From positions 2,317,284 through 2,381,283 of the forward strand of contig OZ244145.1 in the NCBI GenBank assembly GCA_965216245.1: a stretch of 64,000 bases of DNA. The letters are read 5' to 3'. How positions within the stretch are numbered: the stretch's first letter is position 1; each line of letters starts with the position of its first letter. The DNA comes from Chloroflexota bacterium (GTDB lineage Bacteria; Chloroflexota; UBA11872; VXOZ01). The notes beneath the pieces are model-generated. The model was given only the letters and a program-made list of their open reading frames with translations, made no database searches and was not told the DNA's origin. The position numbers and the translations under genes are program-made. This document shows, in pieces, positions 1 through 64,000 of the stretch.

Positions 1-180
1 CACGGCCCCATGGTCGAAGTTGAAGACCGTGCAGCCCGTCGGGCCTGCCTCGTATTCGGCAATACCGATTGCCAGGCGCGGAAAGTCGAACGTGAGCGTC
101 GGACCGCTAAACTCGGTCTGCGGCACGAGTGCAAGGGAGTCGTTTGAGAGCAGGGGCGGTTTGGTGTCTTGGTCTGACAT
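1..180 (-). CDS. P1/S58 family Ntn-hydrolase, NylC-like (5' part; runs off the window start)
   Basis: Manual translation from ATG 180 (GAGGT RBS): MSDQDTKPPLLSNDSLALVPQTEFSGPTLTFDFPRLAIGIAEYEAGPTGCTVFNF. This resembles the NylC N-terminus (FDFPGVSIGAAHYEEGPTGATV). Not in the ORF track. Confidence 0.7.
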   Translation of the reverse strand, partial: MSDQDTKPPLLSNDSLALVPQTEFSGPTLTFDFPRLAIGIAEYEAGPTGCTVFNFDHGAV

Positions 181-422
181 GCGCTTACCTCTTGCAGGCA
201 CTAATTCGCGCTCAGTGAATGATGAATCAATGAAGGGAATCTAAAGAACGGGCAGGGCGAAGAGCGCGGGCAGCTCGTGTCCCGGAGCGCCGCGCCTAAA
301 CTGCGACAAAAGAGAGGTGCTCCCAGGGTTCAGTATCATTACGGCATCGATGAATCTCCACTAGAGCATCATAGCACCCAGCGCGTTCAGCAGTGCTCTG
401 CTAGCGCAGGCCGATCCAATCC

Positions 423-2009
423 TTAACTGTGAAGGTCTTTGACTGCAAGCTGCCGTACGATTTGCTGCATGGCGTCGCCGTACCGCTGCTGGGAGAATGC
501 CTTGCTCCGCTCTTGTGCCGCCGTGCTGAGGCGGGTGCGTCGTTCGGGGTCTTCTATGAGCTGCTGAGTGGCAGCGACCAGGTCGGCAACTGTATCCCAG
601 AGAATGCCGTTTTCGCCTGGCGTGATGACTTCGCCTACACCGCCCTTGCCGACTGCCAGCGGCACCGCGCCGGCGGCCATCGCCTCGACGACGCTGATGC
701 CAAAGTGCTCCACGCGCAGCGGCTCTTTCTCCTCGTTCACGCCGAATCCGGTCGCATGCCAGTAGAGGCTTGCCTGAGCGGAGAGATTCTGGAGTGTGGC
801 GAAGTCCGCGTTGGCGTGAAGGGTCACGGGTAGGTCCTGAGCCATTTTCTGAACTTGGGCAAAGAAAGCGCGGTCTGCCGGTTTCTCACCGACGGTACCG
901 ACGAGGTGAAGTTCCCAGTTCTGCACCCCACTGGCGACCAGCGAGCGAAAGGCATCTATGAGCACGTCTTGGCGCTTGCAATGCTCGCCGACGAAGAAGC
1001 GTCCGGTGGAGAGGATGATGGGACGCTTGACACCGGGTACGAAGCTCGTGGTGTCAACGGGCGGATAGAGGAACTCGCTCTCCGCGTCCCAGAAGCGCCG
1101 GAGCCACGAGGCTGTAAACGTCGAATTGGCCAGTATGAGGTCGTAGGTGTCTAGGTAATCCATCTCGGTTTCTTCCAGTATCGTCCGCGCCCGTAACATT
1201 AGCCGGGGCAGATTGCGCTCGAACAGGCGCCTGGAGAAGCGGCTGAAGGTAGTGCCTGCGGTAACTTGGCTGATGGCAATACCGAGCGGGCGGCGCTCTT
1301 CCGGTGTGGACGGATCAGGCTCCACAACCTCGCTTTCGACATCGATGGTCACGCGTTCGGCCTGGCTCAATTCGGATGGGACCCGTAGTGTGAGCAGGCG
1401 GAAATTGCCTGCAGACGGTGCTATATCAACACTTGCGATCTCTGTGCCCTGCGTGGCAAAGCGGGCGTGAAGCGGAGCCGTTCCGACAAAATTACCAACC
1501 GCAAATTGCACGGTTACGCCACGCCTGCCTCCGGGCACGGAGAACCCGGCACGACGGCCCATGGAACGGTACCAGCCAACGTCTACCAATTCCATACCGT
1601 AGAATCCATACTCATAACGCACCCGGCCCAAGCGAGCCGCGCACCATTGGACGAGATGTTGCGTTAGCTTCGCACGCGGCGAAAGGTCGCGCGGGAGCGG
1701 AAAGTAGATGAAAAGGATGCTGGCGGGCGCGCGGCTTGGGATGTTGTCCATGTGCGAGCCGTTAATGAAGAGGTCGTACTCCGCAGTAAGCGCTTCAATT
1801 TCTGAGTATGGGAGGTCAGGGATAACGCGCAGCCCAACGTTCGCGAAATCAAGATCGAAACGCTGGGCGACCGCTCCAAGATCCGTAGGATTGGTAGTGA
1901 TGAACGTAACGTCGTGGCCGTCGGCGGCGAGCGCCTGTGCGGCGGACCCCGTTTGCCGCTCGCCACCGCCCTGCGTCTGCAGCCATCGGTTGAAGATTCC
2001 TATGCGCAT
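423..2009 (-). CDS. Glycosyltransferase family 4 (GT-B), paralog 1
   Basis: GGGER motif at the N-terminus; K in CKRQD; EHFGISVVEAMAAG (ExFG..E) signature. Start placed at MRIGIF by alignment with paralog 2. Confidence 0.9.
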   Translation of the reverse strand: MRIGIFNRWLQTQGGGERQTGSAAQALAADGHDVTFITTNPTDLGAVAQRFDLDFANVGLRVIPDLPYSEIEALTAEYDLFINGSHMDNIPSRAPASILFIYFPLPRDLSPRAKLTQHLVQWCAARLGRVRYEYGFYGMELVDVGWYRSMGRRAGFSVPGGRRGVTVQFAVGNFVGTAPLHARFATQGTEIASVDIAPSAGNFRLLTLRVPSELSQAERVTIDVESEVVEPDPSTPEERRPLGIAISQVTAGTTFSRFSRRLFERNLPRLMLRARTILEETEMDYLDTYDLILANSTFTASWLRRFWDAESEFLYPPVDTTSFVPGVKRPIILSTGRFFVGEHCKRQDVLIDAFRSLVASGVQNWELHLVGTVGEKPADRAFFAQVQKMAQDLPVTLHANADFATLQNLSAQASLYWHATGFGVNEEKEPLRVEHFGISVVEAMAAGAVPLAVGKGGVGEVITPGENGILWDTVADLVAATQQLIEDPERRTRLSTAAQERSKAFSQQRYGDAMQQIVRQLAVKDLHS

Positions 2010-2085
2010 AGCAAAGAAATAGTGATCGTCAGTGGAACCCGAGAATTGCGGAGATAGCGCGATTCTACACGTCTGCACAGGTTTG

Positions 2086-2307
2086 GGCAATCCAATTGGG
2101 TGAATGCGGTTGTAGTGGTGCGAGGTTGCCGAGGCGGATGGCGTTTCATATGAGGAGGTGTGTGACGGACGTAAGGAGGATGCCGTTGCGGTGGTCGCCA
2201 GCGGTGATCCAGTGATCCGGCCGTGTAGCGACTGGAACCGGCAGTGGGATACCGTCGACCGGCGCGGATCTCAATCCCGCAGTGGTGTGGTGCCTGCGTG
2301 CGTGGGC
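2086..2307 (-). pseudogene. Decayed duplicate of the thiO 3' end
   Basis: Translates to HHTTAGLRSAPVDGIPLPVPVATRPDHWITAGDHRNGILLTSVTHLLI*NAIRLGNLAPLQPHSP, colinear with the ThiO C-terminus encoded at about 3990-4215. Internal TGA at 2146-2148. Confidence 0.85.
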
Positions 2308-2318
2308 CGAAGTAATGT

Positions 2319-3905
2319 TCATCGAAACGAGTCTTTGGTCGCGAGCTGGCGCACGATCTGCTGCATGGCGTCGCCGTAGCGCTGTTGTGAGAATTCTTTG
2401 CTCCGCTCTTGCGCAGCCGCGCTGAGGCGCGCACGTCGTTCGGGGTCTTCAATGAGCTGCCGAGTGGCGCCGATGAGTTCGGCTGGCGTATTCCAAAGGA
2501 TGCCGGCCGCACCCGGTATAATTATTTCGCGCACGCCGCCTTTGCCGACCGCCAGCGGTACCGCGCCCGCAGCCATGGCCTCGACCACACTGATCCCAAA
2601 GTGCTCCACGCGCAGCGGCTCTTTCTCCTCGTTAATGCCGAAACCGGCCGCGTGCCAGTAGAGGCTCGCCTGGGCGGAGAGTTCTTGCAGGGTTGTAAAG
2701 TCCGCGTTGGCGTGAAGAGTCACAGGCAGTCCCTCTGCCAAAGACTGAATTTGGGCGAAGTAGGCTTGGTCTACCGGTCTCTTGCCAACGCTGCCGACAA
2801 GGTGGAGGTGCCAGTCCCGGATGCCGCTGGCAACGAGCGCACGAAAGGCCTCTACCAGCACGTCCTGACGCTTGCTATGCCCGCCGACGAAGTAGCGTCC
2901 GGTAGAGAGGATGATTGGCTGCTTATCGCCGGGCGCAAAGTTCGTTGTGTCTACAGGTGGATGGAGCACATCGCTGTCCGCGTCCCAGTAGCGCCGGAGC
3001 CACGTTGCCGTGAAGTCCGAAATGGAGAGAATGCGGTCGTAGGTTTGCAGGTGTTCAAGAGCCGACTCCGCTAGGACTTCCTGCGCTTGTGTTGCCAGAC
3101 GTGGCAGGCGGCGCTCGACGAGCCGTGTGTAGAGACGGCTGAGGGTTGTGTCTGCGGTCACTTGGCTGATGGCAATGCCGAGCGGACGGCGTTCTTGCGG
3201 AGTTGCTGGGTCCGGCTCTACCACGTCGCTCTCCACGTCTAAGATTATGCGCTCGGATTGGCTCAGTGCCGGTGGAACCCGCAGCGTGAGCATGTGAAAG
3301 TCGCCTGCCGACGGCGGTACCTCTAAGTCGGCGAGTTCCGTGCCCTGGAATGAGAAACGCGCGTGCAGCGGCTTGTTTCCAGCGAAATTACCAGCCGCTA
3401 ACTCAATAGTCATAGCCCGTCCGCTGCCAGGCACAGAGAAACTGGCGCGGCGGCTCATGGCGCGGTACCAGCCGTCGCCAACTGTTTCGTTGCCGTAGAA
3501 TCCTTCGTCAAAGCGTACGCCGCTCACGTGTGCTGCACCCCATGTGACGAGTTTGCGGGTCAGAGTAGCAAGTGGCGATAGGTCACGAGGACGGGGAAAG
3601 TAAATGAAGAGGATGCTAGCGGGGGCGCGGCTCGGGATTGCGTCCATGTGCGAGCCGTTGATGAAGAGGTCGTAATCCGCGGAAAGCGCTGTAATCTCAG
3701 AGTAGGGGAGGTCCGGCACCACGCGCAGCGCGACATCGGCGAGATCAAGGTTTAACCGTTTTTCGAGTCCTGCGAGGTCCGTGGGAGTGGTAGTAATGAA
3801 CGTGACTTTGTGGCCGTCCGCGGCGAGCGCCTGTGCGGCGGCCCCAGTATGTCGTTCGCCGCCGCCCCGCGTGTGCAGCCACCGGTTGAAGATACCTATG
3901 CGCAT
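2319..3905 (-). CDS. Glycosyltransferase family 4 (GT-B), paralog 2
   Basis: Same motifs as paralog 1 and highly similar along its length. True start is MRIGIF at 3905, not 4475. Confidence 0.9.
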   Translation of the reverse strand: MRIGIFNRWLHTRGGGERHTGAAAQALAADGHKVTFITTTPTDLAGLEKRLNLDLADVALRVVPDLPYSEITALSADYDLFINGSHMDAIPSRAPASILFIYFPRPRDLSPLATLTRKLVTWGAAHVSGVRFDEGFYGNETVGDGWYRAMSRRASFSVPGSGRAMTIELAAGNFAGNKPLHARFSFQGTELADLEVPPSAGDFHMLTLRVPPALSQSERIILDVESDVVEPDPATPQERRPLGIAISQVTADTTLSRLYTRLVERRLPRLATQAQEVLAESALEHLQTYDRILSISDFTATWLRRYWDADSDVLHPPVDTTNFAPGDKQPIILSTGRYFVGGHSKRQDVLVEAFRALVASGIRDWHLHLVGSVGKRPVDQAYFAQIQSLAEGLPVTLHANADFTTLQELSAQASLYWHAAGFGINEEKEPLRVEHFGISVVEAMAAGAVPLAVGKGGVREIIIPGAAGILWNTPAELIGATRQLIEDPERRARLSAAAQERSKEFSQQRYGDAMQQIVRQLATKDSFR

Positions 3906-3987
3906 AGCAAGGTTAACTCTTACCCACGTGGATGCCTGAATATTAAACGTTGGAGCGATTCTAGCGTAAAGGTGCGCAGAGCGCCGC

Positions 3988-5098
3988 TCACTGCGTGCCG
4001 AAGCGGTCGGGAGAAAACGGCCGCAGCGGAGCGAGGTCGCCGCCACGAATGGCGTTGCACATGAGCTGAGCAGTAATCGGGGTGAGCAGGATGCCGTTGC
4101 GGTGGTGGCCGGCGGCGACCCACAGTCCCGGCCGGTGCGCAACCGGCCCCAGCAGCGGCAAGCCGTCGGCGGGCGTGGGGCGCAGGCCCACGCCGAAGTG
4201 GTGCACCCGCACGTCCGCGAGACCGGGCGCGAGTTTGTGCAGCACTTTGACGTTGGAACGCCACGCCTCCGGGCGTATTCTCGCGCTCGAACCCCGCGTC
4301 CTCTTCCGTAGCGCCAACTACAATGCGCCCGTCCTGCTTTGGCGCCAAGTAGCCGCCTGCGCCGAAGGCGACTCGCTGCAGCGGACGGTTGTAGGTCTCC
4401 AGCACCATCACTTGGCCCCGGGTTGGTTTCAACGGCAGCGCAATGCCGAGGAGATCTCCGAGCAGACGGCTCCAAGCTCCGGCGGCAATCACAACGTGGT
4501 CGGCGTGCACGGGCCCGGCAGCAGTTTGCACCCCGGTAACGCGTTCACCGGAGGTGATGAAGCCATGCACGGGGGTGTACTCGTGAATTGTCACACCCTG
4601 GGCCACGGCCGCCAGTGTCAATACATGCATGAGTTGCGGCGCGTACACGTGGGCGTCGTCCTGAAAGAGTACGGCGCCGCGGGCGATTGTGTTGAGCAGC
4701 GGCTCTTCCCGGCGCAACGCCTCGGCATCGAGCCAGGAGACGCGCTGACCTCGCTCGGCAAGTGCTTTAGCCCGCCTGGAGAGAAAGACCGCTTGCTTCT
4801 CACCGAACACGACGGTGAGCGCGCCGGAACGCGTGTAGGTGGCGTCCAGGCCGGTGGCGGCTTCAAGCTCAGCCGTGAAGTCCGGATAGAGTCGGGCCGA
4901 CTGCACGGAGAGATTGAGGACGTGGTCGCCGCGGTCTCCCTCTACGCCGGATCCCAGTATGCCGGCGGCAGCGATACGGGCCTGGCCGCCTACGCGTTCC
5001 TTCTCGAATACGGCTACCCGCACACCGGACTTTGCCAGCGTGTAGGCAATGGCGCAGCCGATGATGCCGCCACCAATGATGGCTACCTCAGTTGTCAT
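3988..5098 (-). pseudogene. thiO: Glycine oxidase ThiO, split by a 1-nt frameshift near 4257 (pseudogene or sequencing error)
   Basis: N-terminal GGGIIG FAD motif in ORF 3920..5098. The C-terminal GLRP...GHHRNGILLTP lies in another frame (ORF 3988..4317). Removing one T from GCG-TTCC-AAC joins the two. Confidence 0.85.
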
Positions 5099-5469
5099 GG
5101 GTGAAGTTCATTCGGTTTCTTTCGCTTCGGACGTTTGGATGATTCGTGTTCGCCCGTATTGACGCCATTGGGAGCAGCAACGTCGGAAGGTATACCATCA
5201 TCCTTCTGATTGCTGCCGCCGCCGACCATGCGGACGATTTCGACCACGTCGCCCTCTTGCAGCATAACCTGCCGGTGCTCGTCGCGGCGGACTACCTCTT
5301 GGTTCACGGCAACGGCGATGAACCGCGCCGGCACGTCGTTCTCCTCAAGAAAGGCAGACAGCGCCGTGCCTGAGGATAACCGGCGTTCTTCCCCGTTTAC
5401 TGTTATGCGGATGCTTTCCGCTGGCGCTTGAATGTGCGCAGGCGGGGTGGCCCCTTCTTCCCTCGTCAT
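5095..5469 (-). CDS. thiS: Sulfur carrier protein ThiS with a C-terminal extension
   Basis: ITVNGE...IAVAVNQEVV...GDVVEIVRMVGGG beta-grasp pattern. ATGA overlaps with both thiE and thiO. Confidence 0.9.
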   Translation of the reverse strand: MTREEGATPPAHIQAPAESIRITVNGEERRLSSGTALSAFLEENDVPARFIAVAVNQEVVRRDEHRQVMLQEGDVVEIVRMVGGGSNQKDDGIPSDVAAPNGVNTGEHESSKRPKRKKPNELHP

Positions 5470-6182
5470 GAGGATTGCACCTGTCGCGGTCCGGTTAGCG
5501 CATCGATCAGGCGGCGAGCGGCCGCAGAGGTGTCGGTTGCCCGGAGCAGTGCGCCAATCACGGCCACGCCATGCGCGCCGGCTGCCATCACTGCCGGCGC
5601 GTTCTGCGCCGTGATGCCGCCGACGCCGATGACGGGGATGTCAATTTCCGCCTTTACGTCGCGCACCAATTGTGGCCCCGCGGGTGCGCGTCCCGGCTTG
5701 GAGTCCGTCGCAAAGAGTGTCCCGACTTGCACAAAGTCTGCACCTAGGACCGCACGCTGGGCGGCGCCGGCGACGCTGTGCGCCGAATACCCCAACAGCA
5801 TATTCTCCCCCAGTATTTGCCGTGCAGACTCGATCGGTAGCCCATTTTCAGGCAGGTGCGCCCCATCTGCGCCCACGGCGAGGGCGACGTCCACGCGGTC
5901 ATTGACGATGAGAAGCGCGCGGCCTTGAGTGACCCGCCGGAGATACCACGCCAGCCCGAAGAGGTCTCCGGCAGGCAGTCCTTTTTCCCGTAACTGTACG
6001 ACGTTCACTCCGCCTGCAATGCCCGCACGCACCCGTTCTACGAGCATCCTCGTAGACTCGATTTTCGCTATCTCAAGGCTGCTAAGACCCCTGAGCTCCG
6101 GCACGTTCGCCACCGCGCTAAGGTCCGGCGCGTCGAGGCGCGTGATGAGCGTGAGACAGGGGTATGGCAATTGGGGTTTCAT
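5466..6182 (-). CDS. thiE: Thiamine phosphate synthase
   Basis: VQLREK, IVNDRVD, GAHL, GYSAHS, TDSK and GVGGI motifs; thi operon context. Confidence 0.93.
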   Translation of the reverse strand: MKPQLPYPCLTLITRLDAPDLSAVANVPELRGLSSLEIAKIESTRMLVERVRAGIAGGVNVVQLREKGLPAGDLFGLAWYLRRVTQGRALLIVNDRVDVALAVGADGAHLPENGLPIESARQILGENMLLGYSAHSVAGAAQRAVLGADFVQVGTLFATDSKPGRAPAGPQLVRDVKAEIDIPVIGVGGITAQNAPAVMAAGAHGVAVIGALLRATDTSAAARRLIDALTGPRQVQSS

Positions 6183-6201
6183 GCGGCGTGAACGAGTCGC
6201 G

Positions 6202-6978
6202 CTAGGCGTGGACGACTCCAGCTACCGGACTGCTGGGCGTGGCGAATTTCTGCTGCGCTATGCGCCCGGCAAGGTAGGCTTTGCGGCCGGCCTCCACGCC
6301 GAGGCGGAAGGCTTCCGCCATGAGCGACGGGTCTTCTGCGCGCGCAATTGCCGTGTTAATGAGCACGGCGTCCGCGCCAATTTCAAGCGATAGTGAAGCT
6401 TCGGACGGCACACCGATCCCGGCGTCCACGACGACGGGTACGCTCGCCTGCTCGACGATCAGTTCGATCTCTTCCCGCGTAAAGATGCCTTGACCGGAAC
6501 CGATGGGCGAGCCGAGCGGCATTACGGTGGCACAGCCCACGTCTTCCAAGCGCCGCGCCAGGATGGGGTCGGCGTGGATGTACGGCAGCACGACAAAGCC
6601 GTCTTTGACAAGCGCCTCGGCGGCATGGAGCGTATCGACCGGGTCCGGCAGCAGCGAATTCGGGTCCGGCTGCACTTCGAGCTTTACCCAGTCCGATCCG
6701 GTCAGTTCGCGTGCCAGCTTGGCCGTAACGACGGCCTCGTCTGCGGTGCGTGCGCCGGCCGTATTCGGCAGAATAGTGTAGCGCTCCCAATCGATGTGGT
6801 CGAGGATCGTCTTTTGCGTCGGATTGCTGAGGTCGATGCGCCGTATCGCCACCGTGATGATCTCGGCCCCCGACGCCTCGATTGCTTGAATCATTTCCTC
6901 AGGCGTGCGGTACTTGCCCGTACCGATCATCAGCCGCGATGTGAATTGCTTTCCCGCTATCTCAAGCGCGTCTGTCAT
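6202..6978 (-). CDS. thiG: Thiazole synthase
   Basis: [34 protein letters not shown] and VDAGIG motifs. Start at MTDALEI after an AAGGA RBS. Confidence 0.96.
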
Positions 6979-7050
6979 TTTCGTTCCTTTTCCACATGTT
7001 GCACGTGGATGAGAAGGAGTCTGCCGGGCATGCGCACCCTCTCTTCCCCG

Positions 7051-7090
7051 CAAAATACAAAAACCGCTTCACAGAGGGAGAGCGGTTTGC
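7051..7090 (-). terminator. Intrinsic terminator of the TPP riboswitch expression platform
   Basis: On the minus strand, an AAACCGCT...AGCGGTTT stem followed by TTGTATTTTG, located between the aptamer and thiG. Confidence 0.75.
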
Positions 7091-7107
7091 GGCAGTGTCT
7101 TCGGGTT

Positions 7108-7203
7108 CTGCCGCTTCCCTCCGCTGGCATGATCCAGGTCAGGTTCCAAGGGTTGCCCCGCTCGCGAGCAGAGACTCTCAGCCATGCGGCTCCCCTAGCG
7201 GCC
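7108..7203 (-). ncRNA. TPP riboswitch
   Basis: Minus strand GCCGCTAGGGGAGCC..GGCTGAGA...AACCCTTGGAACCTGACCTGGATCATGCCAGCGGAGGGAAGCGGC matches the THI-box consensus, directly upstream of thiG. Extended -10 TGGTATACT at about 7243-7251. Confidence 0.96.
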
Positions 7204-7413
7204 CTAGTGGCGGAATACGGTATGCGCCAGTAAGACGGTTCCAGTATACCATGCGGTGCAGGCGTACTGGGAGTGCGTATAGAATGAAACGACAGAGTGC
7301 GAAGGAAGTGACCGGTGGCGCTTGTTTGCGTTGATTGCGCACCTGCCGCATTGTTCGTACTCAAGCGTTGGTTGTGGCGCGGGATATGGATTATCAATAG
7401 AGGAGCGGTGTAT

Positions 7414-8409
7414 ATGGATATGGTGAACATCGGCATTGCGGGTACGGGAGGCATAGCGCAATCGCACGCGAGGGGGTTGGCATCTGTTCCCCAGGCGCGG
7501 ATCGTGGCTGCGGCGGACGTGAATGAAGCAGCCGTGCACGCGTTTGCGGCTGCGCATGACGTGGCGCACGTCGACACTGACTACCGCGCCGTTCTGGACA
7601 ACCCGGCGGTAGATGCGGTCATCATCTGTCTGCCCCATGCGCTGCACGGTGAAGTCGCGATCGCTGCGGCGCAGGCCGGCAAGCACGTGCTCTCCGAGAA
7701 GCCGCTGGGCGTATCCGTAGTCGAGTGCAGCGCCATCATCGCCGCCTGCGAAGAGGCCCAGGTGAACCTCATGGTCGGTCACACCCACCGCTTCATGTTG
7801 GAGCACCTGCGGGCGCTGGAGTTGCTACGCGAGGGGGCGATCGGCGATGTGCTCCATATTCACGACTCCATCACTGGCGCTACCCGCCATAAGGACCTGG
7901 GCTGGCGCGGGGTACGCGCGCTGGCCGGCGGCGGTGTGTTTATGGACAACGGCGTACATAGCGCGGACCGGCTGCGCTGGTGGATTGGGTCGGAGGTTAC
8001 GGCTATCACCGCCAACATCGGCCACTACGGCGCGCGCACCGAGGGGGAGGATTTCGGTGTGGCTCACCTCGAATTTGCCAACGGCGCGAGCGCGACGATG
8101 GAAATCTCGTTGATTGCGGCTCCTACAATGGGACGCTGCCGCGCCGAGGTGACGGGTTCAAACGGCGCGATGGAGATCGCGACGTGGCGGCATCTCAAGG
8201 TAGCGAGTGCGGATGACCAGGAGTGGGAAACACTGACGTTCCCACGAGATCGCAGCCAGTTCGTGCGGGAGGACGGCGAGTTCGTGGCGAGCATCTTGGA
8301 ACAACGCGCGCCGCTCGTCACCGGCGAGGACGGCAAACGGGCCGTGGCCATCGTGCAAGGCATCTATCAAGCGGCAGAGAGCGGCGAGCGGGTGCTCTTG
8401 CACGGATAA
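7414..8409 (+). CDS. Gfo/Idh/MocA family oxidoreductase
   Basis: GIAGTGGIA Rossmann motif, KHVLSEKP, DNGVH. AGGAG RBS before ATG 7414. Confidence 0.93.
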   Translation: MDMVNIGIAGTGGIAQSHARGLASVPQARIVAAADVNEAAVHAFAAAHDVAHVDTDYRAVLDNPAVDAVIICLPHALHGEVAIAAAQAGKHVLSEKPLGVSVVECSAIIAACEEAQVNLMVGHTHRFMLEHLRALELLREGAIGDVLHIHDSITGATRHKDLGWRGVRALAGGGVFMDNGVHSADRLRWWIGSEVTAITANIGHYGARTEGEDFGVAHLEFANGASATMEISLIAAPTMGRCRAEVTGSNGAMEIATWRHLKVASADDQEWETLTFPRDRSQFVREDGEFVASILEQRAPLVTGEDGKRAVAIVQGIYQAAESGERVLLHG

Positions 8410-8565
8410 TCCAAGTAAACAAAACTCTACATTCGTCAGGACAAGCTTGGTCGGCTACGGGAGGGCCGACCTCGGAGGGCCGTCATTCCTGTAAGTGTTG
8501 ACTAATTCGTTGACAGATTTCGCTGTTTGATTCCCTTGCCAAGATCTAGAGTACCCCCGTCTCCG

Positions 8566-9576
8566 TCATTCCCGCGAAAGCGGGAAGGTGGATTCACATT
8601 TCAAGTGCAACGTTTGTTTGAGGAATACTTCTGCTGGGGTTTGATAGTCAAGGCACTTGCGCGGGGTGTGATTGTAGGCTTGGATAAGTTGCGCAAAGCG
8701 CTCTGCGGACATCTCCGCCAGGTCGGTCTTGCGCGGCAGCACGCGCCGCATGCGTCCGATGGCGTTCTCAATGCCTCCTTTCTGCCAGGGGGCGTGGGTA
8801 TCGCAGAAGAAGGTCTGGATGCCCAAGTCATGGAGATGGTAATGGCGCGCGAACTCGGTGCCGTTGTCGAAGGTGACGGTCTGTCGCCACGCTTCAGGCA
8901 AGACCGCGAGCAGATCGTACATGGTGCTGGCGATGGGGTCTGCCGCCTTGCCGGGCTGGCGCGCAGCGATGAGCAAGCGCGAGTGGCGCTCGTGCAGGGC
9001 GAGCACCGCGTGGCCGCCTCTCCCAAAGAGCATCAGGTCAGCCTCCCAGTGGCCGGGGGTTTGGCGGTCGGCCGCCGCCTGGGGACGTTCCGCCAGTGGA
9101 CGGCGCTTGGCAATGAAGGAGGCCGGACTGCGCCCACTGCGCCGATGGGGTCGCCGTCTCGTCTTGCCTCGCGGCAGGTAGTGCCGCCAACTATAGTCCT
9201 TGGTGCGCGCCACCTGTCCGTATATGAAACGATAGATGGTCTCGTGGGAGATGACCGGTCCACCGGCATCCCGCGCCATGTGTCCTGCCACCTGCTCCGG
9301 CGACCAGCCGCATTGCAAGTACTCCAGCACGGTCTTGCGCAACGCAGCATCCCGTTCCAACTTGCCGCCAACCCAGCGCCGCGCCCACGCCTGTTCGTGG
9401 GCATACCCCGCTTGGTAGCCCTGCGTACGAGACCCATTGCGTTTCACCTCCCGCATAATGGTCGATGGCGCGCGATCCAGAGCTGCAGCAATTTGCCGGT
9501 ACGACTGTCCCGCGGTGTGAAGCCGGGCCAGTTCACACCGCTCTTCAATGGAAAGTTGACGATAGTATGTTCCCAT
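8566..9576 (-). CDS. IS30 family transposase
   Basis: N-terminal HTH (IAAALDRAPSTIMREVKRN), WSPEQ, ISHETIYR. DDE motifs GHWEAD, TFDNGTEF, WQKGGIEN. Confidence 0.97.
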   Translation of the reverse strand: MGTYYRQLSIEERCELARLHTAGQSYRQIAAALDRAPSTIMREVKRNGSRTQGYQAGYAHEQAWARRWVGGKLERDAALRKTVLEYLQCGWSPEQVAGHMARDAGGPVISHETIYRFIYGQVARTKDYSWRHYLPRGKTRRRPHRRSGRSPASFIAKRRPLAERPQAAADRQTPGHWEADLMLFGRGGHAVLALHERHSRLLIAARQPGKAADPIASTMYDLLAVLPEAWRQTVTFDNGTEFARHYHLHDLGIQTFFCDTHAPWQKGGIENAIGRMRRVLPRKTDLAEMSAERFAQLIQAYNHTPRKCLDYQTPAEVFLKQTLHLKCESTFPLSRE

Positions 9577-9620
9577 GGCAACACCTTAGCATGGTGTTGC
9601 ACTTCGTTTGTGAGTCTAGC
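8587..9620 (-). mobile_element. IS30 family insertion sequence
   Basis: Imperfect 25-bp IRs GGTGGATTCACATTTCAAGTGCAAC and GCTAGACTCACAAACGAAGTGCAAC. GAA duplication at 8584-8586 and 9621-9623. Confidence 0.9.
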
Positions 9621-9926
9621 GAATCCATCTTCTCTGCGTGCCCTGGACTCCGGCGGAAGCCGGAGTGACGACCCTAAGGGCGAATTCTTCCCTCGTAAAT
9701 GGCCAGTGCCGTCTAACACATTCGTACCTATACGCCTCCCTGTTGGCCTTCTCTGCCCATTCTAGTGCCAATTCTGTCAACGAATTACCTGACACATACA
9801 ATTCCAGCGCAAGCCGGAATCCATCTTCGTGTAGGGTAGAGACCTGCTCCGCCCAGTGCGCAAGGATGGCTATACCTAGGAGTGAGGATTTAACAGCCAG
9901 GGCAATTGACAGCGCTGTGATAGCGG

Positions 9927-11330
9927 TCACCGTTTCGCCAGCATCTGCGCCACGGCGCACGTGTCGCAGCGCTTCTCGCGGCACCAGGTATGGTAAACGT
10001 GGAGCAGCCCCTGCTGGCGCGCGGCAGTCATGGGCACGAATTTTGGCGGCAAGCCGAATACGCCGTCGCGCATGCTCCGGATGAGGCGGTTCGAGCTGGC
10101 GGCCGGCGCATGACGCAACGTGGTGACGGCCCAGTCGGATACGGCGGAGTCGCCGGTGTGCTCGCCAAGAGCGAACATAAACGGCAGCAAGACGTTCGTG
10201 AGCACTTCGCGGGCGCGCTCCGTCCCGATCAGGCTCTGGGCCGCGCCGCGCAACGGCACCCCAAAGTCACAATGAGTGGCCCAATAGCGTGAGCAAGACG
10301 CCGGAAGCGCGAACGCACTGACCATCTGTTGGAGTAGCTGAGTCTGATCCGATTCTTCGCGGAGCGCTAGGCAGAATTGTACCGGACCGGTCTCCGCAAG
10401 CCGCGCGCAGAGGTGTCCTGCCGCTGCCACGCGCCGCGCCGGGGCGTTCGTGGGGCGCACGCCGCCGCGCACCCAGGCTGTGGCCGGCAGCGCCGATTCC
10501 AATTGGTAGTTCTCCCACAGGCTTTCAAGCTCCTGCAAATGCGCATGGTCGGCGGCGGTAGGGGCACGGCATGCCGTGCCCGTGCGCGGGGAAGTGTCGC
10601 GTTGGGAGGGCAGCAGCCCCGCCGCGCCGAGAAACAGCGCCTCGCCGCGCAGAGCCGCATCGGCCTTAACGTTCAGAATCGCCTCAACTACCGGCCACGG
10701 CAAGCCCGCACTGAGCTGGCGGAACGGCTCGCGGTTTTGGCTGTAGCCAAGGGCATCGAGCAGGGCTGCATAGAGCGCTTGCTCCGGCCCAATTTGTTCG
10801 ATGGCGGCCAACATCTGCGCCGCTTTCTTGCGCATGCGGCGTTCGCCCAACGTTGCGAAGAGCATACCGACGGTCATGGCGTCGGACTTGGTGTGGAGGT
10901 CGGAACAAGGCTGAAACGACGGGAGTCGTTGCGCCACATACTGCTCCGGCATACCGTCAGGAAAGCACGGCGACAGCGCCAGCGTGCGCAGCGGTCCGCC
11001 GCCAATCAACCCGTCGTCTTCCCACACCACGTGGAGCATGACGTGGTGGTAGGCCGGATCGGAGGCGTGGCCGTGGGCGCGCCAAGCGGAGGCGGCAGAA
11101 TGTACTTCTATGTGACCGTAGCGCAGCCGCCGGCCGTCCAGCGCGATGATCGCGTCGAGGAAGTCTGGCCCGGGACCCAGGTTGCGCCGTCCTGGATAGA
11201 CAACTTGAATCTGCTCGCCAGCCGTGGTGCGCAGGAGTGTTGCACCCCAGGGACACGCCTGCCAGAGCTGCACAACATCTTCTTCACTATGGGTTTCAGT
11301 TGGGGCAAGCGTAGGAGCGGCGGTGCTCAT
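9927..11330 (-). CDS. DUF2851 family protein
   Basis: VVYPGRRN.GPGPDFLDA, GHIEVH, W.AHGH..DPAY..V.LHVV, VRP.N.P.RR and a C-terminal CxxxxCxxC. Confidence 0.85.
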   Translation of the reverse strand: MSTAAPTLAPTETHSEEDVVQLWQACPWGATLLRTTAGEQIQVVYPGRRNLGPGPDFLDAIIALDGRRLRYGHIEVHSAASAWRAHGHASDPAYHHVMLHVVWEDDGLIGGGPLRTLALSPCFPDGMPEQYVAQRLPSFQPCSDLHTKSDAMTVGMLFATLGERRMRKKAAQMLAAIEQIGPEQALYAALLDALGYSQNREPFRQLSAGLPWPVVEAILNVKADAALRGEALFLGAAGLLPSQRDTSPRTGTACRAPTAADHAHLQELESLWENYQLESALPATAWVRGGVRPTNAPARRVAAAGHLCARLAETGPVQFCLALREESDQTQLLQQMVSAFALPASCSRYWATHCDFGVPLRGAAQSLIGTERAREVLTNVLLPFMFALGEHTGDSAVSDWAVTTLRHAPAASSNRLIRSMRDGVFGLPPKFVPMTAARQQGLLHVYHTWCREKRCDTCAVAQMLAKR

Positions 11331-11549
11331 GGAGGATTTTAGTATTCAAGACATGAAATATTAACTATAGCTACTATAGCACGATTGGCGAACTAGCCTT
11401 TGGCACCCTTGACGGTTGCGAAGAACATCACATGCGGGGCCGTGAATGGAGGTCTGCGTGTAGTGTGCGGAGGGAAGAGCTTGTTAAACGCGCCGGAGCA
11501 AACCTGCGAATTGCAGATAGAGGGGATCTCTCAGTTCTGGCTGCCTGGA

Positions 11550-11584
11550 GGAGAAAGCACGTGCGAGGAGACACGTGCGTTCTC
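11550..11584 (-). terminator. Hairpin downstream of solute-binding protein 1
   Basis: GAGAAAGCACGTG...CACGTGCGTTCTC imperfect inverted repeat. Confidence 0.45.
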
Positions 11585-11595
11585 GGGGCCCAGAT

Positions 11596-13053
11596 TCACC
11601 ACCGAAACCGATCGTCTACGTCCTTCAGCGCTGCGTCTAGCTCCTGCTGCACCCGTGCGTTGCCGTCCTCCAGCCCTTGCGCAATGGTCATTTCTCTTTT
11701 CCAGATAGAACTGGCCATGCGCTCGTGTATGTCGAGGATTGCCCGCGCGCCGGGCCCAGACACAACAGACTGGGCCCGCGCCATTTCGTGCAAGCTGTGA
11801 AGGCGCAAGGGATCGCCCTTGGTGTACTCCGGGCTGTGGGCCACCGAGCGGCGGGCCGGCAGGCTGCCGCGCACGTCGTTGAAGCGAAGGTCGTTCTGCT
11901 CCATGAAAAGCCATTCAAGGAATTGAAAAGCATGATCTGGGTATTCGGAGTTGACGGGCATAATGTGTGCGCCGCCGCCGCGAAAGGCTGCGGGTGATCC
12001 GCCTGGGGCTACCGGATACGTATCCACGCCCAGGTTCATATCGGCGAAGGTCTCCACCCACTCATGGGATTGGATGACATCTATCCCGTCAGTCCACATG
12101 GCGCAACGACCGGTTGCAAAGAGGGCTTGGTGCGGCTCTTCGCCCTTGAGGGCATTGATAGCGTTCGGCCCGCCTTGGAGGTCAAGCAAACGCAGCGTCA
12201 AAGCGAAGGCGCGCGCCATCTTCTCGTTGTCGATCGTGGAGGTGAGTCCGTCTGCACTGAGCAGTTGACCGCCTTGCTGCCAGTACGGCACCATCCACCA
12301 CGCAAATGAGCTGTTGCCATACCAAAATCCGAGGCGCGCGGTTTTCCCGTCTTTCTTCATGCGCGTTAATGCAGTTGCCGTTAAGAGATCGTCCCAGTTA
12401 GCGGGCGCCCTATGCGGATAGAGGTTGGGTTCCACGAAGACGGGGCCGTAGCTGGTTGCCTCGAACACGTCCTGGTTGTAGAAGAACGTAGTGACCGTGG
12501 GCGCCCAGGGCATGCCGAACCAGTGACCCTGGTAGACCGAGTCAGAGACTTTCCCGTACCAGGGGTAGACCACATCAAAGGCAACTCCCTCCCAGAAGTC
12601 CTCGACGTCCAACCCCGTAGCCTTGAGGTAAGGTGTGATGTCCTTGGCAATGCCAATCAGTCCCAGTTCTTTCGGCAAGTGTGCGCTTATGTAGGCGATA
12701 TCCGGGGGCTCGCCGGCGGCCATCGCTGCTATGAGCTTACTGGGGATATCGTCGGAGTTCATGGGCAGGACGTGCGCATTAGGAGAGACATATTCCTCGT
12801 TAAACTCGTTGATGATCTCTTCGCCAATGCCCTTCTCCCAGTTGCTGCCATCCAGTTTAGGCGCAAAGAACCGGAGGCGTACCACTTCAGAATACTGTGG
12901 CGATGCCTGACTCGTGCCTTCGGCATGACGTGCCTGCATAGCGGCCAGCGTACTTTCTTGCCCGGCAGCGGCAAAGAGCGCCACACCTGCCGCGACTCCT
13001 CCGCTGGCGAGCAGAATGCGCCGGGTTACCTGTAACGCCGTACGACTCTTCAT
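11596..13053 (-). CDS. ABC sugar-type extracellular solute-binding protein (paralog 1)
   Basis: AGEPPDI, GMPW...FFYNQD, A.QFLEWL, LPARRS. Twin-Arg signal. Close paralog of the adjacent gene. Confidence 0.88.
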   Translation of the reverse strand: MKSRTALQVTRRILLASGGVAAGVALFAAAGQESTLAAMQARHAEGTSQASPQYSEVVRLRFFAPKLDGSNWEKGIGEEIINEFNEEYVSPNAHVLPMNSDDIPSKLIAAMAAGEPPDIAYISAHLPKELGLIGIAKDITPYLKATGLDVEDFWEGVAFDVVYPWYGKVSDSVYQGHWFGMPWAPTVTTFFYNQDVFEATSYGPVFVEPNLYPHRAPANWDDLLTATALTRMKKDGKTARLGFWYGNSSFAWWMVPYWQQGGQLLSADGLTSTIDNEKMARAFALTLRLLDLQGGPNAINALKGEEPHQALFATGRCAMWTDGIDVIQSHEWVETFADMNLGVDTYPVAPGGSPAAFRGGGAHIMPVNSEYPDHAFQFLEWLFMEQNDLRFNDVRGSLPARRSVAHSPEYTKGDPLRLHSLHEMARAQSVVSGPGARAILDIHERMASSIWKREMTIAQGLEDGNARVQQELDAALKDVDDRFRW

Positions 13054-13171
13054 TGGCAACAAGGTCCCCTGGATTGAATGCAAGAGTTACCACGAGAATA
13101 GATGCCTGAGAATACTCAATTCAATTTAGCGCTATTGTTCTAATGCACTCAAGATATGCCGTTCCAAAACA

Positions 13172-13209
13172 CGAGCCGCACGCAAGGGACACATCCCCGC
13201 GTGCGGCTC
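13172..13209 (-). terminator. Terminator-like hairpin between the two SBP genes
   Basis: GAGCCGCACGC...GCGTGCGGCTC stem followed on the minus strand by GTGTTTT. Confidence 0.65.
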
Positions 13210-13239
13210 CATGCGTTACTCTTCAAAAGCGTCGCTCGA

Positions 13240-14637
13240 TTAGAAATCGACGACAGAGTTCTCCAACGCCTCGTCCAGCGCCTGCTGCACCTGCGTGTTG
13301 CCGTCGGCGAGCGCTTCCGGCACCGTCTTTTCGCGCTTCCAGATGGAGCTTGCCATCCGCACGTGAATGCCGATGATGGCGCGTCCGCCCGGGGCGCTGA
13401 CCACCCACTGGGCGCCATCCATCTCGCGCGCGCCCTGGATGCGCAACGGGTCACCCTGGGTGAATTCCGGGCTGGTAGCCACCGACCGGCGGGCCGGCAA
13501 GCTATCGCGCACGTCGTTGAAGCGGCGGTCATTGGGCTCCAGGAAGAGCCACTCGAGGAACTTGAACGCCCCGTCCGGGTTGTTGGAGCCTTCGGGCATG
13601 ATGTGCGCGCCGCCGCCGCGATAGGCCGCGGGCGAGCCGCCTTCCGCCACCGGATACGTATCCACGCCAATGTTGATCTTCGCGAAGTTCTCCTCATACG
13701 CCTCGAAGCGGGTGATGTTCATCACGTCGGTCCACATGGCGCAACGGCCGGTGGAGAAGAGGTGTTGATGCCGCTCGTCGCCCCTGAACTCATTCATGGC
13801 GTCCAGGCCGCCCTGCAGGTCGAAGAAGCGCAACGTCAAGTCGAACGCGGTAACCATCGTCTCGTTGTCGATGGTGGACGTCAACTCATCATCGCTGAGC
13901 AGGCGGCCGCCCTGCTGCCAGAAGGGCACCAACCACCATACCAGCGAGCTGTTACCGTACCAGAATCCGAGACGCTCAGTTTTGTCGCCTTCTTTCTTGA
14001 GCGTGCGCTGGATTGCCGCGTCGAGCTCGTCCCAATTCGACGGCCCGCTGTCCGGATCGAGACCCACTTCTACAAAGACGTCTTTGTTGTAGAAGTAGGT
14101 AAAGACCGTGGGCGCCCAGGGCAGCCCGAACCAGTGGCCGCGGTAGGTCGAGTCGTAGACGACGCGCGGATAGTAGTCATCTGCGTCGATCACCGTCGAG
14201 GCCTTGACATAATTCGTGATGTCGGCGGCGATGCCGCGAACCCCAAAGTCCTTCGGCAAGTACGCGTCGATATATGAAATATCCGGTGGAATGCCGCCGG
14301 CGACCACCGTGGGCAGCTTGTTGATGGTGTCGCCGTAGGTGGTGACAATCACGTTGACTTTTTCGTTGGGATTGGCCTCGTGGAACTCGTTGACGATTTC
14401 CTCGCCAATGCCCTTGACCCAGTTGCTGCCGCCCATGTCGATGGCCCAGAAGTTCACGGGCAACATCTCTTCCATCGGCATTTCTTCCGCCTTCATGTCG
14501 TCGGACTCGGGTGCATCCGCCGGGGCCGCCATGCCGGCCTCACCGCAGGCAGCGAAGAGTAGCGTAGCACCGACCGCTGCGCCACTGCCTGCTAACATGC
14601 GACGACGCGTTGTCTGCAATGCGATATGATTCTCCAT
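13240..14637 (-). CDS. ABC sugar-type extracellular solute-binding lipoprotein (paralog 2)
   Basis: TRRRML twin-Arg plus FAAC lipobox; GGIPPDI, YFYNKD, GLDP..GP.NWDEL. GGAGG RBS. Confidence 0.92.
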   Translation of the reverse strand: MENHIALQTTRRRMLAGSGAAVGATLLFAACGEAGMAAPADAPESDDMKAEEMPMEEMLPVNFWAIDMGGSNWVKGIGEEIVNEFHEANPNEKVNVIVTTYGDTINKLPTVVAGGIPPDISYIDAYLPKDFGVRGIAADITNYVKASTVIDADDYYPRVVYDSTYRGHWFGLPWAPTVFTYFYNKDVFVEVGLDPDSGPSNWDELDAAIQRTLKKEGDKTERLGFWYGNSSLVWWLVPFWQQGGRLLSDDELTSTIDNETMVTAFDLTLRFFDLQGGLDAMNEFRGDERHQHLFSTGRCAMWTDVMNITRFEAYEENFAKINIGVDTYPVAEGGSPAAYRGGGAHIMPEGSNNPDGAFKFLEWLFLEPNDRRFNDVRDSLPARRSVATSPEFTQGDPLRIQGAREMDGAQWVVSAPGGRAIIGIHVRMASSIWKREKTVPEALADGNTQVQQALDEALENSVVDF

Positions 14638-14784
14638 CTGTTGCGAAACCTCCTGCCAAGTAGGCATTATTTCGAACGCAGACACTGCCTTGTGAGATGA
14701 CGGGCCACCAGTCCGACCGTACCTATTGCCATCTCCACCAGGAGACTAAAGCATGCGCTGTAGCTCCTAGACGGCTTGAACGAA

Positions 14785-14814
14785 ATTGTAGCGTGATTAA
14801 CGACGTGGTGTCAA
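14785..14814 (-). promoter_or_regulatory. Sigma70-type promoter for the SBP paralog 2 gene
   Basis: Minus strand TTGACA-18 nt-TACAAT. Confidence 0.65.
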
Positions 14815-14882
14815 GGGTATGGACACTGCGATATCCGCTCGAAGCAGCGATTTCTCAACGGACGGCAATGAATGAGAGGCGT

Positions 14883-16481
14883 TTACGTGGCCTGCTGGAG
14901 CGCCGCGATTTCACTTGCGGTGAGCGCGCGCCCGTACACGCGCACATCGGCCATACTGCCGTTGAAGTGGTCGTGTTGCCCGAGGCCGATGCGGAGCGGC
15001 CGATCATTCGTAAGGTCGCCGGGAAAGTGCGTCGCGCAGGCAGACTCCGCCACCTGGATCCCGTCTACGTAGAGCCTGAGTTTGTTCGATTCCCGGACAG
15101 CGGCCACGTGCCGCCAGCCGGGGGCAAGGGCGTGGTCGTAGGTCACGTTCGCACCGGCGTCCAGCGCGTAGACGCGGCCCGACGGCAGCGTGCCGCCGAA
15201 GAGCTTGCCCTCAAAAACTGCCATCGACCACACCCGCCGGTACTTCACGTCCGGCGTGGTGTCCAACTGTCCCGTATTGGTCCAAGTGGCGCCGCCTTCG
15301 TAGCGGTAGACGTTTGCCAGCGGCAACGTGCCCGCGTAGAGCTTGCCGTTGTAAACCGCCATTGCCATGACTTCCTTCTCTTCTTCCAGGCGGCCCACGC
15401 TCTCCCACGTTTCCTTGCCGTCCCAACGGAACACGGTGCCATTGGGCCAGGTGCCGACGTAGAGTTCGCCCTGATAGGCGGCGAATGAATATACCTGGGT
15501 GACTCCTTCTTGGAAGCCGCAGGGCGTCCACTCGGTGCCGCCGTCGTAGCGAAAGACGCCGCCGCCTTCGTTACCCGCGCCGTAGAGATGTCCCTTGAAT
15601 ACGGTGATTGCCATCATACGGCGGCCGGGCGTGCCGCAGTATTCCCACTCTTGTCCGCCGGCATAGCGGAAGACGCCTTGGCTGTAGAGCGGTATGGCGT
15701 AGAGGTCGCCGTTGTACACGGCCATGCCGGCGATGGAGTCGGCGCCTTCCAGACGCCCGCAGTACTCCCAGGTTGCATTGCCCGTGTAGCGGTAGATAGC
15801 GCCGCCGGGATGCTTATTTGGCGAATCCTCCAGTGCCGAGCCGCCAGCCTTATAGCGGGAGACACCTCCGTAGAGTTCGCCCTTGTAGACTGCCAACGAC
15901 GCGACCGTGTTACATGGGTCGGGACTGCCGCAGTCTTCCCACGTCTGACCGCCCGCGTAACGGTACATGTGACCGGATTCGTCCGCACCCCATTCAAACG
16001 TTCCCGTATAGAGGTCGCCGTTGTAGACGGCCAGGGAGTAGACGCGCAGGTTATTGCCCGGCCGGCCGCAGTCGATCCATGACGGTTCTTGCAGGCCGTC
16101 GTCGATGCCGAAGTGCAGATTGCGGTGGTGTGCCTGCGCGGCGGTGACTCCGGCGTAATTCAAGGTACCGAAGTTCAGGCCGGTGCGCGTGGCGGGATCG
16201 AACTTGCTGAGGATGTCGCCGTGCAGGTTGGCGCCGTCGGGCGGCAGCTCCACCCAGGCGGAGAGGGTGAAGTCGCCGCTGCCGAGTGCCAGCGATTCGT
16301 TGGCCGGCACTTCAACCTGCGCGGCACGCCCGTCGAAGCCCGCCGCGCCATAGTCATTGCCGTCCCGACCCACCGCCGCGAGATCCACGCCGCGGTTCAC
16401 GCCGTGGTTGCCGTTGCCGGACGAATCCCGGCAGTCGCCGTTGAATTGCCAGTGTGCCAATAGATCGGAGTTGATGCTCAT
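14883..16481 (-). CDS. LamG-like jelly-roll protein with an inserted 7-repeat beta-propeller
   Basis: LamG motifs LAHWQFNG..DSSGNGNHG and FTLSAWV at the N-terminus; WRHVAAV..LYVDG..IG..FNGSMADVRVY.RAL at the C-terminus. Seven SxAVYxGxLYxG repeats lie between. Confidence 0.85.
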   Translation of the reverse strand: MSINSDLLAHWQFNGDCRDSSGNGNHGVNRGVDLAAVGRDGNDYGAAGFDGRAAQVEVPANESLALGSGDFTLSAWVELPPDGANLHGDILSKFDPATRTGLNFGTLNYAGVTAAQAHHRNLHFGIDDGLQEPSWIDCGRPGNNLRVYSLAVYNGDLYTGTFEWGADESGHMYRYAGGQTWEDCGSPDPCNTVASLAVYKGELYGGVSRYKAGGSALEDSPNKHPGGAIYRYTGNATWEYCGRLEGADSIAGMAVYNGDLYAIPLYSQGVFRYAGGQEWEYCGTPGRRMMAITVFKGHLYGAGNEGGGVFRYDGGTEWTPCGFQEGVTQVYSFAAYQGELYVGTWPNGTVFRWDGKETWESVGRLEEEKEVMAMAVYNGKLYAGTLPLANVYRYEGGATWTNTGQLDTTPDVKYRRVWSMAVFEGKLFGGTLPSGRVYALDAGANVTYDHALAPGWRHVAAVRESNKLRLYVDGIQVAESACATHFPGDLTNDRPLRIGLGQHDHFNGSMADVRVYGRALTASEIAALQQAT

Positions 16482-16630
16482 ACAATGGACTCCATCCTGT
16501 GTTTGCTTGGCGGAACCTTAGCTTTGCTTAGGTCTCTCGTAGAAGGAGCGAGCGAGGCACTCTTCCCTCCGCCCCATTGTATTCCTTCCTGGGCGCCAGC
16601 AGGCGGGCAGGAATTGCCACTGCGGCCCAC

Positions 16631-17209
16631 TCATTTCAAACCAAACCTCTGCAACCGTGTCCACCGCTGCGCCCACGCCAGCGCTACGCTTGCACCCACT
16701 GCCATGGTTCCGGCGAGCAGGTTGAACAGGATATCTACCGGATCGAAGACGCGGCTTGGCAGAATCGCCTGGATGCCTTCGTCGAGCACGCCCAGTGTTG
16801 CGGTCGCCAGGACGGCGAGCAGGGGCGGCAACGGCACGCGGCGGCCGTGGCTCGCACGCTCCGTGAGCGCCTCGAAAATGAGGATGCCCACCACGCCGTA
16901 CTCGATGAGGTGCGAACGCTCGGTCGGGACCGTCATGCGGGTGAATACCAGCAGGTAGGCGGTCGTGACACCAATGGCAACGGCGACTTCCGCGCCTCCC
17001 GGCCGCACCTTCAGCGCCTGCGTGAGGATGGTAACCGCCACGAGAAACATGCAGAGGAGGAAGAGGCCGATGGAGATATCCAGCAGGCCCCGCTCCCGCA
17101 ATGTTTCAGCCAGCGTTTGCGCCAGACCCAGGGTGGCATAGATCGCTACCATGACAGCCAGCACCCACAACCACAGGCGGCGCTCTCGACGGGACGAGAA
17201 GAGAGTCAT
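16631..17209 (-). CDS. VanZ-like membrane protein
   Basis: Multiple TM segments; HLIEYG, LDEGIQAILPSR.FD..D...N. Confidence 0.8.
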   Translation of the reverse strand: MTLFSSRRERRLWLWVLAVMVAIYATLGLAQTLAETLRERGLLDISIGLFLLCMFLVAVTILTQALKVRPGGAEVAVAIGVTTAYLLVFTRMTVPTERSHLIEYGVVGILIFEALTERASHGRRVPLPPLLAVLATATLGVLDEGIQAILPSRVFDPVDILFNLLAGTMAVGASVALAWAQRWTRLQRFGLK

Positions 17210-17291
17210 GACTGTTGGATTTCCTGGTGCAAATAAGGAACGTGTTGGGCAGAGTCACGAGACGCTTCCAAGTGGAGACCTGGAATGACAT

Positions 17292-17318
17292 CGTCATTCC
17301 GGCGAAAGCCGGAATCCA
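17292..17318. repeat. REP-like palindrome, class A (GTCATTCC-n-GGAATCC)
   Basis: CGTCATTCCGGCGAAAGCCGGAATCCA. Relatives at 8565-8586/9621-9627, 9644-9670 (inverted) and 8482-8489/9801-9823. Confidence 0.85.
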
Positions 17319-17749
17319 AGGGAGGGGTAGTGCGCGGTAACTTGCCGTACAGAGTAACCACCCCCCCCCCATTCAAATCTTCCCCCGTCAAAGGGGAAGG
17401 GGTAGCGGAGAAGTCTCCGTGTGGGGGTTGTGCCTTCCCTTGCAATGGTCAAACTACTATGGCTCGTGAAGACTGTATCACAAGGTTTATTGGAGAAAGA
17501 CGCCTTCGTCGAGTGTCGCTTGGCAATGAAACTCGTGCTCAGGGTCGGCTGATAGCGTAAGTAAACGCGCTAGAGCGCCTGCATAAATAACAAGCTCTCT
17601 AGCGCATTACATCACCATATCCAGGTTTCCACCCGCTGGATTGGCATAATTGGCAAACTAGCGTGCACCGAAAATCACTTCACCCCGCCGTTCGCTGCTC
17701 GGCTTTTGCCAAGTACCACGGCCAATTGCAGTATGCCTGTGCTTGATGC

Positions 17750-18796
17750 CTACTCCAGCGGCAGCTTGACGCGCTCACCGCCCAAGCTGGCCGACCGCTC
17801 CGCCGCGAAGATGACCTCGTCGATCTTCAAGGCGTCGTGGATATCCACTTCCGGCTTCTTGTTGTTCAGGATGCAGTCGATGATGTGGTCCGTCTGTGGC
17901 TGGAAGGGGTGGTGCGCGACCTCAGGCGTATCCGGCATGATCGTCTCGAACGTTGCCCAGTCGGTCTGCTCGGTCATGCGCTCGCCGATGAGGGTCTCCG
18001 AATGGAACTTATTGCCCACCAGCGTGCCGCGGTCGCCGTGCAAGCGGACGTTGAACGAATAGGGGTTGTTACCCTCCAGGATGCAGCCGACTTTGCCGAT
18101 GCGGCCGTCCTTGTAGCTAATCACGCTGAGCACGGTGCCTTCCCAATCGAAAGTCTTCGTGAAGTTGCCCCAATGGCCCACCACGTGATCGACCTCGCCG
18201 GGCATGAATTGGAGCAGCGCGTCTACCGCGTGACAGCCCGCGGCCGCCAGCGCGGAACCGCCTTGCTCCCGGGTCTTCACCCAGGGGTAGCCGACGTACC
18301 ACTGGGGCCAGTTGGCGCTAAAGTAGTCGCACTCGCCGTAGAAGATGTTGCCGAAGGCGTTGGCCTTGATGAGTTTGTGCACGATCAGGAAGTAGGGGCT
18401 CCAGTGCAATTCGAAGCCCTCGCAGGCCACCACGCCGGCTTTGTCCACCGCCGCCACGATGGTCTTCATATCTTCCCAATTGAGCGCGGCGGGCTTCTCG
18501 ATCAGCATGTGCTTGCCGGCGTCCGCCGCCGCCAGCACCTGCGACACGTGCTTCTCGTTGGTAGAGCAGATGTAGACCATGTCCAGGTTGTCCTGCTTGA
18601 GCATCTGCTCGTAATCGGTGTAGATGTGGGCGTTGGCGAGCCCGTGCTCTTCCTTGGCGTTCTCCGCGTTTTCGCGGCTGGCGCTGCAGAGCCCGACCAC
18701 CTCTGTATGGGGATTCTTGACCAGGGTATCGATGTGCTGGTGCGAGACCCAGCCAATGCCGACCACACCAACCCCAAGCTTTCCATCGTCTGTCAT
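17750..18796 (-). CDS. Gfo/Idh/MocA family oxidoreductase
   Basis: GVVGIGWVS, KHMLIEKP, AGCHAVD. GGAGG RBS. Confidence 0.92.
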   Translation of the reverse strand: MTDDGKLGVGVVGIGWVSHQHIDTLVKNPHTEVVGLCSASRENAENAKEEHGLANAHIYTDYEQMLKQDNLDMVYICSTNEKHVSQVLAAADAGKHMLIEKPAALNWEDMKTIVAAVDKAGVVACEGFELHWSPYFLIVHKLIKANAFGNIFYGECDYFSANWPQWYVGYPWVKTREQGGSALAAAGCHAVDALLQFMPGEVDHVVGHWGNFTKTFDWEGTVLSVISYKDGRIGKVGCILEGNNPYSFNVRLHGDRGTLVGNKFHSETLIGERMTEQTDWATFETIMPDTPEVAHHPFQPQTDHIIDCILNNKKPEVDIHDALKIDEVIFAAERSASLGGERVKLPLE

Positions 18797-19100
18797 TGCA
18801 AATCCTCCCAAATTTTCAATATACTCAAGACGAAACTTGGCTACAGTACAGCGTATTCTCGGCTGGCTGTCAAGGTGAACAATTGAAGAGAACGCCCAAA
18901 TTGCAGCGCTGGAGATGTGCTTCTATTGTTCCAGGAGTAGGGGAATGTTTTTATCAAGTACTAGCGGATTGCAATGAAGCGAGCATTCAAGTGGAGTGAA
19001 AGGAGCTGAGTGGGCAACGGGGCTGATCATTGTCGTCCCATTGGTCTCAATTGGGTACTCATATCGACATCGCGATAGCTCTGCAAGTACGGCCCGATCT

Positions 19101-21344
19101 TCATTCACAGAAGTCTAGTCCGCGGAGATCGAAATCCTGCAAGCGCTCGGACAAAACTGCTGGCACACATCCACTAAGGTAGTTTGCATAAAGATATAAG
19201 TTTACTAGGTTCTCGAGGTTCCCAAGCTCAGGCGGTATCGTGCCGGTTAGGTAATTGAACTTCAAGTCCAACACTCTCAGATTGGTCAATCCACCTATTT
19301 CAGGGGGGATACTGCCCTCTAGGTTGGTACAACACATGCGTAGACGTCTCAACTGTTTGAGATTGCCCAATTCCGCCGGGATGCTCCCTTCGAGCGGGTT
19401 CTGACTGAGATCCAAGCCCCCGAGCTTCGCTAGGCGCCCAAGGGATTTTGGAATCCTCCCACTGAGTTCGTTATCCCTGAGGTTCAGAGTTGTAAGTTCC
19501 GTGAGGTCTCCAATTTCCGAGGGGATGGGTCCGCTGAGGGAGTTCGATCTAAGGTCCAGCCACTTTAGACTCTTAAGATTTCCTAATTCCGATGGAATCT
19601 CACCGGTAAGACGCTGCCAATTGAGGCGCAGTTCCACCAACTCACTCAGACTGCCTATTTCCGGCGGAATGACTCCTGTCAGGGCATTGCTCTCGGAATC
19701 GCCAAAGTGCAGTCCGCGGACACGTGGAGGTGAGCCCTCTACGAAAATCCCTTGCCACTGCTGGATGGGAATTGAGGCTTTCCAATTCAAAAGAGCCTGC
19801 CCGGCCAATCTGTCCCGAAGCCTGAGCAGCGTCTGGCAGTCTCGCACTAAGCCCGAGTTCCAAGGATAGACATCTGCGCACGCCGCAATGTCGGCGGACG
19901 TGTCCGTCCAATCCGAGTGCTCCGCAACTAGCTGCTCCGCTGACCCCCGCACCAGGCGCTTGATGGTTCCGTCTCTCACAAGAATGTAGAGCTGGAAACG
20001 GCCGTCTTCTGACACTGAGAGAATGGCTAGAAGTAGGCCGCCTGGCGACCACGCGGTCTCGACGACTCTCGGTAGCCCCCCTGCTATCGCTTCCTTCAAA
20101 TCGCTGCCATCTGGGCGAATTGTGTATGCAAGTCCACCGCTCCAAGAATTAAACCAGACTTCTTCCCCATCTGGCGACCACATCACCGGGCCGTATCCAG
20201 TGTCTTTGTGGTCGGCCGTCACGTTTCGAAGGTCCGAGCCGTCCGACCGCACGACGTAGACTGTAGGGCCTATGGAGTCAGGGCCCGTCCTGTGAAACCC
20301 TGTAAAAGCCAGCATGGAGCCATCGGGCGACCACGCCGGTGCTTGTGGAGCGCCATCACCTGCCGGAGAGCCATAACTAGTAGACGCTATTTGGACCAGC
20401 GTCGATCCATCGGCCTCAGCTATGTATATGAAGGGAAGAATATTCCCGAACGCCACATCCTTGGCCTTGGGGCCCACGTAAGCCAGCCGGGTGCTGTCTG
20501 GCGACCAGAATGCCGGTCCACAATAGAAAGCGTTAAGATCGCCAATACGAGTGGGCTCTGACCCGTCCAGACGAACTGTGTAGAGACCATTTCGCTCGCG
20601 TCCTTCCACTCTGGGCTCTGAGCCAGCAAATGCCAGCCAATTGCCGTCCGGTGACCACTTGGCCCCTTGCCGTGTGTCTTGGCATTCAACTCTGACCGAA
20701 GGTGAAACCACTTGCACGTCGGAACCATCAGCGTCCATGAGAAAGAGCCGATCGCCGTAGTATTCATCAGATACAGCGCGATTGCTGACAAAGGCTATCT
20801 GCTGACCGTCCGGCGACCACACGGGATAGGCGCTGTGATGGCTATTGGGCTCATTGTAAGACTCAAATGGTGTCAGCCGCCGCACATCGCTGCCATCAAA
20901 CGCCGCAGTCTCTATAACCGAGCTGTCCTGCGGCACAAACACGCTATAGGCAACCCGCGAACCGTCGGGCGAAAGCGAAGGCGCAAAGGCTCCAGGGCGC
21001 TCCCAATCCCCAAACTGGGGTGCTGTCTCAGGGAAGGACCGCAGTTCCAGGCCGGCGCTGTCAACTACGTAGACACCCAAGAGCCCGCCGCTCGAGAAGA
21101 GTATGTGCTCCCCGTCCGGCGCCCACGTCAGGCTTGTGGCTCCATCGGAAAGTTGAGCAGCCGAGTAGTCCCATTGCGATGTGAAAGGAGACGTACTTCT
21201 CTCGGGGGTATGGTCAATCACAACTACAGGCGAAGGATCAGAAACAGTTTCGCAACCTCCAAGGGAAGTCGCCAGGAAGAGCGCACTCCCCAGCAACACT
21301 AAAGCCACCCTCAACCCTTGCAGACCCAACCTGCCTAACCACAT
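19101..21344 (-). CDS. Lipoprotein with TolB/PD40-like beta-propeller and plant-type leucine-rich repeats
   Basis: Hydrophobic signal with LGGC; many WSPDG repeats; N-cap RDC..LL...LNW...W.G; seven 24-aa LxGxIPxELGxLxxLxxLxLxxN repeats. Start codon uncertain. Confidence 0.88.
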   Translation of the reverse strand: MWLGRLGLQGLRVALVLLGSALFLATSLGGCETVSDPSPVVVIDHTPERSTSPFTSQWDYSAAQLSDGATSLTWAPDGEHILFSSGGLLGVYVVDSAGLELRSFPETAPQFGDWERPGAFAPSLSPDGSRVAYSVFVPQDSSVIETAAFDGSDVRRLTPFESYNEPNSHHSAYPVWSPDGQQIAFVSNRAVSDEYYGDRLFLMDADGSDVQVVSPSVRVECQDTRQGAKWSPDGNWLAFAGSEPRVEGRERNGLYTVRLDGSEPTRIGDLNAFYCGPAFWSPDSTRLAYVGPKAKDVAFGNILPFIYIAEADGSTLVQIASTSYGSPAGDGAPQAPAWSPDGSMLAFTGFHRTGPDSIGPTVYVVRSDGSDLRNVTADHKDTGYGPVMWSPDGEEVWFNSWSGGLAYTIRPDGSDLKEAIAGGLPRVVETAWSPGGLLLAILSVSEDGRFQLYILVRDGTIKRLVRGSAEQLVAEHSDWTDTSADIAACADVYPWNSGLVRDCQTLLRLRDRLAGQALLNWKASIPIQQWQGIFVEGSPPRVRGLHFGDSESNALTGVIPPEIGSLSELVELRLNWQRLTGEIPSELGNLKSLKWLDLRSNSLSGPIPSEIGDLTELTTLNLRDNELSGRIPKSLGRLAKLGGLDLSQNPLEGSIPAELGNLKQLRRLRMCCTNLEGSIPPEIGGLTNLRVLDLKFNYLTGTIPPELGNLENLVNLYLYANYLSGCVPAVLSERLQDFDLRGLDFCE

Positions 21345-21643
21345 TCGTATGTTTGCCCTCAAGTGATTCCTCTCATGGCCAAAGGTGTGCAGACAACGTG
21401 CAGTGCCTAGATTGCCAGTGCGTCCAGCGGATGCTGCGTGCAACCAAGCACTTGCTATGTGTTCACAGCAAGCTCACACTCATGATATTACTCGTTGGCT
21501 TGACAATTGGCACCTTTTGTAACGCGATTTTGCTCACATTTGTGTCCAAGTAGTATGGATTCGAGTGATTTGTATAAGTATATGGAGAGCGTCAAACCGC
21601 GCTATTCGGGAACGCTAGTGCCATACCTCTGCTTCAGGTCACG

Positions 21644-21681
21644 AAAATGAGAAGGGCGACCACAATGATCGCCCTTCTCAT
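21644..21681 (-). terminator. Intrinsic terminator after SBP paralog 3
   Basis: ATGAGAAGGGCGA...TCGCCCTTCTCAT stem with a T-run on the minus strand. Confidence 0.75.
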
Positions 21682-21745
21682 CAGCCTATGTTGGCAAAGC
21701 TGCGCCGACCGTTAGCGTCCGTGCCGCACGAGCATTGCGCAGTCC

Positions 21746-23143
21746 CTAGAAGTCCAGCACCGAGTTTGAGAGCGTCTCGTCGAGAACGATTTGGGTCTGC
21801 TCGTTGGTCTCGGCGATGGCTTCCTGGATGGTCTTCTCGCCCTGGTAGATCGCGCGCGGCAGCGCCACGTGCAGGCCGAGGATCTCGATGCCGCCGGGAG
21901 CGGTCACCACCCAGTGCGCGCCGGCCATCTCGATGGAGGCCTGCAAGCGCAGCGGGTCGTCCTTGGTCCATTCGGGGCTGTTCGCGACGGCCTTGTGCAC
22001 CGGCAGGCGGCCCTTGGCGTCGTTGAAGCGCAGCTCCTGCGGCGCGTCGTAGAGCCACTCCAGGAAGGCAAAGGCGCCATCCGGGTTACTGGAAGCGTTC
22101 GGCATCACCTTGGAGCCGCCGCCGCCGTAGGTCGCGGGCGTGCCGCCGGGAGGAATCGGCTCCACCGCCAGGCCGTAGCTGAGCGCCGCAAAGCCCTCGC
22201 GGTAGGCGGGGAAGTTCGGGATGTCGTAGATCTCGAAGTACATCGCCAGCTTGCTGTCGATGAAGATCTGCTGCGTACGAACGTCGCCGCGGAACTCTGC
22301 GACGGCGTCGTAGCCATCCTGCTCGTCATACATGCGCACTGTATGCTCGAACGCATTCACCATCATCTCATTGTTCATGGTGGACGTGCTGTCGTCGGCT
22401 GACGTCAGGTCGCCGCCCTGCTGCCAGTAGGGGATCATCCAGCCGGCAAGAGAGCCGCCGCTGCCCCACAACGGCACGTAGCCGAGACGGGCAATGTTGC
22501 CGGCCTCTTTCTTGAAGGTCTTGTTGATGGCGTCGTGGAACTCATCCCACGAGGTGGGCGGACGCTCCGGGTCGAGACCCACCTCGAGCAGCGCGTCGTT
22601 GTTGTAGAACAACGTGCGCACGTCCGCCGACCACGGCAAGCCGAAATGATGGCCGCGGTAGGTAACGTCGTTGAGAATGCGCTCCCACATATCGGCAGTG
22701 TTGATGATGGACGACATCTTGACCATGTCCGTGATGTCACGGACTACGCCGTTCACTGCCATGGTCTTGGGAATGTAACGGTCCTCGAAGGCCAGGTCGG
22801 GCGGCGCGCCGCCTGCTACCGCCGTCGGCAGCGTATCGCGCAGGTCTCTACCGCCCTTGGGTATGGTGGTAACGTTGTAGGCCTCGAATGTCTCGTTGAA
22901 CTCGGCAACGAGCTCAGCGCCGATCTCCTCATTGAAAGAACCCCACGCCGACGTGAGCGACCAGTAAACCACCTCGGTGGCCTCCATGGGCGCTGCGGGG
23001 GCCTCTTTGGTCTCAGCCTCGGGCGCTTCATCCTCGGGCGCGTCCGCCATCGGGGCCGCAGGTTGTCCGCACGCGGCCAGCAAAGCCGCAGTGCCCGCAA
23101 AGCCGATGCCGGTTCCGAGTATTCGCCGTCTTGAGGTACGCAT
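21746..23143 (-). CDS. ABC sugar-type extracellular solute-binding lipoprotein (paralog 3)
   Basis: SRRRIL twin-Arg plus LAAC lipobox. Homologous to paralogs 1 and 2. GGAGG RBS. Confidence 0.92.
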   Translation of the reverse strand: MRTSRRRILGTGIGFAGTAALLAACGQPAAPMADAPEDEAPEAETKEAPAAPMEATEVVYWSLTSAWGSFNEEIGAELVAEFNETFEAYNVTTIPKGGRDLRDTLPTAVAGGAPPDLAFEDRYIPKTMAVNGVVRDITDMVKMSSIINTADMWERILNDVTYRGHHFGLPWSADVRTLFYNNDALLEVGLDPERPPTSWDEFHDAINKTFKKEAGNIARLGYVPLWGSGGSLAGWMIPYWQQGGDLTSADDSTSTMNNEMMVNAFEHTVRMYDEQDGYDAVAEFRGDVRTQQIFIDSKLAMYFEIYDIPNFPAYREGFAALSYGLAVEPIPPGGTPATYGGGGSKVMPNASSNPDGAFAFLEWLYDAPQELRFNDAKGRLPVHKAVANSPEWTKDDPLRLQASIEMAGAHWVVTAPGGIEILGLHVALPRAIYQGEKTIQEAIAETNEQTQIVLDETLSNSVLDF

Positions 23144-23344
23144 GGTTGGCCTCCTCTGCGCAACTGCAAAAACTCGATTTGCCTCTGATTTCCACTCTTG
23201 CAAGAGATGGATATCGAGAGACGGTCTGTCAACAATCTAAATAACACTCTATTGACCATTAGTCAAGTCATAAAGCGCCTGTTGCAGCCTTAGAATTGGC
23301 CTGAGGCGAGTGCGGCGCAGTCATTGCAATCCCGCGACGAGAGG

Positions 23345-23372
23345 GTAGGGGCACGACATGTCGTGCCCCTAC
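23345..23372. repeat. GTAG-type REP palindrome
   Basis: Perfect 28-bp palindrome GTAGGGGCACGACATGTCGTGCCCCTAC. A relative lies at 10558-10585. Confidence 0.85.
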
Positions 23373-23965
23373 GTGTTACGAGGGCATGCGGCGAACTTAT
23401 CCTACGGCGACTCTCCTCCTACCTATCAAATCAGCGTATTACCTGAGAGTCTTGAGTCTGGCAAGAGACTTAACCCAACGAAGGACTTAGCCCATACCCA
23501 TTGGTGTCGGAACATTGGCTCTTATACAGGTGCCAGTTGAGGGGCTCTCAATTGAGGGGATGTGTTCTCTAACGCCCAGCGCACAGTGTGTCCGTTTCGG
23601 TTCGCGTCCTCCCCGATCCACCAGTTCATAGCTAAGACTTGCGGGGACTCGAACTCTTCTGCCGCAGCGTACGACTGAGACCCGCCTAGGACATTGGACC
23701 CATCCTTTGGCTCCACTCTTAGACCCAATGAGACTGAAATCATCACTCAGTGACCCGTTGAAGACGCTGGTCTCCCAGGAGAACCTGGTCCAGGACCGGA
23801 ACCGGGCGTGGCCCTCGCGATGGTCGGTTCCATCGTCCAGGTCGAAGCCCACGGTTTCACCAAAACTGGGACAGTCATGCTTCATGCTCTTCTTCCTGGA
23901 TGGGATGACTCCTTAACCGACATCGTGGGAAAGCCATCACCAATGGCTGTCGCACCCACAGCCAC

Positions 23966-25684
23966 CTAGAACAACCCTTGGAGATTCTCCCGGAGGTTCC
24001 GCCACCACCCCCGGTCCGATCCATGGTCCGGTACGAAGTGGACTGCGTATGTCCCGTCCTCCTCCACTTTGAGCCGCCCAGCCAGGGTCGCCACGCGGCC
24101 CGGGGAGATTGCTTCGAGGACCTCCGACGGGTCGAGGACGTTAACTCGCTGCACGTATTCGCCCCGATTCATCTCCACCACTAGCTCGTCGGCGTCTTGG
24201 AACACGACCGTGCCACTGACCTTCACGCATTCATCGCGAAACAGGTCGCCGGCCACCGCAATCTGTGCTGGGGTGGGGATACGGGGAGAGTCCAAGGAAC
24301 ACGGCTTGACGCGCGGCGATACCACGTCGAGGCTGAACAGGACGACCAAGACCAACGCCCCTATGCCCAACAGGCTTACCACCCATATGAAGCACCCGCG
24401 GAGGCACCCGCCGCTTTTCGGTTCCTCAATCAGTCTTTCTCCCCTGTCCTGTTGATACCCGCCCGATGGCGGTGACGGCGCACCTTCCAGAGAACTGCGC
24501 TGTGAATCCGGCTCACGCGCTATGTCCTGGATTTCGTCGGCGGTCTCCCTGTGCACGGCCTTCCCGGTATCCGGCGACTCCAATTGGAGCAGCTCAAGCT
24601 CTGCCTCGTAACTCAGTCCCGCGGCCGCTTTCGCCGCATCGCCCGACCGTCCGGTCAGCCACCATTCCGGCGCGTGCATGAAACCGCGATAGGCCGCGTC
24701 CAGGTCGGCGCCTTGCAGGGAGGATGCGCTGCCGGATCCGAACCACGGCGGAGCCGAGTCCGAGACGTTGAGCCATGGCTGGGCCACATTCAGCGCCACG
24801 GCATAGGGCAATATGGAATCAGCTTTGTTCCGGGCATCGGGCGGGGCAGGTCCGGCCATAGTCTCTTGCCAGCCTAGCCACTGACTTTTCTCATGCGCTC
24901 CCCTCTGCGTTGTCGGCACCATGCCCGTTGGTATCGACGGCGCCATCATCAAGTATACGAGGCCTGTGAACGCGCCGATCAGGGCGTTCGCCCACCACTG
25001 GTCCAGCCATACAGCCGCCCAAAGTCCGCTGCCAACGCCCATCAAGGCGCCGGCCAGCATTCCCCACCCGATTGCATCGCCGAAGTTTTCCCTCCTGACT
25101 CGCACCGGATTGTCATGGAAAAGGCCGCGATGCTGCAGGTAGTCCCCTATCTGGTCGCCGATGGCATCCTCGCGCTTCATTATCGCTTCATGGAGCGCAT
25201 CAACCGTCGTGGCACGCATCGGCATGCTTTCGCATATCGTTCGCTCCCAGTCATACTGTACGGGAGCCTGCCAAGACAGCCGATACAGGAAACCGATCGT
25301 TGTTCCGATGGCCTCGATTCGCAGCGTGCCGCGCTGGCACATCTCGATGATGGAGGCCAGCATCGTCGGGTTCCATATCATGTGGCCTCCCAGCGCAGAT
25401 ACCGCCGCCGCGGGCATTGAATCGGGCTGCAGGGTTCCCGAGTACCATGGGGACCGATGCGCCTCCGTCGCCTGCGGGGGCCGATACTTGGGCCACAGCC
25501 GCAGCACGATAATGACTAACTGCGCCGCGACTACGCCTATCGTGCCGAAGCCCAAGAACGCCTGCTGCCTCCGGTCCAACTCCCGGAAGTCAGGAAAGCC
25601 GATTGCGGCGATTGCCCCGCCTGGGTCTATCGCGAACAGCAAGCCGATGGCGGCTAGGGCCGCCACTGCTGTCACCACACTCAC
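23966..25684 (-). CDS. DUF2207-like membrane protein (C-terminal type) with an extra C-terminal OB-like segment
   Basis: P..MPAA.V, A.IIEM..RG.L.I, T..GA.E...W.G and ILPYAVAL motifs; several TM helices. Confidence 0.6.
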   Translation of the reverse strand: MSVVTAVAALAAIGLLFAIDPGGAIAAIGFPDFRELDRRQQAFLGFGTIGVVAAQLVIIVLRLWPKYRPPQATEAHRSPWYSGTLQPDSMPAAAVSALGGHMIWNPTMLASIIEMCQRGTLRIEAIGTTIGFLYRLSWQAPVQYDWERTICESMPMRATTVDALHEAIMKREDAIGDQIGDYLQHRGLFHDNPVRVRRENFGDAIGWGMLAGALMGVGSGLWAAVWLDQWWANALIGAFTGLVYLMMAPSIPTGMVPTTQRGAHEKSQWLGWQETMAGPAPPDARNKADSILPYAVALNVAQPWLNVSDSAPPWFGSGSASSLQGADLDAAYRGFMHAPEWWLTGRSGDAAKAAAGLSYEAELELLQLESPDTGKAVHRETADEIQDIAREPDSQRSSLEGAPSPPSGGYQQDRGERLIEEPKSGGCLRGCFIWVVSLLGIGALVLVVLFSLDVVSPRVKPCSLDSPRIPTPAQIAVAGDLFRDECVKVSGTVVFQDADELVVEMNRGEYVQRVNVLDPSEVLEAISPGRVATLAGRLKVEEDGTYAVHFVPDHGSDRGWWRNLRENLQGLF

Positions 25685-26146
25685 AATGGCCTACCTTCCT
25701 TCTCGGGTCGCACTGCCTGCTTGACTCCGCCGGACAACCGCCCTTCAAACTACTATCGGAGAGCAGCAGTCGCCAGGCGATACCCGCGCCCAGCCGTGTC
25801 GGAGTCCGTCCTCTGGAGGCTGAGGACGGCGGCGTTGCTATTCGGGACAGCGACTACGGCCACCTTGGCCGGTGTCCCCTTCCACAGGACAGGTCGGGCA
25901 TGACGGTGCTGCCGTTCCTGGCTAGAATGACCCCTCCCCTATAAAAAGCGGGGAAACATCTTCTATGCTTTCCAAGTCGCCCGCTGCCGCGGCTGTAGCA
26001 AGACATGTGGTCATTGCCTATTCTCAAATTCTACTATGCCGTTCCCATTCGGCATCCTGACCGGCTCTCTTGCTTTTCTACATGATCTGTAATCTCGGTC
26101 AAAGTCGATGCCGCCCAGTTGCCGTTGAGGGCGGACTGAAATCTAA

Positions 26147-26227
26147 AATTCCTCGCTGCGCTCGGAATGACACTAGGTTGCGACGAAGGATGTGACGGCT
26201 CCGTGTAGCGCGGGGGCTTGTCCCCGC
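26147..26227. repeat. REP cluster (class B plus GTAG type)
   Basis: ATTCCTCGCTGCGCTCGGAATGAC (inverted class B) and GTAGCGCGGGGGCTTGTCCCCGC. The latter recurs inverted at 32191-32214 and 43649-43672. Confidence 0.8.
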
Positions 26228-26427
26228 TGCCTCACATAGATACCGGACACCAAAGCGAGTGCATATCTTCTGCCAGAGACCCTAACCCGCATGCAACCAG
26301 GAGAAGGGCGATCAGCACGGGCAGCGCCGCGACACAGACGGGAGGGGACGCGCGAGCATAGCGAGCGCGGTGGGGGCCCACCACCCCCAACATACACCCG
26401 ACACGCCGACACACCGCTCGCGTCCGA

Positions 26428-26991
26428 CTAAAGCCACTGCTTCTGGCCGGTAACGTAGATATTCTGGAAGTCTTCATCCGACTTGGTCAGGTAGATAATG
26501 CCTTCCACCAACCCAAGTACGCCAGCCGCCATCAGAGCAGCATAGCCAACCACGTACATCAAAATCCCAATGACGATGCCAATGCCGAACATTCCCAAAG
26601 CTATGAATGCACTGCCCACAATCGTAGCCAGCACTAGGCCGCCGCCGCCAACTGCCAGCTGTATTATTGCGGGCCTCTTGATGCCCAGATAGAACTTGTG
26701 GACGCCGGCCCAGCCAAGGAATATCCCCAGCAGCCCGGCAACCACCTTGGTCTTCTCGGAGCCCATCACGCCCTCGAGAGCGCCGCCAATCCCGCCGGCG
26801 CCGGGGGCCGGCGTAGCACGGTAAATGGCTACAGCATCGCTGTCCTGCGCCTCGAAATCCACCCGCATTCCCCGGTTGGGAATGGCCTGGTCTTTCCATT
26901 CGGTCCCGACAAAGTTATATCGGTTGCCGTCATCCCCTGTGATCAGTCCCGAGTTGGTTTGAGCGGAGTAAGCTAATACTTGTCCATTCAT
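26428..26991 (-). CDS. TM2 domain membrane protein with an N-terminal cold-shock-like OB domain
   Basis: G.V..Y......G.I.GDDG.RY.F...G.RVDFE N-terminus; KVVAGLLGIFLG.AGVHKFYLG TM2 motif; LVEGIIYLTKSDEDF. Confidence 0.85.
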   Translation of the reverse strand: MNGQVLAYSAQTNSGLITGDDGNRYNFVGTEWKDQAIPNRGMRVDFEAQDSDAVAIYRATPAPGAGGIGGALEGVMGSEKTKVVAGLLGIFLGWAGVHKFYLGIKRPAIIQLAVGGGGLVLATIVGSAFIALGMFGIGIVIGILMYVVGYAALMAAGVLGLVEGIIYLTKSDEDFQNIYVTGQKQWL

Positions 26992-27005
26992 TTCCTGTTC
27001 TCCTC

Positions 27006-27139
27006 TTGATCGGCGTCAAATATTGTTGCCGGTGTGCGTCTATTATTGTTTGCCGGTAGACTTCCTGTTGAAGGCGCTTCTGAGCTGCCCCGGTCCGATA
27101 GCTGGGGACGTCGAACTCCAGGATGGCCGAGTGGTGGAA
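27006..27139 (-). mobile_element. IS21 family right-end remnant (istB 3' end plus subterminal repeats)
   Basis: Minus strand encodes HHSAILEFDVPSYR (IstB C-terminal motif). Direct repeats GCGTCAAATATTGTTGCCGGT and GCGTCTATTATTGTTTGCCGGT. Confidence 0.7.
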
Positions 27140-27202
27140 GCTCAGCCTCCGTCTGAGCTTCCCGGGGCGCGAAGCCGCTTACGCCCCGTCGCGCCAGTAT
27201 AT

Positions 27203-27781
27203 CCGGTATTTCCCATATTGGGAGTCTTCAGGCTCAAAGGGCAATCCAAACGAGATGGTATCATAATAGTCAGGTTCTGCAAGGCCAGTCAATCTCCGGT
27301 CTATCCAATAACGGATGCGATTCTTGCCGTGAACCATGTTTCTTGTCCATCTTTGTCGTCTTCGGGCCCCCGCCAGTGGGGTGAAACCGCATTGAAGACA
27401 AGCCGACTCCCTGGAGCGCTCTCCCTCTTGGCAAGGTCGTGGTTGTACCCTCCCTCAGCTTGGCGCCGGCGATAACCGGCCGATACGATCCAGCTCTCCC
27501 TGGAACAACCTTCGAGGAACCGACACCTCGGACAACTGAAAGATCAATCGCCGGGAGTGCCGCACCAGACGGCCTCCCGTCTTGATCACCTTGACCTTCA
27601 CACTCCGCAGCGACCAGTGCTTGACCGCCTTGGGCAGACACAGCCGTCGAAGGAAGTTCCCAAGATTGTACGCCAGGACGAACACAGACAGACGCACCCG
27701 GTTGGCCACGAACCGATGGCACGACAGCCGAGTCCAGTTCACGGCGTACTTCCCTTCCTTGATCCACTGCTCGGCTGCCCT
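27203..27781 (-). mobile_element. IS1380 family 3' remnant (truncated transposase plus end)
   Basis: EQWIKEGKYA.NWTRLSC.RF.AN.VRL..F.LAYNLGNFLRRL...IKTGGRLVRHSR at 27455-27780. End motif CCGGTATTTCCCAT at 27203. Confidence 0.85.
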
Positions 27782-28080
27782 TGACGCCTATTGTGTTCGG
27801 GAACGTAGAAATCTACAATAACACTGTCAAGATAGACATATACACCGACGGCGTTGCCGGGACTGGCGTCGAGTACGTATTCGCAATGACCCTGACGGCG
27901 AGGGTGAGTGTGTTGGGTCTCATATCCTGACCGGCCGGGGGCTCGTGTGGACTACGCCTGGATGGCCTGAGCGACTCGCTACATCAAGTTTACTCTACGA
28001 GATTTCGCAATAGAGTATTATTAGGCACATCCACAAGTGGCAACTCCGAATCGCATCATCTGCTTGAAAGGAAGCGTTCC

Positions 28081-28947
28081 ATGCTTGATCTTGCCATTAT
28101 CGGGCTCAGCCCGCAGCACCCGCGTTCTTTTTCCCAGCTAATCAACGAGGAGAATCCCAACGGGGAAGGCCTGAACGGCGTGGCCCGCATTTCGATGCTC
28201 TGGGACCGCGACCGCGCGGCGGCTGAGGAATTTGTGGCTGACCATGGGCTGGAGACCGTGCTCGACGATCCTACTGCGGCGATCGGCAAAGCCGACGGTG
28301 TGCTGGTGCTCGAAGACCCCGGCGATACGCATCTGGAGTTGGCGCGGCCCTATTTGGAGGCCGGTGTGCCGACGTTTGTGGATAAGCCCTTTGCGCTGAG
28401 CGTAGAGCATGCGCAGGAGATGATAGCGCTTGCCCAGACTCACAATACGCCCCTCATGTCGTCGTCGGCCCTCCGCTTCGCCCGCGAAGTGCTGGAATTC
28501 AAGGCGCAAGAGAAGGAGCTTGTCGGCGACCTCCGGGTAGCCGTGGCAACCGGGCCGAACGAACTGGTCTACTACGGCATCCATGCGGCGGAACTTTTTT
28601 ACACGGTGATGGGTCCCGGTATCGCGTGGGTGCGCAACGAGTACACGGATGAGTACGATATCGTCCACGTGCGTTACGCCGACGGCCGGGCCGTCACCAT
28701 GCAGATAATTCGCAGTGCTCGCTACGGGTTCTTGCTGAACGTCTACGGCACGGAGGGCAAAGCCGAGATTGCCGTGCGGGACGCCAATTTCTTCTATGCC
28801 GAGCAGATGCGCGCCGTTGTCCGCATGATACAGACGCGAGAGAATCCAATTCCCCACGTGGAGATGCTGGAGATCATCGGCATGCTGGTCGCGGCCAGAC
28901 AATCAGGGGAAACCGGCGAGCGCGTGGATCTTTCAACCGTGCTCTAG
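28081..28947 (+). CDS. Gfo/Idh/MocA family oxidoreductase
   Basis: AIIG, TFVDKPFA, MSSSALRF, YYGIH. Confidence 0.88.
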   Translation: MLDLAIIGLSPQHPRSFSQLINEENPNGEGLNGVARISMLWDRDRAAAEEFVADHGLETVLDDPTAAIGKADGVLVLEDPGDTHLELARPYLEAGVPTFVDKPFALSVEHAQEMIALAQTHNTPLMSSSALRFAREVLEFKAQEKELVGDLRVAVATGPNELVYYGIHAAELFYTVMGPGIAWVRNEYTDEYDIVHVRYADGRAVTMQIIRSARYGFLLNVYGTEGKAEIAVRDANFFYAEQMRAVVRMIQTRENPIPHVEMLEIIGMLVAARQSGETGERVDLSTVL

Positions 28948-28983
28948 TGTTTTAGCTACTTTGTATTGATGAATGAAGAAACG

Positions 28984-29091
28984 GTAGCACAGGTTTGTAA
29001 CCTGTGCTCAACTCCTCGGATTGGCGTGATAGCCCCGCATCACGGGAAGATTGCGCAGGTTGCGCGTACGTCCCGAGCGAACCTACGCTAC
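28984..29091. repeat. Degenerate GTAG...CTAC REP doublet
   Basis: GTAGCACAGGTTTGTAACCTGTGCT and a partner GCGCAGGTT...AACCTACGCTAC. Confidence 0.6.
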
Positions 29092-29171
29092 CGGCGCTCT
29101 TGCCCATCAATGTAAGCTTATCGAACTACCTGCTCAAGAGCACATAGTGCCCACAAGGAGAAATATCTTTC

Positions 29172-30350
29172 ATGCGCATCGTTGATGTTGACGTCATTCC
29201 CATTGCCATTAGCGATCCCCCGTTACGCAATTCTTGGGGCGTCCACGAGCCCGTTGCACTCCGCTCAATCGTGCGCCTTACCACGGACGATGGGTGCGTG
29301 GGTTGGGGCGAGACGTATGGCGGTGAGGATATTCTGCGGAAGCTGCAGGGCGCTGCTTCGCTTGTGAAAGGCCTGGATCCCGCGCTTTTCAATCGGTTGC
29401 GTATCCTTATCAACAACCCTCCGGTCTTTGCCGCGTACGAGACGGCCATGCTCGATCTGCTGGGAAAAGCCGGCGGCAGACCTGTCTGTGACGTCCTCGG
29501 CGGCAAGGTGCGAGATACCGTGCCTTACTCGGCGTATCTCTTCTATAAGTACGCGGGCGACGACGAGTGGGGCGAGGCCATGAGTCCGGAGCAACTCGTG
29601 GCCCAGGCGGAGACATTTGTGGATCGTTACGGTTTTGAGACCCTCAAACTTAAAGGGGGTGTGCTGCCGCCGGAGGCGGAAGCCGAGACGATGCGTCAAC
29701 TCCGCGAGCGCTTCCCCCAGCACCAATTGCGTATCGATCCGAATGCCATCTGGTCGGTTGAGACGAGCATTCGCTTTGCGGGCTGGGTGGAGGACCTCGA
29801 TCTGGAATACTATGAGGACCCGGCGCCGGACCTGGCCGGCATGGCGGCCGTGGCGCAGGCAACGCCGATCCCGCTGGCAACGAATATGGTGGTAACGGCC
29901 TTCACCCATATCGCTCCATCTGTCCAGATGGATGCGGTGCAGGTGGTGCTGGCCGACCACCACCACTGGGGCGGCATGCAGGCGTCGCTCACACTGGCCA
30001 AGATTTGCGAGACTTTCCGCCTCGGTATCTCCCAACACAGCAACAGCCACACGGGAATCTCGCTGGCGGCAATGACTCACTGGGCCGCGGCAGCGCCCAA
30101 TCTGATTTACGCTTCGGATACGCACTATCCGTGGAACGAAGAGGACGACATCGTGCAGGGCGGGCCGTTGCAGTTCGTGGATGGCACCCTTCCGGTGCCG
30201 ACCGGACCGGGCTTGGGCGTGGAGGTTGACGAGGAGCGGTTGCAGGCGGCGCACGAGCGCTACCTACAGAACAAAGCCGGGGGCCGAGACGATGTCTCCG
30301 CCATGCAGGAGCGCGATCCCACCTGGCTGCCAATGCGTCCGCGGTGGTAA
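29172..30350 (+). CDS. Enolase-superfamily dehydratase, glucarate dehydratase-like
   Basis: LKLKGG, RIDPN, YEDP, LATN, SQHSN, DTHYPW and PGLGVEVD. Confidence 0.88.
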   Translation: MRIVDVDVIPIAISDPPLRNSWGVHEPVALRSIVRLTTDDGCVGWGETYGGEDILRKLQGAASLVKGLDPALFNRLRILINNPPVFAAYETAMLDLLGKAGGRPVCDVLGGKVRDTVPYSAYLFYKYAGDDEWGEAMSPEQLVAQAETFVDRYGFETLKLKGGVLPPEAEAETMRQLRERFPQHQLRIDPNAIWSVETSIRFAGWVEDLDLEYYEDPAPDLAGMAAVAQATPIPLATNMVVTAFTHIAPSVQMDAVQVVLADHHHWGGMQASLTLAKICETFRLGISQHSNSHTGISLAAMTHWAAAAPNLIYASDTHYPWNEEDDIVQGGPLQFVDGTLPVPTGPGLGVEVDEERLQAAHERYLQNKAGGRDDVSAMQERDPTWLPMRPRW

Positions 30351-30429
30351 GGAATCAGTCTCTTATGAGAGGCGTTTGATGGCCGCACGCTCGTGTCCGG
30401 CTTCCCAATATTTCACGAGGGGAAACTGC

Positions 30430-30587
30430 CTAGAACTTATCTCATAAATACATCGCTCGATGTAGACCTGCCCTTCGACAGGCTCAGGGAGAACGGAAAA
30501 GGCGAGAATCCGTTCGTGCTGAGTGCTGCGCGAAGCCCTTGTCGAAGCACAAATCGGCTATCGAACCGATTTATGAGATAGTTCTAG
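30430..30587. mobile_element. About 160-bp MITE-like element (IS5-like ends) carrying a REP doublet
   Basis: CTAGAACTTATCTCATAAAT ... ATTTATGAGATAGTTCTAG inverted ends enclosing class C REPs at 30471-30496 and 30510-30550. Confidence 0.7.
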
Positions 30588-30652
30588 GCACACCTTGATC
30601 TGTTTGCCGCATGTACCAGACGCGTTCTCCCAATTGCCAAGGCTTTTCACGC

Positions 30653-30756
30653 TGAGCGCCAAAGCCGTCTGGCGTGAGCGCCAAAGCCGTTCGCCCTGAG
30701 CACACAAGTCGTTCGCCCTGAGCACACAAGCCGTTCGCCCTGAGCCTGTCGAAGGG
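30653..30756 (+). repeat. Four 22-bp tandem repeats running into a class C REP
   Basis: Units TGAGCRCMMAAGYCGTTCGCCC at 30653, 30675, 30697 and 30719 (first unit more diverged), then TGAGCCTGTCGAAGGG. Inverted partner REP at 30805-30829. Confidence 0.85.
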
Positions 30757-30948
30757 CAACGGCGTAGGATACGAGATCGCATAGACTGTCCGTGCTCCGT
30801 TCATGCTTCGACAGGCTCAGCACGAACGGGCAAAGGATTTCGGCACCAAGAGCTAGGCACCACATAAACAAAAAAGCAGGAGAGCCCTGGAATAGCTGGG
30901 AGTGGCAAGAGTGCAGGTACACGCGCTGGGTGTGGACGCCGCCGTGCG

Positions 30949-30987
30949 TTGACAGGGGTGTATCCTTGCCCCATGCTAAGGCATGGG
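30949..30987 (+). promoter_or_regulatory. Putative sigma70 promoter with an operator-like palindrome over the -10
   Basis: TTGACA-17 nt-CATGCT; inverted repeat CCCATGC-TAAG-GCATGGG. Confidence 0.5.
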
Positions 30988-31090
30988 CCACGCGTTAGAT
31001 GAGCACTGACCAGCCCCGCAAATTCGATGCCAAATTGAGATAGAAAGTACTGCCCGTTCGGTTCACCGACTAAATAGGAGCACATTACAC

Positions 31091-32116
31091 ATGGCTAACG
31101 GCAAGTTACGTGTCTGCATTGTTGGCACCGGTGCGCGGGGCAATGCCCACGCCAAGGCGTGGCAGGAATCCGGTGAGGCGGACGTGGTCGCCGTGGTCGA
31201 CGTGCTGGCCGACCGTGCGCAGGAGCTGGCGGCGGCGTACGGTGCCCCCCACGTCTTTACCGACTATCATGAAGCGGTGCAGCGCGACGATATCGACGTG
31301 GTCTCTATCTGCACACCGGCCTTCTATCACGAAGAGGTGACGGTCTTTGCCGCCAAGCACGGCAAGCATATGCTGAGCGAGAAGCCGATCGCCATGCGGC
31401 TGGATCAGGCAGATCGCATGATTGCCGCGCTGGAGGCATCCGGCGTCGTCTTTGTGATCAACTTTCAAAGCCGCTTCGGGGACGCGCCCGCGGCGGTGCG
31501 CCAGTGTATACGCGACCGGGCACTCGGCAGCCCGCTCATGTTTCGCATGCATTCGGCCACCCACATTCGGCCCAAGCTGGCCATGCACGACATGGATCGC
31601 GGCAACGGCGGCCCGCTCAACGACTTCATGACCCACTTCTTCGACTACTGGCGCTGGCTTACGGACACAGACCCGGTGCGGGTGAGCGCCCACGGGTTTA
31701 CGTTTGCCAAAGACCGGCCGGAGATTGCCCACTTCCAACACAAAGCGCCGGATACGGCCACGGTTGCATTGGAATTCGGCAGTGGCGACCTGGCCGCATT
31801 CAGCATCTCGTGGGGCTTGCCGCCGGGCGTGCAGCCGCAAGGACGCATCGATGATATTCTCGGGCCGCAGGGAGCGCTAGCACCGAGCCGCCCCCGAGAC
31901 GGCTTCAAGATTCTCCGCGAGGGCGGTGCCGTCACGGAGTTCGGGCCGTATAGCGGTGACAGCCAGTTGCTCTTGACCCAGCACGCGATACGGGCGATTC
32001 GGGGCGAGGAGCCGGTGCAGGCGAGCGCGGAGGACGCGCGCATCGCCCTGGCCGTAACCTGGGCGACATATGAGTCGTTGGAGCAGAACGGCGATCCGGT
32101 AGATATTGTCCTCTAG
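31091..32116 (+). CDS. Gfo/Idh/MocA family oxidoreductase
   Basis: IVGTGARG, KHMLSEKP, GGP..D..TH..D. AGGAG RBS. Confidence 0.92.
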   Translation: MANGKLRVCIVGTGARGNAHAKAWQESGEADVVAVVDVLADRAQELAAAYGAPHVFTDYHEAVQRDDIDVVSICTPAFYHEEVTVFAAKHGKHMLSEKPIAMRLDQADRMIAALEASGVVFVINFQSRFGDAPAAVRQCIRDRALGSPLMFRMHSATHIRPKLAMHDMDRGNGGPLNDFMTHFFDYWRWLTDTDPVRVSAHGFTFAKDRPEIAHFQHKAPDTATVALEFGSGDLAAFSISWGLPPGVQPQGRIDDILGPQGALAPSRPRDGFKILREGGAVTEFGPYSGDSQLLLTQHAIRAIRGEEPVQASAEDARIALAVTWATYESLEQNGDPVDIVL

Positions 32117-32313
32117 GATGGGACTGCCTCAATAGGCAGACCGCTGCCCAGTCCGCAGCCGCAGTCTCTGTTTACGCGTTAAGCACAGAGGCGGGGGACA
32201 AGCCCCCGCGCTACAAGGACCGTCGTGTAGAATTGGCCCTGGTGCACAGTTTCGGCTTCACATCACCCAACCATAACGTATGCGAACATCCAACTCACGA
32301 ATGACACTGGCGC

Positions 32314-33543
32314 ATGGCCTCAACTGACAACGCCGCTCAACGCTCCCCGCTCTCGGAGCACCGGTACCTCAAGCCGCTTGTTCTCTTTCTGACGATCTTC
32401 TTCCTCAACGCCACACTGGGTGCGCCGGGCCGAACGCTCTTTCCTGTCTACGTTGAGAAAGTGCTCGGCGGATCGCCAATTCTTACGTCCACGCTCTTCT
32501 CGGTCCAGAACGTCGTGCGCATTGTCGTGCTCTTTGCCAGCGGTTTGCTGGCGGACCGTGTGGGGGCGAAGTACATCCTGTTGTTGGGCATGACGGCGGT
32601 GAGCATCGGCGGGCTCATGTTCATGGTGTCCGACACGCGGCTGCTCGTGTTGTTGGCGCTCTTGTATGGCGCTCTCTTTACGCTGCGCACCACCTCTTCC
32701 CGCGCCTATCTCGCTCTGGTTGCGCCGTTGGGAAGTATGGGCTTGATGGGGGCGCTCTACTTTACCGGGCCGACTATTGGCAGCGCGCTGGGCAACTTGG
32801 CAGCAGGCCCAATTGCCGATCAGCTTAGCTTTCGCACCTTGGGCATCGTGATGCTGGTGGGGAATCTCGTGCTTGTGTTCTTCGGCGTGATTTTCCTGCC
32901 GCCAATTCGGTTGGAACAGGTGCAGTCGATGTCCGCGTGGGAGATGCTTCGCTCCTACCAGGTCTTGTGGCGGCGGCCGCTTATCCTGCGTCTCATTGGG
33001 ATTCGCTTTCTTCCCACCTGGTGGCTCGGCACGAGTTCGGTGATGCTCCCTCTGCTCATCTTCCGTCTGACAGACTCGGTGACGGCGGTTGCCTTGTATG
33101 CCACCGTCGGCGCGTTGGTAACAGGGTCTACCGGCCTCGTGGTCGGTTGGCTTTCCGATCGCATTGGCAGAGCCATACCGGTGGTAGCGAGCAGTCTCAC
33201 GCTCGCCCTCGGCCCGTTTGGCTGCGCGCTGTTCGTGGATAACGCCCTGTTGCTTGCCGTGTCGGCGATTTTCACGAGCCTGGGGGGTCAGTGGCTTGCC
33301 TCGCTGATGCCGTCGCTCGTGCGCGTGTCGGGAGATGGAAACGAGCAAGGGCGTCTTACCGCCGTAACTGAGGCGGCGTGGACGTTCGGGAACCTGGGCG
33401 GCACCATGGCCGCGGGTATTCTGATCGGCCTGGCCGCGCCGATTCCGTTCGTGCTCGCCGGCGTGCTCAACTTCGGCACGGTGCTGCTGGCCCTCCAGGC
33501 CGCCCGCATTCTGCGGGGCACAGACATTCTGAGCTCACAGTAG
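32314..33543 (+). CDS. MFS transporter
   Basis: About 12 TM segments; motif A GLLADRVGAK and GWLSDRIGR. Confidence 0.92.
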   Translation: MASTDNAAQRSPLSEHRYLKPLVLFLTIFFLNATLGAPGRTLFPVYVEKVLGGSPILTSTLFSVQNVVRIVVLFASGLLADRVGAKYILLLGMTAVSIGGLMFMVSDTRLLVLLALLYGALFTLRTTSSRAYLALVAPLGSMGLMGALYFTGPTIGSALGNLAAGPIADQLSFRTLGIVMLVGNLVLVFFGVIFLPPIRLEQVQSMSAWEMLRSYQVLWRRPLILRLIGIRFLPTWWLGTSSVMLPLLIFRLTDSVTAVALYATVGALVTGSTGLVVGWLSDRIGRAIPVVASSLTLALGPFGCALFVDNALLLAVSAIFTSLGGQWLASLMPSLVRVSGDGNEQGRLTAVTEAAWTFGNLGGTMAAGILIGLAAPIPFVLAGVLNFGTVLLALQAARILRGTDILSSQ

Positions 33544-33840
33544 CGCTGCATTAGACGACGCCCAGGCGTACCGGAGCGGAGCGTGCCGCATTGCCCCACC
33601 CAAAATTGTGAGTGGCAAAGCGGACTTTTGCCTCTTAAGTGGTTGACAAATCGGCGCATTGTCATGACTATGGATTTAAGAGATGTTTTTTTGATAGACT
33701 TACTGCCGGTTGGCGGTAGCAGGCGGGAGGTAGGGTACACGGTGACAGATTAGTGAGCAGGCACTCCTGCTCTTTGCGCGAAGTGCCTGCAGCTATAGCG
33801 GCGTGTGCGGCAATCCTCACGTCGGAAGGAGGTAGCGGTC

Positions 33841-34617
33841 ATGGTAAGCGCGCAAACGACATTGCGGCAGGGCTGGCTGGCGCGGGCGGTGCTCTCCGGC
33901 TTTGTTGCCACCGTACTCATGATTCTCGCCGCCGTGGTCGCGTACGGCATAGCCTACGTGCTGGCAAATATCGAGCCCTCAGAACAGGCAGGCGCCCAGA
34001 CGTACTCCGCCTGGTTCAAGGGCTTGACGGATAACATCATTGTCGAGTACACCACGGACATATTCTACGCCGCAATCGCGATCCATCTGGCCATCGGCTT
34101 GGGCTTTGCCCTTATCTACGCGTACTTTGTCGAGCCGCGCATACCCGGCACGGACGTAGGACGCGGTCTCGTCTTTGCATTCTTCCCGTGGGTACTGTCC
34201 CTGGTGGCATTCCTGCCGCTCGTGGGCGCCGGATTTTTCGGTCTCGGCCTGGACGCAGGCTTTCTGCCAATTCTCGGCAATCTGGTTCTACACATTGTGT
34301 ACGGCGCCGCGCTGGGCTTGGTCTACGGCTCTTTTGGCGACACCGTCGACGCGGAGAATCCCGACTCTGCTCAGGCTACGGCCGCCGACACCGCAGCCAT
34401 GGGGTCGTCGGAGCGCATGGCTGCCCGTGGCATTGTGGCCGGCATCGTGGGTGGCGCCGCTATCGGCCTCATTGCGGCGGCAATTGCGGGCATCAGCGGC
34501 TCTTCGGAGATGATGAATCTGCCGTTGGCGGCCTTTGTGCTCGTCTCCGCGGTGATGGGCGGCACCGTCGGCGCGTTGATCGGCTCGCTGGTGGGTTTGG
34601 AGCAGTCTACGGCCTGA
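33841..34617 (+). CDS. Multi-pass membrane protein (DUF6789-like)
   Basis: GFVAT..M, H...G..FA.IYA, PLVGAGFFG, GNLVLHIVYG. AAGGAGG RBS. Confidence 0.7.
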   Translation: MVSAQTTLRQGWLARAVLSGFVATVLMILAAVVAYGIAYVLANIEPSEQAGAQTYSAWFKGLTDNIIVEYTTDIFYAAIAIHLAIGLGFALIYAYFVEPRIPGTDVGRGLVFAFFPWVLSLVAFLPLVGAGFFGLGLDAGFLPILGNLVLHIVYGAALGLVYGSFGDTVDAENPDSAQATAADTAAMGSSERMAARGIVAGIVGGAAIGLIAAAIAGISGSSEMMNLPLAAFVLVSAVMGGTVGALIGSLVGLEQSTA

Positions 34618-35942
34618 GTAAGAGGAGAGACCTTTTTGTTCGGCCATTCCTCCAGCGTAACCGTCAAGAGCTTATTAATCTTGCGCTGGCGGTAGACCCG
34701 TAGCTCCACGGTGTCACCGGGCTGCTTGTAGGCGTCGATGTATTTGCTCAGGTCGTTCAGCTCTCTGACCGGTATGTCGTCGATGCTGACGATAATGTCG
34801 CCGTTAGCGCCGGTTTCAAAGATGTCGTTGTTGAGCATTGAGCCGGGCAGAATGCCATAAACGATTACGCCGTAATCAACGGGAAGATTACATTGATTGG
34901 CGAGCTGCGGCGTGATGCTGGCGCCGTGGATGGGGAGCCAGGCGTGCTTCGGCGTCTTGCCTGCCAGTAGGTCGGGTAGGATGCGTTTGATTAGGTCAAT
35001 GGGCAGCGCCAACGCGATGCCGGCAAAGTTTTGCGTGGCGATTGCCGTAGTGATGCCAATGACTTCACCGCTCTTCAAGTCAATGAGCGGCCCACCGGAA
35101 CTCCCGCGGTTTATGGCCGCATCGCTCTGAATCATGCCCGTAATGGTCCGCCCGGAGAAGGCGTAGGGACGCCTCAGGCCGGACACGTGACCCGAGCTCA
35201 TGGTGTTGCGGTAGACATAGAAATGACTGCCAATGGCGATGACTTGGTCGCCCACTCTGACGGCAGCGGAGGAGCCAAGTGGGGCGACGACGAGCTTGTC
35301 CGGTGGGATGTTGGCTTGCAGCAATGCAATGTCGGATCCCGGGTCGGTGGCTATGACTCTTGCCCCGAGCGGCGTACCGTCATCAAGCGTAAGGCGCAGT
35401 TCTCTGCCGTCCTTTATGACGTGATAGTTCGTCAAGATGTGGCCCGCCTCGTCGATCACAAAGCCGGAGCCGGCCTCTCCATAGGGCTGGCCGATCCCGA
35501 CAGAGTCGGAGTCCGTTGATATGCGCACGACGCTCCCCTTGAGCCGCTCGTACACGTCTGCTATCAGATTCTGAGATGTCTCCGCTACTACGGCCGGCGG
35601 CGTCGGCGTGGGCGGCTGTGTGGCGATGGCGGTAGGAACCGCCGTGGGCATGGCGGTGGGTATGACGGTAGGCAACGGTGACGGCTCAGCCGTGGGCGCG
35701 ACCGTGGGGAAGGGGACGATGGGCTGTTGGTCGCTCGTCGCACTGGCGCGGGTGGTGGGAGCGGCGCCAGCGCTAGTCTCGGCAGCGCTCGGACTATCCA
35801 AGAGGCGCATGACGCCTATCACCGTGAGCGTGGTCCCAGCCGCCACGACGAGCAGTATCGCGGCAATTGCGCCGGGAACCATGAGGCGACTCCGCCACGT
35901 GCGCTTGCGGCCTTGAAAGGGGTCGTACGGCTTACTGCCCAC
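34371..35942 (-). CDS. HtrA/DegP-like S1C serine protease with PDZ domain (3' end overlaps the convergent gene)
   Basis: N-terminal TM, Pro/Thr linker, GSGFVI, TNYHV, SDIALL, INRGSSGGPL and a PDZ domain (GDIIVSID). Confidence 0.9.
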   Translation of the reverse strand: MGSKPYDPFQGRKRTWRSRLMVPGAIAAILLVVAAGTTLTVIGVMRLLDSPSAAETSAGAAPTTRASATSDQQPIVPFPTVAPTAEPSPLPTVIPTAMPTAVPTAIATQPPTPTPPAVVAETSQNLIADVYERLKGSVVRISTDSDSVGIGQPYGEAGSGFVIDEAGHILTNYHVIKDGRELRLTLDDGTPLGARVIATDPGSDIALLQANIPPDKLVVAPLGSSAAVRVGDQVIAIGSHFYVYRNTMSSGHVSGLRRPYAFSGRTITGMIQSDAAINRGSSGGPLIDLKSGEVIGITTAIATQNFAGIALALPIDLIKRILPDLLAGKTPKHAWLPIHGASITPQLANQCNLPVDYGVIVYGILPGSMLNNDIFETGANGDIIVSIDDIPVRELNDLSKYIDAYKQPGDTVELRVYRQRKINKLLTVTLEEWPNKKVSPLTQAVDCSKPTSEPINAPTVPPITAETSTKAANGRFIISEEPLMPAIAAAMRPIAAPPTMPATMPRAAMRSDDPMAAVSAAVA

Positions 35943-37428
35943 CGCTCCCCTCCTGCGGCAAGCGCACGGTAAATGTATTGCCTTCTCCCGGCGCGCTCTC
36001 GACCGATAGCGTACCGCCGTGCTGCACTATCACGTCATGCGCGAAGGGCAGGCCCAAACCATGGCCGCTGCCAGAGGTGGCGGTATGATGGAATCGCGTA
36101 AAGATGTGCGGGAGATCGTCCGGCGCGATGCCCGCGCCGGTATCGGTCACCGCAATCGTCGCGGTATCGTCTGAGCAATGCAGCGTTACGGTTACGGTCC
36201 CGCCGTGCGGCGTATTCATGCATCCATTGTCTATGAGGGCGGCCAGCGCGTCGCGCAACCCACCGGGGTCGCCGTGAAGCCGCGGTGTGCACGGCAAGTG
36301 GCTCGAAATGTGCAGAGAGTTCTCGTACTGTTCGCGTTTTTCCTGGCAGAGGCTATAGAGCAGCGGCGCCAGCGACACCTCTTCACGCTTTAGATCGAGT
36401 CCTTCTTGCGCGCCCACGTAGAGCGGCAGATGGCGCACCCAGCGCTCGAGCGCTTCCGTTTGCGCTTCAAGCCAAACGACCACGTCGTCGTAGGCTGCCA
36501 TCCACCCGCGCGGTTCGCTATGCAAGAAGGTCCCCAGAATGCGGCGCTGCCGTGGCGGCAGCTCAAGCGCACTCGAATCGCGGGGACGCAACTCACTGCG
36601 CAGAAAGTCGTTGAGGCTGTGCTGCTGCACAATCATTCGTCCCAGTTGATGCTGGATGTAACCGGCGCACTGGGCGCGGAATGCTGAGGCCTCGCCCGCA
36701 GCCGCCTCGGCGAGCACAACGCGATCGAGCAAGTTGTTGAGGCTTTGCGCAAGCCACTGCGGTTCTTGGAGATGTCCTGGTGACACGAGGCGCTCATCCT
36801 CTTCGCCAAACGCCCGAATTCGCGCCGTAGCGCTCGCCACGTCTTCGATTGGTTTTGCGGTAATGTGCGCGATTAGTAGGCCCAGACCCACGGCGAGCAG
36901 CAGGCCGATACCGGCGCCAACTACCAGAACAAGACGCAGGTGAGAGAGAGTCTGCTCGACCGGAGCCAGCGGACGCGCCACTTGGAGCATGCCTTCCGTT
37001 TGTCCCGGCAAGAGTACGGGAAGCGAGTAAATGCGGAACCGCGTGTTCGCGTGCTCAACAGTTTCATACGCGAGTGCTTGCGGCCCCGCGCCGGTCGCGC
37101 CATAGGCGCTGTTGTCGAGCGGTCCGGTGCGGCTGCCGACCGATTGGGCGAGCACCCGGCCGTCAGATGCTTTGAGTTGAAAGGCCGACCCCGTTGGCGC
37201 TACCGCCTCAAACGGTTCTGTAGATACCGGCAACGTGTTGCCTACAAGTGGGGAATCCGCAGACGTCAGAAAGTAGTCGTGCAACTGCTGGCCTTCTGCG
37301 GCCAGGCTCTGATCGAGTTGCGCGTGCAAACTGAACGCGAGCACGCCATACGTTGCCAGGCTCAAGGCGGAGAGAGCGACGGCAAGTACCGCTGTTGTCA
37401 CTACGGCAACAAAGAGCCGCGTGGACAT
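35932..37428 (-). CDS. Membrane HAMP-domain sensor histidine kinase with a divergent H-box
   Basis: Two TMs, HAMP, and HATPase boxes LIDN, DTGAGI, IF.RF, GHGLGL, HGG.L.V.S..G.G..F.V.LP. Confidence 0.85.
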   Translation of the reverse strand: MSTRLFVAVVTTAVLAVALSALSLATYGVLAFSLHAQLDQSLAAEGQQLHDYFLTSADSPLVGNTLPVSTEPFEAVAPTGSAFQLKASDGRVLAQSVGSRTGPLDNSAYGATGAGPQALAYETVEHANTRFRIYSLPVLLPGQTEGMLQVARPLAPVEQTLSHLRLVLVVGAGIGLLLAVGLGLLIAHITAKPIEDVASATARIRAFGEEDERLVSPGHLQEPQWLAQSLNNLLDRVVLAEAAAGEASAFRAQCAGYIQHQLGRMIVQQHSLNDFLRSELRPRDSSALELPPRQRRILGTFLHSEPRGWMAAYDDVVVWLEAQTEALERWVRHLPLYVGAQEGLDLKREEVSLAPLLYSLCQEKREQYENSLHISSHLPCTPRLHGDPGGLRDALAALIDNGCMNTPHGGTVTVTLHCSDDTATIAVTDTGAGIAPDDLPHIFTRFHHTATSGSGHGLGLPFAHDVIVQHGGTLSVESAPGEGNTFTVRLPQEGSGGQ

Positions 37429-37649
37429 AACACGCCTTCCTCAACATTAAATCCTGAAGCAGCTCCTCGCGCCGCTTAGATTTAAACCTACCACAGTGAT
37501 GTGCGCCTGATAAGTAGAATTACGCGAATCTTCTGCCTCAACGTGGCCCACGCGGAGGGCGAGCCGTCTCCGGTTTCCAAGTGTTGGCGTGCTAGAATGA
37601 GACAATCACGAGTGCCCTCATTGGTATATATGCCGGGATCATCGCCTGT

Positions 37650-39617
37650 ATGTCTTCTGTCGATCCGCCGCTCGCGCCATCTTTTCACTTGGACAGCACA
37701 ACCATCGACGCCATCTACGGCCCGAACGGGCTATTGGTGCGCGCCGGGTGGGAGCATCGCGCGGGACAACACGACATGGCGTCTGCCATCAGTGAAGCCC
37801 TGGCGGAACGCCGTCACCTGGTGGTAGAGGCCGGCACCGGTGTGGGAAAGAGTCTCGCTTATCTCATCCCGGCGGTCTTGGCCCGGCGCGCCGATCCGGA
37901 CTGCGGCCCGATCATCATCTCTACGGCAACCAAAGTGCTGCAGGACCAGCTCTTCTTCAAAGACGTGCCTGCTGTGCAGGAGATCCTTGCGCCGTTTGGC
38001 ATTACGTTCGACGCCATCGTGGCCAAAGGGCTGGGGAACTACGCCTGCAAGCTCAAGCTGGATGAGGTTACGGGCAGTCTCATACCGCCGGAGGGACTAG
38101 CGGGGATGACGGCGTGGCTGGGGGAGACGACGACCGGCGACGTAGACGAGCTACGCTTCACGCTCTCAACGGAACTCCGCGAGCGCACTATCGCTACCGA
38201 TACCGATTGCATCGGACGGCGCTGCCGCTTCTTTCACGACAACTCGTGCTGGTATTACGCCATGCGCAAACAGTTGCAGCGAGCGGACATCGTCATTTGC
38301 AACCACGCATTGCTCTGCCTCAGCACATTGGCCGAAATCCTGCCCCCGCATGCATTTCTCATCATAGATGAGGCGCACCAGCTTGAGAACTTTGCCTACG
38401 CGGCGTTCACGGATACCCTGACGCCGCGCAGCATCACGCGCCTCATTCCCGAAGAACCGGGCCTGGAGGGCCTGCGCGATGCGCTCCAGCGTGGGGTTGC
38501 AACGTACTGGGAGCAGTTCACGGCCCTATTGCTGAATAAGGGTCGTGGCGACTGGGGAAGCCGGCAAGTTGCGGTGCCGGAACCCCTGGAATTCGCCGCA
38601 GAAGCGGTCACCAGCGTTCTCAATCGCTACTATCAACACCTCAGAGTGCGCTTGCCGCAGATGCCGAGTGAGGAGGAAGAGGCGAAGCTGCAGAAGCACA
38701 TCGAGCAGGTGGATTCCGTGATCGACCGCGTGGATCGCTTCTGTGCACCCACGCTGCGGGGTGCGCTCCGCTACGTCGAGGAGGGGCGCATCGGCATCCA
38801 GTTGCACTACACGCCTATCGACGTCTCAGAGCACCTTGCCCAGGTGGTCGAACGGACACAGGCAACAGTGTATACGTCGGCGACGCTGGCTGTGGGCGGC
38901 AGCATGAAGTTCTTCGCCTCACGCGTGGGGGCCGGCAACTATCGGGAAGCTACGTGCGATAGCCCTTTTATCTTCGAAGAGCAGGCGCTCATCTGGGCGC
39001 CGCGGCCGCGCGAACTTTCCGAGCCTCCCTCGCGCTGGGAGGGGGAGGCAGCGCATGCCTATCTTGCGGCCTTGGTCGATCGGTTGGAACGCCTGGTGGT
39101 TGCCTCCCGGGGCAGGGCCTTTTTGCTCTTCACCAGCTATCGGGCGCTTGAACACTGCTACCGGGAGCTATCGCGGCGCGTCGGCGATCAGATGCTCTGC
39201 TTACGCCAGGGGGAGATGCCGCGAAGGGAACTGCTGCGCGTGTTCCAGGAGGACGGCAACGCGATACTCTGCGCCACCAAGTCATTCTGGCAAGGCGTGG
39301 ACGTCCCGGGCGAGGCGCTCTCGGTCGTCGCCATCGACCGGCTGCCGTTTTCCGCGCCTTCACCGCTTTCTCAAGCCCGATTGGATGCGGTTACCAATGC
39401 CGGGGGTAACTGGTTCCGCGACTTGATGCTGCCGGAAGCCGTCATCGATCTGAAGCAGGGCTTTGGCCGACTGATTCGGAGTCCGGAAGACAGCGGCGTG
39501 ATGGTGCTGCTGGACGCGCGCATCCATACGAAGTTCTACGGCAAGATGATCCTGAACTCACTGCCCCCGGCGCGGCGCGCGGGCGACTTCACCGACGTGG
39601 AGCAGTTCTTTCGGTAG
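37650..39617 (+). CDS. ATP-dependent DNA helicase, DinG/YoaA family
   Basis: EAGTGVGKS, Fe-S cysteines (NYAC, DC..RRC...C), DEAH, TSATL, FWQGVD.PG, KQG.GRLIR. Confidence 0.95.
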   Translation: MSSVDPPLAPSFHLDSTTIDAIYGPNGLLVRAGWEHRAGQHDMASAISEALAERRHLVVEAGTGVGKSLAYLIPAVLARRADPDCGPIIISTATKVLQDQLFFKDVPAVQEILAPFGITFDAIVAKGLGNYACKLKLDEVTGSLIPPEGLAGMTAWLGETTTGDVDELRFTLSTELRERTIATDTDCIGRRCRFFHDNSCWYYAMRKQLQRADIVICNHALLCLSTLAEILPPHAFLIIDEAHQLENFAYAAFTDTLTPRSITRLIPEEPGLEGLRDALQRGVATYWEQFTALLLNKGRGDWGSRQVAVPEPLEFAAEAVTSVLNRYYQHLRVRLPQMPSEEEEAKLQKHIEQVDSVIDRVDRFCAPTLRGALRYVEEGRIGIQLHYTPIDVSEHLAQVVERTQATVYTSATLAVGGSMKFFASRVGAGNYREATCDSPFIFEEQALIWAPRPRELSEPPSRWEGEAAHAYLAALVDRLERLVVASRGRAFLLFTSYRALEHCYRELSRRVGDQMLCLRQGEMPRRELLRVFQEDGNAILCATKSFWQGVDVPGEALSVVAIDRLPFSAPSPLSQARLDAVTNAGGNWFRDLMLPEAVIDLKQGFGRLIRSPEDSGVMVLLDARIHTKFYGKMILNSLPPARRAGDFTDVEQFFR

Positions 39618-39695
39618 GAAAGGACATGCCGCTTGCTTGGGAGGACGAAAGTGCGCTGCACGAACTGACGATTTCGCTTGAGTGCTTGGTGCACC

Positions 39696-39800
39696 CCGTT
39701 CGCGCTGAGCATGGTCGAAGGGTGAGCGGCTGGGGATATGGATAGTCGGCTCCGGGCACTCTTCGTTCCGTTCGTACTTCGACAGGCTCAGCACGAACGG
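39696..39800. repeat. Class C REP doublet between convergent genes
   Basis: CCGTTCGCGCTGAGCATGGTCGAAGGG and the inverted CTTCGACAGGCTCAGCACGAACGG. Confidence 0.85.
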
Positions 39801-39857
39801 TCAATAGACCTGACGGCAGGCCAGATCAGCACTAACAAGAAAGCGACCCGCAGGCGG

Positions 39858-41234
39858 CTATTGCAGTTCGGGCAAAGGCGGCATGTGGCGTTGCGCCCAG
39901 ACGGCGATGTCTTGCGTGAGCAGTCGTTCGACGTTGAGCTCCACCTTGCGGTCGGCGAGGAGTTGGCTGAACGCCCGTAGCTGTAGTTGGGACAAGGCGT
40001 TGGGTTCTATCGGGACGTCGTCGGCTTTTTCCAGGACTTCGATGATATGGAACCCAAACGGCGTCTGAATCGGATCGCTGGTTTGTCCGGGTGCCAGCTC
40101 GAAGGCTGCCAGCTCGAAGGTGGGGGTCATGACGCCCTTGGGGAACCAACCCAGGTCGCCACCGTTTTCTTTCGCGCTGGGATCCAATGACATTTCCGCC
40201 GCAAGCTCGGCAAAGTCCTCGCCGGCCTCCAGGCGTTCCTTGGCGAGTGCGGCATCTTCTTCAGTCGCGATCAGTATGTGGCGGGCATGGACCTGTGACT
40301 GGCTGGCGGGCACGGCGGCAATGGCGTCCTGTTCCAAGCGCTGCCGCCACCAGGCGTCTTGAACGCGCTCAGCGAAGGTCTCACGCGACATACCGGTACC
40401 GGCAAGATAGGCTTCCACGCGGGCGTCCATGGCAGGCGTTGGCGTGGGTACAATCGGGGTTGACGTAACCGGCGCGGCGGTAGGCGACGGGGTTACGGGA
40501 AGGGCCGTCGCCGTGGCTGCGGCGGATTGGCTGCTCAAGAGCTCTGCCCGCATTAGCATCTGATCGGACTGCCGTATCTCATCATCGGCGGTCACCGGAA
40601 TGATCTCAGGCGCGGGAGGAGAGATGAACGAGAGAATGCTGTTGCGCAACTGCGCTTCGCTAAGCGCGCCGAGGTAGGCTGCAGTGGCTTCCTCCCGCTC
40701 GGCTTCCGAATAGGTATAGCCGCGCGCAGCGGCTTCTTGGCGTACGATAATGGCCTCGACCATCTGCTCCAACGTGTAGCTGGGCAGGAACTGCAGTTGT
40801 TGTTCTTGTTGTGCCAGCAGCCGGCTGGTCGCGTTGCTCAAGGTGGCGGGGTCTTCTGCCGCTTCGCTGACGAGTTTAGGGAGAATCTGCTGCACCTGAC
40901 GCGTGTAGTAGACACGGTGGGCGAGTTCTGTGCCCAACGCCGTGGCATACGTGCTGGCGGAGATGTTGGTCGTCCCTACCCGTGCCACGGTAGCGCGTGC
41001 TTGGAGCACGTACTCATTCAGGTACGCATAGAGCAGAATGAGGACGATGAGAGCGGCAACGAAGCCGGCGCCGGCTATTACCGCCCGCCGCTTTATCGAG
41101 TCCTTCTCACGCCGCGAAAGGTGGGCGCCCCAGCCAAAGATCAGCGCCTGCCCCTCTTCCGCCGGATGCTCCAGAGGACGGGCGATTATGCGTTGGGCGC
41201 GTCGGCTTGACTGACCGGACTTTCTGCGTGGCAT
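39858..41234 (-). CDS. Parvulin-type peptidyl-prolyl isomerase (PrsA/SurA-like)
   Basis: N-terminal TM; HARHILI, F.ELA...S.D......GGDLGWF, F...AF, I.T.FGFHII. Confidence 0.92.
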   Translation of the reverse strand: MPRRKSGQSSRRAQRIIARPLEHPAEEGQALIFGWGAHLSRREKDSIKRRAVIAGAGFVAALIVLILLYAYLNEYVLQARATVARVGTTNISASTYATALGTELAHRVYYTRQVQQILPKLVSEAAEDPATLSNATSRLLAQQEQQLQFLPSYTLEQMVEAIIVRQEAAARGYTYSEAEREEATAAYLGALSEAQLRNSILSFISPPAPEIIPVTADDEIRQSDQMLMRAELLSSQSAAATATALPVTPSPTAAPVTSTPIVPTPTPAMDARVEAYLAGTGMSRETFAERVQDAWWRQRLEQDAIAAVPASQSQVHARHILIATEEDAALAKERLEAGEDFAELAAEMSLDPSAKENGGDLGWFPKGVMTPTFELAAFELAPGQTSDPIQTPFGFHIIEVLEKADDVPIEPNALSQLQLRAFSQLLADRKVELNVERLLTQDIAVWAQRHMPPLPELQ

Positions 41235-41522
41235 GGGAAGACCTTGAAGTATGAGGCGTCAGGAGGCAACTGGGTGGCAAGCAATCGCTCTGTCGCAGTT
41301 GTCGCGCACCGCTATTCCTGCTTCCGAAGGGCGGGCTTGGCGCGAGCGCCGGCGCCGATGTGAAAGCAGTTTGCCCGGTAACGTACTACGCTGCAACTCG
41401 CATCAGCGCGTTTGGCAAGGAGCAGACGCCCTGGCTGATAAAGAAGAGCGCTTAAACCTTGACACACACTGCGGCGCGCTGCCTTTAGCAACTGTTAGCG
41501 GGCCGCGGCAATGGCGGGCTGC

Positions 41523-41933
41523 TTACCGTGTGCGCGTGTGTTCCGGCGTGTACGGCAACAGCGCCACTGTGCGCGCTCGTTTGATGGCAACCCCGAGTCG
41601 GCGCTGGTGCTTCGCGCACGTGCCGCTTTGGCGGTGCCCGATGATCTTCTCGCGATCGTCCAAGTAATTCCACAAGATGTCAACGTTCTTGTAGTCAATG
41701 ACCTTAATGCCATTGCCGCAAAAGTAGCACGACCGGCGACGCCGCGGACCCCGACCGCCCGGCCCTCGCCGGCGCGGCGGGCCGCCGAAACGACCTCCGC
41801 CGCCACCACCGCCGCCACCGAAACGACCTCCGCCTCCGCCGCCTCCGCCACCACCACCGCCGCCACCACCGCCACCACCACCGAACCGTCCCGGCGGCCT
41901 GCCTCGTGAACCACGATCATCTCGATCAATCAT
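41523..41933 (-). CDS. rpsR: 30S ribosomal protein S18 (Zn-binding form) with a Gly-rich N-terminal extension
   Basis: CYFC...IDYK.V..L.....KI...R..G.C..HQR....IKRAR...LLPY; rpsF-ssb-rpsR order. Confidence 0.96.
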   Translation of the reverse strand: MIDRDDRGSRGRPPGRFGGGGGGGGGGGGGGGGGGGRFGGGGGGGGGRFGGPPRRRGPGGRGPRRRRSCYFCGNGIKVIDYKNVDILWNYLDDREKIIGHRQSGTCAKHQRRLGVAIKRARTVALLPYTPEHTRTR

Positions 41934-41991
41934 CACTTATCCTCTATTTGCAGTGTATCTGTCAGAATTCATGGGAAATCGTGGGGAAATA

Positions 41992-42414
41992 TTAGAAAGG
42001 AAGATCATCAGGATCGATCTGCTCTTCCTGTTCGGCAGGCGCCCCGGCTTCCGCCATGGCCTCGCCGGACATGCCTTGATCCCGCCGCGAGCCGAGCATC
42101 TGCATCTCGAACGCGGTGACGGCTAAGCTAGAGCGTTCCTGGCCGTCTTGGCCGGTGTAGGTATCTAGTTTCACGCGTCCTTCGATGTAGACCTGTCGGC
42201 CTTTAGCAAGGTAATTCGCGCAGGTCTCCGCGAGCTTATTCCATGCAGTCACGCGAAACCAGTCAGTCTCTTCCTGTTGTTCACCGTCGCGGCCGCTCCA
42301 GCGGCGGCTGACCGCCATCGAGAAATTGCAGACTGGCGTACCGCTTGCGGTATAGCGCAACTCAGGGTCGCGACCCAAGTGTCCGATGAGCATGACTTTA
42401 TTCAGGCCGGCCAT
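41992..42414 (-). CDS. ssb: Single-stranded DNA-binding protein
   Basis: LNKV.LIG.LG.DPELRYT, W.KLAE, KG.QVYIEG and a C-terminal DDLPF. Confidence 0.97.
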   Translation of the reverse strand: MAGLNKVMLIGHLGRDPELRYTASGTPVCNFSMAVSRRWSGRDGEQQEETDWFRVTAWNKLAETCANYLAKGRQVYIEGRVKLDTYTGQDGQERSSLAVTAFEMQMLGSRRDQGMSGEAMAEAGAPAEQEEQIDPDDLPF

Positions 42415-42416
42415 GG

Positions 42417-42776
42417 TTACTCTTCCTCGCTTTCGGTTGCAGCGGCGGCTGTGGGTTCCGGCTGCCGGTCCGGCGTGAGGGGCGGCAGGCCCTCAGCACG
42501 CACGGTGAGGTAGCGGATTATTGGCTCCGTGATTAGGAAAAGGCTTTCGAGATCGCGTATAAGCGCCGGGGCATCGGCGTTGAAGTGCCAAAGCACGTAG
42601 TAGCCGTCGGTGAGGTGCTTGATGGGGTAAGCGAGACGCCGCCGCCCCCACGTCTGTCGCGCGACGATTTCGCCGTTGTGTTCAGTGATCGTGGAGACGA
42701 TGCGACCGGTGAGAGTCGCGAGGGTATCGGTGTCGATCTCCGGGTGGAAGATGACGACAAGCTCGTACGGACGCAT
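42417..42776 (-). CDS. rpsF: 30S ribosomal protein S6
   Basis: MR.YE...I..P, WG.RRLAYPI, GYY, IIRYL. Confidence 0.97.
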   Translation of the reverse strand: MRPYELVVIFHPEIDTDTLATLTGRIVSTITEHNGEIVARQTWGRRRLAYPIKHLTDGYYVLWHFNADAPALIRDLESLFLITEPIIRYLTVRAEGLPPLTPDRQPEPTAAAATESEEE

Positions 42777-42877
42777 GCAGAGTTTTCCTTCCTCTGGGTT
42801 TGCCTCCGGTCGGGTGCATCGGCAGGGTGAACTTTAGGCCCAGCCTGCACATGCCGGAAGCAGAAAGGTTATTATCG

Positions 42878-42965
42878 TGGTGCCGAGGACCGGAGTCGAA
42901 CCGGCACGAGCGTTTAAGCTCCTGGGAGTTTAAGTCCCATGCGTCTTCCATTTCGCCACCTCGGC
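42878..42965 (-). tRNA. tRNA-Leu (anticodon TAA)
   Basis: GCCGAGG acceptor stem, anticodon arm TGGGA-CTTAAAC-TCCCA, long variable arm, GGTTCGACTCC T-loop, encoded CCA. Confidence 0.97.
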
Positions 42966-43143
42966 TTGATGGACGCACTCTTTACTGCGGGCGAAGACGC
43001 CTCACTCCCAACCAGGGGACGCAGGTCCTTGACTATCTTTCCACATTATATGTTGCTCCGTATGCGCCCTGCAACCAGGGCAGGTGTTTTATGGCGAGTC
43101 GGCCACCTGGTTACAAAGGTTAAGTGCTGCACTCTGTCATTCC

Positions 43144-43385
43144 TGTAAGTGTCAGGCAATTCGTTGACAGATCTTCAATAAAGAGAAGATAAGCGACGCG
43201 TCGTGCATGCCTTGTACACATGTCATTCCGAACGGAGCGCAGCGCAGAGAGGAATCTAGAGTGCTGAGCCTATTGGACTTGTTGCAACATGGACTCCAGA
43301 TTCCTCTCTTCGCTCGGAATGACATAATCGGTCAACACTGCCTGGTGGAAAGCGAATTCTGTCAACGAATTACTCAACACTTACA
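43144..43385. mobile_element. Non-autonomous TGT...ACA element (MITE, copy 2, 242 bp)
   Basis: Same terminal IRs as 8490-9800 in the opposite orientation. ATTCC duplication at 43139-43143 and 43386-43390. Internal class B REP pair at 43222-43324. Confidence 0.88.
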
Positions 43386-43817
43386 ATTCCGAACGAAGCG
43401 AGGAATCTAGAGTTGCCAAGCGAAAAGCGCAACGCCTGATCAGGTAATTTCTAACTCCCGTAGACTGTTTGCGACGAAAGGTGATAGGCGCTGTGGCGCT
43501 TGTACTGCCCGCGTTCATGCTTGCTTGTGAGGCAGGCGCAATCGAGAGTGCCATGCGGGGTAGTAGCGAGGTGGTGAAGGCTCTCTTGGGGCTAGCTCTT
43601 CGTGGGAGTGATGGAAAGCGGGAGCGCGCTAAAGCCGCGCCATCCAGAGCGGGGGACAAGCCCCCGCGCTACGAGGATTATCGCTCTTCAGTTCACTGCG
43701 ACGGTGGCAGCCACTGCGATAAACACAGTAAAGCAGATTCTAGGTTGTGCGCCCTAGATTCCTCGCTGTGCCTGCAATGACTAGAGACGTCAACTAATTC
43801 AAAACGACCGAATCGCG

Positions 43818-46800
43818 CTAGAGCTGCACCTGGACGCGCACGAGTCGGGCGTACGTGCCTGCAGTGCCCACGAGTTCGTCGTGAGTGCCCAGTTGGGTGA
43901 CGTTCCCGTCGTCGAGGACGATGATTTTGTCCGCATCGCGGACAGTGGAGAGGCGGTGCGCGATGACGAGGGTGGTGCGGTCCCGCATAAGCTCGGCGAT
44001 GGCCGCGCGCACTTCCCGCTCGTTCTCCGTATCCAGGTGGGACGTGGCTTCGTCCAGGATCAGAATAGGCGCTTGTTTCAGCAGCGCGCGCGCAATGGCA
44101 AGCCGCTGCCGCTGCCCGCCGGAAATTGACGTGCCGCGTTCGCCGACGACTGAATCGTAGCCGCGTGGGAACCTCCGAATGAACTCGTCCGCGCTGGCCA
44201 TCTTTGCCGCTGCCTCGATCTCATCATCGGTGGCGTCAGGCCGCGCGAGGCGCAGGTTTTCGCGGACGCTCATGTTGAAGAGGTAGATGTCCTGGGAGAC
44301 AAGCGAAACACGGCTGCGCAGGTCGTCGAGGGTGAAGTCTCGCACGTCGTGACCGCCGAACGTGATCCGTCCTTGCTGCGGGTCCCAGAAGCGCATGAGT
44401 AGGTGCGCCACGGTGGTCTTGCCCGCGCCGGAAGGCCCGACGAGAGCGACGGTCTGGCCGGCTTCGACTGCGAAAGAAACGCCGCTCAGCGCCTGGGGCT
44501 CGCCGGGGCCGTAGTTGAACCATACGTCATCGAATGTCACCGCGGGCACTGCGGCCGCCGTGGGTGAAACGGCGTGACCGTCAGTCACGGGCATTGGTTC
44601 GTCCTGCACGGCAAAGACGCGCCGACCGGAACCGAACGCGTTTGCCAATTCCTTGACGATGCGGGCTATTTCGGCCACCGGCGTGAAGCAGGTCAGGGCA
44701 AGCATCGTCGCCACCGGCAACGCCGCGGGCGCCAGTCCGCCTTCGAGCACGAGATACGCACCCAGCATGAGCACGACGAGCCCGCCGACCGCTTGGATTC
44801 CTTCGATTGTTCCCTGCTGGAAACCTAGTTGTTTGCCATAACGCACCTGCAGGCCGGTGAGCGCATCGCTCTTGTCGTGGATTTCCTGCAAGCGCCGACC
44901 GTCTTGCGAAAAGACCACGACCTCGCGCAGTCCCTGCACGCTGTCAGACATGTGGGCGTTGACCTCGCCAAGCTCAGTGCGCAAGCGATTGCCCAGCCGG
45001 TCGGTATGTCGTCCGATGAAGTGCGGGCTGAGCGCCACCAGGATGAGGAAGGGCACCAGCACCAGCGCGAGCAGCCACGACATGTTGAGCAAAAAGACCA
45101 CTGCCACGAGCGGCACCATGATGGCAACCAGGATCGGCCCGGCTGCATGGGCGAAGAACGACTCGACCGTCTCGATATCCGACGTGACGATGCTCGTAAG
45201 GTCGCCACTGCGGCGGCTGTACATATAAGCGGGCGCGAGGCGGTCAAAGGTGTCGAAGAGCTTGATGCGCATGTCCGCCAGAATACGGTACGCCATGTCG
45301 TGCGAAATCCAGGACTCGATCCAGGTAAAGAGTGACACCGTTACCGCAAGGGCGATCACAATCGGAATCATGGGACCCAGGCCGCCGTCGGTCGCCACGC
45401 GGCCGGCGAGTATGGCGCTGGCAACGCCGAGCGCGATGGTAGCCCCAGCCTTGACCAGACCGCTGCCAACGGTGACGGCGAATTCCAACCACTCCGGGCG
45501 AATGAGCCGCATCAGCCGGCTGCTCGTTTCCCAAGCGCCGATTGCCACCGGCTCGATAGGTTTTGCGTGCGCGTCGCTGCGCAGAAAGTGACCGTCCTGG
45601 CTGGCTGGGTCGTCTGCCACGGGCGCGGCGGAGCCTGGCGCGCCGCCTGCGACGCCGGCTGCTACGGAATCTCCATTCGTCGCGGCAGAAGAGAACCCGA
45701 TACCCTCTTGCTCATCCTCAGCGCGGGTCGGCAGCCGCGATTGCGCCGCCACGAGACGCGCGTAGACCCCGTCGTGAGCCATGAGATCGCTGTGAGAGCC
45801 CAGCTCGACGCAGGCCCCTTGGTCGAGCACGATGATTTGATCGGCGCCGGAGACCGTCGAAAGGCGGTGGGCAATCACGATCGTCGTCCTATTCCGCATC
45901 AGCCGTTCCAGTGCCTCTTGGATGACCGCTTCATTGCCGCTATCGACGTGGGAGGTAGCCTCATCCAGGATGAGGATGGGCGCGTCCTTGAGGATTGCCC
46001 GCGCAATGGCAAGCCGCTGTCGCTGGCCGCCGGATAGCTTCTGGCCGCGTTCGCCAATGATCGTGTCGTAACCGGCGAGCAGTCTCGGAATGAACTCATG
46101 GGCATTTGCGGCTTGCGCTGCCGCTAACACCTCTGCGTCTGACGCCTCAGGGCGGGCGAGGCGAATATTCTCCAACACCGTGCCGTGGAAGAGATACGTG
46201 TCCTGCGCGACGATAGAGACCTGCCGCCGCAAGGTTTCCAGCGGAAGGTCCCGGATGTCGTGGCCGCCGAGCAGGATGCGTCCCGCTTGGGGATCGAAGA
46301 AGCGCAGTAGCAGATTGGTGACCGTGGTCTTGCCGGCGCCGGAAGGCCCAACGATGCCGAGTGAGGAGCCGGCCGGTACGCCAAAGGAAACTTCCCGCAG
46401 CGCCGGTTGGTCGCCGCTCTCGTAGGCGAAAGTCACGCGCTCGAAATCCACGCTGGGCTCGAGTGTTGCTTCATTGGCAATGGTTGCGCCGGTGCGGCCG
46501 TCTGCGGTGACCCGGTCGGCAGCATCCGTGACCTCCGGCTGTTCATCCAGGAGCGAGAACATGCCGATGGCTGACGAGGTACCGAGCAGACCGGTGTGGT
46601 AGAGCTGATTGAGTTCGCGTAATGGTCGGAAGATCTCTACTCCCAGGAAGAGCACGATCATGAGGGGCGTCAAGTCGAGCGTGCCTTGATCAACGCGAAT
46701 CGCACCCCAGGCGAGCACCGACGCGGCGCCCAAACTCATGAAGAGCATGCTCACGCCGCCGGACGCTATGTTTATGCCCAGCACCTTCATGGTTGTGAGC

Positions 46801-47513
46801 GAGAGCGCGTGTGCGCGGTCGGCAAGCATGCGTCCCCACTCCGCGCTGCGGCCGAAGATCTTCAACGTGGCGAGCCCTTGGATGGCATCGATGAAATCTG
46901 CGCTCAGCTCTCGGTTTGCTTGCCAGCGTCCGCGGCTGGCGCGGTACGTGGCGCGGCGGAAGAACATCGGCGCAAGGAAGGTGAGCGTGGCAAAAAGCAG
47001 GAAGATGAGGGCCGAGTGCCAGTCAAGGATTGTCATGAAGATGAGAATGCCAACGGGGGCCACACCGGCAACCACAAGCTGCGGCAGGTAGCGACCGAAG
47101 AACGTCTCAAGCTGCTCCACCGAATCCACAGCCTTTACCACCACCTCACCGGTGCGCTGTTTCTGCGTGAAACCGGGGCCGAGACGCAGCAAGTGGCTAT
47201 AGAGGGCAGTGCGAAGCTTGACTTTCATTTTCGCCGCCGTCTCGTGGGCAATGAATTGTTGCCCCATCGTGAAGACGATGCGCAGCATGGGCAACGCGAG
47301 TACGCCGAGCAAAATCGGGATAATCTTTGAGAAGGGCTCACTCTCGAAAACCATTGCCACCGCCGTACCCGAGAGGGAAAGGCGCGCCACGCCGGTAGTA
47401 ACAGCGCCCAGACCGAAGAGGGCAGCCAAGGCTATCCGACCACGAACTTCCTTCGTCAGGCTGGCGAGACGCCAACTCGTGCTTAGGGAATCAGCCTTCT
47501 GTACTGTCGCCAT
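43818..47513 (-). CDS. Fused ABC exporter (TMD-NBD-TMD-NBD), CydDC/IrtAB-like
   Basis: Two GPSGAGKT Walker A motifs, two SGGQRQR signatures, two ILDEATS motifs and two TM domains with FF..YLPQ and E.FFAH motifs. Confidence 0.92.
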   Translation of the reverse strand: MATVQKADSLSTSWRLASLTKEVRGRIALAALFGLGAVTTGVARLSLSGTAVAMVFESEPFSKIIPILLGVLALPMLRIVFTMGQQFIAHETAAKMKVKLRTALYSHLLRLGPGFTQKQRTGEVVVKAVDSVEQLETFFGRYLPQLVVAGVAPVGILIFMTILDWHSALIFLLFATLTFLAPMFFRRATYRASRGRWQANRELSADFIDAIQGLATLKIFGRSAEWGRMLADRAHALSLTTMKVLGINIASGGVSMLFMSLGAASVLAWGAIRVDQGTLDLTPLMIVLFLGVEIFRPLRELNQLYHTGLLGTSSAIGMFSLLDEQPEVTDAADRVTADGRTGATIANEATLEPSVDFERVTFAYESGDQPALREVSFGVPAGSSLGIVGPSGAGKTTVTNLLLRFFDPQAGRILLGGHDIRDLPLETLRRQVSIVAQDTYLFHGTVLENIRLARPEASDAEVLAAAQAANAHEFIPRLLAGYDTIIGERGQKLSGGQRQRLAIARAILKDAPILILDEATSHVDSGNEAVIQEALERLMRNRTTIVIAHRLSTVSGADQIIVLDQGACVELGSHSDLMAHDGVYARLVAAQSRLPTRAEDEQEGIGFSSAATNGDSVAAGVAGGAPGSAAPVADDPASQDGHFLRSDAHAKPIEPVAIGAWETSSRLMRLIRPEWLEFAVTVGSGLVKAGATIALGVASAILAGRVATDGGLGPMIPIVIALAVTVSLFTWIESWISHDMAYRILADMRIKLFDTFDRLAPAYMYSRRSGDLTSIVTSDIETVESFFAHAAGPILVAIMVPLVAVVFLLNMSWLLALVLVPFLILVALSPHFIGRHTDRLGNRLRTELGEVNAHMSDSVQGLREVVVFSQDGRRLQEIHDKSDALTGLQVRYGKQLGFQQGTIEGIQAVGGLVVLMLGAYLVLEGGLAPAALPVATMLALTCFTPVAEIARIVKELANAFGSGRRVFAVQDEPMPVTDGHAVSPTAAAVPAVTFDDVWFNYGPGEPQALSGVSFAVEAGQTVALVGPSGAGKTTVAHLLMRFWDPQQGRITFGGHDVRDFTLDDLRSRVSLVSQDIYLFNMSVRENLRLARPDATDDEIEAAAKMASADEFIRRFPRGYDSVVGERGTSISGGQRQRLAIARALLKQAPILILDEATSHLDTENEREVRAAIAELMRDRTTLVIAHRLSTVRDADKIIVLDDGNVTQLGTHDELVGTAGTYARLVRVQVQL

Positions 47514-47576
47514 TGCTTGCCTCAATCAACACTGTGCTTCTGCAAATATTGAGAAGTGTTCCTAATAGTGGGCACT

Positions 47577-47606
47577 TACTATACCACGATTTACAATAGC
47601 ACACAA
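47577..47606 (-). promoter_or_regulatory. Putative promoter of the ABC exporter
   Basis: Minus strand TTGTGT-17 nt-TATAGT with a TG extension. Confidence 0.5.
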
Positions 47607-47847
47607 GCGGCTTGAATCTAGGTTTGGAGACCCACTGCACTGCACATGACCTCTTTGCGCGGCAGGGACTAATGAGAGTTCGCTCCTGCAATTCAACGTA
47701 TCGTTTGATGTGCTGGGCGAATGTGCCAAACGGCGCTGGCAGTCCGAGGGAGATGTCCCAATGAATTACTGGAATAACGCCGTACGGTCCTCCCACTCTC
47801 TCTCCAAGGTGCGGTCTAAGAGTAGAGAAAAAGTGTGGTTGCAGGGC

Positions 47848-47877
47848 AAAGAAAAACCGGGAGGTATATCCCGGTTC
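47848..47877 (-). terminator. Intrinsic terminator
   Basis: Minus strand AACCGGGA-TATACC-TCCCGGTT followed by TTTCTTT. Confidence 0.85.
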
Positions 47878-47925
47878 ATCTTCTCTCGTTTCGATAAAGC
47901 TTATTTGACTGTCGGAGATAGGTAG

Positions 47926-48333
47926 TTAGTAAAGGGGATGGTCCTTCCGCAACCAGTTTACCGGCTCTAGGGATTCGAAAGGCTCCTCGTCATCAGCGAG
48001 ATCGGGCTCAAAATCAGTGTCGTCGTAAATCCCCTTGATCTGGTTTGAATCGAGATGCCGCATGTCTACTAAATCGTCAAAGAATCTTTCAAGCACCTTG
48101 TAACGGTCATACCATTCGCCGGGGTCTTCGAACTTCTCAGCCCATTCTGCAAAATAGATGACAACATCGCGAACCGATATTTCGTAGATTGTCTTCCGAA
48201 TACACACATAGTGGCCGAATTCTTTTAGCCATCTAATCCTCCTACCCGTCTCCGTTCGTGAGAGCCGCCTTTGATTTGCAAGATAGGAGGTATAGATACG
48301 AAGGACAGAATCCACATCGGTGCTACTCGCCAT
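47926..48333 (-). CDS. Small protein resembling a tyrosine-recombinase N-terminal core-binding (SAM-like) domain, with an acidic tail
   Basis: Y..YL...R.LS..E....I..LK.F...; I....V..YF; L..FF..L.....L.SN pattern. GAGGAGG RBS. Confidence 0.65.
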   Translation of the reverse strand: MASSTDVDSVLRIYTSYLANQRRLSRTETGRRIRWLKEFGHYVCIRKTIYEISVRDVVIYFAEWAEKFEDPGEWYDRYKVLERFFDDLVDMRHLDSNQIKGIYDDTDFEPDLADDEEPFESLEPVNWLRKDHPLY

Positions 48334-48386
48334 CTGTTGCCTCCTCACCCTGGCAGATGAATTACTTTACGCAGGACACGTCCTTA

Positions 48387-48415
48387 ATTCTAAGCGAAAT
48401 CTAAGCATTCGTCAA
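48387..48415 (-). promoter_or_regulatory. Near-consensus sigma70 promoter
   Basis: Minus strand TTGACG-17 nt-TAGAAT. TCTAAGC direct repeat with 11-bp spacing overlaps the spacer. Confidence 0.75.
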
Positions 48416-48552
48416 CCGTCTGTAGGCCGGAAATTGCCCTCAAGTTGGCTTTCCAAGGACCGTCTTCCCGTTGCAGGGATGCGTTACCGTGCTGCCTGTG
48501 TCATAGTTAATTGGAGTGTTTTGCTCACGAATGGCATTGGATAAGAGACCTG

Positions 48553-49698
48553 ATGAGTGGTATTACGGCTTCTTCGGAAGTTGAGAACGCCCCCGAGGCA
48601 AAGCCTGACGGCCCCACGTTGCCGGAGTCTCCTGAGCCGCAGCCGACCGGAATTCGCTTCTCCCGACGCACCAAAGTTGTAGTAGTAATGGTGCTTATCG
48701 GGCTTACACTTCTATTCGTGTATGGCGTACGTGCGATCATTTGGCCGTTCATTTGGGCGGCGGTGTTGGCCTATCTGTTGGCGCCGCTCGTAACATGGCT
48801 CTGCCGGCACTCGCGCCTCCATCGTTTTTGGGTGACGCTCATACTCATGGTTTTCTTCCTTGGCGGCATTGTCATGCTCTTCACGTTCGGCTACCCACCG
48901 TTGAGTCGTGAACTTGAAGGTCTCCGGCTCAGTCTACCCAGTATCGTGAGCAATCTAGAGAGTACCGTCGGCGAGTTCGCGCAAGTGGATCTTTTCGGTC
49001 TTGAGGAAGTGATCGGGACTTCCGGTGAGCTCCTTGCAGGCGTCTTGGACTCCGCCACTTCCCAGATGGTTGATGCGGCGCTCGAAATTGCGTTGCACGT
49101 GGTGGAACTCTTGCTGAAATTCCTGCTCTGTCTCTTCACTACGTTCTACCTGTTACTTGAATCGAATCGCTTTGGGGCATGGGCGCGACGCATGGTACCG
49201 GCGCCGTACCGCAACGAGATGGCGCGTCTGGGCGGTCAAATTGACCGCATGCTCGGCCGCTTCATTCGCGGTGAAGTGATGCTGGTGATCATCATGTCGG
49301 TGGCGACCTATATTGGATTGAAGCTATTGGGTATGCCTTATGCCCTTGTCTTGGCTCCCGTGGCGGGTGTGCTGGAGTTGATTCCTTTTATCGGACCGTT
49401 CATGGCGGCCACGCCGGCCGTCTTGCTCGCGCTCGTCTACCCAAGCCCCTTCGGTTGGTCGCCGGTGGTCAACGCGATTGTGGTCGCGGTCATGTATACT
49501 GTGTTGCGGCATCTTGAAGACTATCTCATCATCCCAAACGTCGTCGGTCGCTATGTGCAGCTTAACCCGGTGCTGACGATATTTGCTATTCTATCTGGCG
49601 GGGCGCTCTTCGGTATATCCGGCATGCTGCTTGCAATCCCGGCGGCAGCAATCCTCCGTATTGTGCTCAACTACCTCTATGTGAAGCTAACTACCTAG
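48553..49698 (+). CDS. AI-2E family (PerM/YhhT) transporter
   Basis: PF..A..LAY.L.P.V..L, FY.L.E, F.RG, IPFIGP, E.Y.I.P..G..V.LNP and G..G.LLAIP. Confidence 0.93.
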   Translation: MSGITASSEVENAPEAKPDGPTLPESPEPQPTGIRFSRRTKVVVVMVLIGLTLLFVYGVRAIIWPFIWAAVLAYLLAPLVTWLCRHSRLHRFWVTLILMVFFLGGIVMLFTFGYPPLSRELEGLRLSLPSIVSNLESTVGEFAQVDLFGLEEVIGTSGELLAGVLDSATSQMVDAALEIALHVVELLLKFLLCLFTTFYLLLESNRFGAWARRMVPAPYRNEMARLGGQIDRMLGRFIRGEVMLVIIMSVATYIGLKLLGMPYALVLAPVAGVLELIPFIGPFMAATPAVLLALVYPSPFGWSPVVNAIVVAVMYTVLRHLEDYLIIPNVVGRYVQLNPVLTIFAILSGGALFGISGMLLAIPAAAILRIVLNYLYVKLTT

Positions 49699-49706
49699 GC
49701 CTTCGT

Positions 49707-50243
49707 ATGCGTGTACGCCGCGCAGACCTCAGAGATATCGACGCTTGTATACGGCTCGATTCTTCCTATCAAACACAGAACGTTTGGGCTATGGAGACGC
49801 GCTGGGAAGGCAAGCGCAAGCTCTCCGGCTTCCAGGTGCGCCGCCTGCCGCGCGTGCTGACGTTGCAGCCGCCGTTAGACCCGGATGACTTGCACGCTGA
49901 TTGGCGCAACGGAGATCTCTTCTTGGTGGCAGAGGAAGAAGGCGTGATCGTGGGGTATCTGGACATGGTCTCGCCCCGGCGGCTGAGCAACGGTCTCATA
50001 CAGAGCATTGTCGTGCGGCCCGACCTGCGCCGATGCGGGGTGGGTTCCGCCTTGCTGCGCACTAGTCTAAACTGGGCCAAGCACAACCGGTTGCAAGGGC
50101 TTTGCATGGACGTGCAGTCGCGAAATTATCCGGCCATTCAGTTTTTGCACAGGAATGGGTTTGTTTATAGCGGATACAATGACCGCTACTACCCGACCCA
50201 AGACGTGGCGCTGTTCTTCGTCTACCGCCTCGGCCACACGTAG
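49707..50243 (+). CDS. GNAT family N-acetyltransferase
   Basis: V.P..RR.GVGS.LL acetyl-CoA motif; N.PAI.F....GF. Confidence 0.9.
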   Translation: MRVRRADLRDIDACIRLDSSYQTQNVWAMETRWEGKRKLSGFQVRRLPRVLTLQPPLDPDDLHADWRNGDLFLVAEEEGVIVGYLDMVSPRRLSNGLIQSIVVRPDLRRCGVGSALLRTSLNWAKHNRLQGLCMDVQSRNYPAIQFLHRNGFVYSGYNDRYYPTQDVALFFVYRLGHT

Positions 50244-50355
50244 AGAATAGTGGCCGGTTGGGAAACCGGGGTCCGGGTGCGGAGAGAATTGCGGGTTGGT
50301 CACGAATAACTAATGTCGTTTGCGATCTTGCAGCCGCGGCTGAGGAGCGAATTGC

Positions 50356-51690
50356 TTGGTGAATGACGAGAAGACGGTAAATATCGGCTTGATGGGCCTG
50401 GGGGTGGTAGGCAGCGGTGTGCTGCGCATCATCCACGAGAAGGCCCGCATGCTGGCGATGGCAACGGGTCGTGATCTCCGGGTCAAGAAGATCCTGGTAC
50501 GGGAGAAGGCGAAGATTCGGGGGGTCGACGTGGAGCCCGCGATGCTAACCACCAATCCCAGCGATATCTTGGACGATCCGACGATTCACATCGTGATCGA
50601 ACTGATAGGCGGCGTTGAACCGGCGTATACATACGCCAAACGCGCAATCCAGGCCGGCAAGCACTTGGTCACGGGCAACAAGGACGTGATGGCAATGCAC
50701 GGGCCGGAACTCCTGCGCCTTGCCAGCGAACAGAACGTCGACATCTACTATGAAGCGAGTGTCGGCGGCGGCATTCCTCTGATCGGCTCGTTTCGTTCAG
50801 ACCTTGTGGCGAATGAGATTCGCGAAATCTATGCCATTATCAACGGCACGACGAACTATGTCTTAACGCGCATGTCGCGCGAAGGCGCGGCACTGTCTGA
50901 GGTGCTGGCGGCAGCGCAGGACTTGGGCTACGCGGAAGCCGATCCAACGAAGGACGTGGAGGGTATCGACGCGGCATTCAAGCTTGCAATCTTGGCGTCG
51001 CTTGCATTCCATACAGAGGTCGACCCCGCTGCTATCTATCGCCAAGGCATCATGCAACTTGAACCGGCGGACTTCCGCTACGCGCAGGACCTTGGCTACG
51101 TCATCAAGCTTCTTGCTCTCGCGCGACAGGACGACGTCGCGCCGTTGGGGCGTGTGCGCTATGAGGCGTCGGTCTACCCCGCGCTGGTGCCCCAGGACGC
51201 CCCACTTGCCAGCGTTGACGGTGTGTATAATGCAGTGTACGTAGTGGGCGATTTGGTGGGAAACGTGATGTTCTATGGCCGCGGCGCGGGATCGGAGCCG
51301 ACAGCCAGCGCCATTGTCGCCGACGTCATCGACGTGGCCCACAATATTATTAGCGGCGTAACCAACCGCGTTCCTTATACCATCGATTCCACCAAGACAA
51401 TGAAGCCGATAGATGAGATCGAAACCCGATACTACTTTCGACTGTGGGTTGCCGATCGGCCGGGAGTGCTTGCCAAGATTGCGACTATCTGCGGAGAACA
51501 TCGCATTAGCATTGCTTCCGTGATCCAGAAAGAGGCAGACCCGGTCAACCAGACTGCTGAGCTCGTGTTTACTACCCACGATGCATTTGAGCGGGCAATG
51601 CAGGCTGCCGTGCAAGACATTGCAGCGCTGGACGTGGTGGCGAGGGTAGCGGGCTTCCTGCGCATTGTGGACGTGGGCGGGTCAGCGTGA
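50356..51690 (+). CDS. hom: Homoserine dehydrogenase with a C-terminal ACT domain
   Basis: GLGVVG, VTGNK, YEASVGGGIP, NGTTNY, GYAEADP..DVEG.DAA.K, G.GAG..PTASA, DRPGVL. Confidence 0.96.
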   Translation: MVNDEKTVNIGLMGLGVVGSGVLRIIHEKARMLAMATGRDLRVKKILVREKAKIRGVDVEPAMLTTNPSDILDDPTIHIVIELIGGVEPAYTYAKRAIQAGKHLVTGNKDVMAMHGPELLRLASEQNVDIYYEASVGGGIPLIGSFRSDLVANEIREIYAIINGTTNYVLTRMSREGAALSEVLAAAQDLGYAEADPTKDVEGIDAAFKLAILASLAFHTEVDPAAIYRQGIMQLEPADFRYAQDLGYVIKLLALARQDDVAPLGRVRYEASVYPALVPQDAPLASVDGVYNAVYVVGDLVGNVMFYGRGAGSEPTASAIVADVIDVAHNIISGVTNRVPYTIDSTKTMKPIDEIETRYYFRLWVADRPGVLAKIATICGEHRISIASVIQKEADPVNQTAELVFTTHDAFERAMQAAVQDIAALDVVARVAGFLRIVDVGGSA

Positions 51691-51795
51691 GCACCGGTGT
51701 AAGGGCACGAGAGGGAGAATGTGGACGATTGTCGCGAAAGCGCTGCACCGTCCATTGCGGCGAAGAACGCTCCGGCGTATTCGGAAGTAGGGAGT

Positions 51796-52881
51796 ATGGA
51801 TAGCCCCGGTTCAAACAATACAGCGCCTGCCGGTCGGAACTTGCTAGCTCACTACCGTGAGTATCTTCCGATTACGGAACGGACTCCGCTCATCAGCCGC
51901 GGCGAGGGCTTCACCCCGCTGGTCCGCGCCCATGCTCTAGAGAAGCGCGTGGGGTGCGCCGAGCTATGGTTGAAACTGGAAGGCTGCAACCCGACCGGTT
52001 CATTCAAGGACCGCGGCATGGTGATGGCCGTGGCAAAGGCGCTGGAGGAAGGCGCGGAGGCGATCATGTGCGCCTCCACCGGCAACACCAGCGCGGCCGC
52101 AGCCGCGTACGCCGCCGCTGCGCAGATCAAGGCGGTAGTAGTGGTGTCACAGGGGAAGATTGCCTTAGGCAAACTTGCCCAGGCGCTGATCTATGGCGCG
52201 GTGGTCATCGGCATTGACGGCACCTTCGACGACGCCTTGAAGATCGTGCGTGAAATTACGGCACGCAATCCCATTACGGTGGTCAACTCCATCAACCCCT
52301 ATAGGCTCCAAGGACAGAAGACGGCTGCTTTCGAATGCAGCGACGTGCTGGGCGACGCACCGGATATTCTGGCCGTCCCGGTCGGAAACGCGGGCAACAT
52401 CACGAGCTACTGGATGGGCTATCGGGAGTACCGCCGGGCGGGCAAGACAACGCGTCTGCCGCGCATGTGGGGCTTTGAAGCGGAGGGTGCGGCCGCTATC
52501 GTGGAGAACCGCCCGATTGAAAACCCCGATACCGTGGCGTCGGCGCTGCGTATCGGCAACCCGGCCAACTGGCAACGCGCCGTGCGCGCCCGCGACGACT
52601 CCGGCGGTCTGATCGCAACGGTGAGCGATCCCCAGATTTTGGAGGCCTACCAACTCCTGGCAGAACGAGAAGGTGTCTTTGCCGAACCCGCGTCAGCGGC
52701 TTCTGTGGCCGGCGTCCTCAAGATGGCCGCTGCAGGCGAGGTAAAACCCACCGACCAGATCGTCTGCGTGCTCACAGGCCACGGTCTCAAGGACCCCCAA
52801 ATCGCCTTGGACGTCGCAAAAGACGTGATTCCCGCCCCCAATGACGTGCGCGAGATCGAGAAGATTCTCGCCCTGCGGTAG
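51796..52881 (+). CDS. thrC: Threonine synthase
   Basis: [44 protein letters not shown]; follows hom. Confidence 0.96.
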
Positions 52882-53600
52882 TTGCGGACAGGCTAGCGCG
52901 GGCAGCGGACCCTAATGACTATCGGATATTAGGCATTTCGAAGCTCAAAGGGTCCGCCAAACTGGACTAAATCAAGACTCTTCACGACTATGTCCACTCT
53001 GACGATTTGGGCAGCCTCCTGACCTACATCTACCGGCGGAGGAACTCCGCGGGGAAGCGAGCGTTTAGCTTTCCGGTAACAAGTGGAGTTTCCAGGCCCC
53101 TGCCGTTTCAGCGGGCTCTTTTCGTATGTGGCGGCCGGCCATTGTTCGTGGTGCGGCGAGGCAGCTTGTCCCGAGAGCAGGATTCCAGTCGACCTGGTTA
53201 ATCTAGGATCCTCTTCTGAAATTCTAGCTTCTGCCATCCAGGCTTTCCTGTATGGATTGGAGGATAAGGCTTATAGCTGGGCTAGTAGGACTTCTGACGG
53301 GAATCCTAGCGCTAGGCGTGGTGGCGGGAATGTTCGGGATGGATGCGAGGATCGAGCGTGTTGCGGTGTAAACAAGGATTGGGCGACTAGCATCGTGCAT
53401 TGTAGCGGTCGCGATCTATCCTCTGGGCCGGGTTTCTCGGCGGTCAAGTTGTTGGCTCCGGAACAGGCATGGTAAGGATAGTCGACCAGGTGGGCAGGTG
53501 GCTGAATGCTACATAGTCCGGTATGAGCGGTGAGAGGCTGAGGTTGCCTTGCCATCGGCAGAGTCTTACTTGAATGTAAACAGGCCTTAGTTGAGCCTTC

Positions 53601-54977
53601 ATGTCTCAAGAGCAATTCATCCTGTCCGACTGGGTCGATAGACTGGCACTTTGCTTGCAGGACCTCGTAAGTTACGAGAGGTCGCTGGAAAGCGAGCTCT
53701 TGATCTTGCGGCACCGGGGCGAGATGGCGTTAGGTCTACCGGGAAGGTTCCGCGACGATTCCAAGAACAGTATTCTGGAACGAGTTTCAGGGTACTCATT
53801 GTTCGCCCACAGGGAGTCACGCTCAAATTCTGAGTATCGGCAGACTGTATCCCAGAAACTGAGTACCTTACTGGAGGTCTTGCTTGAGCATCCAACAATT
53901 AGGGATGCTGCTGATACGTCGGATGAAGAATGGGTCCTGGGTCTCGACCTAGCCGTATCACGCATATCTGACCATCAGATGTTCTTCATGTTGCAGGGTC
54001 TGGTCGACCATGCCCTTGAGCATACTCCCCAGACAACTGCCAGTGCCCTGGCTGAGATGATGCTCAAGGGCGAAAACCATGACCTCAGTTCATACTCAAT
54101 ACTTCTCTTCCGTGGTTTGCACGTCGAACGAAGGCACGACTTCCAGGGAGGCCTGTCGGTCATTTCATTTGAAGAAGCGCGGCAATACCTGTCAGATTCC
54201 ATGGCTCAATCCTTGGTCGAAGAAGGCACCGATGTCGGTCGTGAACCACTAGGCGCTGTGGTTTCCGAGGTAAAATGGGGACCTGCGATTGTCCCTGCCG
54301 GTTACGACATGAAGGCAAACTGGCCTGATAGGTCTAAGACCTTTCGTGATGATGCGCTCCTGTTGGTAGACCTCCTGGCGGTGACTCATGGACTGCCAGT
54401 GGTCAGTACAGGAAGGCATACAAAGGTTGTGGAGCGCCAGGTCGAGCATCTTGTAGGTCGGATCCCATTGTTCCGCTCCTGGATGCTTCGTGATCTCTCG
54501 GGTGTTGACACATCAAATGTAAACTCTTCCACCACTCCTACTGTTTCCGAAGATCGATTGTCGGACTGTGCCCAGTTGCTTTCCAAGATGGACAAAGACG
54601 ACGTCATATTGAGATTGGCCTTGTCGCGGCTCTCCTCATCACTGTCTCGGATAGGAATGCATGCGGCCTTTGACAGGATAATTGACGTGGCAATTGCGCT
54701 CGAGGTCATGCACCAGCTGGACGCGTCACGAGGGAAAGGCAGTCAGCTTTCTCGCCGTGCCCGAAATCTCGTCGGACAGAATCGCAAAGACAGGAATTGG
54801 ATTAGGAGAACTGCTGAATCCATATTCAAAATGCGCAACGACATTGCGCACGGGAGACTGCCAGAAGACACATCTCAAGCCCACCTAGATGGCCTAGAGT
54901 TGGCCCGTCGAACGCTGGCCCATCTGGTCCGCTGTGGTCGACCCTCTGATTGGGAGAAGCCTAATTGCAGCAACTAA
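53601..54977 (+). CDS. ApeA-like HEPN domain protein (putative RNase/defence)
   Basis: C-terminal DR.ID..IALE...L..R...L.....R..I......Y/F..RNDIAHG with an intact RxxxxH motif. Codon usage atypical for this window. Confidence 0.7.
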   Translation: MSQEQFILSDWVDRLALCLQDLVSYERSLESELLILRHRGEMALGLPGRFRDDSKNSILERVSGYSLFAHRESRSNSEYRQTVSQKLSTLLEVLLEHPTIRDAADTSDEEWVLGLDLAVSRISDHQMFFMLQGLVDHALEHTPQTTASALAEMMLKGENHDLSSYSILLFRGLHVERRHDFQGGLSVISFEEARQYLSDSMAQSLVEEGTDVGREPLGAVVSEVKWGPAIVPAGYDMKANWPDRSKTFRDDALLLVDLLAVTHGLPVVSTGRHTKVVERQVEHLVGRIPLFRSWMLRDLSGVDTSNVNSSTTPTVSEDRLSDCAQLLSKMDKDDVILRLALSRLSSSLSRIGMHAAFDRIIDVAIALEVMHQLDASRGKGSQLSRRARNLVGQNRKDRNWIRRTAESIFKMRNDIAHGRLPEDTSQAHLDGLELARRTLAHLVRCGRPSDWEKPNCSN

Positions 54978-55167
54978 GGCCGAAAGCAGAAACGGGCCTG
55001 ACCGCCACCACTGCGCTGCTCATTGATTAAAGGCGACTCCCGAGCATAGCCTAACTAAGGGAGCAGTTGGCGGCAGCAGTGCGGCTGTGATCTGGTCGTG
55101 GCATAGTCGAGCCATTGCAAGAGCTAAGCCAATTTGACCGCAGCAATCGGATAACTGTTATGTTCAC

Positions 55168-56427
55168 CTAGCACGAGAGCTGTTCTTTCCGCACGTCGTC
55201 GCGGTTTGCTTCGCTCGTGCGGCCCATGGCGCGGTATATTTGGGCGCGGATACTATAGACATCGCGCTCATTGGGGCCGGATTCCGCCGCGGCATTGGCG
55301 TCGGCCAGCGCCGCATCCAGCCGGTTCTTGGCGAAGTAGACCTTGGCACGCCCCACGTAGGCCCAGCTTGCATTGTCGCTCAGTTGCAGGGCTCTGTCGG
55401 CGTCGGATTCCGCCGCATCGAGGTCGCCTAGGCCGATCCGAGCCAACGAGCGGGTGTCGTAGCACTCCGCGCATTCGTCGTCGAGTTCAATTGACTTGTT
55501 CGCGTCTTCCAGGGCCTTCTCATACTCGCCTGCCTTGGCGTAGGCCCAAGCGCGCGCGTTGTAGCCGAAACTAAACTCCGGCGCCATGTTTATCTCCTGC
55601 GTCGCGTCGGTTATAGCATTCTCGTACTGCTCGAGTGCGAGGTAAACGGCAATACGCGCCCGATAAGCGCCGGGGGCAGTTGGCACCATTTCCGTTACCA
55701 CGTTGGCATCCGCCAGTGCGTTCATACAGGAACCAACCTTTATACCTAAAAACGCCCGCACGAGGTACAATTCCGGTTGGGTTGGATCGAGGAGTATTGC
55801 TTCATCGGCGTCCTCGAGCGCTCTTTGGTAGTCTCCCATCGCCTGGTAGATCTTCGACCGTGTCAGATAGCGGTGGGCGGATTCGGAATCTAGAGAGATC
55901 GCGTAGCTGGCGTCGTCCAATGCCGGTTCCAGATCGTCCTGCAGCAGATAGACGTTGGCGCGCAGGCCGTAAGCATCGACCATACCGGGATCGGCCTCGA
56001 TGAGTGTGTCGAGATCCTCCAGAGCCTTGCTAAAGCGTTCCAACTGTACCGCCACGATCGCACGGAGAAAGCGGTACCTTGGCTCTTCGCCGTTCAGCTC
56101 TACGGCGCTGTCCAATTCCCGCATGGCGCCGTTGAAATCGGCTTCTTGGATGTATTCAAGCGAGCGATTGAAGTGCTCTTGCGCTGCCGCTTCCGTCCCA
56201 CCGCGCATATTGGCGACTGTTTGTTGTTGCAGGGGTTGTATGAAGCGAGGGTAGATTACGAAGGCAATCAGAGCCACGACTGCGATTATGCCGACAACGA
56301 CAATGCCGAGGGTACGCTCGCGCTGGGTCTTTCGCCTAGAATCTATATCTTCCGTGTCCGCGTCTTGCGGGCCGCGCACAGGCCTGACGTCATCTTCATT
56401 CTTGTCTGGGGGGTCTTGCTCGCTCAT
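55168..56427 (-). CDS. Membrane-anchored tetratricopeptide repeat protein
   Basis: Single TM followed by about 10 TPR units (AY..R......G.Y..AL.D...AI.L.P). Confidence 0.92.
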   Translation of the reverse strand: MSEQDPPDKNEDDVRPVRGPQDADTEDIDSRRKTQRERTLGIVVVGIIAVVALIAFVIYPRFIQPLQQQTVANMRGGTEAAAQEHFNRSLEYIQEADFNGAMRELDSAVELNGEEPRYRFLRAIVAVQLERFSKALEDLDTLIEADPGMVDAYGLRANVYLLQDDLEPALDDASYAISLDSESAHRYLTRSKIYQAMGDYQRALEDADEAILLDPTQPELYLVRAFLGIKVGSCMNALADANVVTEMVPTAPGAYRARIAVYLALEQYENAITDATQEINMAPEFSFGYNARAWAYAKAGEYEKALEDANKSIELDDECAECYDTRSLARIGLGDLDAAESDADRALQLSDNASWAYVGRAKVYFAKNRLDAALADANAAAESGPNERDVYSIRAQIYRAMGRTSEANRDDVRKEQLSC

Positions 56428-56466
56428 AGTATCCTCCACGTCATCGTGATAGGAACCGCGCCGTTG

Positions 56467-57360
56467 TCATTCTCTTGCTATTTTAGGAAATTCTACCCAC
56501 GAGGTCACGTCCAGGCCGCAGTTGGCGGCTTGACCGATGCGCACGTCGCCATAGGCGCTGATAAGCATGAATCCTTCGTGGTAAGGCACGTGCAATTCGC
56601 GAGACAGAAGAGCGGACATGTCGGCCACGGCTTCTCGGGTGGCGATCTCCAGAGTCTCGCCGTGCCCGTAGGTGATCCAGGATTCATCCGTCTCCCACCA
56701 TACCTTTTCCCAGCCGGCATCTTTGACGACATCAATTTGCACCGTAACGTCGGAGGAGATTTCGATTGCGCCGCCGCTGGATTCCGCATCACCCATAGCG
56801 GCGTGTACGTCCCCCAGGCCGAACTGCGCGCCCGGCACCCACACCGGCAGGTGCACCACCGTGCCTTCCTTGATGCTGTTGCAGTCCATATTGCTCCCGT
56901 TGATGTCGGGGTCGGCGGTAAAGACCACTCGATCGGGCAGCGCGGTGCCCACCACGCCGACCATGGGACGCGCCGGCAGGCGAATGCCGTTATCCATGAC
57001 GAGCGTATTGTCTTCCACGTCCACAATTATAATCGCCGGTGACTCTGCCGCATCGGCCAGAATGCCGGACCCCGGTGTAAAGCGCAAAATGCCGGGGGCC
57101 ACCAACGCGATGTGCTCGATGCGAACATTGAGTCCGTCTCCAGGCATAGCGCCGCGTACAGTGACCGGTCCGCAGGCGGGATTCGACTCATGGGTCTTGC
57201 GCACGGAGAGGTAGTAGTCCAGGTCTTCACGCCGCTTGATCCGACCGGTCGATGAATCGTGGGTTTCAAGCGTGAGTCGGTCGCCGGACTCGATCTCAGC
57301 TATCGCCGGGAAGTCTTTATCGAAGCTATACGTATAGTGCTCACGTGCGATCCGCAGCAT
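56467..57360 (-). CDS. Acetamidase/formamidase family protein
   Basis: NP..GPV.V.GA.PGD.L.V.I, PM.GV.G, G.NMD, LPV...GA...LGD.HA.MGD.E....IE. Confidence 0.9.
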   Translation of the reverse strand: MLRIAREHYTYSFDKDFPAIAEIESGDRLTLETHDSSTGRIKRREDLDYYLSVRKTHESNPACGPVTVRGAMPGDGLNVRIEHIALVAPGILRFTPGSGILADAAESPAIIIVDVEDNTLVMDNGIRLPARPMVGVVGTALPDRVVFTADPDINGSNMDCNSIKEGTVVHLPVWVPGAQFGLGDVHAAMGDAESSGGAIEISSDVTVQIDVVKDAGWEKVWWETDESWITYGHGETLEIATREAVADMSALLSRELHVPYHEGFMLISAYGDVRIGQAANCGLDVTSWVEFPKIARE

Positions 57361-57803
57361 CGTTCGCCTTTCATTGCCGATCAAGGTGTCCCAAGGTCCG
57401 TTGGTACAGCCAAATTGCATTCTTCAATGGGGACAATAGCACAGATTCTTACTCTATGCCTACCGCTATGCATCGTTCTGCGCTGGACCGGCACGGGGTG
57501 GGAGGCGTGTTTGTCGCTCTTTGTGCGGCTTGTCTACCATTGGCGGCGAAGTAGCGGCTGCCTGCCGGTAGTCGGCCGTTGCTGCAGATTTCGATTGAGA
57601 AGGAGCAGTCACAATGGCAAGTAAGATTTGCCATGATTTCCCGCACGGGCGCAGGCTTGCGGGACAACACGCGTGTCTTGCAGACTCCCGTCGCTGTGTG
57701 TCGCCTTCCCTCTGCTAATGGGACTCAAAGCATCTCCTCGCTACGTCGCGTGGTATAATACAGGCAATAAGCTAACTGATTGACACTCAAAGAAGGACAA
57801 TAT

Positions 57804-59525
57804 ATGTTGTCTCCGCGCTACCAGTGGCAGGTAGCGTCCCGTGCCCCGGATTCCCTCCTAGAATCGCTCTCGGCGTACCATCCGCTTGTCGTGCGACTGC
57901 TCTTCAACCGTGGGTATACAACATCCGAGACAATTCGGGCCTTTCTTGACGGCGACGACGCTCGGGAAAACGATCCGTTCCTCCTGAAAGGCATGGATGT
58001 CGCTGTTGACCGCATACTGCGTGCAATTCGCATGGGCGAGTGCATCGGCATATTCGGGGACTATGACACGGACGGCATCACCGCCGCCGCGCTTCTCAGA
58101 CAGGCATTGGAGCAGCTTGGAGGGCACGTTGTCGTCCGGTTACCACACCGCGTCGAGGACGGCTATGGCGTGTCGAACCGTGCCATTGAGGAATTTGCGG
58201 CGCAGGGTGTCACGCTGATCATCACCGTGGACTGCGGCATCAGTGCGGTAGAGCCTGTGGCGCTGGCGGCAGAGCGGGGGATGGATGTGATCGTCACCGA
58301 CCACCACCAGCCGCCAGCGCATTTGCCCCTTGCGCACGCCATTGTCAATCCCTGGCTCCCCGACTGCACATATCCATTCAGGGATCTCTGCGGCGCCGGC
58401 CTGGCGTATAAACTCGCGTGCGCGCTCCTTACCTCCGTCGGTATCGTTGGCGATCGGGAAACCGCCGAACTGCGTGCGTTCGCGGCGCTTGCTACCGTCG
58501 CGGACGTGGTTCCCTTGCGCAGCGAAAATCGTGCCATTGTCGTTGGGGGCATTGCGGCGCTGCGGCGAACCGACCATGCCGGATTGCGCGCTCTCATGCA
58601 GGTGGCCGGCGTGGACCAAGCGGTCGTCAGTAGCGGCAATATCGGCTTTGCGCTGGCTCCACGTCTCAACGCGGCGGGCCGGATGGCGCATCCTCGCCTT
58701 GCGTACGACCTCTTGACGACGCGGGATCATGCACAGGCACAGGTCTTGGCATCGCAGTTGCAGCAGCTCAATCTGGAGCGCCAGCGGGAAACCAAGCGCC
58801 TCATCACCGCTGCGCGACTACAGGTGGAGGCGGGACAGCAACACGAGGTGCTGCTCTGGGTGGAGGGCGAAGACTGGCCCGCCGGAATCATCGGTCTCGT
58901 GGCGGGGAGACTCGCCGAGGAATTCGGTAAGCCGACGCTCGCCGTCGCGGTAGGCGCGACAGAGACAGTAGGCTCCTGCCGCAGCATACCGGGCTACGAC
59001 ATTGCCGCCGCGCTTGCCGTGCAGGGAGAATTCATGCAGCGCCATGGCGGGCATCCGCAAGCAGCGGGCTTTGCCGTGGCGACCGACCGGCGCGCCGCAC
59101 TGCGGGCCGCGCTGCAAGCTGAAGCGCGTGCGCAGCTCGATCCGGCAGAGACCCGGCCGCGGCTTTCCATCGACTGTCAGGTGTCGGCCCAGAAGATGGA
59201 CCTAGGGTTACTTGAAGAGATTAATGTACTCGCCCCCTTTGGCGCGAGCAATCCGGAGCCGCGCTTTCTCAGCCGGGGCCTCACGTTGAGCGGTGCGCGC
59301 ATCGTCGGCACCGACCACCTGAAGGCCACGTTTGCCGTTGGTGGAGGTTCCGTCACCGGCATTGGATTCCACATGGCGGACCGTACCGAAAACCTTCGGC
59401 AAGGGCAGGTGGTCGATGTGGTATATTCGATGCAGGAGAACACCTGGGGCGGGTTTGCGCGCCTGGAGTTTCACCTGCAGGACATGCAGTTGGCCGACCA
59501 TGACCGAATCGCATACAGCAAGTGA
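57804..59525 (+). CDS. recJ: Single-stranded DNA-specific exonuclease RecJ
   Basis: GDYDTDG, R..DGYG, ITVDCG, TDHH, ADVVPL..ENR, PRLNAAGR, GGH..AAG, PFG..NPEP. Extended -10 TGGTATAAT at 57750. Confidence 0.97.
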   Translation: MLSPRYQWQVASRAPDSLLESLSAYHPLVVRLLFNRGYTTSETIRAFLDGDDARENDPFLLKGMDVAVDRILRAIRMGECIGIFGDYDTDGITAAALLRQALEQLGGHVVVRLPHRVEDGYGVSNRAIEEFAAQGVTLIITVDCGISAVEPVALAAERGMDVIVTDHHQPPAHLPLAHAIVNPWLPDCTYPFRDLCGAGLAYKLACALLTSVGIVGDRETAELRAFAALATVADVVPLRSENRAIVVGGIAALRRTDHAGLRALMQVAGVDQAVVSSGNIGFALAPRLNAAGRMAHPRLAYDLLTTRDHAQAQVLASQLQQLNLERQRETKRLITAARLQVEAGQQHEVLLWVEGEDWPAGIIGLVAGRLAEEFGKPTLAVAVGATETVGSCRSIPGYDIAAALAVQGEFMQRHGGHPQAAGFAVATDRRAALRAALQAEARAQLDPAETRPRLSIDCQVSAQKMDLGLLEEINVLAPFGASNPEPRFLSRGLTLSGARIVGTDHLKATFAVGGGSVTGIGFHMADRTENLRQGQVVDVVYSMQENTWGGFARLEFHLQDMQLADHDRIAYSK

Positions 59526-59544
59526 GGCCATGTAGGACTCTCTC

Positions 59545-61962
59545 ATGGCACTAGCACCTTACACAGCGTCACCCGAAGAGACTCAATCTAATACGATTGA
59601 GGGGTTGATCGCGGCTGTATCTGCGTATAGCAGCGAAAATCCTGACCTCCGGAAGAAGGACCTCAACCGTGTCAGGCAGGCCTACGCGTTTGCCGCGCGC
59701 GCCCACGAGGGGCAATTCCGCAAGTCCGGCGAGCCATTCACCCAGCATCCTCTCTGCACCGCCCTCCTTCTCTCGGAAATCCGCATGGACACCAGCACCA
59801 TCTGCGCCGGTCTGCTCCATGACTGCGTGGAAGATACCGACGTAACTCTGGACGACATTCGCACGCAGTTTGGCGTCGACGTGGCGTTGCTCGTGGATGG
59901 CGTCACAAAGCTCACCCAGCTCGACTTCCTGAATCTGGAAGATACCCAGGCCGAAAACCTGCGGAAGATGTTCTTGGCCATGGCGCGGGACATTCGGGTT
60001 GTAATCGTGAAGCTCGCGGACCGTTTGCACAATATGCGCACGCTCGCGTACGTCGAGCCGGAGCGCCAGCGCCGCAAGGCCCAGGAGACTCTCGATATCT
60101 ACGCCCCGTTGGCAAATCAGTTGGGGATGGGGCACTGGAAATGGCAGTTGGAAGATGCAGCATTTGCCGTGCTGCATCCGGACGTCTATAAGCAGATCGA
60201 ATCTATCTTGGCAGAGAGTTCCTTGACGCAAGACGAAGTCCTGCAAGAAGCGGTGCAAACCCTGACGCGAGAGCTTGAGGAGGCCGGAATTCAGGGGGAG
60301 GTGAGCGGCAGACCGAAGCACATTACGAGTACGTGGTTCAAGATGCAGCGCAAGAGTGTCGGCATCCAAGAGATTTATGATCTCATCGGCGTGCGCGTGG
60401 TTGTGAGCACGGTGCAGCAGTGCTACGGGGCACTTGGGCTTGTGCATACGTTGTGGAAACCGATTCCAGGCCAGTTCGACGACTATATCTCGGTTCCCAA
60501 ATCCAATAACTACCGCTCGTTGCACACTGCCGTGATCGGGCCGCGCGGCCAGCCGGTCGAAGTGCAACTCCGTACCCAACACATGCATCAGGAAGCGGAG
60601 CTTGGCGTTGCCGCCCATTGGCGCTACAAGGAAGGGGAACGAGGCGCGAACGTCGATGAACGCCTGGCCTGGCTGCGCCAGTTGATAACCTGGCAAGAAG
60701 AGCTTTCGAGTGCGCGCGAGTTCGTGGAGACGGTGAAAGCGGATATCTTCGAAGACCAGGTCTTCGTGTTTACGCCTCGCGGAGACGTGAAGGACCTGCC
60801 GGCCGGCTCTACGCCCATTGACTTTGCCTATCGCATTCATACCGACGTGGGACACCGTTGCCTTAGCGCTAAGGTCAACGGCCAAATCAAACCGCTCTAT
60901 ACGGAGCTTCAGAATGGCGACGTGGTTGACATCCAGGTGAGCAAGGCGCCGAAAGGCCCCAGCCGCGACTGGATCAATATCGTCAAGAGCAGCCATACTC
61001 GCGAGCGGATTCGCCAGTGGTTCAAGAAGCAAGAGCGGGCCGAAAACGTCACGCGCGGGAGAGAGATGCTGGACAAGGAAATCCGACGGTTGGGTCAGGG
61101 TGACTTGAGCAGCGTCGATGAGGCCCGCGTCCGGACGCTGTGCAAGTCGTTCACGTTCAACTCCGCGGATGACCTCTTTGCGGCCATCGGATACGGCGCA
61201 ATTTCCACGCAACAAGTGGTGATGAACTTGAGCCGATCGGGAGAGCAGCCTGCACAGACTGCATTCGAGCCGGAGACGCTGCCTGCGGAACCGCGTACCG
61301 ACAAGACTACGGGCACGGTACAGGTTATGGGTGAGGGCAACATGCTCACGCGCCTGGCGACCTGTTGCAAGCCGTTACCCGGCGATCACATCGTCGGCTA
61401 CATTACGCGCGGACGCGGCGTTACCGTTCACCGCCGTGACTGCCGCAACGTGCATAGCGCGAAGGACAAAGAGCGCTTGGTGCCGGTGGATTGGGGAGAT
61501 CAGGTTATTAGTCATGAGACCCGCAATTTGCCGCTCCAACTGGCACAGTGCTGTGGCCCGCAAACGAGTGACAAGATCAAAGGCTACGTTGTGGATGGCA
61601 GCGTGGAGGTGCACCGCAGCGACTGCCGCCGCGTTCGCCAACATGGGCCGCCGGGAATGCAGGTCAGTGTTTCCTGGTCGCGCACGAGCAAGCAACAGTC
61701 GCTCTACCCGGTTGCCCTGCGCGCCGAGTGTGTGGACAGACCGGGGCTTCTCCGCGACATTAGCGCGGTCGTGACGGAGGAGAAACTCAACATCAGTGCC
61801 GCGAACGTCAATACGGACGGCGGCGCAGCGACGATCACGTTTACGGTTGAAGTTACCGGAGTGGGGAGACTGGCCGGCCTCATGGCCAAGATCGAGCGTG
61901 TTGGCGGCGTGGTCGGCGTGCAGCGTGACGTGCGTACCGATCGTCCTCAGCAAGGAAATTGA
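59545..61962 (+). CDS. relA: Bifunctional (p)ppGpp synthetase/hydrolase Rel (RelA/SpoT)
   Basis: HD motif LLHDCVEDT, KLADRLHNM; synthetase motifs GRPK, YRSLH, EVQLRT; TGS (DFAY.IHT.VG), two ZFD units and ACT. Confidence 0.96.
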   Translation: MALAPYTASPEETQSNTIEGLIAAVSAYSSENPDLRKKDLNRVRQAYAFAARAHEGQFRKSGEPFTQHPLCTALLLSEIRMDTSTICAGLLHDCVEDTDVTLDDIRTQFGVDVALLVDGVTKLTQLDFLNLEDTQAENLRKMFLAMARDIRVVIVKLADRLHNMRTLAYVEPERQRRKAQETLDIYAPLANQLGMGHWKWQLEDAAFAVLHPDVYKQIESILAESSLTQDEVLQEAVQTLTRELEEAGIQGEVSGRPKHITSTWFKMQRKSVGIQEIYDLIGVRVVVSTVQQCYGALGLVHTLWKPIPGQFDDYISVPKSNNYRSLHTAVIGPRGQPVEVQLRTQHMHQEAELGVAAHWRYKEGERGANVDERLAWLRQLITWQEELSSAREFVETVKADIFEDQVFVFTPRGDVKDLPAGSTPIDFAYRIHTDVGHRCLSAKVNGQIKPLYTELQNGDVVDIQVSKAPKGPSRDWINIVKSSHTRERIRQWFKKQERAENVTRGREMLDKEIRRLGQGDLSSVDEARVRTLCKSFTFNSADDLFAAIGYGAISTQQVVMNLSRSGEQPAQTAFEPETLPAEPRTDKTTGTVQVMGEGNMLTRLATCCKPLPGDHIVGYITRGRGVTVHRRDCRNVHSAKDKERLVPVDWGDQVISHETRNLPLQLAQCCGPQTSDKIKGYVVDGSVEVHRSDCRRVRQHGPPGMQVSVSWSRTSKQQSLYPVALRAECVDRPGLLRDISAVVTEEKLNISAANVNTDGGAATITFTVEVTGVGRLAGLMAKIERVGGVVGVQRDVRTDRPQQGN

Positions 61963-62037
61963 CCGTCGCTGCGGCTGTGCTGTGGCCGGTACGGCGTAGC
62001 CGGACTTCCTTGCTGCATCGACTGGGGGGGCCGTGGC

Positions 62038-62661
62038 TTAGTCTAGGTCCAGCGCATGGGGATTGAATCCCGCAATGTCGAACATAGAGAAGGCGTAGCC
62101 GCTGGTCTGGCCCGTGAATGACGAGGCGGTGAGTGGCGCGGCGGGGGTCTCCAGCGCCATTTGCGCGAAGTACTTGCTGACCGGCGCAAGTTCTGCCAGC
62201 GCTTCGAATTCGTGGAGCGCCAGGAATTCAGCCCGATCAACCTCCACCTCGTCACACTGAGGGCCGCCGCCGAGGTCTTTGAGGGTGAAGACGATGTAGA
62301 CGTTGCTATCGCGTTGAGTGAGACTGTTGCGTGCCGCCAGCACGCCTTGTACTTCCGTGCGGACGCTGGTTTCCTCGAAGAGTTCGCGCACGACTGCTTC
62401 CTCGAAGGGCTCGTCCTGCTCGACGTAGCCCCCCGGAATGGTCCAACGGCCCTTGCCGGGGTCTTGCCCGCGCCGAATAAACAGCACTTTGTTATCGCGC
62501 ACCACAATGCCGCCCACTCCGAGGGAGAAGGTGCTGAAGTGGATGAAGCCGCACGCCCGGCACGTCGCGCGTTGACGCCCACCGTCGGGCTGCAGCGACA
62601 GCGATTGGCCGCAGCGGGGGCAGTAACGGAAGTGGTTCGGTACTGTAGGTAAATCCGCCAT
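62038..62661 (-). CDS. NUDIX hydrolase with an N-terminal zinc ribbon
   Basis: CPRCG...C.ACG; Nudix box GGYVEQDE....AVVRELFEET. Confidence 0.92.
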   Translation of the reverse strand: MADLPTVPNHFRYCPRCGQSLSLQPDGGRQRATCRACGFIHFSTFSLGVGGIVVRDNKVLFIRRGQDPGKGRWTIPGGYVEQDEPFEEAVVRELFEETSVRTEVQGVLAARNSLTQRDSNVYIVFTLKDLGGGPQCDEVEVDRAEFLALHEFEALAELAPVSKYFAQMALETPAAPLTASSFTGQTSGYAFSMFDIAGFNPHALDLD

Positions 62662-63002
62662 GATCCACTTTCATTCGGTGCTGACGATATTACTCTCTCG
62701 ATCATATGGTGCTCCACAAGCGCGGTCAATTGCAAGAAGATCGTTTTTGCACGGGACGGCAGTTGCAGGGAGATGCTTGACAGCCAACGGGAGTCTGAGG
62801 AGCGGCGCATGCGTCAGATGGAAGATGTGGAAAGGAGCAGGCGTCCGCGTTGGTTTACAATGCCAGGTGAGGCCGGGCTTCCTGTCCTCGTGAAGTAGGG
62901 AGCGCTCGTGCGCGAGGTCAACGCAGAGTCACTCGGCTGCGATGCGCGATAGCGGCGCAGTATGCAGTGGTGCTACTAAACATAAAACACAGGAGCTAAC
63001 GC

Positions 63003-63755
63003 ATGGGAGACATTTGCTTCGGGATGGGCGAGAAAATTGTGTTCATCGGCGATAGCATTACCGACTGCGGCAGGCGCACGGAGCAGGATGGGCCGTATGG
63101 AAAGGGCTACGTTAGCCTTGTGCGGGCTTTGCTCCACGCGCGCTATCCGGCGCACGGGCTGACGATCGTCAACCGTGGGATCGGCGGCAATACCATACGC
63201 GATCTAGCGGCGCGTTGGCAAGAGGACGTACTGAACGAAGCTCCGGATTGGCTCTCGGTGAAGATCGGCATCAACGACGTGGGGCGTCTCATCGCCGGCA
63301 ATCTCGCCGACCACGTGGGGCTCGACGAGTACGAAGCAACGTACCGGTCGCTTCTCCAGCAGATTCCGGCAGTTGCTAACGGCAAGCTCATTCTCATGGA
63401 GCCGTATGTCATAGCTCCGGCGGGGCAGGGCGATCCGGCAGCGAAATCAGGTATAAGCCTGGCGGAAGTGCAGCAGCAATTCAGCGCTTTTCGTGCCAGC
63501 GGCGCGCGGGAGGGTGCGCTCCTCACCGCCGGCTGGATGCACTTCCGGGCCTATATTGACTCCTATATTGAGGTAGTGCATCGTCTCGCCGCGGAATACG
63601 ACGCGATTCTCGTCCGCACCCAAGCCGCCTTCGATGCAGCAATGGAGGCACAGCCTCCCGCGGCCTGGGCAGCGGACCGCATCCATCCCGACTTGCCCGG
63701 CCATGCTGTGATTGCCCGCGCGTTCCTGGCGTCGGTAGGATACGGCGACATTTGA
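63003..63755 (+). CDS. SGNH/GDSL hydrolase family protein
   Basis: GDSIT, NRGIGG, GIND and DRIHP blocks. Confidence 0.93.
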   Translation: MGDICFGMGEKIVFIGDSITDCGRRTEQDGPYGKGYVSLVRALLHARYPAHGLTIVNRGIGGNTIRDLAARWQEDVLNEAPDWLSVKIGINDVGRLIAGNLADHVGLDEYEATYRSLLQQIPAVANGKLILMEPYVIAPAGQGDPAAKSGISLAEVQQQFSAFRASGAREGALLTAGWMHFRAYIDSYIEVVHRLAAEYDAILVRTQAAFDAAMEAQPPAAWAADRIHPDLPGHAVIARAFLASVGYGDI

Positions 63756-63894
63756 TGCGGCGATTCTGTACACTCCGGTTGAGAAAGGTATGGTTGAGAG
63801 AGAGAGTTGGGCGAAGCCGGGAGGGTATCGCCTGAGTGATTGCCAGAGGCCAATTGAAAGAGTGTTCGATTCCGGGGAGTAAAGGGAGGGTCGT

Positions 63895-64000
63895 GTGAGC
63901 ATAAAGCTACGGGTCGGCTTAGTGGGTGTTGGTGGCAATGGCGGCCGGTTCTTGGAAGCGTACGCCACCAACCCCCGCGTTGAGGTTGCAGCTATTTGCG
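63895..64000 (+). CDS. Gfo/Idh/MocA family oxidoreductase (5' part; runs off the window end)
   Basis: GTG start after GGAGG; MSIKLRVGLVGVGGNG...NPRVEVAAIC. Confidence 0.75.
   Translation, partial: MSIKLRVGLVGVGGNGGRFLEAYATNPRVEVAAIC

Follow-up and report, generated by a model that had tools for sequence, protein, structure and literature searches.

An IS30-family element inside a MITE inside a hairpin repeat: a nested locus in a Chloroflexota genome

Homing of insertion sequences to palindromic repeats between genes is not a new principle, examples having been described since the 1990s and 2000s. IS30 of E. coli and IS1655 of Neisseria meningitidis reportedly prefer palindromic hot spots as well as their own inverted repeats, and IS870 of Agrobacterium vitis is reported to depend on a CTAG target for a complete stop codon of its ORF. 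Among the REP-targeting elements treated in the portions of Tobes and Pareja (2006; PMC1525189) drawn upon here are ISPsy8 (IS3 family), ISPa11, ISPpu9, ISPpu10 and ISRm19 (IS110) and ISRm22 (IS4); IS1397 is named in the title of the supplement. These authors define a ‘type 1 association’, in which all copies of an element occupy the same position of a repeat, and consider the repeats as transposition hot spots. In the same portions, the sole IS30-family entry is IS1655, which was repeat-associated in 2/13 and 2/6 copies. Chenal et al. (2025; PMC11893778) described NTS/SRM repeats together with the Ssn GIY-YIG single-strand nucleases; in the main text, as far as it is covered here, IS30 and MITEs have zero occurrences each, and Chloroflexota and Nitrospirota are not mentioned. 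Finally, according to the passages of PMC3898611 considered here, the dRS3 repeats of Neisseria are integration sites of the filamentous prophage Nf1/MDA. In the open full-text literature, that is subscription journals and ISfinder aside, we found no description of IS30 or IS481 elements specific for REP, NTS or SRM repeats, nor of a MITE carrying its own target.

The locus analysed here lies within a stretch of 64,000 nucleotides from a Chloroflexota bacterium (contig OZ244145.1, positions 2,317,284 to 2,381,283), hereafter referred to as the window. Much like in the type 1 cases of PMC1525189, an intergenic palindromic repeat is occupied at one fixed position by nearly all copies of the elements involved, the fractions being 21/22 for an IS30-family element, which is nearly but not strictly 100%, and 28/31 for a MITE. 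However, none of the type 1 cases in the portions of that paper drawn upon belongs to IS30 or IS481, and unlike in those cases, two families use two positions of one hairpin of putative SRM/NTS type, and the MITE carries the target itself. The dRS3 case, as presented in the passages considered, is similar in that a mobile element lands in a hairpin repeat of the same sequence class (ATTCCC-N8-GGGAAT), but there the element is a prophage with its own integrase and not a duplication-making DDE insertion sequence. The locus also connects the targeting by transposons with the Ssn/SRM repeats, which were described recently, and in it two transposase families each use a fixed position of their own within one hairpin.

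The nest consists of four layers, i.e. a chromosomal repeat, a MITE, a cargo repeat and an IS30 element (Table 1). This arrangement had been proposed from the letters of the sequence, and every coordinate claim of the original prediction was borne out, including the IS30 insertion with its GAA duplication, the ATTCC-flanked element of roughly 274 bp with 28-bp inverted repeats, and an inverted partner repeat, given there as 9644-9670 and here as 9643-9670. In silico removal of the IS30 together with one GAA yielded CCGTCATTCCCGCGAAAGCGGGAATCCATCTTC, a sequence that is found intact and with zero mismatch seven times elsewhere in the genome. Removal of the MITE restored the chromosomal repeat as CCGTCATTCCAGCGCAAGCCGGAATCCATCTTC, which is intergenic, residing between the oxidoreductase and DUF2851 genes.

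Table 1. Features of the nest, its flanks and a second MITE (coordinates refer to the window; G002 to G007 are sister genomes).
Feature	Position	Strand	Remarks
Gfo/Idh/MocA-type oxidoreductase gene	7315-8409	+	upstream flank, nest just 3' of the gene; ORF; Pfam GFO_IDH_MocA 92.7 bits plus C-terminal domains
Chromosomal hairpin repeat, 5' part CCGTCATTCC	8480-8489	+	intact at orthologous site in G002, G003, G006, G007
ATTCC, left copy of MITE target duplication	8485-8489		last 5 nt of repeat 5' part
MITE, IS481-like family	8490-9800	+	274 bp own plus 1037 bp from IS30 insertion; TGT...ACA ends
MITE inverted repeats	8490-8523 and 9767-9800		34 nt, 79%; 28-nt cores 8490-8517 and 9773-9800
Cargo repeat 1, 5' part CCGTCATTCCCGCGAAAGCGGGAA	8563-8586	+	intact at same place in G004
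TCA, transposase stop (TGA on minus strand)	8566-8568		inside cargo repeat 1 5' part
IS30 transposase gene, 336 aa	8566-9576	-	ORF; Pfam HTH_38 and rve; NCBIfam transpos_IS30
GAA, left copy of IS30 target duplication	8584-8586		end of cargo repeat 1 5' part
IS30-family insertion sequence, 1034 bp	8587-9620	-	absent at orthologous site in G004
IS30 imperfect terminal inverted repeats	8587-8611 and 9596-9620		21-nt matched part 8591-8611/9596-9616, 76%
Cargo repeat 1, 3' tail GAATCCATCTTC	9621-9632	+	begins with GAA 9621-9623, right copy of IS30 duplication
Cargo repeat 2, inverted variant CGTCACTCCGGCTTCCGCCGGAGTCCAG (minus strand)	9643-9670	-	tail-to-tail doublet with cargo repeat 1
Chromosomal hairpin repeat, 3' part ATTCCAGCGCAAGCCGGAATCCATCTTC	9801-9828	+	begins with ATTCC 9801-9805, right copy of MITE duplication
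DUF2851 gene	9927-11330	-	downstream flank, convergent with oxidoreductase gene; ORF; Pfam DUF2851 199.4 bits
Second MITE, 242 bp	43144-43385	-	same family; ATTCC duplication 43139-43143 and 43386-43390

The repeat family comprises 145 intact copies (at most seven mismatches to the 33-mer), corresponding to ~0.13% of the genome. Judged by its sequence, the repeat belongs to the NTS/SRM type of hairpins, which have been linked to Ssn GIY-YIG nucleases (PMC11893778). The proposal that both elements target the same repeat family is supported, with the qualification that what it called a REP is of this type and not a RAYT-type REP. Specifically, the consensus agrees with the published NTS consensus at 27/28 positions, and the degenerate SRM pattern matches 143 times in the genome as compared to 28 times in the reversed genome and ~10 times when a first-order Markov control (1.5 Mb) is scaled up. 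Stem positions 11 and 20 co-vary (C 105 / G 46 versus G 107 / C 48). A strict hairpin detector allowing loops of 3-29 nt was non-specific (1644 matches versus 1869 in the reversed genome), and the loop-4 class alone stands out (229 versus ~65). Inspection of seven GIY-YIG matches for flanking repeats revealed three small single-domain genes, putative members of the Ssn system, flanked by inverted copies of the repeat, which is again reminiscent of the NTS/SRM systems of PMC11893778. The respective repeats are located at -152 and +48 (gene at 1478230), at -131 and +179 (gene at 2095426), and at -85 (gene at 1203472), where the repeat on the other side is split by an IS30 copy. The protein encoded at 1203472 is 95 aa long, with PF01541 as its sole domain; an NCBIfam search gave no match, a PDB search only one, to a chain titled WD-40 repeat protein, and a homologue search indicates that such proteins form a very large family. 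A RAYT/REPIN reading of the repeat was also considered. The genome contains two Y1_Tnp matches, and the repeat is absent from both ~3.2 kb loci; since neither Y1 transposase match is flanked by the repeat, this reading was dropped.

IS30-family elements measure ~1-1.25 kb, encode the transposase in a single ORF, are bounded by terminal inverted repeats of 20-30 bp and duplicate 2-3 bp of their target. The window element falls within this description, its 21-nt inverted repeats and 3-bp duplication included, and its transposase matches the IS30 model of NCBIfam (NF033563 transpos_IS30; 235.9 bits versus a cut-off of 80, E 6.5e-70) as well as Pfam HTH_38 (62.3 bits), the rve match being weak and under its cut-off (21.6 bits). 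The genome contains this element in 22 full-length copies. Of these, 16 (the window copy counted) are 100% identical to the window copy, which points to recent activity. In 21 copies the element is inserted at the same nucleotide of the repeat, between ...GCGG GAA and GAA TCCATC..., and always in the same orientation (21/21). The exception is the copy at 3230444, which has a CTC duplication and no recognisable repeat. Perfect 3-bp duplications flank 21/22 copies; at 1543012 the element resides in the repeat variant seen in cargo repeat 2, within another MITE, and the duplication is GAG.

The transposase frame of the window element has no stop codon of its own. It exits the IS at 8587, reads through 18 nt of the hairpin and terminates at the TGA provided by the GTCA box of the repeat. 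Thus, like in IS870 the frame is closed by a target-dependent stop codon, but unlike in IS870, which is of another family, it traverses part of the target hairpin beforehand. To place this feature in a wider frame, we compiled 80 loci of IS30 relatives from 31 assemblies of other Chloroflexota and Nitrospirales (67-97% amino-acid identity; the loci are not independent). The same stop, at the seventh flank codon, is used in 62/80 relatives, a 7-4-7 hairpin directly follows the IS tip in 59/80, with no clear hairpin in the other 21/80, and a 3-bp duplication is present in 68/80. Across these 31 assemblies the sequence of the hairpin varies between the host genomes, whereas the IS ends are constant. 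As compared to IS30 and IS1655, the window element is alike in its match to the IS30 family model, its size of ~1 kb, the single ORF, the imperfect inverted repeats of ~25 bp, the 3-bp duplication and the palindromic target. It differs in that it targets a defined family of genomic repeats, always at one nucleotide and in one orientation, in that no stop lies inside the element and the TGA of the target is used, and in that its clade follows host-specific hairpin variants in the assemblies of Chloroflexota and Nitrospirales. The borrowed stop codon, which may itself serve a function, links in a simple way the form that the transposase takes to the choice of its target. Separately, the left IS30 tip GGTGGATTC is similar to the reverse complement of the repeat tail GATGGATTC, and owing to this likeness 8584-8595 and 9621-9632 form a 12-nt inverted pair with 92% complementarity. 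This similarity brought up targeting of inverted repeats by the IS30 element, which was rejected as the insertion lies 6-9 bp inside the look-alike and not at its tip.

The MITE family has 31 paired copies in the genome (242-319 bp, plus three with an IS30 on board). The GTCATTCC box adjoins 28/31 of them with at most one mismatch, as compared to 238/200,000 random sites, and is missing at the remaining three; relative to this box 12 MITEs are in forward and 17 in reverse orientation, one being counted in both. A perfect 5-bp duplication is present at 15/31 MITEs, and 11/31 reconstituted sites pass a strict 7-stem hairpin test, a low rate that is in part due to many MITE targets being a longer variant of the repeat. 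The second MITE in the window (Table 1) is inserted in a variant of the repeat, TGTCATTCC|GAACGAAGCGAGGAATCTAGAG; its cargo consists of two repeat variants in inverted orientation. As is typical for MITEs, these elements are short and present in many copies, produce target duplications, share their inverted repeats with an autonomous element and are non-coding; the only ORFs in the window MITE are spurious read-throughs. The predicted association of both elements with the repeat is supported by the flanks, which are not random: the pattern is far beyond chance, given that the repeat represents ~0.13% of the genome, yet 21 IS30 copies and 28 MITEs are found at a fixed position.

IS481-family elements are ~1 kb long with TGT...ACA ends, contain one ORF without frameshift and make short target duplications. 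An autonomous partner of the MITE, present in 6/16 sister genomes, agrees with this in size, single ORF, ends and duplication: it measures 1060-1061 bp, has the same inverted repeats as the MITE, ends with TGTAAG...CTTACA and carries one ORF for a 333-aa rve-type transposase, whose stop lies inside the right inverted repeat. The left inverted repeat of the window MITE is 28/28 identical to that of the 1061-bp element in G005, and 5/7 viewed copies of the partner exhibit a perfect 5-bp duplication at the same box. The best family model for this transposase is NF033577 transpos_IS481 with 206 bits, which is below the cut-off of 224, followed by IS3 with 81.7 bits; Pfam detects rve_3 (73.9 bits) and rve (42.4 bits). 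The two mobile elements had been called unrelated. They do belong to different transposase families, but the term is too strong because the IS30 and the MITE parent both have DDE (rve-type) transposases. In the genome under study (G000) no autonomous partner was found, and a tblastn search with the G005 transposase returned only a 28%-identical family, here named A. Since G000 has no cognate transposase, its MITEs are probably immobile. A candidate for a partner in G000, delimited by two inverted repeats at a distance of 1973 bp (2421666-2423638), was discarded because it encloses an ordinary Gfo/Idh/MocA-like gene and no transposase. Family A is IS481-like and 1265 bp long, with TGT...ACA ends and a 5-bp duplication; as a mobiliser of the MITE it is not supported, matching at 14/27 inverted-repeat positions in a hand alignment and targeting another repeat.

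Among the 31 MITEs, 17 contain one or more repeats, the number per MITE ranging from 0 to 2; an IS30 is present in three MITEs and a further MITE in one. The statement in the original prediction that the MITE carries fresh target sites is correct as a description; nothing shows that the cargo is an adaptation. MITE-borne repeats are struck approximately in proportion, accounting for 3/21 IS30 insertions and 13/145 intact repeats. One of the further nests, at 2806410-2807720, is 1311 bp long like the window nest, and the position of the IS within the MITE is also the same. The IS parts of both nests are 100% identical over 1034 bp, whereas identity drops to 93.8% and 97.8% in the MITE arms and the loop of the cargo is not the same (GAAA versus GCAC), indicating that the 2806410 nest is an independent event. 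In a third nest, at 1542841, the IS30 occupies the other cargo repeat.

The orthologous site in sister genomes reveals what preceded the nest. In G002, G003, G006 and G007 the repeat is intact, G004 has the MITE with an intact cargo repeat and no IS30, and G008 carries a different MITE of the same family. In G015, an 81%-identical IS30 relative is inserted directly in the chromosomal repeat and there is no MITE. Hence, one orthologous site exists in five states across sister species (empty, MITE, MITE plus IS30, IS30, another MITE), providing an unusually complete natural record of site states. The empty alleles hold a single intact repeat with one GAA or one ATTCC, so that the empty sites, reconstructed in silico as described above, also exist as natural alleles, in line with what had been proposed. 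Among Logan contigs, whose summed depths are not copy numbers, exact contigs span the junction of flank and MITE at both ends in the public runs X9 and X10. IS30-family elements transpose via an intermediate, circular or tandem, in which the inverted repeats abut. Neither a junction of abutted IS30 ends nor a contig joining 8586 to 9624, i.e. an IS30-empty site, was reported among the Logan contigs, which cannot show absence.

Taken together, the nest is very probably the product of two successive site-specific transpositions. The starting state would have been a hairpin repeat of putative NTS/SRM type between two convergent genes. An IS481-like transposase would then have put the non-autonomous 274-bp MITE into this repeat by cutting GTC|ATTCC in the 5' arm of the hairpin, thereby duplicating ATTCC, before the lineage split from that of G004. 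With the MITE, a tail-to-tail doublet of repeats would have arrived, the first copy of which would have been entered after this split by the recently active IS30-family element. This second cut would have occurred at the last three bases (GAA) of the hairpin 3' arm, and the insertion would have taken the sole orientation that allows the open-ended transposase frame to cross the hairpin and to end at the TGA within the GTCA box. This history builds on the observed duplications and empty sites, the fixed position of both elements, the fixed orientation of the IS30, the partner of the MITE and the targeting by relatives in other phyla.

Several other histories have to be weighed. The association of repeats and elements might be built in, with the repeat halves belonging to the mobile elements and no targeting taking place. 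The likeness of the left IS30 tip to the reverse complement of the repeat tail, with the resulting 12-nt pair of 92% complementarity, would fit this idea. However, it is contradicted by the orthologous empty sites with their one intact repeat and single GAA or ATTCC; furthermore, the flanking half-repeats vary in loop and stem between copies and, in the 31 assemblies, co-vary with the host's own repeat while the IS ends are constant, making this idea extremely unlikely. Just as unlikely is random insertion followed by selection that leaves only copies in harmless intergenic repeats. Insertions into these repeats should indeed be nearly neutral as they are intergenic, and IS30 copies, MITEs and repeats have the same skewed distribution along the chromosome. 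Yet, selection cannot generate nucleotide-exact positions, a single orientation (21/21) and constant duplications, nor the same geometry in 59/80 relatives with differing host repeats, and at most 1/22 IS30 copies resides in non-repeat intergenic DNA, which is far more abundant.

The nest could also have moved as a composite MITE::IS30 unit, in which case the nest at 2806410-2807720 would be its copy and no retargeting would be required. Both composites indeed agree in length (1311 bp) and in the position of the IS within the MITE, but identical IS parts within MITE arms of 93.8% and 97.8% identity and with different loops contradict a joint movement. As G004 has the window MITE without IS, the third nest has the IS in the other cargo repeat and G000 contains no transposase able to move the MITE, we regard this scenario as very unlikely. 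Finally, the hairpin repeats themselves could be the mobile party, being spread by an Ssn-type or RAYT-type enzyme into or next to transposons. In the portions considered here, the authors of PMC11893778 find the NTS-ssnA-NTS layout insertion-sequence-like, and the varying number of repeats per MITE (0 to 2) suggests that repeats may enter MITEs secondarily. On the other hand, the duplications are of transposon type (3 bp, 5 bp) and recombine into one repeat, the repeat was in place at orthologous sites before MITE or IS arrived, and no RAYT gene is flanked by repeats. As an account of the nest such mobility is improbable; as a source of the cargo repeats inside MITEs it could still be relevant.

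Within the history of two successive transpositions, we infer that each transposase recognises the repeat itself, that is the asymmetric GTCA and TCC flanks together with the 7-4-7 hairpin, probably through the N-terminal helix-turn-helix domains. Intergenic repeats would represent harmless landing sites, and therefore the IS30 and the MITE would be able to reach high copy numbers. A compact IS30-family transposase with single-nucleotide and orientation-specific target choice is also a candidate site-specific insertion tool. Going further, SRM/NTS hairpins could form a shared landing-pad economy, a reading that we put forward tentatively and consider doubtful. In this economy, one IS30 clade appears to depend on the hairpins, having lost its own stop and using the GTCA box at a fixed distance, and appears to track host-specific hairpin variants in two phyla; if true, this clade would read the same asymmetric features as the Ssn nuclease. 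IS481-type MITEs, in turn, may use up sites and re-seed them via repeat doublets, in which case transposon cargo would be a real route for the spread of SRM repeats within the genome and for deeper nests. The nest types seen are a MITE in a repeat, an IS30 in a MITE and a MITE in a MITE.

The whole nest, in which a chromosomal hairpin repeat holds a MITE whose cargo repeat in turn holds an IS30-family element, lies between the convergent genes for an oxidoreductase and a DUF2851 protein, and each of its elements as originally predicted was verified by the sequence of window positions 8200–10100 and a repeat scan (see table). Removal in silico of the IS30 element together with one GAA yields CCGTCATTCCCGCGAAAGCGGGAATCCATCTTC, and removal of the MITE together with one ATTCC yields CCGTCATTCCAGCGCAAGCCGGAATCCATCTTC. 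Both excisions thus restore members of one hairpin family, in which a 7-nt stem encloses a 4-nt loop and the flanks are asymmetric (5', CCGTCA; 3', TCCATCTTC). As the MITE also contains an inverted variant of the repeat, its cargo is a tail-to-tail doublet. The IS30 transposase matches HTH_38 and, weakly, rve in Pfam, and reaches 235.9 bits with the IS30 transposase model of NCBIfam (cut-off 80). The left duplication and tip of this element (8584–8595, GAAGGTGGATTC) resemble the inverted complement of the repeat tail (9621–9632, GAATCCATCTTC) at 11 of 12 nt, so that both junctions of every repeat-borne copy can pair.

Features of the nest and related elements (window positions unless stated otherwise)
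Feature	Position	Length or strand	Remarks
IS30-type element	8587-9620	1034 bp	read from sequence and repeat scan
IS30 terminal inverted repeats	8591-8611 and 9596-9616		imperfect, 76% complementary
IS30 target duplication	8584-8586 and 9621-9623		GAA
IS30 transposase gene	8566-9576	minus	sole protein, 336 aa
MITE enclosing the IS30	8490-9800	274 bp	non-coding, TGT...ACA ends
MITE inverted repeats	8490-8523 and 9767-9800 (arms)	28-34 nt	79%
MITE target duplication	8485-8489 and 9801-9805		ATTCC
Inverted repeat variant within the MITE	9643-9670
Gfo/Idh/MocA oxidoreductase gene	7315-8409	plus	flanks nest
DUF2851 protein gene	9927-11330	minus	flanks nest
Second MITE of the same family	43144-43385		ATTCC duplication in longer repeat variant TGTCATTCCGAACGAAGCGAGGAATCTAGAG
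Second IS481-like family	genome 689671-690935 and 10 further copies	1265 bp	5-bp duplication

Genome-wide, on a single contig of 3.695 Mb with 58% G+C, BLAST revealed 22 full-length IS30 copies, 16 of which, counting that in the window, are 100% identical to the latter. The flanks of 21 of the 22 copies read ...CGTCATTCCCGCnnnnGCGG-GAA, IS, GAA-TCCATC... in IS orientation, that is, one nucleotide and one orientation of the repeat, with one of the 21 residing in a CACTCC...GGAG variant with a GAG duplication. A perfect 3-bp duplication is present in 21 of the 22 copies. The lone exception to the repeat rule (3230444–3231477), which lies in no recognisable repeat and has a CTC duplication, keeps TCAT with unchanged spacing to the IS tip. 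A fuzzy search with both inverted repeats of the MITE found 75 ends, which resolve into 31 paired elements of 242–319 bp and 13 solo ends; three of the 31 measure ~1.3 kb because each holds an IS30. The box GTCATTCC (≤1 mismatch) is located exactly at the junction in 28 of the 31 MITEs (12 forward, 17 reverse, one counted in both) as compared to 238 of 200,000 random sites, and 15 of 31 retain a perfect 5-bp duplication. Hence, the flanks of both elements are non-random, and the original prediction that they share one repeat family as target holds throughout the genome: two DDE transposons, with 3- and 5-bp duplications, each use a different fixed position in this hairpin. The 5' arm is cut by the MITE, in either orientation, whereas IS30 cuts where the 3' arm ends and in a single orientation, making orientation specificity a property of IS30 only.

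The repeat is represented by 145 intact copies (157 places minus 12 IS30 junctions; 33-mer, ≤7 mismatches), and covariation links positions 11 and 20 of its stem (C 105/G 46 versus G 107/C 48). It had been designated a REP. A RAYT-type REP would be associated with a Y1 transposase, but neither of the two Y1-transposase matches in the genome has the repeat in its flanks, and this identity was dropped. The consensus of the repeat agrees at 27 of 28 positions with the NTS consensus, CGTCATTCCCGCGMAVGCGGGAATCYRG, published by Chenal et al. 2025 (PMC11893778), whose paper concerns hairpins tied to Ssn GIY-YIG single-strand nucleases. The degenerate SRM pattern from that source matches 143 times in the genome versus 28 times in the reversed genome, and ~10 times, after scaling up, in a first-order Markov sequence serving as second control. 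Among seven GIY-YIG matches in the genome, three small genes display an NTS–gene–NTS layout. The motif fit, this layout and the unflanked Y1 matches together argue for classing the repeat among SRM/NTS-type hairpins instead of RAYT-type REPs. The right-hand repeat of the GIY-YIG gene at 1203472 is itself interrupted by an IS30 copy; this region (1203387–1204866), with a 95-aa single-domain gene, a repeat on the left and the split inverted repeat on the right, is a candidate Ssn-type unit struck by the same insertion sequence.

To compare the orthologous site, 30 relatives were searched with window positions 7300–11300 and the intergenic region was extracted. The expected empty-site alleles were found: four relatives (G002, G003, G006 and G007) have a site of ~200 bp with a single intact repeat (...CCGTCATTCCGGCGGAAGCCGGAATCCATCTTC... 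in G003), and the closest relative, G004, whose flanks are 92–95% identical, shares the window MITE, ATTCC duplication included, and has an intact cargo repeat with a single GAA. In G015, an IS30 relative (81% identical) sits straight in the chromosomal repeat without a MITE, and in G008 a different MITE with the same inverted-repeat family occupies the same repeat. From this allelic series we infer that, in the window lineage, the MITE entered the repeat before the split from G004 and IS30 followed thereafter. A late arrival agrees with the 16 identical copies, which point to recent IS30 activity.

Relatives of the IS30 element (67–97% amino-acid identity) were retrieved from 31 assemblies, titled Chloroflexota or Dehalococcoidia MAGs plus four Nitrospirales MAGs, and were oriented by transposase and aligned via their nearly invariant tips. 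Among the 80 loci, which are not mutually independent, a 7-4-7 hairpin with 6 or 7 of its 7 pairs starts right after the IS tip in 59, 21 lack a clear one, and a 3-bp duplication is present in 68. Hairpin sequences vary by genome at constant geometry (e.g. TTCCCGC, TTCCGGC, TACCGGC, TGCCCGC, TTCCTGC, TCCTCGC, CCCCGGC). The transposase frame in the window exits the IS after ...GAA TCC ACC, proceeds through TTC CCG CTT TCG CGG GAA and stops at TGA, which is complementary to the GTCA box of the repeat; an in-frame stop precisely at the seventh flank codon recurs in 62 of the 80 loci. As read from its flank, the frame of the repeat-less copy at 3230444–3231477 likewise stops there.

In a descriptive sense, the MITE does carry fresh target sites: 17 of the 31 MITEs contain at least one repeat and three IS30 copies (window, 2806410, 1542841) reside in such cargo. 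As an adaptation, or as a major route of repeat spreading, cargo finds no support: 13 of 145 intact repeats (9%) versus 3 of 21 repeat-borne IS30 copies (14%) lie within MITEs, so cargo repeats are used about as often as their share predicts. The composite at 2806410 was considered as a copy of the window nest and rejected in favour of an independent hit; its IS is 100% identical to that of the window, but identity drops to 93.8% and 97.8% in the MITE arms and the loop is a different one. One MITE lies within the repeat of another (1338487–1339073), the inner element (1338727–1338990) having a GGAAT duplication in the outer one's repeat. The MITE at 43144–43385 carries two inverted copies of the longer repeat variant.

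The MITE inverted repeat is present in 16 of the 17 genomes of the genus, that of the window included (pattern search). No longer element with these ends was found in the window genome, where one pair of ends, separated by 1973 bp, flanks an ordinary gene. In the sister genome G005, perfect inverted-repeat pairs are 1061 bp apart and delimit the parent element of the MITE; two copies, L013 and L014, encode one 333-aa transposase, whose stop codon falls within the right inverted repeat. It matches rve_3 (73.9 bits) and rve (42.4 bits) in Pfam and scores 206 bits against NCBIfam IS481 (cut-off 224), followed by IS3 with 81.7 bits. Six of 16 sister genomes have this transposase (G005, 11 matches; G001, 15; G003, 5; G015, G008 and G010, one each, the last with two internal stops); none was found with this query in the window genome or G004. 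Since its sole relatives in the window genome are the 11 copies of another IS481-like family with 28% identity, the MITEs there are most likely orphans. At the same box, five of seven full-length parent copies viewed are flanked by a perfect 5-bp duplication, namely ATTCC, GGAAT or AGAAT, and in one it is shifted by one base. In the remaining copy, one flank reads GGAAT and the other ATTCC, a pattern expected from recombination or inversion between two copies, and we read it as a recombinant. In L013 (G005:C1:158574–160034), the left GGAAT and right ATTCC come from different repeats.

Mechanistically, the repeat itself would be the target recognised. Its asymmetric flanks are the probable cue, given that orientation cannot be set by a symmetric stem, and the N-terminal helix-turn-helix domains are the probable readers. 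In the repeat scan, the IS tip GGTGGATTC is similar to the repeat tail read on the opposite strand, and one DNA-binding surface may read both. IS30 of E. coli and IS1655 follow an IR-targeting mode, from which the insertion point described here differs. According to the mutagenesis data in PMC11893778, Ssn binding depends most on the C that follows the palindrome, and cleavage on the three bases that precede the palindrome. IS30 insertion would remove this C and MITE insertion would replace these three bases, and both thereby probably disable the site for Ssn.

The nest is real and cleanly resolved, and belongs to an already known kind of behaviour: PMC1525189 describes repeat-targeting insertion sequences as established in the IS3, IS110, IS4, IS5 and IS256 families, and PMC3898611 dRS3 repeats as prophage integration sites. 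The full-text literature searched, covering few subscription journals and without ISfinder, yielded no account of IS30- or IS481-family elements with specificity for repeats of this sort, of a MITE carrying its own target or, in main texts, of transposons in SRM repeats. The second IS481-like family in the genome, with ends TGTACAGAC...TATACA and a 377-aa transposase containing rve and LZ_Tnp_IS481, would be a third repeat-targeting element; at least four of eight copies viewed lie in the loop of another palindrome, CCCTCTCCC-N-GGGAGAGGG, followed by TTAGGGTGAGGGG. Within the genome, IS30 copies, MITEs and the hairpin repeats that they target crowd at ~0.75–2.75 Mb, around the cumulative GC skew minimum (1.60 Mb), and are scarce near its maximum (3.59 Mb).

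Follow-up and report, generated by a model that had tools for sequence, protein, structure and literature searches.

The element at positions 43144-43385 of the window analyzed here (copy 2) is very probably a MITE that shares with a 1.06-kb IS481-like IS nothing but terminal inverted repeats of ~28-33 nt, that was targeted to the head of a REP hairpin and moved in trans, and that has been orphaned in this genome. The window is the 64,000-nt stretch G000:C1:2317284-2381283, part of a 3.695-Mb genome available as a single contig with 58% G+C, and it contains a second, related element (copy 1). The interpretation put forward here draws entirely on sequence comparison.

Anatomy of the two copies in the window

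Direct reading delimits copy 2 as a 242-bp element, with no ORF of its own function, bounded by ~28-nt inverted ends (TGTAAGTGT...AATTCGTTGACAGA). Its termini read TGTAAGTG...CACTTACA, the element starting with TGTAAGTGT and finishing with ACACTTACA. The insertion splits a REP hairpin directly 3′ of its 8-nt head, GTCATTCC (43136-43143, + strand), and it is flanked by a 5-bp duplication, ATTCC, whose left copy (43139-43143) makes up the last 5 nt of the head and whose right copy (43386-43390) opens the segment containing the remainder of the interrupted REP (43386-43412, + strand, by direct reading). The target is a class B REP, the class with a "GGAATCT" tail. The inverted repeats of copy 2 match each other at 24 of 28 positions, and they can be told apart by a block reading GTCAGG at one end and GTTGAG/GTTGAC at the other. 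The GTCAGG-type end (43144-43171, + strand) is the counterpart of the left, transposase-proximal end of the full-length IS described below, and the GTTGAG/GTTGAC-type end (43358-43385, − strand) that of its right end. Upon reverse complementation, the right end of copy 2 matches the left end of copy 1 at 33 of 35 nt, versus 28 of 35 for the other pair of ends, and the two copies have their ends arranged in reverse order with respect to the REP head. Within the window, the 14-nt core of these ends, AATTCGTTGACAGA, is found four times against an expectation of 0.24, and none of 100 shuffles reaches that count.

The interior of copy 2 holds a forward class B REP (43222-43256, + strand, by direct reading) and an inverted one (43299-43323, − strand), which together constitute a REPIN-like doublet. 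Copy 1 also carries an inverted REP pair as cargo, and in both window copies the class of the cargo is that of the struck REP. The earlier note on this stretch had claimed the inverted 33/35 correspondence between the ends, the insertion of both copies at the same position of GTCATTCC with a 5-bp duplication in REPs of different class, and the agreement between cargo and struck REP. The comparison reproduces the first of these claims, and direct reading confirms the other two, with class A struck by copy 1 and class B by copy 2. Relative to its orthologue in genome G006 (locus L087), copy 2 presents a 13-nt block difference in the 3′ part of the forward cargo REP (43240-43256), and REPs throughout the genome exist both as short forms and as longer ones, which have an additional small hairpin in front of the GGAAT arm. 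Taken together, the 13-nt block and the short and long REP forms suggest modular turnover or conversion between REPs.

Copy 2 lies in a variable intergenic region, 179 bp from a tRNA-Leu(taa) gene (42878-42965, − strand). Orthologous filled sites are present in G004 and G006, at 95% identity. No empty orthologous site for copy 2 was found among the congeners; outside G004 and G006, the match stops within ~380 nt of the query, ~60 nt short of the MITE. The spacer beside the tRNA gene (42966-43817) differs among congeners (loci L089-L095), being occupied by a single REP in some and by a class A doublet together with a solo end, or by a further MITE, in others, and it looks like a hot spot for such elements.

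Copy 1 (8490-9800) is a composite of a MITE and a nested IS30-family element. It occupies a class A REP, with a "GGAATCCATC" tail, whose head GTCATTCC lies at 8482-8489 (+ strand), and the ATTCC duplication flanks it at 8485-8489 and 9801-9805. Its 1311 bp comprise the 1034 bp of the nested IS and ~277 bp of a subfamily III MITE with a class A cargo doublet. The nested IS (8587-9620, − strand) sits inside the 3′ arm of a cargo REP of the MITE, bears its own inverted repeats, is flanked by a 3-bp GAA duplication (8584-8586 and 9621-9623) and encodes a 336-aa transposase (8566-9576, − strand) scoring 235.9 bits against the IS30-family model NF033563, well above the cut-off of 80. The transposase ORF runs beyond the IS, and its stop codon is supplied by the flanking REP.

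Three genomes form a series at the copy 1 locus. The orthologous REP in G015 has no MITE (and an IS30 of its own), the MITE is present but free of the IS30 in G004, and the genome analyzed here has both; the ATTCC target-site duplication and this filled/empty polymorphism are those of a MITE. In G004 the 1034 bp are precisely absent, with two BLAST segments that abut with a 3-nt overlap, and the MITE proper of copy 1 is therefore ~277 bp long. The "unrelated interiors" that the earlier note attributed to the two copies are thus largely an artefact of the nested IS30, most of the dissimilar interior being a later insertion.

The IS30-family element is itself REP-specific. The genome contains 22 full-length copies, 20 of which occupy one and the same point in the 3′ arm of class A REPs, with a 3-bp GAA duplication, one a GTCACTCC-variant REP and one a site outside any REP; three of the 22 sit in REPs borne by MITEs. 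Nesting is also observed between MITEs. At positions 1338487-1339073 of the genome, a subfamily I MITE follows GTCATTCC in a REP that a subfamily II MITE carries as cargo, and removal of the inner element together with one copy of the duplication leaves 318 bp that are colinear, at 88% identity, with another subfamily II copy. Cargo REPs are real targets, because both a sister MITE and the REP-specific IS30-family element have in turn landed in them. Since the MITEs carry their own target, insertions become nested, and copy 1 is accordingly an IS30 in a MITE in a REP.

The MITE family and its IS481-like partner

Searching the genome with a profile of the ends yielded 74 ends (E ≤ 0.05), which form 29 pairs and 16 solo ends. 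Paired elements span 242-319 bp, with the exception of three that contain a nested IS30 (1311, 1311 and 1329 bp) and that account for all three end pairs spaced ~1.3 kb in the genome. The flank of the paired elements reproduces GTCATTCC exactly in 20 cases, with one mismatch in four, with two in two and with three in one, and the remaining two pairs are shifted by 1 nt. A good GTCATTCC head is missing from five of the 29 pairs if the two shifted ones are counted. In the 24 pairs whose head has at most one mismatch, the two copies of the duplication are identical in 13, differ at one position in five and differ at two or more positions in six. Imperfect heads and duplications fit the age of the copies as an explanation, without constituting proof of it. 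Either end may face the head, with 14 pairs in one orientation and 10 in the other. When the 74 ends are considered individually, 32 adjoin GTCATTCC (with at most one mismatch) and 27 adjoin the REP-body side (..GGAAT), whereas the corresponding frequencies at random positions are 55 and 1538 per 100,000. The census supports the description, in the earlier note, of a sequence-specific, non-autonomous element aimed at REPs, with 24 of 29 pairs located at GTCATTCC with at most one mismatch; the REP cargo that was looked for genome-wide alongside this target preference is also found, as a REP doublet in every subfamily.

Three or four subfamilies can be distinguished, linked only by their ends and by having a REP doublet at their center. 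A class B doublet is found in subfamilies I and Ib (242-286 bp), which include copy 2, a member of subfamily I; subfamily II (274-319 bp) carries a class A doublet, as does subfamily III, made up of copy 1 and its twin. Identity within subfamily I ranges from 72 to 99.6%, with a median of 85% over 45 pairwise comparisons, and the single pair at 99.6% may reflect either a recent loss of the partner or gene conversion. The elements are small and non-coding, and the sole transposase found inside any copy is that of the nested IS30, which has its own ends. Outside the window, at G000:C1:2421666-2423635, two degenerate, inverted MITE-type ends located 1.97 kb apart bracket a 406-aa ORF that has no transposase match in the rve search; the arrangement could correspond either to two remnants or to a captured gene.

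An IS with the same two distinguishable ends as the MITEs is present in the sister genome G005. This IS is 1061 bp long and contains one 333-aa ORF, which ends inside the right inverted repeat and has no IS3-type frameshift; several end pairs in G005 lie exactly 1020 bp apart. The IS has TGT...ACA termini and generates a 5-bp duplication, and termini of this type with a short duplication are typical of the IS481 family. The best NCBIfam match of the transposase is to IS481 (NF033577), at 206 bits (E 8e-61) with a cut-off of 224, and the IS3 model reaches 81.7 bits; Pfam matches are to rve_3, rve and rve_2. The earlier note had guessed at an IS481-like or Tn7-like element on the basis of the termini. 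The IS481 likeness holds, with a score under the family cut-off, and nothing Tn7-like was seen. Relatives of the transposase in a large protein collection are mostly 323 aa long, and no IS name appears among the 120 listed homologues, two of which have a source name and carry generic names only. A scan of species-representative genomes found 184 relatives, with 79 loci kept, and the hosts of these loci are all Chloroflexota/Dehalococcoidia MAGs, except for one Nitrospirales and one Nitrospinota MAG.

The end motif is present in all 16 congeneric Dehalococcoidia genomes, and a search of 24 genomes from other families gave a single occurrence, with one mismatch. The partner transposase was detected in six of the 16 congeners, with 15 copies in G001, 11 in G005, five in G003, one each in G015 and G008, and one with stops in G010. 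It was found neither in the genome analyzed here nor in the other 10 congeners, which include G007 with its 109 end motifs. In this genome, a tblastn search with the partner transposase returned only 11 matches, at 27-28% identity and all to a different, 1266-bp IS, and the rve search likewise returned only this different IS481-like element. The transposase is no longer in this genome, and the MITE copies here are therefore orphans. The search for an autonomous partner between identical inverted repeats, advised in the earlier note, thus draws a blank in this genome, by both rve and tblastn searches, and finds its object in the 1061-bp IS of six congeners.

Similarity between the MITEs and the IS is limited to the terminal 28-33 nt. 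Comparison of the MITE interiors with 77 IS copies revealed no likeness past this point, the single 86-nt match being due to a neighboring MITE beside the IS of locus L024. The possibility that the MITE interiors are remnants of the IS is ruled out by this restriction of similarity to the termini, and the MITEs are thus not simple deletion derivatives of the IS. Among the more distant IS hosts (G041-G043), only full-length end spacings were found.

These observations are best accommodated by a mechanism in which the one 323/333-aa DDE (rve-fold) transposase that the IS encodes would bind two slightly different ends, TGTAAGTGTCAGGTAATTCGTTGACAGA and TGTAAGTGTTGACTAATTCGTTGACAGA, and capture the REP hairpin head GTCATTCC as its target. 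Joining with a 5-bp stagger would then lead to duplication of ATTCC, in either orientation of the element. The chemistry would presumably be copy-out/paste-in, the mode of transposition of IS3/IS481 relatives. The MITEs would have been moved in trans by this protein, with the full-length IS surviving in some sister species. The REP doublet between the ends may have originated through capture, later REP invasion or filler DNA.

Target choice, REP cargo and alternative explanations

Target choice by the full-length IS was assessed on 77 of the 79 loci, one of the remaining two being too short and the other having no recognizable ends. The GTCATTCC head is exact in 53 of the 77 copies, which come from several MAGs, and has one mismatch in 15 (68 in total). 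An exact 5-bp duplication is present in 65 copies, and 62 combine a good head with an exact duplication. Both orientations relative to the head occur (35 versus 33). Where the host REP has a variant head, the duplication varies alike (ATTCC, ATCCC, GTTCC, ATTCT), and the position of the joint remains unchanged. At six loci (L011, L016, L017, L047, L059 and L076) the flanks of the IS form no duplication, and L016 and L017 present homopolymer C/G runs at the joint; such cases could reflect either recombination among copies of the IS or assembly noise in long-read MAGs.

REP context seems to count beyond the octamer for the full-length IS, albeit on modest numbers. Among distinct clean IS sites, 30 of 33 fit the pattern GTCATTCC-N5-35-GGAAT, against genome backgrounds of 0.38-0.66, and two of the three misfits are REPs with a point change. 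Taken genome by genome, the pattern is found at 6/6, 10/10, 3/3 and 11/14 sites, against backgrounds of 0.66, 0.65, 0.59 and 0.38 (p = 0.086, 0.014, 0.21 and 0.0027, respectively). In the genome analyzed here, 15 of 24 MITE targets keep the REP tail, which is close to the background of free octamers (191/323), and the case for a preference extending beyond the octamer consequently comes from full-length copies of the IS in other genomes. The part of the REP that is read by the protein may extend past the head.

The GTCATTCC octamer occurs 387 times in the genome, compared to 102 expected occurrences. Free instances number 323, those inside paired MITEs 41 and those interrupted by MITEs 23. A GGAATC-type 3′ arm is present within 75 nt of 230 instances, comprising 191 free ones and 39 inside MITEs. 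REPs with this head are short, abundant and extragenic imperfect palindromes. No RAYT for GTCATTCC REPs was found, the genome containing two Y1_Tnp matches of which neither is flanked by such REPs. One is an intact-looking, 174-aa Y1/RAYT-like gene (L002:1297-1821, + strand) with repeated CCGGTAGCGCAGG-type hairpins on both sides; the other is a Y1 pseudogene with one TAG stop (L001, ~1519-1857, − strand), located between GTAG-type REPs. A copy of the GTAG-type REP is also present in the window, at ~43650-43673.

One alternative is that the MITE is a dedicated vehicle for REP doublets, with a cargo class matching that of the REP entered, for instance through copying or conversion from the target. 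The two window copies are concordant in this respect, every MITE subfamily carries a REP doublet, and neither Y1 gene is associated with GTCATTCC REPs. By-eye inspection of five stand-alone class B doublets with a MITE-type spacer identified a degenerate MITE end or flank in four, which makes these four decayed MITEs. Against this, the claim in the earlier note that cargo class tracks target class does not survive examination of the 15 copies, out of 29, with assignable classes. Class B cargo lies in class A targets five times and in class B targets four times, and class A cargo lies in class A targets four times and in class B targets twice, so that only eight of 15 copies are concordant (Fisher p = 1.0); cargo is constant within each MITE subfamily, and the concordance of the two window copies is due to chance. 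Class A doublets also stand alone, with 11 matches of at least 70 nt outside paired MITEs and without MITE flanks, only 41 of the 387 octamers are inside paired MITEs, and the full-length IS shares the target site of the MITEs without carrying, in so far as it was read, any REP cargo. We therefore regard a dedicated, target-matched vehicle as improbable. The notion, also from the earlier note, of a vehicle dispersing REP doublets retains its value for class B, with four decayed MITEs among the five stand-alone doublets inspected, but not for class A, which stands alone at many sites.

Mobilization of the MITEs by the resident 1266-bp IS481-like element, rather than by the 1061-bp IS of the sister genomes, appears very improbable. 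This element encodes a 398-aa transposase, is present in 11 apparently intact copies with 98-100% identity, and shares with the MITEs both TGT...ACA ends with 5-bp duplications and a preference for palindromic repeats. Its ends (TGTATAGACCGGGGACATAGG...), however, have only TGTA in common with those of the MITEs, it targets another palindrome (CCCTCTCC/GGAGAGGG), the identity of its transposase to that of the true partner amounts to 27-28%, and an IS with exactly the MITE ends exists elsewhere. Slimmer still are the chances that insertion is untargeted, with random landing and purifying selection sparing only the copies in harmless REPs. REPs do provide intergenic "safe havens", and old copies dominate in this genome (median identity of 85% in subfamily I), but selection has no means of confining the joint to a single phosphodiester, and 62 of the 77 IS copies combine head and exact duplication at the same position. 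The excess of MITE ends at the head over random positions (32 of 74, against 55 per 100,000) and the use of the same site by young, near-identical IS copies in G005 and G001 also speak against this explanation. Separately from its bearing on mobilization, the resident IS, whose 11 copies lie outside the window (e.g. at 2617722-2618986 and 1539895-1541159 of G000:C1), has ends of the form TGTATAG...TGTACA, and most of these copies are found in CCCTCTCC ... GGAGAGGG palindromes. Together with the IS30-type element and the MITE/IS481-type element, it brings to at least three the number of IS types that target short palindromic repeats in this genome.

Within the preferred reading of an orphaned, REP-targeted MITE moved in trans, a further and tentative possibility, which we consider rather unlikely, is that the MITE brings along the landing site of its transposase, in the form of the REP doublet, as cargo. 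Each transposition would then seed two targets, giving rise to a self-reinforcing loop between element and safe haven, and the cargo REP might help to attract the transposase to the MITE. The spread of class B doublets, at least, would be due mainly to the IS481-type MITE and not to a Y1 transposase, and this would amount to a second, DDE-driven route of REP dispersal.

Relation to known systems

The IS481-type clade of uncultured Dehalococcoidia/Chloroflexota constitutes a new family and a new host group for REP targeting, and the presence of ends in 16 of 16 congeners, versus a partner transposase in six of 16, makes its MITEs a case of widespread orphan elements. REP variants with a constant joint provide a natural data set on how an rve transposase reads a hairpin-type target, and the family accounts for many of the repeat-rich intergenic regions in these genomes, which is of use for their annotation. 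The literature searched yielded no IS481-family or MITE element targeting REPs, and IS481 is not named in the available portion of PMC1525189.

In its overall organization, the partner resembles the IS481 family (NF033577), with a single-ORF rve/DDE transposase of ~320-330 aa, a length of ~1.06 kb, TGT...ACA termini, a 5-bp duplication and an ORF that ends in the right inverted repeat. It differs in its score of 206 against the cut-off of 224 and in its strict target at the REP hairpin head. REP-specific insertion has been described for IS1397/ISKpn1 and ISPsy8, of the IS3 family, for which target choice is attributed to the transposase itself (PMC1525189, PMC3184786, in the portions available). 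These elements resemble the one reported here in having DDE/rve transposases related to IS481 and in inserting into REP palindromes, but they belong to the IS3 family, have two ORFs with a frameshift and reside in Proteobacteria, and the available portions of the same sources (PMC1525189, PMC3184786) mention no REP-doublet MITEs. The accessible text of PMC1525189 also reports insertion into REPs for members of the IS4, IS256 and IS5 families. According to the available parts of PMC1525189 and PMC12288879, the IS110-family elements IS621, ISPpu9, ISPpu10 and ISPa11 target REPs with high fidelity, with several copies per genome, all in REPs. As far as these sources extend, IS110-family targeters employ DEDD recombinases of an unrelated kind and lack terminal inverted repeats, whereas the MITE described here has 28-nt inverted repeats and a 5-bp duplication.

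With respect to its cargo, the MITE is reminiscent of REPINs, described in the accessible part of PMC3116915 as REP doublets mobilized by RAYT. The cargo is also an inverted REP doublet, and class A doublets occur alone too. Relative to REPINs as presented in that part, the mobility signals of the MITE are DDE-type inverted repeats and not REPs, and the Y1/RAYT-like genes of this genome lie beside other REP families. A parallel for an orphan family is provided by Nezha/ISNpu3, MITEs that have only the terminal repeats and the duplication in common with their IS and whose partner may be absent from the genome harboring the MITE (PMC3184786, in the portion available). The two systems, judged on that portion, share a non-autonomous nature, IS-type terminal repeats and a partner that may be absent from the genome, but the family described here has in addition a strict REP target, that target as its cargo and repeated nesting. 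The combination of a REP-targeting, IS481-type clade with orphan MITEs that carry their own target introduces no new mechanism and extends the known theme of REP-specific IS.
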